In this document: piece after piece, positions 1 to 28,704 of the stretch
Position numbering within the stretch: position 1 is the stretch's first letter
How the letters are laid out: every line of letters starts with the position of its first letter
DNA from: Octopus sinensis
Taxonomy: Eukaryota
DNA length: 28,704 nucleotides
NCBI RefSeq assembly: GCF_006345805.1
Contig: NW_021833511.1
Span: forward strand, 1-28,704
Direction: 5' to 3'
Notes under the pieces: generated by a model
The model's database searches: none
Seen by the model: the letters and a program-made list of their open reading frames with translations, nothing else
What the model was told of the DNA's origin: nothing
Made by a program: the position numbers and the translations under genes

Positions 1-10420: not shown

Positions 10421-10691
10421 AGTGACAACAAAGTACCAGCTTGTATTCCCCACCTGTTACGCTTTCATTTCTCTTGCACGGCTCTACCACGTCGATGCCA
10501 AGGCTTTGCTTCTTGTGCACCTACAAAGTTGTTTTACCGTAAAAGTGCTGCTGCAGTTTCTTCTGTTAAAACGGCACGTCTATAGAAGTTTTTAAACAAC
10601 CTTGCAACAGGTGTAAATGCATTACTTTGATGTAATCGGCTTCAGTTTGAAGATACTGATGTTAGTGTCACTTGATTGCCCTTTTATATAG

Positions 10692-10717
10692 ACCTGTCAG
10701 GAGCACTCAATTAAAAG
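10692..10717 (+). CDS. Candidate 26-nt micro-exon, unidentified
   Basis: Acceptor CCCTTTTATATAG and donor AAG|GTAAGC; splice-site pattern only. Confidence 0.12.
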
Positions 10718-10916
10718 GTAAGCACAGGTAATAAGTTCATACCATGAAAGGTTACGAAACGAATTCATGTCTCAGAAGATAAATTAAATTAGTAATTTTA
10801 CTGCGTAGACTATCAACACAGCGGTAGACCGCACGCTGAAATAGCCTCAAATGATATATTTGATAATGAGTATACAATTAAAATGGAAAAGAATCTTATC
10901 GTTGCAGTTGTTTAAT

Positions 10917-11100
10917 GGGGAGAGTTCACGAAAAAGACAAAAGACGAAGATAGGTAGTGTAGAAAATAAACAGATGTATTAGTATAGCGCTCAGGAATTG
11001 AAAAAATCTTATGTTTCGAGCCTACGCTCTTCTGTAGAAAGGGACACAGAAAAAAAACGAGAAGAGAAACAAGGAGAGAAAAAATGTGTGTAGTAGCTAT
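10917..11100 (-). mobile_element. Solo Penelope-like pLTR fragment with degenerate minimal hammerhead motif
   Basis: Homologous to 28010-28173. Minus strand CTTT-CTACAGA-A-GAGC-GTAG-GCTC-GAAA-CAT at 11008-11043. Confidence 0.55.
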
Positions 11101-11544
11101 CGATCTATAATGGCGACTCCAGTTGATCCTGTCACCTCTTATCACACACGAACTTCTCCAATGGACTTTCTACTTATCTACCCTTTACGGATTCTCCTTT
11201 GGACATTTACCCTCCGGCTGCACCTCTCCTACCTATAGATCACTGTGGACTCTTTATGAAAAATCCTTACAGTTGTTTAATCTCGGATATGTAAGAAATA
11301 TTGCAAGTCCGAGAAAATAAAAATGAGTTAACAATTAACTATAGGCGCATGAGCGGCTGGGTGGTAAGTATAGGCGTAGAAGTGGCTTTGTGGTAAGTAG
11401 CTTGCTTACCAGCCACATGGTTCCGGGTTCAGTCCCACTGCGTGGAATCTTGGGCAAGTGTCTTCTGCTATAGCTTCAGGCCAACCAAATCGTTGTGAGT
11501 GGATTTCGTAGACGGAAACTCAAAGCTCGTCGTATATATGTATA

Positions 11545-12112
11545 TGCACTCGGTACGATCCGTTTATTTTTGGTAGTAATGACTTTGAAAGTCCCTCCTA
11601 GCGTGTGGCATTTATGTGTAATAATGCCCTCTATATAATATAAATAAATATTTTCAAGTGAAAAAATTTCAGATTTTTTCTCTTATGAGGTTTTTCATGC
11701 TAACTACTGATAATTTGTGTAAGATTTCTTATTAAGATTTTATCCCTTAATTGTTAAATTTATTCCGATGAAACACGCTTCTTCCCGAAATGCAGTTCGA
11801 AAAAGCCCGCCATTTACATAAATATATGATGAAGGAACATTTCCATGTGCTACGATGGACTCGACGGTTCTCTGTTTGGTTCCGCCAGGTATGTCGGGTT
11901 TGTTTATTTTTGATATGTTTTGAATATGTTTCACTGATGAACAAAAGACGTAGATAATACGTTAATTGCGAAATCACAGGTGATCTGGAACTAAATTCTG
12001 TTTTTAAATGTCTTGCTTCGAGAGCTGCACTCGGCGCGATCCGTTTATTTTTGGTAGTAATGACTTTGAAAGTCCCTCCTAGCGTGTGGCATCTATGTGT
12101 AATAATGCCCTC

Positions 12113-12123
<11 letters not shown>
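11545..12123 (+). mobile_element. Retrozyme-like non-coding element: 481-nt unit + 98-bp terminal redundancy
   Basis: Direct repeats 11545-11642 and 12026-12123 (3 mismatches in 98), internal hammerhead fold, no credible ORF, inserted in (TA)n. Confidence 0.65.
11922..11998 (+). ncRNA. Type I hammerhead ribozyme fold
   Basis: Core CUGAUGA 11934-11940 and GAAA 11970-11973. Stem III AUCA/UGAU, AUC cleavage triplet (cut after C11985). Stem I GUUUCA/UGGAAC plus GAAU/AUUC beyond an internal loop. Stem II CAA/UUG plus ACGUA/UACGU. The conserved G10.1 is A here. Confidence 0.75.
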
Positions 12124-12181
<58 letters not shown>

Positions 12182-12779
12182 TGAGTCTGTGTTTGTCCCC
12201 CCTAGCATTGCTCGACAACCGATGCTGGTGTGGTTACATCCCCGTAACTTAGCGGTTCGGCAAAAGAGACCGTTAGAATAAGTACTGGGCTTACGAATAA
12301 TATGTCTTGGGGTCGATTTGCTCGACTAAAGGCGGTGCTCCAGCATGGCCGCAGTCAAATGAAAATGACTGAAACAAGTAAAAGAATAAAAGAGAATATA
12401 CTAAAAGACATGTCGCATTTCAGGTTTAAGAATTAAATATGATAAATGCGTTAACGAATTCATAAAACAAGCTATTTGTCATGTAAAAGAACAGAATCCC
12501 AGACGACTAGTAATATTCTGTGAAGGCTAAAAGGAATCTTTGTATGAATTTGCTGACCGTTTGCATGTATAATCGACTGCACAGCTGCAACGCTTTCCCG
12601 TATCTGTCCGCGTTTATGTAAGATATTTGTATAGTTCGTTCACTTTTATAGCTTACATGAAAACAACATATAATGGGTATCGAATAAGGTATATTTTACT
12701 TTGCATTGTGTTTGAAATCTTCCAACAATACACACGCGCTTATGAGTTACACGCACACCAACGCACATTAACACATGTA

Positions 12780-12808
<29 letters not shown>

Positions 12809-12811
<3 letters not shown>

Positions 12812-13218
12812 GGCGCAGGAGTGGCTGTGTGGTAAGTAGCTTGCTAACCAACCACATGGTTCCGGGTTCAGTCCCACTGCGTGGCATCTTGGGCGAGTGT
12901 CTTCTGCTACAGCCCCGGGCTGACCAATGCCTTGTGAGTGGATGTGGTAGACGGAAACTGAAAGAAGCCCGTCGTATATATGTATATATATATATATGTG
13001 TGTGTGTGTATGTGTTTGTCCTCCTAGCATTGCTTGACAACCAATGCTGGTGTGCTTACGTCCCCGTCACTTAGCGGTTCGGCAAAAGAGACCGATAGAA
13101 TAAGTACTGGGCTTACAAAGAATAAGTCCCGGGGTCGATTTGCTCGACTAAAGGCGGTGCTCCAGCATGGCCGCAGTCAAATGACTGAAACAAGTATAAG
13201 AGTAAAAGAGTAAAAGAG
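12809..13218 (+). mobile_element. tRNA-derived SINE family B, full length
   Basis: Complete head, internal (TA)n(TG)n, (TAAAAGAG)n tail. Confidence 0.92.
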
Positions 13219-13561
13219 ATATGCGTGTATGTGTGTTTGTATATATGTATATATATGTGCGTATATATGATTATACATCTGTATATATATGTACAGCCAT
13301 GTACACACATATGCATACGACATATTCATACATACACGAGATTTTATAAATTTGAATGGCGGTTAAGTGCCTTTAGGTACTGGTCAACTTGTAATTTTGA
13401 ATAGTTGTTTTTAGACATGATTTTTAAAACATTTGAACAGCGACAAAGTGTCTTATTGTTGTCGGTAAATGTATCTTTTCGATAATAATCTCATAATTTA
13501 TTGAGATGTTGTTTGTAATTTTCAATAAGAAAATATATTTCATTAATTCTTGCTTCTTCAG

Positions 13562-13825
13562 CGGTTTTGTCAGAATATAAGTACTTATAATGAAAAGTAT
13601 AATCTTTTTGTCTGGGAAGAAGACAGTACCCACGACCCTTTACAAGGTTTCCAAAAGCTGGTGAAAAGGAAGGAGAAAAGTAACCTACTACCAGATATAT
13701 GGTCTAAATGCTTGCAACAGAGTGCAATCCGTTACAAACATCCAAAGTTCCGAGTGGTATGGTTAAGTCAAGCCACGAGTTACATCTACCACCAATTACT
13801 CATGAATCCAACAGCTCACTTATGA
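13562..13825 (+). CDS. Candidate coding exon (RFCQNISTYNEKYNLFVWEED...), unidentified
   Basis: Pyrimidine-rich acceptor TTCTTGCTTCTTCAG followed by 87 stop-free codons in AT-rich DNA; possible donors at 13757 (GTATGG) or 13762. No recognisable family. Confidence 0.25.
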   Translation, partial: RFCQNISTYNEKYNLFVWEEDSTHDPLQGFQKLVKRKEKSNLLPDIWSKCLQQSAIRYKHPKFRVVWLSQATSYIYHQLLMNPTAHL

Positions 13826-13929
13826 ATATTTCTCCGATACAAGCAAATTCTTATTTGCTGAAATTTAGCCTTGGTAAAGAATAATTGTAGGGATATTTGT
13901 TTATCCTTGTTTATCCAGAGTCATTGAAG

Positions 13930-14440
13930 ATGCTTCGGGGTGCTTCAAAATTGGAAGTACGTCCTTGGAAGACGATGAGCGATCTGGAAGACCTGCCACA
14001 AGAGACTATCAGGGCCAAACCATCAATAGAGAGGTCTATTACAACGTTTTCAAGCGTGTGAGGGTGACAATTTGGCGAAAGCGTCCAGATCAGTTAGAGT
14101 GCAAAGAATTGGATTCTTCCCGACGTGAATGCACCCCTGGTACCGAGTTTTCCTCATTCTTTAGTTTCCCGTCAAAAACAACATGGTATCACTTCCCCAC
14201 CCGCTCTATTCGCCAGGTTTAGCACCTGCAGACTTCCATCCCTTCTCCAAGATGAAAATTCAGCTCAAAGGTCACCGTTTTAACACCGTTGTCGCGATCC
14301 AGAGCGAATCGCAGAAGGTCTTCGACTCGCTAATACAAAACGACTTCCAGGCCAGATTCCAAAAGTGGCAGGGAGACTGGGGTCGGCTTATTGCTGTGCA
14401 AGATGGCTATTTCGAGAAGATGATGTTAGAACATATATAA
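13930..14440 (+). pseudogene. Internally deleted mariner transposase remnant
   Basis: SLEDDERSGRP (end of HTH) fused to GQTINRE.YY..KR.R..I.RKRP; degenerate W-L--DNAP; HPLYSPGLAPADF; LKGHRF; C-terminal GYFE. Confidence 0.85.
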
Positions 14441-15000
14441 ATAAGTTATATTTTATTAACAACTAGTCTTTGCCTGATTCGTTCTTTATGTTATTGGTTA
14501 TCTATTAACCAACCATAACAAATTCATGGCCTTTAAAACACGATAGATGACCTATTAGATTATGTGACTGACCGTAACCCCCTGTCCACCCCCCGTAGGA
14601 TTTAAGCTACTCGATAAATAAAAAATAACGGAAAATAATAAAGTATCTTGATTAATACCGGAAATTTCTTCCTTTTAGTACCAACTAATATCATAGGTAT
14701 TAATATAAGTAGATTGGGGTACTTTGTCTCCTTGGTTTAAACAGCTGTAAGATATATATTATCCTATATTTCTGTGATCTACGTTATATATTTAAATAAT
14801 TACTGGTATTTTTATATATTGTATATATAAAGCATATTATGCTATACATGCATGTATATTGTCATAATGGTGTGTTTTAAAGATAAATAAATTGACATAA
14901 TATAATGTCTAAAAGTTGATGAATACCACCTCTTGATCCCCTCCATTTTCTTATTGCCATATATATATATATATATATGTATGTATATATATATATATAT

Positions 15001-15116
15001 GGTTCCGGGTTAAGTCCTACTTCGTGGTACCTTGGGCAAGTGTCTTCTGCTATAGCCTCGGGCCGACCTATACCTTGTGAGTGGATTTGGTAGACGGAAA
15101 CAGAAAGAAACCCATC

Positions 15117-15164
<48 letters not shown>

Positions 15165-15384
15165 ATGTATATGTATGTGTGTATGTGTTTGCCCCCCCCC
15201 AACATCGCTTGACAACCGATGCTGGTGTGTTTACGTCCCCGTAACTTAGGGCTTCGGCAAGAGAGACCGATAGAATAAGTACTAGGTTTACAAAGAATAA
15301 GTCCTGGGTTCGATTTGCTCGACTACAGGTGGTGCTCCAGCATGGCCGCAGTTAAATGACTGAAACATAAAAAAAGGAAATAAA

Positions 15385-15387
<3 letters not shown>
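15001..15387 (+). mobile_element. Family B SINE lacking the first part of the head
   Basis: Starts GGTTCCGGGTT after (TA)n; internal (TA)n; normal 3' half. Confidence 0.88.
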
Positions 15388-15432
<45 letters not shown>

Positions 15433-15836
15433 ATATATTCTAGTGTATTGGGAGTCTCTTAAGTGCTTTTCCTAGTTCCGGAGTATCAGTCTGTTGTTTT
15501 CGCATGTTGTATTCCACTATTAATGAACATTAATTGATACTACCTTTCAAATAGTGTTTGTCTTTAATTATTTATGTCGTAGACGCTACGAAAGTTGCAT
15601 AAAATCACGTGTCTTAAAATAACTAATCAACATTATGCATCCACTAATTAAAAATTACCATCATGGGTATTGTCTTCAAGCTGGGTTTTTTTTTTAATAT
15701 AGAGCGTGAATGTAAGATAGTATTAGTAATATTTGTGTTCGAAAATCGACCCGTGAAGTTAATATAACTATTTTTTTTTAAATTCTGCATATCCATTTTC
15801 AACTCTATTTCTTTATGTATCTTGTGTGGAGAAAAG

Positions 15837-15871
<35 letters not shown>

Positions 15872-15940
15872 ATATATATATATACAATCCACATACTACA
15901 ACCATTTTTTAGACGCAAACCAGAGAAACAGAGATGTGAA

Positions 15941-18221
15941 ATGGAAACAAATAAACAAGTCCAACCGAAAATAATCAACCTGTCAAAGAAAATCCTGAGT
16001 TCTATACAAATCAAAATCCTAGCAAGAGGTTTAAAATTTATCCCTACCCCCCGCAGATCGAACCCAAATGAAATTAAGGACAATACTTTGGACTTCTGCC
16101 GAAAATTACGCCTCACAGAAGCTCTTTACAACTACACCACTGAAGATGACTCAATAGTGAAAGACAAAAGTGAGTACCATCCTACAACAGGTAGAAATAA
16201 AGGACTTGATGTTTTCTGTGATCACATAACTTGTTTTCTTTACAATACAATTCCAAAACAACATATAAAATCCAACCTTAATTTAAATGAATGGAAAGAC
16301 CTTGTCGAGCTAAAAAATGACATAAACCTCACTATTAAAGAAGCCGACAAAGGAAGTGCGGTAGTATTGATGGATACAGAGTACTACAAAAATTTGATAC
16401 TTCCATGTTGGAAAATAATACTTACTATGAAAAACTAACATATTACAACCCACAGAAAACACTGAATAACTTATCCTCCTTACTCCAAATTCATGGAAAG
16501 GGTCTTACAACACATGAAATTGACTATCTATCCAATTTCAAATACAGTCCTAGTCTATTCTACGGATTACCCAAGATACATAAAAATCCACTCATTTGTG
16601 AAGCCTGCAAAGTCTCTACAAACCTATCCATTAATGTCCCTCCACCTACTGACCTCAAACTCAGACCCATCATAGCTGGCCCTTGCGAAACCCACCATTT
16701 GAGTAACTTCCTTGACATATTACACAAACCTCTTGTAAAAATATGTGAAAAGCTATATCGGGGATGACCTAGACATGCTGAACCACTTCCCGAAGACAGT
16801 AAAGGACGGAACTCTACTGGTATCTTTCGATGTGGCGAATCTATACACTAATATCCCACATGACTATGTTATAGAGGCAATCACATTTTGGCTAGAAAAA
16901 TACCCAGAAGAGATCCCAGGACGAATTAACCACAATTTTATAATTGAAGCACTGAAATTCGTCCTGTTCAACAATCATTTCTTGTTCGATACTACTTACT
17001 ATCGACAGAAATGCGGAATTGCAATGGGGACCAGAGCTGCTCCAGTGATTGCAAACCTCGTAATGGGTTACCACGAACTTAAGTTATATTAATCATCACT
17101 AGAAAAATATGGCGCCTCTTTCAATTACTACTTAAAGGAGAACTGGAAGAGATATTTAGATGATTGCTTCATACTTTGGCAAGATAGCATGGATCAACTC
17201 CTTGATTTCAAAAGAATGCTCAACAACATACACAGCAATATACAATTTACTATGGAACACAACAGTAAGCAACTACCTTTTCTAGACATCTTAATTAGAA
17301 TAGTTAACAACCACATAGAAACAGACATCTTTTATAAACCCACAGATTATAAACAATACCTATTATTTAACTCCTGCCACCCCCAAACACATAAAAATCA
17401 ACATACCCTTTAACCTAGCAAAAAGAATCTGCACCATAGTTTCCGATACATACACTCGTGAACATAGACTCCTTGAACTTAGATCTACACTAACTAAAAG
17501 ACACTATCCAATCTCATTAGTACATGAAGGCATCAAAAGAGCTAAGGAAATAGATATACAAAGATTAAGGAAAACTAGCAGAAATACTAAACAAGAGTTA
17601 AAGATACTCCCGTACATCACACATAACCCCAGAAACAACGAAGCCTTCAACATCATCACCCAAAACCTTCCCATCCTCACAGCAGACAAAACAATGAACG
17701 AAATATAAAATTATAAAAAGCAAAAAGCAACTAAAGTCACTGAAAGAATATTAACCAGCGCTAGACTTTACCCACTAACTACTGAGCCAAAAGTGACAAA
17801 ATGTGGACGGTCTAACTGTGGAACATGCCCCCACCTTCTGGAGGGTTCAGAATTCCAATCCAAACAAAGAGAAATATTTAAGATCAAATCAAATTTCACC
17901 TGCGCCTCAGCAAATGTAATCTATGTCATGACATGCATAGGATGTAGTAAACTCTATATTGGACAAACAGGAATTTCTCTCCGTCAAAGAATCACCATTC
18001 ACAAAGAGCAAATCCGTCACACACAATACAGACAGTTAAAGGTGAGTGAACACATAGAAAGATGTGCCAGGAATCTTAATCCCAATTTCCAAATATTTCC
18101 CTTTTACCAATGCTCACAGAACACCACAATGCAACAAAGGTTGAATAAAGAGGCATTTTTCATCAACAAATTTCTCCCCCAACTAAATATGAACACAGAA
18201 CTCAATACAGAACACCACTAA
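15941..18221 (+). pseudogene. PLE RT / GIY-YIG endonuclease polyprotein, disrupted
   Basis: Motifs IINLS..RGLKFIPTP, ADKGSAVV, FYGLPKIHK, LRPII, SFDV.NLYTNIPH, Q..GIAMG..AP.ANL, RYLDD (YLDD 17153-17164), LPFLD, YKPT, CHP, CGRSNCGTC, VIY-x10-YIG (17916-17963). Frameshifts near 16402, 16741 and 17384, stop at 17090, lesion near 17705-17750. Confidence 0.92.
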
Positions 18222-18279
18222 CTCTTCAATTGAAACCACTAAACCCTATACACTACCTACATCACTCACATCTCTAATT

Positions 18280-18369
18280 CCAGAACTACTTACATCCCTT
18301 ACAAATAGTCCAGAACTACTTACCTCCCTTACAAATAGTCCATAACTACTTACCTCCCTTACAAATAAT
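18280..18369 (+). repeat. 3 x 30-bp tandem repeat in the PLE 3' region
   Basis: CCAGAACTACTTACMTCCCTTACAAATAGT at 18280, 18310 and 18340. Confidence 0.95.
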
Positions 18370-18665
18370 CTTTTGTTCAAACGATGAATAGCTTTCGCGT
18401 AAACTATTGGTTCGTTTTGTTCTCTTACTTTATTATCATCTTAGAAACATCTCATATTAATGACCTTTATGACTTGTATTACTACCTCAGTCAATCTAAA
18501 TGTATATATTTGTCACTACCTGTCATAAACAGCCATTTTCTATTTGCGATATGCATTTTCGTTGATTTTTCATATTTTACCCTTACATTTCCACGTGTAT
18601 TTTATATTTTCTTTTCGTAACATATTTCTACTATATATATATATATATATTATATATATAGATAT

Positions 18666-18972
18666 ATCACGTGACCACGTGACCGACCAGACCATCAGAT
18701 GTTGTTACACATCGCTGGTCACAATGCGTTCGCATTGTTTTAGCCTTCGAATGACGCCACCCCGCTGGCTAAGCGAGCAGGCCAACAGAAGAAAAAGTGG
18801 GAGAAAGAGTGGTGAAAGAGTACAGCAGGGATCACCACCCCCTGCCGGAGCCTCGTGGAGCTTTTAGGTGTTTTCGCTCAATAAACACTCACAACGCCCG
18901 GTCTAGGAATCGAAACCGCGATCCTGCGACCGCGAGTCCGCTGCCCTAACCACTGGGCCATTGCGCCTCCAC
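18666..18972 (-). mobile_element. tRNA-derived SINE family C with tail C2
   Basis: Head GTGGAGGCGCAATGGCCCAGTGGTTAGGG...GGTTTCGATTCC; tail ends GGTCACGTGGTCACGTGAT then (AT)n. Confidence 0.88.
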
Positions 18973-19014
18973 ACATACACACACACACACACACACATAC
19001 ACACACACACACAT

Positions 19015-19052
<38 letters not shown>

Positions 19053-19053
<1 letters not shown>

Positions 19054-19290
19054 GTTAATCCAAACAAGAAAACAGAAAAAAAGAGAAAAAAAACACAGCA
19101 ACGCAGGACGTGGAACAATTAAAGTATTATTGACGCTCAGGAAAGAAGGAAAGGAGGGTTTAACGTTTCGAGCGGAGCTCTCGTCGGAAAGAAACAAGGA
19201 GAAGGAAAGATCCCAAGAAGGGAAGACAGAGGAAAAAATATTTGAGCTGGTGGTGCTCAAGAGATCACATGTTGAAAGAACAGAAGTTGA
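19053..19290 (-). mobile_element. Solo Penelope-like pLTR fragment with minimal hammerhead motif
   Basis: Minus strand CTTT-CCGACGA-GAGC-TCC-GCTC-GAAA-CGT-T-AAA at 19158-19191; (TA)n on both sides. Confidence 0.6.
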
Positions 19291-19301
19291 GATATATATA
19301 T

Positions 19302-19363
<62 letters not shown>

Positions 19364-20107
19364 GACACACATATAGATAGATAGATAAGGTTTTTTTCAT
19401 TGGAAATACCATAGATATACACATTTCGTCATACGACCTTTCATTAGTAATTTGTTTAACGTTTTCCCCGTTTTATCTTACGTATCTATTGAAATTGTAA
19501 GTTTTCTATACTAGTTTTGGCATATGTTCCCAACAATTATCTACAATAAATTCTTCTCCGTAATCCTCAAAGTTACACTTTGGCAAATAGCTTTGGTGCT
19601 ATTTAATTTCATTAATCTTTTGTTAACATGGTATGTCAATAGATCTTATGCAACACTGTATGTCAGAGACATATAAATGCCTTGTTCGTACATACAATAT
19701 TTTCGTTGACAGAACAGAGATAAACTGGCCTAGGTTTTGTTTGTTTACATAAAATAGATCAGAAGAAATAGGCTATAAGTTTTAAGGCAAACACAAGCTC
19801 TGTTGATACAAAAATGTTTCATTTCCTGTTGTGAAATAAAGTTCAAACAGGCATAAAGAGAATATTATACTTCAGTTGAAGTTGCTTCAGCATCTTTGGT
19901 CAATAAAATCTTTAGAACACACATTCAAAATTTTCCCTGGAATTTATTTCCCTTCTTTAGTTTGGCCAACTTCATCAATTCTATAAACCTCACAAAATTA
20001 AGATCTATTACAAAAGCGTTGTACACATTTTAGAACAACCCCAAACGGTTGTTCACCGAAAGACAAATATATGGTTATTTCAGCAATGAATAATTTTGTT
20101 TTTTTAG

Positions 20108-20258
20108 GCTTTACATTCTCCGTAATAGCTTCACAAATTTCACTGAATTGCAAGTCTCTTGTTTCTTGGAGAGAACCGTTAGTGACAGTTTGTTAATAGC
20201 TTCTACGACAGCCTTCGACAGAGATAAATGTGTTAACTTGTGTAAAACGTTAGGTCAG
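20108..20258 (+). CDS. Candidate coding exon (LYILRNSFTNFTELQVSCFLERTVSDSLLIASTTAFDRDKCVNLCKTLGQ)
   Basis: Acceptor AATTTTGTTTTTTTAG, open frame, donors TAG|GTCAGG (20254) or CAG|GTTTCT (20259). No recognisable family. Confidence 0.25.
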
Positions 20259-20357
20259 GTTTCTTTTTTTATATATACTAGAATTGGTCGTAGAACATCG
20301 CAATCATGTTTCAACAAAGTCGATAATACTCAGTTAATACCGCTGATACATACATAC

Positions 20358-20388
<31 letters not shown>

Positions 20389-20462
20389 TATATATATATA
20401 TACGATATGTATATATATGTGTGTACTTATGTATGTATAAATAAATATATATATATATATAT

Positions 20463-20577
20463 ATATAAATATATGAAAGAATGGAGTTGAACGACGAATT
20501 AACAAAATTCCTTTATTTTGAAAATAAAGGAATTTTGTTAATTCGTCGGTCAACTCCATTCTTTCATATATTTATAT
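20463..20577. repeat. Near-perfect palindrome, 57-bp arms, 1-nt spacer
   Basis: 20463-20519 versus 20521-20577 reverse-complementary with one mismatch; centre G20520. Confidence 0.97.
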
Positions 20578-20710
20578 TAAAAAAAAACCATACAAATTTC
20601 CACACGAAAGCACGTAACTTCAACCGTGTCTTCTCTGATGTGAATTTGCTACCCAGGTATCGGTTAACCGAATTATCCATAACAAGATAATTCATTCAAC
20701 TACTCAAATA

Positions 20711-20762
<52 letters not shown>

Positions 20763-20786
20763 TTTGTATATGTTTGTTGTATATGT

Positions 20787-20978
20787 TTTGTCCCCCTAAC
20801 ATCGCTTGACAACCGATGCTGATGTGTTTACGTCCCCGTCACTTAGCGGTTCGGCAAAAGAGACCGATAGAATAAGTACTAGGCTTACAAAAAATAAGCC
20901 CTGGGGTCAATTTGCTCGACTAAAGGCGGTGCTCCAGCATGGCCACAGTCAATGACTGAAACAAGTGAAAGAGTAAAG
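20787..20978 (+). mobile_element. Family B SINE 3' half
   Basis: TTTGTCCCCCTAACATCGCTTGACAACCGATGC...GACTGAAACAAGTGAAAGAGTA, preceded by (TA)n. Confidence 0.9.
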
Positions 20979-21099
20979 TGTAACTAGGCACAACGAAATC
21001 ATTCGAGAAGTGACTGGGAAAGCGACACATAACGTATTTCACGAATACAAACATTGAGAAGCCGCAATAACTGCGAAATACATATCTGTCTTTCTCATG

Positions 21100-21595
21100 G
21101 TCACTTCTCGGGCGATTCCGCTGCGTCTGAAGTATATCATGGTTTTCTTTAACAAAATATGTCTATAAAGTAATTTTTCAGGGCGAAACCACTACCTCTG
21201 GGTTTTCAACTACACACACACATTAATCATGTTATATGGATAAAGCTTTCATCACAAAACTACTTCTATTGCATGAATCGAATTATTCTGCTAATGCAGC
21301 GCATTTGCAAACCTGTGCATAGTTTATAGATTACGTCTATATAATACACACTCGCTGATTCAATTTTGTTCTGGAAAAGCCACGAGGACGTAATAACAAC
21401 GCTGTTACTTCTGGGTTGATTTTGTTTCACCTGGTCCAAAAGTTTATGATATTTTTTGAATCGCAATACGTCTATAAAGGAATTATTCTCGGACAAAAAC
21501 AGCAGCTTCTGGATTTCCAACTACACACAATACATGAAACATCTTATATTGACGAAGCTTATATTATAAAACTGGTTCTATTGCATCGTTCGAGT
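21100..21595 (+). repeat. Old diverged tandem duplication, period about 310 bp
   Basis: Colinear matches GTCTATAAAG (21161/21470), CAACTACACAC (21207/21518), TTCTATTGCAT (21264/21576). Confidence 0.6.
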
Positions 21596-21984
21596 GTATT
21601 TAGGTAGCTTTAACTCTTTGCACCCAGTTTGACTTAATGTAGCGAATTCACCATGATAATGAAAACAGTACCGGAAAAAGAGTTGGGGTTTGTGACCTAT
21701 AAAAACACTATTGAAACTGGTGCCCTACACAAATATGGCAGCAGTTTACTGACAGAACTTAGCAAGCGAGAAAGAGAAATAGAGTGTGTATAGATGGCGT
21801 GGTGGTGCTAAAGGCCGGATAGGATGTACGTCCTTTCATTTTTGTAGGGAAATGGCATAGTTATGTTTATGTATTTATATCAAAAGAAACTTCAATCTGA
21901 GAGTGGCTCTTGAAGTGAACTTGTGTTATCTTATATTTCAGTATATTTAGCATAACACTACTTTCTATGACAATATTTCTTACT

Positions 21985-22312
21985 CACCTCTCTCTCTCTC
22001 CCTCTCTCTCCCTTGCTCTCTCTCTCCCTCTCCCTTGCTCTCTCTCCCTTGATCTCTTTCTCCCTCTCCCTTGCTCTCTCTCTTTCTCCCTCTCCCTTGC
22101 TCTCTCTCTTTCTCCCTCTCCCTTGCTCTCTCTCCCTCTCCCCTGCTCTCTCTCCCTTGCTCTCTTTCACTCTCCCTCTCCCTTACTCTCTCTCCCTTCC
22201 TCTCTCTCTCCATCTCTCTTGCTCTTTCTATCCCTCTCCCTTCCTCTCTTGCTCTCTCTCGCTCTCCCTTGCTCTCGCTCTCCCTCTCTCTTGCTCTCCC
22301 CCTCTCTCTCAG
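21985..22312. repeat. (CT)n-derived polypyrimidine minisatellite with recurring CTCTCCCTTGCTCT units
   Basis: Directly visible. Confidence 0.95.
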
Positions 22313-22422
22313 TGTGACCTATTCTTCATGCACATATACACGGCCTGTGATATGCACATATGCACACACACATATGCACACATAAATATGCACACATGCA
22401 CACACACACACGCACATACATC

Positions 22423-23286
22423 CATGGTGCTGTGAATAAACTGTCGTCTAAATTACACAAAAATTAAAATAACACTGACATCTCATTTTAGCAGATATAT
22501 TTACCAAAATTACATAAAAAGATCTCCAAATGCTAAAGAGTAAATTTATTCAATAAAATCGCCATTGGTTTTAACCACGGCCTTCAGATGACTTTGGAAT
22601 CTCCCACAACTCTTCTGGGCAGTCTCCTTGTTTAAGTTGGCGAATGCTGTTTATCTATTCATCTTTGGTATTACAAGGAGTTTTTTTGTCTCTCGCTCAA
22701 CTGCGCCCCACACATAATAATCAAGGGTTTTCAGTGTGGGGAGTTAGGTGGCCAGATGTCAGGTGTGATGTGGTCACAGAAATTGTCTAAACAGCCATGA
22801 CTCGGTTCTCCTGCTTGTGTGGCATGGTGCAAAGTCCTGTTGACAGACATAGGGACTTTCAGCATCCACTCTCTTCACCCAGGGTACCACTACCCCCTCC
22901 AGGCACTAGATGTTGGCCTTCGTGTTGAGTATGAGGCCGTGTAGAAAGATGAATGGTGGCATAACGTCGTCATCACTACTGATCACTCCAAACACCATGA
23001 TGTTGACTGGGTGCTTGATTTTTTTTCACTCTCAGTACAGGTCCTCAGATTGACACCCAAACACTCTGAAATGTTCGTATTGGAGTTTCAGGCGCGAATG
23101 CCAAGCGATACAGCATGTCGTTCTCAAATTTCTGGCAGAGTGAATTGCGCATGATGCTGTTTTTCTCACAGACGCTGCCCAACTGACCCTACTATACTGT
23201 GTAGTCGACAAAATCAAAAAGAAACATTCGCGCACGTGCGAAATTCAAATTATATAAAATGGTGACAATTTACTCATCGCACCCTG
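22423..23286 (-). mobile_element. Internally deleted maT/DD37D (Bmmar1-like) DNA transposon
   Basis: Imperfect 27-bp TIRs (CAGGGTGCGATGAGTAAATTGTC / CATGGTGCTGTGAATAAACTGTC). Minus-strand HPVNIMVFGVISSDDDVMPPFIF and QQD-x37-D (WPPNSP...PLDYYVWG) after correcting two frameshifts. Confidence 0.85.
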
Positions 23287-23555
23287 CATGTATATGGAAG
23301 TATATTAAGTATAGATGTATATATACATGCATGTGTGTATATACATATGTATATATATAATATATATATATATATATTAATATATTATATATATAGAGAG
23401 AGGAGAGAGAGAAGAAGAGAGAGAGAGAAAGAGAGAGAGAGGGAGAGATGCATATATAGTGTGTGTGTGTGCATGAATATATGTAAATATATATGCGTAT
23501 GCGTGTGGATATGCGCGTGCTTGTTGCTTATATATAATATATATAATATATATAT

Positions 23556-23876
23556 GTGAGGGCGCGTGGCTTAGTGGTTAGGGCATTCGGCTCATGATCG
23601 TAAGGTTGTGAGTTCGATTCCCGGCGACGCGTTGTGTCCTTGAGCAAGACACTTTATTTCACGTTGCTCCAGTCCACTCAGCTGGCAAAAATGAGTTGTA
23701 CTTGTATTTCAAAGGGTCAGCCTTGTCACTCTCTGTGTCACGCTGATTATCCCGAGAACTACGTTAAGGGTACACGTGTCTGTGGAATGCTCAGCCATTT
23801 GCACGTTAATTCACGAGCAAGCTGTTCCGTTGATCGTATCAGCTGGGACCACTCGTCGTCGTAACCGCGGGTCTTT
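23556..23876 (+). mobile_element. tRNA-derived SINE family D with tail type 2
   Basis: Matches the 829 copy up to AAAATGAGT (23696), then an unrelated tail; flanked by (TA)n. Confidence 0.85.
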
Positions 23877-24179
23877 ATATATATATATATTTCATTTAAT
23901 ATACATACATATATGCATATACACACATGCATACACCTACGTACATTCATAGCCTGAGAGAAAGGAAAACCGAGTTGAAGAGAGAGAGAATGAGAGAGAG
24001 AGAGAGAGAGTTATTCGAAGAGAATGACACATACACATACATACATACATACATACATACATACATACATACATACGTACAGACGCACACACATTATCAC
24101 ACAGACACACACACAGACACACACACATACACACATCTTTATAGTATATACATTTGTGCTATTTTTGCTGTTCTCACAG

Positions 24180-24225
24180 GAAAAGTACAACACCAGATAT
24201 TAGTCTCCCGGGGTTACAAGATCCG
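24180..24225 (+). CDS. Candidate 46-nt internal exon (KSTTPDISLPGLQDP or KVQHQILVSRGYKI)
   Basis: Acceptor TTTTTGCTGTTCTCACAG and donor CCG|GTGAGA; two of three frames open. Confidence 0.35.
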
Positions 24226-24383
24226 GTGAGACAAGTAACATAGATTTCCGCGTAGTTTCTCTTTAAAAATTTTAATACTAGGAATCATTAAATCGTTATG
24301 TTAATAAATTTCTTAGTAAGAAAATAATTACACGACTTATGGGTTTTATATGGACCTGTCATTTATGTGCACGTAAGTACGTG

Positions 24384-24397
24384 TGTATGTATGTATG

Positions 24398-24428
<31 letters not shown>

Positions 24429-24620
24429 TGCATGTATGTATGTATGTATGTATGTATTAGCATGTATGTATGTTGTATGTATGTATGTATGATGTATGTA
24501 TGTATGTATGCATGTATGTATGTATGTATGTAGGTATGTATGTATGTATGCATGCATGTATGTATGTATGTATGTATGTATGTATGTCGTATGTATGTAT
24601 GTATGCATGCTGCATGTATG

Positions 24621-24651
<31 letters not shown>

Positions 24652-24937
24652 TGTATGTATGTATGTATGTATGCATGTATGTAGTATGTATGTATGTATG
24701 ATGTATGTATGTATGTATGTATGTATGCATGTATGTATGTATGTATGTATGTATGTATGTTATGTATGTATGTATGCATGCATGTATGTATGTATGTATG
24801 CATGCATGTATGTATGTATGTATGCCTGTATGTATGTATGTATGTATGCATGTATGTATGTATGTATGTATGTATGCATGTATGTATGTATGTATGTATG
24901 TATGTATGTATGTATGTATGTATGTATGCATGCATGC

Positions 24938-24969
<32 letters not shown>

Positions 24970-26695
24970 GTATGTTAATGCATGTATGTATGTATGTATG
25001 TATGTATGCATGTATGTATGTATGTATGTATGCATGTATGTATGTATGTATGTATGTATGTATGTATGTATGGATGTATGTTATGCATGTATGTATGTAT
25101 GTATGTATGTATGCGTATGTATGTATGTATGAATGTATGTATGTATGTATGTATGTATGTATGTATGTATGTATGTATGTATGTATGCATGTATGTATGT
25201 ATGTATGTATGTATGTATGTATGTATGCATGCATGTATTATGTATGTATGCATGCATGTATGTATGTATGTATGTATGTATGTATGTATGTATGTATGTA
25301 TGTATGCATGTATGTATGTATGTATGTATGCATGTATGTATGTATGTATGTATGTATGTATGTATGCATGTATGTATGTATGTATGTATGTATGTATGTA
25401 TGTATGCATGTATGTATGTATGTATGTATGCATGTATGTATGTATGTTGTAGGTATGCATGCATGTATGTATGTAGTATGTATGTATGTATGTGTATGCA
25501 TGCATGTATGTATGTTGTATGTATGCATGTATGTATGTATGTATGTATGCATGTATGTATGTATGTATGTATGTTATGATGTATGTATGTATGTATGCAT
25601 GTATGTATGTCTGTATGTATGCATGTATGTATGTATGTATGTATGTATGTATGTATGCATGTATGTTGTATGTATGTATGTATGTATGTATGTATGCACT
25701 GTATGTATGTATGTATGTATTTGTATGTATGTATGCATGTATGTATGTATGTATGTATGTATGTATGTATGCATGTATGCATGTATGTATGTATGTATGT
25801 ATGTATGTATGCATGTATGTATGTATGTATGTATGTATGTATGTATGCTGTATGTATGTATGTATGTAGGTATGGATGTATGTATGTATGTATGTATCTA
25901 TGTATGCATGTATGTATGTATGTATGTATGCATGTATGTATGTATGTATGTATGTATGTATGCATGTATGTATGTATGTATGTATGCATGTATTATGTAT
26001 GTATGTATGTATGTATGCATGTATGTATGTGTATGTATGTATGTATGTATGTATGTATGCATGTATGTATGTATGTGTATGTATGTATGTATGTATGCAT
26101 GTATGTATTATGTATGTATGATGTATGTATGTATGTATGTATGTATGTATGTATGCATGTATGTATGTATGTATGTATGCATGTATGTATGTATGTATGT
26201 ATGTATGTATGCATGTGTATGTTGTATGTATATGTATGTATAAATGTATGTATGTATGTATGTATGCCTGTATGTATGTATGTTGTATGTATGTATGTAT
26301 GCTGTATGTATGTATGTATGTATGTATGTATGCATGTATGTATGTATGGGTATGTATGCATGTATGTAGTATGCATGTATGTATGTATGCATGTATGTAT
26401 GTATGTATGTATGTATGTATGTATGTATGCATGCATGTATGTATGTATGTATGTATGTATGTATGTATGCATGTATGTATGTATGTATGTATGTATGTAT
26501 GTATGCATGTATGTATGTATGTATGTATGTATGTATGTATGTATGCATGTATGTATGTATGTATGTATGTATGTATGTATGCATGTATGTATGTATGTAT
26601 GTATGTATGTATGTATGTATGTATGTATGCATGTATGTATGTATGTGTATGTATGTATGTATGTATGTATGCATGCATGTATGTATGTATGTATG
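24384..26695. repeat. About 2.3-kb (TATG)n array with CATG variants
   Basis: Directly visible; source of all the YVCM/HTYI pseudo-ORFs. Confidence 0.98.
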
Positions 26696-26839
26696 GCTGG
26701 CTTTGCATTGCCCCAATATAATGACAGTATATATATATGTGTGTGTGTGTATGTTTGTGTGGATAAATTAAGAAATGGAGTGAAAAGCAGGTGTTATTTA
26801 AATCAATTATACTTCCAGCATGTTTATATCTATATCTAT

Positions 26840-26852
26840 CTATCTATTTATG

Positions 26853-26902
<50 letters not shown>

Positions 26903-26990
26903 ATACATGTGGTGTGTGTGTAATATAATAATATATATATATATATACAGTATATATATTGTTATATATACATACATATACATACAGAGA
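26840..26990. repeat. (TA)n-rich microsatellite
   Basis: Directly visible. Confidence 0.9.
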
Positions 26991-27817
26991 GAGAGTGTGC
27001 GAAAACAACACTTGCATATGTGTGTGTATTTGTGTACGTGTGTGTGTGTGTTTGTGCGCGTGTGTATGTATGTATGTATGTATATGTATATGTAAGTATG
27101 TATGCATATATATATATTAAATTATCAGGAAGTTGAAAATTTTTAGTATTATTTATACATCATTCCATATATTTCGTTTGTTAATAGGAATGACAAAGTT
27201 TTATATGTTGTATAAACTTGTAAGAAATTTCCTATTACAAATTTTTCACAGAGAGAAAGAGGGTGGGGGGCAGAGTCAAATAATATATTTTTGATCCTCT
27301 GTCTGGAGAATTTCTAATAGGATATATTTCTTTCATGTTTTTCCAACGTGTACAACACATTAATTCGCAGTAACAAATGAAACATCTGTAATGGGGAATA
27401 AATAATGCCAAACAATTTTCCAACTTCCTGCTTGGTTATATGATAACTCTGCTGTCAGTATTTTCAGAAGTTTCGACTCGGATGTGAACGTCACATGAAT
27501 ACAACAATGTTGACAATTACATCCTGAAATGTAACACTGGAATACGCAGATGTGTTTCAAGAGAACACAGCTTAGATTTTGCCGCCCCCCTACATAGTTT
27601 TTGTTAGTTTTACATGTGCATATATATATATATATATATAATATATATATATATATTATTATATATATATAATATAATATATAATTCACGAAAAATTAAT
27701 TTGCGAAGATGCCATTAATTCTATTATTCTCCAATGTAACTTTTTTCAAAATGTTAATAAACTGAATCAATGACACAGGCATAGCAGGCCCAAAAGTAGC
27801 ATTAAATAGCCGAGGAT

Positions 27818-27966
27818 TAAAATTAATCAAAGGACATGGTAAGTATGTCTATCTGCTTGAAATAACAGTCAAAACACTTATTAAAACGCCAACAATACAA
27901 AAATAAGAGTTTTGACTGTTATTTCAAGCAGGTAGACATACTTACTATGTCCTTTGATTAATTTTA
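27818..27966. repeat. Fold-back inverted repeat, 65-bp arms, 19-nt spacer
   Basis: 27818-27882 versus 27902-27966, 3 mismatches; both ends are TA. Confidence 0.95.
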
Positions 27967-28009
27967 TATATATATGTATATGCATATATATATATATATA
28001 TGCACATAT

Positions 28010-28173
28010 AAAACTATTATTTTCTCTTCTTGATTCTTTCTGTGTTCCTTTCTGTGGAAGAGCGTAGGCTCGAAATGTTAAAGACTTTTTCACTTCTCGA
28101 GCATTATACTAATACATATGTTTGTTGTATACACCACCTGTCTTCGTCTTGTTTTTATTTCGTGAATTCTCCC
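28010..28173 (+). mobile_element. Solo Penelope-like pLTR fragment with minimal hammerhead-like motif
   Basis: CTTT-CTGTGGA-A-GAGC-GTAG-GCTC-GAAA-TGT-T-AAAG at 28048-28083; homologous to 10917-11100. Confidence 0.55.
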
Positions 28174-28382
28174 GATGTATATACACACATATATATATAT
28201 ATGTATGTATACAGAAGGGGAAAATGAGGATAGAGAGATACGCATACATACGTATGTACACGCATGCATATACACATGCATTCATGCATACATACGTACA
28301 CACATACATAGGTACATACATGCATGCATACATAAACAGATAGCGTGTTTATGTATTATTATGCATACAGATAATTAAACTA

Positions 28383-28680
28383 GTGGAGGCACATGGCCTT
28401 GTGGTTAAAGCAACGAACTCGTAGTCGAGGGATCGCAGGTTCGAATTTCATCCCGGGTGATGTGTGTGTTTATGAGCGAAACACGTAAGCTCCACGCGGC
28501 TCCGACAGAAGGGAATGGCGAACTTCTGCTGACTCTTTCGCCACAACTTTCTCTCACTTTTTCCTCTTACTTCCCGCAGTTAACTTGTCCAGGTGGGGAA
28601 CCTATACACCAATGAGACCGGTAAACCGGCCCTTATGAGCCAGGTATGTCACAAGAAGGAACAAGCAACATAACATAACT
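28383..28680 (+). mobile_element. tRNA-derived SINE: family C head/body with family D-type tail
   Basis: Head and body match 5460-5602; 3' part GTCCAGGTGGGGAACCTATACACCAATGAGACCGGTAAACCGG...ATGAGCCAGG aligns to 1003-1060. Confidence 0.8.
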
Positions 28681-28704
28681 AAACTAAGGAACCGAAGAAG
28701 TATT

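What the first reader, a model, noticed from the sequence alone, without database searches (positions are those of the whole stretch)
11545..12123. Retrozyme-like insertion: about 1.2 turns of a 481-nt hammerhead-bearing unit, landed in the (TA)n tract of a SINE
Seen: a 579-bp non-coding segment splits a family B SINE at its internal microsatellite. Its first and last 98 bp are direct repeats (period 481, 3 mismatches), and a full hammerhead fold lies inside, not at an end. Established: hammerhead-carrying non-autonomous retroelements (retrozymes) in animals form small circular RNAs and are thought to borrow Penelope-like RTs. Inference: the layout is what would result from an RT primed by target (TA)n on the TA-rich stretch TATATAATATA of a circular or multimeric RNA, copying one full turn plus 98 nt. 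The predicted monomer is 11986-12123 joined to 11643-11985 (481 nt). A full-size ribozyme with an extended stem I, rather than the minimal PLE form, makes this distinctive. I cannot tell whether it is already catalogued.
Basis: partly seen in the sequence, partly recalled or inferred. Interest (0 to 1): 0.85.

Follow-up and report, generated by a model that had tools for sequence, protein, structure and literature searches.

The report
Hammerhead-bearing retroelement copy inside a SINE
A 579-bp non-coding insert that covers about 1.2 turns of a 481-bp unit and carries a hammerhead-like ribozyme motif sits in a SINE's (TA)n tract; it looks like an ordinary animal retrozyme or Penelope-dependent insertion, but its copy number and ribozyme activity could not be checked.

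Summary
Bases 11545-12123 interrupt a tRNA-derived SINE exactly at its (TA)n/(TG)n microsatellite. The first and last 98 bp are direct repeats 481 bp apart, with 3 transition mismatches. One hammerhead-like motif lies inside, with predicted cleavage after C11985.

The motif has every conserved core base and three drawable helices. A loose descriptor finds such a motif about 1e-7 times per base in random sequence. It is atypical, with an A·C mismatch at the base of a long helix II. No Rfam hammerhead model detects it, and a model built from four validated retrozyme ribozymes gives E=3.

The layout fits what is already published for animal non-LTR retrozymes and Penelope-like elements (PLEs): partial head-to-tail copies, (TA)n targets and low GC. 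A decayed PLE with a CX4CxxC + GIY-YIG endonuclease, itself flanked by (TA)n, lies 3.7 kb away.

The "extended stem I, full-size ribozyme" is normal for retrozymes, not distinctive. The circle-templated cDNA model is also already in the literature.

No other copy could be reached because the source genome is not in any searchable collection. Multi-copy status, ribozyme conservation and circular RNA therefore remain untested.

Verdict: probably a new member of a known kind. Interest is moderate to low.

The parts
11368..11544 (+). Left half of the host SINE (tRNA-related head up to the start of its (TA)n tract)
   Evidence: Aligns with intact copies at 12805-13204 (+) and 8118-8506 (-) up to ...CGTCGTATATATGTATAT (inverted-repeat pair I12).
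11545..11642 (+). Upstream partial copy of the unit (98 bp, pLTR-like). It corresponds to the last 98 nt of the full unit and lacks the hammerhead.
   Evidence: 95-97% identical to 12026-12123 at spacing 481, with 3 transitions.
11643..12025 (+). Unique 383-bp part of the unit. It starts AATAAATATTTTC directly after the TA-rich stretch.
   Evidence: No similarity elsewhere in the window. No protein homologues.
11922..11998 (+). Hammerhead-like type I motif. Helix I is 11928-11933/11986-11991 plus extension 11922-11925/11995-11998. Core is CUGAUGA 11934-11940. Helix II is 11941-11969 (A11941·C11969 mismatch, 3 bp, AA/AA internal loop, 6 bp, loop GAUAA). GAA is 11970-11972. Helix III is 11973-11976/11981-11984 with loop CAGG. 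Predicted cleavage is between C11985 and U11986.
   Evidence: helix II pair probability 0.9-1.0. Not detected by Rfam. Scores 7.9 bits, E=3, with a model built from validated retrozyme ribozymes.
12026..12123 (+). 3'-terminal 98 bp of the full unit, the second copy of the repeat
11632..11642 (+). Templated TA-rich stretch TATATAATATA at the internal unit junction
   Evidence: Identical to 12113-12123, including the irregular AA step, so it belongs to the element and not to the target microsatellite.
12113..12123 (+). The same TATATAATATA at the 3' end of the insert, merging into the target (TA)n. This is the presumed priming microhomology.
12124..12395 (+). Remaining (TA)n(TG)n tract and right half of the host SINE
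   Evidence: Aligns with the right halves of the intact SINE copies (D17 and I9).
15885..18630 (+). Decayed Penelope-like element. [quoted passage not shown] It is a candidate type of autonomous partner but is not related in sequence to the unit.
   Evidence: ORFs. Pfam RVT_1 E=1.3e-4 (22.2 bits, below the 29.6-bit curated cut-off) and GIY-YIG E=3.8e-7. Frame with stops. Flanks. No pLTR, no Rfam hammerhead, no similarity to the unit.

Best explanation
This is a dead, retrotransposed copy of a small non-coding, hammerhead-bearing, non-autonomous retroelement: an animal non-LTR retrozyme in the broad sense, mobilised by a Penelope-like element.

Proposed steps:
1. A PLE-type GIY-YIG endonuclease nicked the (TA)n tract of the SINE (inferred).
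2. The freed (TA)n 3' end annealed to the AUAUA of the template's UAUAUAAUAUA stretch. The microhomology is shown; the priming is inferred.
3. The reverse transcriptase copied the plus-strand RNA through one whole 481-nt unit and 98 nt further, then stopped. The 5' end was joined with 1 nt of microhomology (the layout is shown).

Neither end of the insert coincides with the predicted ribozyme cleavage site (C11985|U11986). The template was therefore not a ribozyme-cut linear monomer. It was either a circular monomer or an uncleaved multimeric transcript.

The locus has only one ribozyme, so it cannot release a unit-length RNA itself.

The two 98-bp repeats have since diverged by 3 transitions (3%), so the insertion is not recent.
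For: - The insert splits a SINE at its (TA)n.
- It covers about 1.2 units with period 481.
- The TA-rich stretch is templated and present at both junctions.
- The hammerhead core is complete (CUGAUGA / GAAAU / AUC, which fits the published filter CUGANGA/GAAAY/RUH). Three helices can be drawn.
- Chance is about 1e-4 for the element.
- Helix I (6 bp, 'CA'-CUGAUGA, cleavage followed by UGG) matches all four validated retrozyme ribozymes.
- GC is 35%, and there is no coding capacity.
- A PLE with a CX4CxxC-GIY-YIG endonuclease, flanked by (TA)n, is in the same window.
- Literature: PLE partial tandems, (TA)n targets and indiscernible TSDs (PMC8557442). Retrozyme units of 51-972 bp, frequent monomers, and kinship with PLE pLTRs. 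A mismatch at the base of helix II in an axolotl retrozyme ribozyme.
Against: - No Rfam hammerhead model matches at E<=10, even on 88 nt.
- A covariance model built from four validated retrozyme ribozymes gives 7.9 bits, E=3, rank 5 in the window.
- The ribozyme is atypical. It has A·C at 10.1/11.1, and helix II spans 29 nt instead of about 13. An alternative pairing of CACUGAUGA with UCACAGGUGA outcompetes helix III in thermodynamic predictions. Validated ribozymes fail that thermodynamic test too.
- The predicted 481-nt circle is not unusually self-paired (z = -0.77), unlike described retrozyme circles.
- Only one copy is seen, with no tandem array. No other copy is retrievable.
- The unit shows no similarity to the neighbouring PLE.
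Confidence: 0.55

Rival explanations
1. This is a standard PLE-type partial tandem made of two nested 5'-truncated 3' ends of a longer element (an autonomous PLE or a longer non-autonomous derivative). A 98-bp 3' end is followed by a 481-bp 3' end. On this reading 481 is an accidental truncation length and not the circumference of a circle. The hammerhead is simply the 3'-proximal ribozyme of that element.
For: PLE insertions are highly 5'-truncated and commonly preceded by a more truncated copy that forms a pLTR. Their ribozymes lie near the 3' end, and (TA)n is a preferred target (PMC8557442). The motif lies 138 nt from the 3' end. Its large helix II recalls PLE ribozymes. A PLE is present in the window.
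Against: There is no PLE coding remnant in the 481 bp. Helix I of 6 bp and a stable 4-bp helix III are unlike the minimal metazoan PLE ribozymes. The pLTR here lacks the ribozyme. There is no similarity to the PLE in the window. None of these points is decisive.
Confidence: 0.2
2. The hammerhead resemblance is fortuitous or long dead. The insert is some other non-coding repeat, such as a satellite monomer reinserted via extrachromosomal circular DNA, an unclassified non-autonomous transposon, or an insertion followed by a local partial duplication.
For: No covariance model recognises the motif. The bare core pattern occurs in 34% of shuffled windows. A genome of gigabase size would hold hundreds of chance matches to the loose descriptor (extrapolated). 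The A·C mismatch sits at a pair that is normally G-C. The circle is not strongly structured.
Against: The motif co-occurs with an independently odd layout (1.2 units, (TA)n target) that is typical of ribozyme-bearing retroelements. Chance of the full motif in this element is about 1e-4. All core bases are intact, and helix I matches validated ribozymes.
Confidence: 0.17
3. It is a miniature LTR retrotransposon (TRIM/SMART type) or a plant-style LTR retrozyme with 98-bp LTRs.
For: Terminal direct repeats flank an internal region. The repeat starts with TG.
Against: Read from the sequence: the repeat ends in TA, not CA. AATAAATATTTTCAAGTG after the 5' repeat is not a tRNA-complementary primer binding site. 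TGTCTTGCTTCGAGAGC before the 3' repeat is not a polypurine tract. The ribozyme is not inside the repeats. It is type I, not type III. No TSD is discernible.
Confidence: 0.02
4. It is a non-autonomous Helitron or Helentron, inserted by rolling-circle DNA transposition into an AT dinucleotide with read-through that gave a partial tandem.
For: Helitrons insert at A|T sites, so (TA)n tracts are natural targets, and rolling-circle read-through can make tandems (established knowledge, not tested here). A GGCAT...ATGCC hairpin lies 16 nt from the 3' end.
Against: There is no 5' TC and no 3' CTRR terminus (the ends read TGCAC... and ...TATAATATA). No Helitron protein is in the window.
Confidence: 0.03
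5. It is an endogenised cDNA of an infectious viroid-like or satellite-like circular RNA, not a genome-born retrozyme.
For: The unit size (481 nt) and a single-polarity hammerhead fit viroid-like satellite RNAs. More than unit length was copied.
Against: GC is 35% and self-pairing is weak, which is unlike rod-like viroid-like RNAs. No ribozyme of any Rfam family is found on the minus strand. PLE-type target and layout are present.
Confidence: 0.03

Closest known systems
Metazoan non-LTR retrozymes (Cervera & de la Peña 2020, PMC7229834; Li, Clavereau & Pollet 2026, bioRxiv 10.64898/2026.07.22.740005)
   Same: Small non-coding unit with one type I hammerhead per unit. Low GC. No LTR, PBS or PPT. 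Head-to-tail arrangement. Coexistence with PLEs. The unit length is inside the reported 51-972 bp range. Monomer-like dispersed copies are reported as common. The proposed mechanism (circular RNA copied into more-than-unit-length cDNA and integrated by an autonomous element) is the published model.
   Different: Only 1.2 units are present, not a multi-copy tandem. Helix II is about 10 bp over 29 nt instead of 4 bp, with an A·C mismatch at its base. Helix III is 4 bp with a non-palindromic loop instead of 1-2 bp with a palindromic loop. The predicted circle is not notably self-paired. Expression, circularity and copy number are unknown. No cephalopod or other relative could be compared.
Penelope-like elements and their non-autonomous derivatives (Neptune, Nematis, Naiad and Hydra clades; Craig et al. 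2021, PMC8557442; Cervera & de la Peña 2014, PMC4209133)
   Same: Partial tandem insertion giving a pLTR-like terminal repeat. Insertion into (TA)n with no discernible TSD. A hammerhead towards the 3' end. A larger-than-usual helix II.
   Different: No RT/EN ORF. The pLTR-like repeat does not contain the ribozyme. The ribozyme is not the minimal dimer-dependent form. No 30-40 bp 'tail' or inverted 5'-truncated partner was recognised.
Mytilus galloprovincialis retrozyme Mg353 (experimentally validated mollusc retrozyme, sequence in the supplement of PMC7229834)
   Same: Mollusc-type AT-rich unit of a few hundred bp. Ribozyme context ...UCA-CUGAUGA...C|UGG.... A 6-bp helix I with a U·G at the third pair, followed by an internal loop and a second stem.
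   Different: No sequence homology beyond the ribozyme core. The Mytilus helix II is 4 bp with a 5-nt loop, and its helix III is a GC-rich palindrome. The Mytilus units occur in thousands of tandem copies and are proven circular RNAs.

Membership tests
Metazoan non-LTR retrozyme | Type I hammerhead with conserved catalytic centre CUGANGA / GAAAY / RUH and three helices | tested here: met
   CUGAUGA 11934-11940, GAAAU 11970-11974, AUC 11983-11985. Helices I, II and III can be drawn. This is a sequence-level test only. Helix II has an A·C at its base, so the 'perfect helix topology' filter used in PMC7229834 would reject it.
Metazoan non-LTR retrozyme | Recognition by hammerhead covariance models | tested here: not met
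   No Rfam hammerhead hit at the gathering score or at E<=10 on 1.1 kb or 88 nt. Model R1, built from 4 validated retrozyme ribozymes, gives 7.9 bits, E=3.
Metazoan non-LTR retrozyme | Short tandem repeats (150-450 bp; 51-972 bp in the 2026 survey) present in multiple copies | tested here: inconclusive
   There are 1.2 units of 481 bp. No second copy is in the 28.7-kb window. The source genome is not in any searchable collection.
Metazoan non-LTR retrozyme | Low GC (<50%), and no LTR/PBS/PPT | tested here: met
   GC is 34.7-35.2%. No PBS-like or polypurine sequence lies next to the repeats (read).
Metazoan non-LTR retrozyme | Unit RNA predicted to be a stable, highly self-paired circle | tested here: not met
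   The circular fold is -98.9 kcal/mol against -94.4 ± 5.9 for 200 dinucleotide shuffles, z = -0.77.
Metazoan non-LTR retrozyme | Self-cleavage and accumulation as circular RNA | not testable with these tools
   This needs in vitro transcription, northern blots, RNase R treatment or RNA-seq of the source organism.
Metazoan non-LTR retrozyme | Coexistence with autonomous PLEs in the same genome | tested here: met
   A decayed PLE lies at ~15885-18630. Only a degraded copy was seen; an intact PLE was not.
Penelope-like element (autonomous) or solo pLTR | RT + GIY-YIG ORF adjoining the repeat, or sequence identity to a PLE terminus | tested here: not met
   No PLE-like coding in the unit. No similarity to the only PLE available. 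Comparison with the genome's other PLEs was not possible.
Penelope-like element (mobilisation signature) | Partial head-to-tail insertion, and (TA)n target without a clear TSD | tested here: met
   against the description in PMC8557442.
Metazoan PLE minimal hammerhead | Helix III absent or 1 bp with a palindromic loop, helix I 4-5 bp, helix II 7-8 bp | tested here: not met
   Helix III is 4 bp plus CAGG and helix I is 6 bp. Only the large helix II agrees.
TRIM or LTR retrozyme | TG...CA LTRs, PBS, PPT, 4-5 bp TSD, and a (type III) ribozyme inside the LTRs | tested here: not met
   Read: the repeat ends in TA, there is no PBS or PPT, and the ribozyme lies outside the repeats.
Helitron | 5' TC, and 3' hairpin + CTRR, inserted at A|T | tested here: not met
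   The termini are TGCAC... and ...TATAATATA.

The most novel reading that the evidence does not exclude
The unit is the first described retrozyme family of its host lineage. The SINEs look cephalopod-like from my memory only, and no paper in the library links retrozymes or hammerheads with cephalopods. On this reading it carries a monomer-active hammerhead of unusual build: a long interrupted helix II and a stable helix III. This 1.2-turn single insertion, with a templated TA stretch fused to a (TA)n target, would be a fossil showing that PLE machinery primes on an internal site of a circular or uncleaved multimeric ribozyme RNA by microhomology. That would be direct structural evidence for a step of retrozyme mobilisation that has so far only been proposed.
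Probability: 0.3. Interest if true: 0.5.

Novelty: new member of a known kind. Interest (0 to 1): 0.35.

Why it matters
If the family is real and multi-copy, it would extend hammerhead retrozymes to another animal lineage. It would also add a ribozyme variant that current covariance models miss, which means genome scans based on Rfam would undercount such elements.

Single insertions longer than one unit, with microhomology to a (TA)n target, are useful natural records of how PLE reverse transcriptases pick up circular or multimeric RNA templates. That mechanism has never been reconstituted.

If the unit is single-copy, or the motif is not conserved, this is just one more decayed repeat inside a SINE.

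Tried and rejected
1. Rfam at the gathering score on the whole window, and at E<=10 on 1.1 kb and on 88 nt, gave no hammerhead or other ribozyme on either strand.

2. A covariance model built from four experimentally validated retrozyme hammerheads was not significant for the candidate. A better-scoring hit at 21050-21092 lacks the CUGANGA core and was dismissed.

3. Thermodynamic folding:
- The hammerhead fold is not the minimum-energy fold (-11.1 against -16.5 kcal/mol).
- The validated ribozymes also fail this test, so I judged it uninformative.

4. Searches for other copies all found nothing:
- BLAST within the window.
- Protein-space search with the 124-aa frame.
- Exact-ORF look-ups.
- DNA patterns in metagenome, prokaryote-genome and viral collections.
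- These negatives say nothing about copy number. The source genome is evidently not in the collections, since the PLE endonuclease ORF finds only <=49% identical relatives.

5. Contigs carrying PLE endonuclease relatives (L001, L002) have no Rfam hit and no similarity to the unit. This line was dropped.

6. The LTR/TRIM, Helitron and viroid-like readings were rejected on terminal and compositional features.

7. The 185-bp tandem family at 2059-2695 was checked as a possible second retrozyme. It is a SINE-derived array without any hammerhead core.

Full report
**1. The observation**

Reading 11100-12600 and the repeat finder show a direct repeat at 11545-11651 and 12026-12132 with start-to-start spacing 481. 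A base-by-base comparison puts the true repeat at 98 bp, 11545-11642 and 12026-12123. It has three mismatches: 11554 T/C, 11555 A/G and 11612 T/C. All are transitions, and two sit at one CpG. Beyond 11642 and 12123 the two copies diverge: AATAAATATTTTC on one side, (TA)n on the other.

Aligning the flanks with two intact copies of the same SINE in the window (12805-13204 on +, 8118-8506 on -) shows where the insert landed. 11368-11544 is the SINE's left half, 12124-~12395 is its right half, and the break lies in the SINE's own (TA)n(TG)n tract. No target-site duplication can be read in a microsatellite.

The insert is non-coding. It holds only short ORFs. The longest frame has no relative among 5.8 billion proteins, and there is no PLE-like coding. 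The descriptive part of the finding is therefore correct.

**2. The hammerhead**

The window has a single CUGAUGA...GAAA, at 11934-11973. The bare pattern is not rare: 34 of 100 shuffles have one. Around it the full type I layout can be drawn:
- Helix I: 6 bp, 11928-11933 with 11986-11991 (A-U, C-G, U·G, U-A, U-A, G-C). After an AU/UAA internal loop comes a further GAAU/AUUC stem.
- Helix II: 11941-11969. It has an A·C mismatch at the 10.1/11.1 position, then 3 bp, an AA/AA internal loop, 6 bp and the loop GAUAA.
- Junction: G12-A13-A14.
- Helix III: AUCA/UGAU closed by CAGG.
- Cleavage site: C17 = C11985.

Every conserved core base is present. The motif meets the CUGANGA/GAAAY/RUH filter used by the discoverers of animal retrozymes.

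A three-helix descriptor, loosened so that it accepts the candidate, hit only this site in the window. It hit 0 times in 20 Mb of random sequence with the window's dinucleotide statistics and twice in 20 Mb with the element's statistics. That is about 1e-4 for the two strands of the element. It would also mean hundreds of chance hits in a gigabase genome.

Several results count against the motif:
- No Rfam hammerhead model reports it at the gathering score, or at E<=10 when only 1.1 kb or 88 nt are searched.
- I took the four validated retrozyme ribozymes (coral, mussel, two axolotl) from the supplement of PMC7229834, aligned them and built a covariance model. The candidate scored 7.9 bits, E=3, fifth in the window. 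Helices II and III were skipped as local ends.
- The hammerhead fold (-11.1 kcal/mol) is not the minimum-energy fold (-16.5). CACUGAUGA can pair with UCACAGGUGA.

The last point carries no weight, because the minimal domains of the validated ribozymes are mispredicted in the same way.

Against published descriptions the motif is a mixture. Helix I is canonical: 6 bp, the same CA-CUGAUGA...C|UGG context as all four validated ribozymes, and an extension like the mussel one. Helix II is much longer than the canonical 4 bp, and PLE ribozymes also have large helices II. Helix III is more stable than the usual 1-2 bp with a palindromic loop, which predicts activity as a monomer. A mismatch at the base of helix II has a precedent in an axolotl retrozyme ribozyme.

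I conclude that the motif is probably a real hammerhead, or a slightly decayed one, of an unusual build. This single sequence cannot prove it.

**3. Surroundings**

ORF listing revealed a decayed Penelope-like element on the + strand at about 15885-18630. The evidence:
- Reverse-transcriptase pieces: Pfam RVT_1 E=1.3e-4, which is 22.2 bits and below the 29.6-bit curated cut-off, and YLDD in a frame with stops.
- A GIY-YIG endonuclease, PF01541 E=3.8e-7.
- The endonuclease is preceded by CGRSNCGTC, which is the CX2-5CxxC linker. PMC8557442 associates this linker with Neptune, Nematis and Naiad elements and with (TA)n targeting.

The element is bounded by (TA)n on both sides, at 15871-15884 and 18631-18665. 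It has no pLTR here, no Rfam hammerhead and no similarity to the 481-bp unit.

It therefore shows that (TA)n-targeting PLE machinery has been active in this genome. It does not identify the partner of the unit.

**4. Mechanism**

Published knowledge that bears on the layout:
- PLE insertions are 5'-truncated and often form partial head-to-tail tandems (pLTRs).
- They prefer microsatellites, (TA)n in several clades, so TSDs cannot be discerned.
- Non-autonomous derivatives behave the same way.
- Animal retrozymes are thought to be copied from circular RNAs into oligomeric cDNA and integrated by autonomous elements (legend of Suppl. Fig. S9).
- Animal retrozymes are phylogenetically tied to PLE pLTRs, have units of 51-972 bp, and often occur as monomers.

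The insert fits this picture. Its 3' end is the element's own TATATAATATA, identical at the internal junction and therefore templated, fused to the target (TA)n. The cDNA ran through one full unit plus 98 nt, and the 5' junction shares one T.

Neither end coincides with C11985|U11986. If the ribozyme is functional, the template was therefore a circle or an uncleaved multimer, not a cut monomer. That is an inference.

With only one ribozyme the locus cannot itself yield unit-length RNA. The 3% divergence between the repeats, made only of transitions, indicates some age.

**5. Rivals**

The main rival is that this is two nested 5'-truncated 3' ends of a longer PLE-type element, so that 481 bp is a truncation length and not a unit. 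One copy cannot exclude this. The ribozyme's build and the absence of coding sequence argue mildly against it.

A chance motif in an unrelated repeat remains possible, given the failures of the covariance models.

The LTR/TRIM, Helitron and endogenised viroid-like readings fail on termini, PBS/PPT, composition (35% GC) and weak self-pairing (z = -0.77).

**6. What could not be done**

No other copy of the unit could be retrieved. There is nothing in the window or in protein space, and nothing in the metagenome, prokaryotic or viral DNA collections.

The PLE endonuclease finds only <=49% identical relatives from ENA assemblies. The source genome is therefore simply absent from the collections, and these negatives are uninformative.

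**7. Comparison and novelty**

The closest known things are metazoan non-LTR retrozymes and PLE-dependent non-autonomous elements. The element works like them, and it meets the sequence-level criteria: core, low GC, no LTR features, PLE-type insertion signature, and PLE coexistence. It fails or leaves open the others: recognition by covariance models, a self-paired circle, tandem multiplicity and expression.

The validated mussel ribozyme shows it too.

The library holds no report of retrozymes or hammerheads in cephalopods. The assignment of the window to a cephalopod rests only on my recollection of the SINE sequences and was not verified (one search found nothing).

At best this is a new member of a known kind with an unusual ribozyme variant. 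I score interest at 0.35.

Noticed in passing
window 15885-18630 (+), ORFs 15815-16438, 16405-16767, 16745-17092, 17793-18221: Decayed Penelope-like element with frameshifts and stops. [quoted passage not shown] No pLTR and no detectable hammerhead in this copy. A 3x 30-bp tandem sits in its 3' UTR at 18279-18368.
   Followed up: partly
window 2059-2695, 3923-4291, 5059-5395 (-), 10250-10368: A second tRNA-derived SINE family whose ~185-bp 3' part occurs as head-to-tail tandem units (period 184-185, up to 3.5 units), also in inverted orientation. It has no hammerhead core. How a SINE comes to form such arrays is unexplained.
   Followed up: partly
window 18700-18972 and 7345-7454 (inverted pair, 93%): A third tRNA-related SINE-like repeat. 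At 18972 its end abuts a (CA)n(TA)n tract. The ORF at 7082-7423 (-) overlaps the other copy.
   Followed up: no
window 15378-15440 to 15836-15884: About 395 bp of unassigned sequence (15441-15835) lies between a SINE's terminal (TA)n and the (CT)n(TA)n that precedes the PLE. It could be another insertion into (TA)n or the 5' part of the PLE unit. The (TA)n here also contains TATATAATATAT.
   Followed up: no
window 24300-26900; 1-550; 8930-9180; 9470-9560; 5724-5810; 6026-6130; 21950-22340: Very long microsatellite and minisatellite arrays: (ATGT/ATGC)n of ~2.6 kb, (GATA)n with a ~150-bp higher-order period, (ATA)n-(ATG)n-(GTG)n gradients, (CAG)n/(TAG)n, and a CT-rich 12-14-bp repeat. They produce long spurious ORFs of up to 577 aa.
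   Followed up: no
window 21050-21092 (+): Best hit (13 bits, E=0.09) of the covariance model made from validated retrozyme hammerheads. Its core reads UUGAGAA instead of CUGANGA, so it is not a hammerhead.
   Followed up: yes
window 11336-11393: The 5' end of the host SINE is preceded by a 29-bp imperfect duplicate of the SINE's first bases (TAACTATAGGCGCATGAGCGGCTGGGTGG / TAAGTATAGGCGTAGAAGTGGCTTTGTGG, 76%).
   Followed up: no
window 11632-11648: The unit junction reads CTATATAATATAAATAAAT. It contains a TATA-box-like TATATAA and an AATAAA hexamer. Whether either is used (promoter in the pLTR-like repeat, or a polyadenylation signal) is unknown.
   Followed up: no
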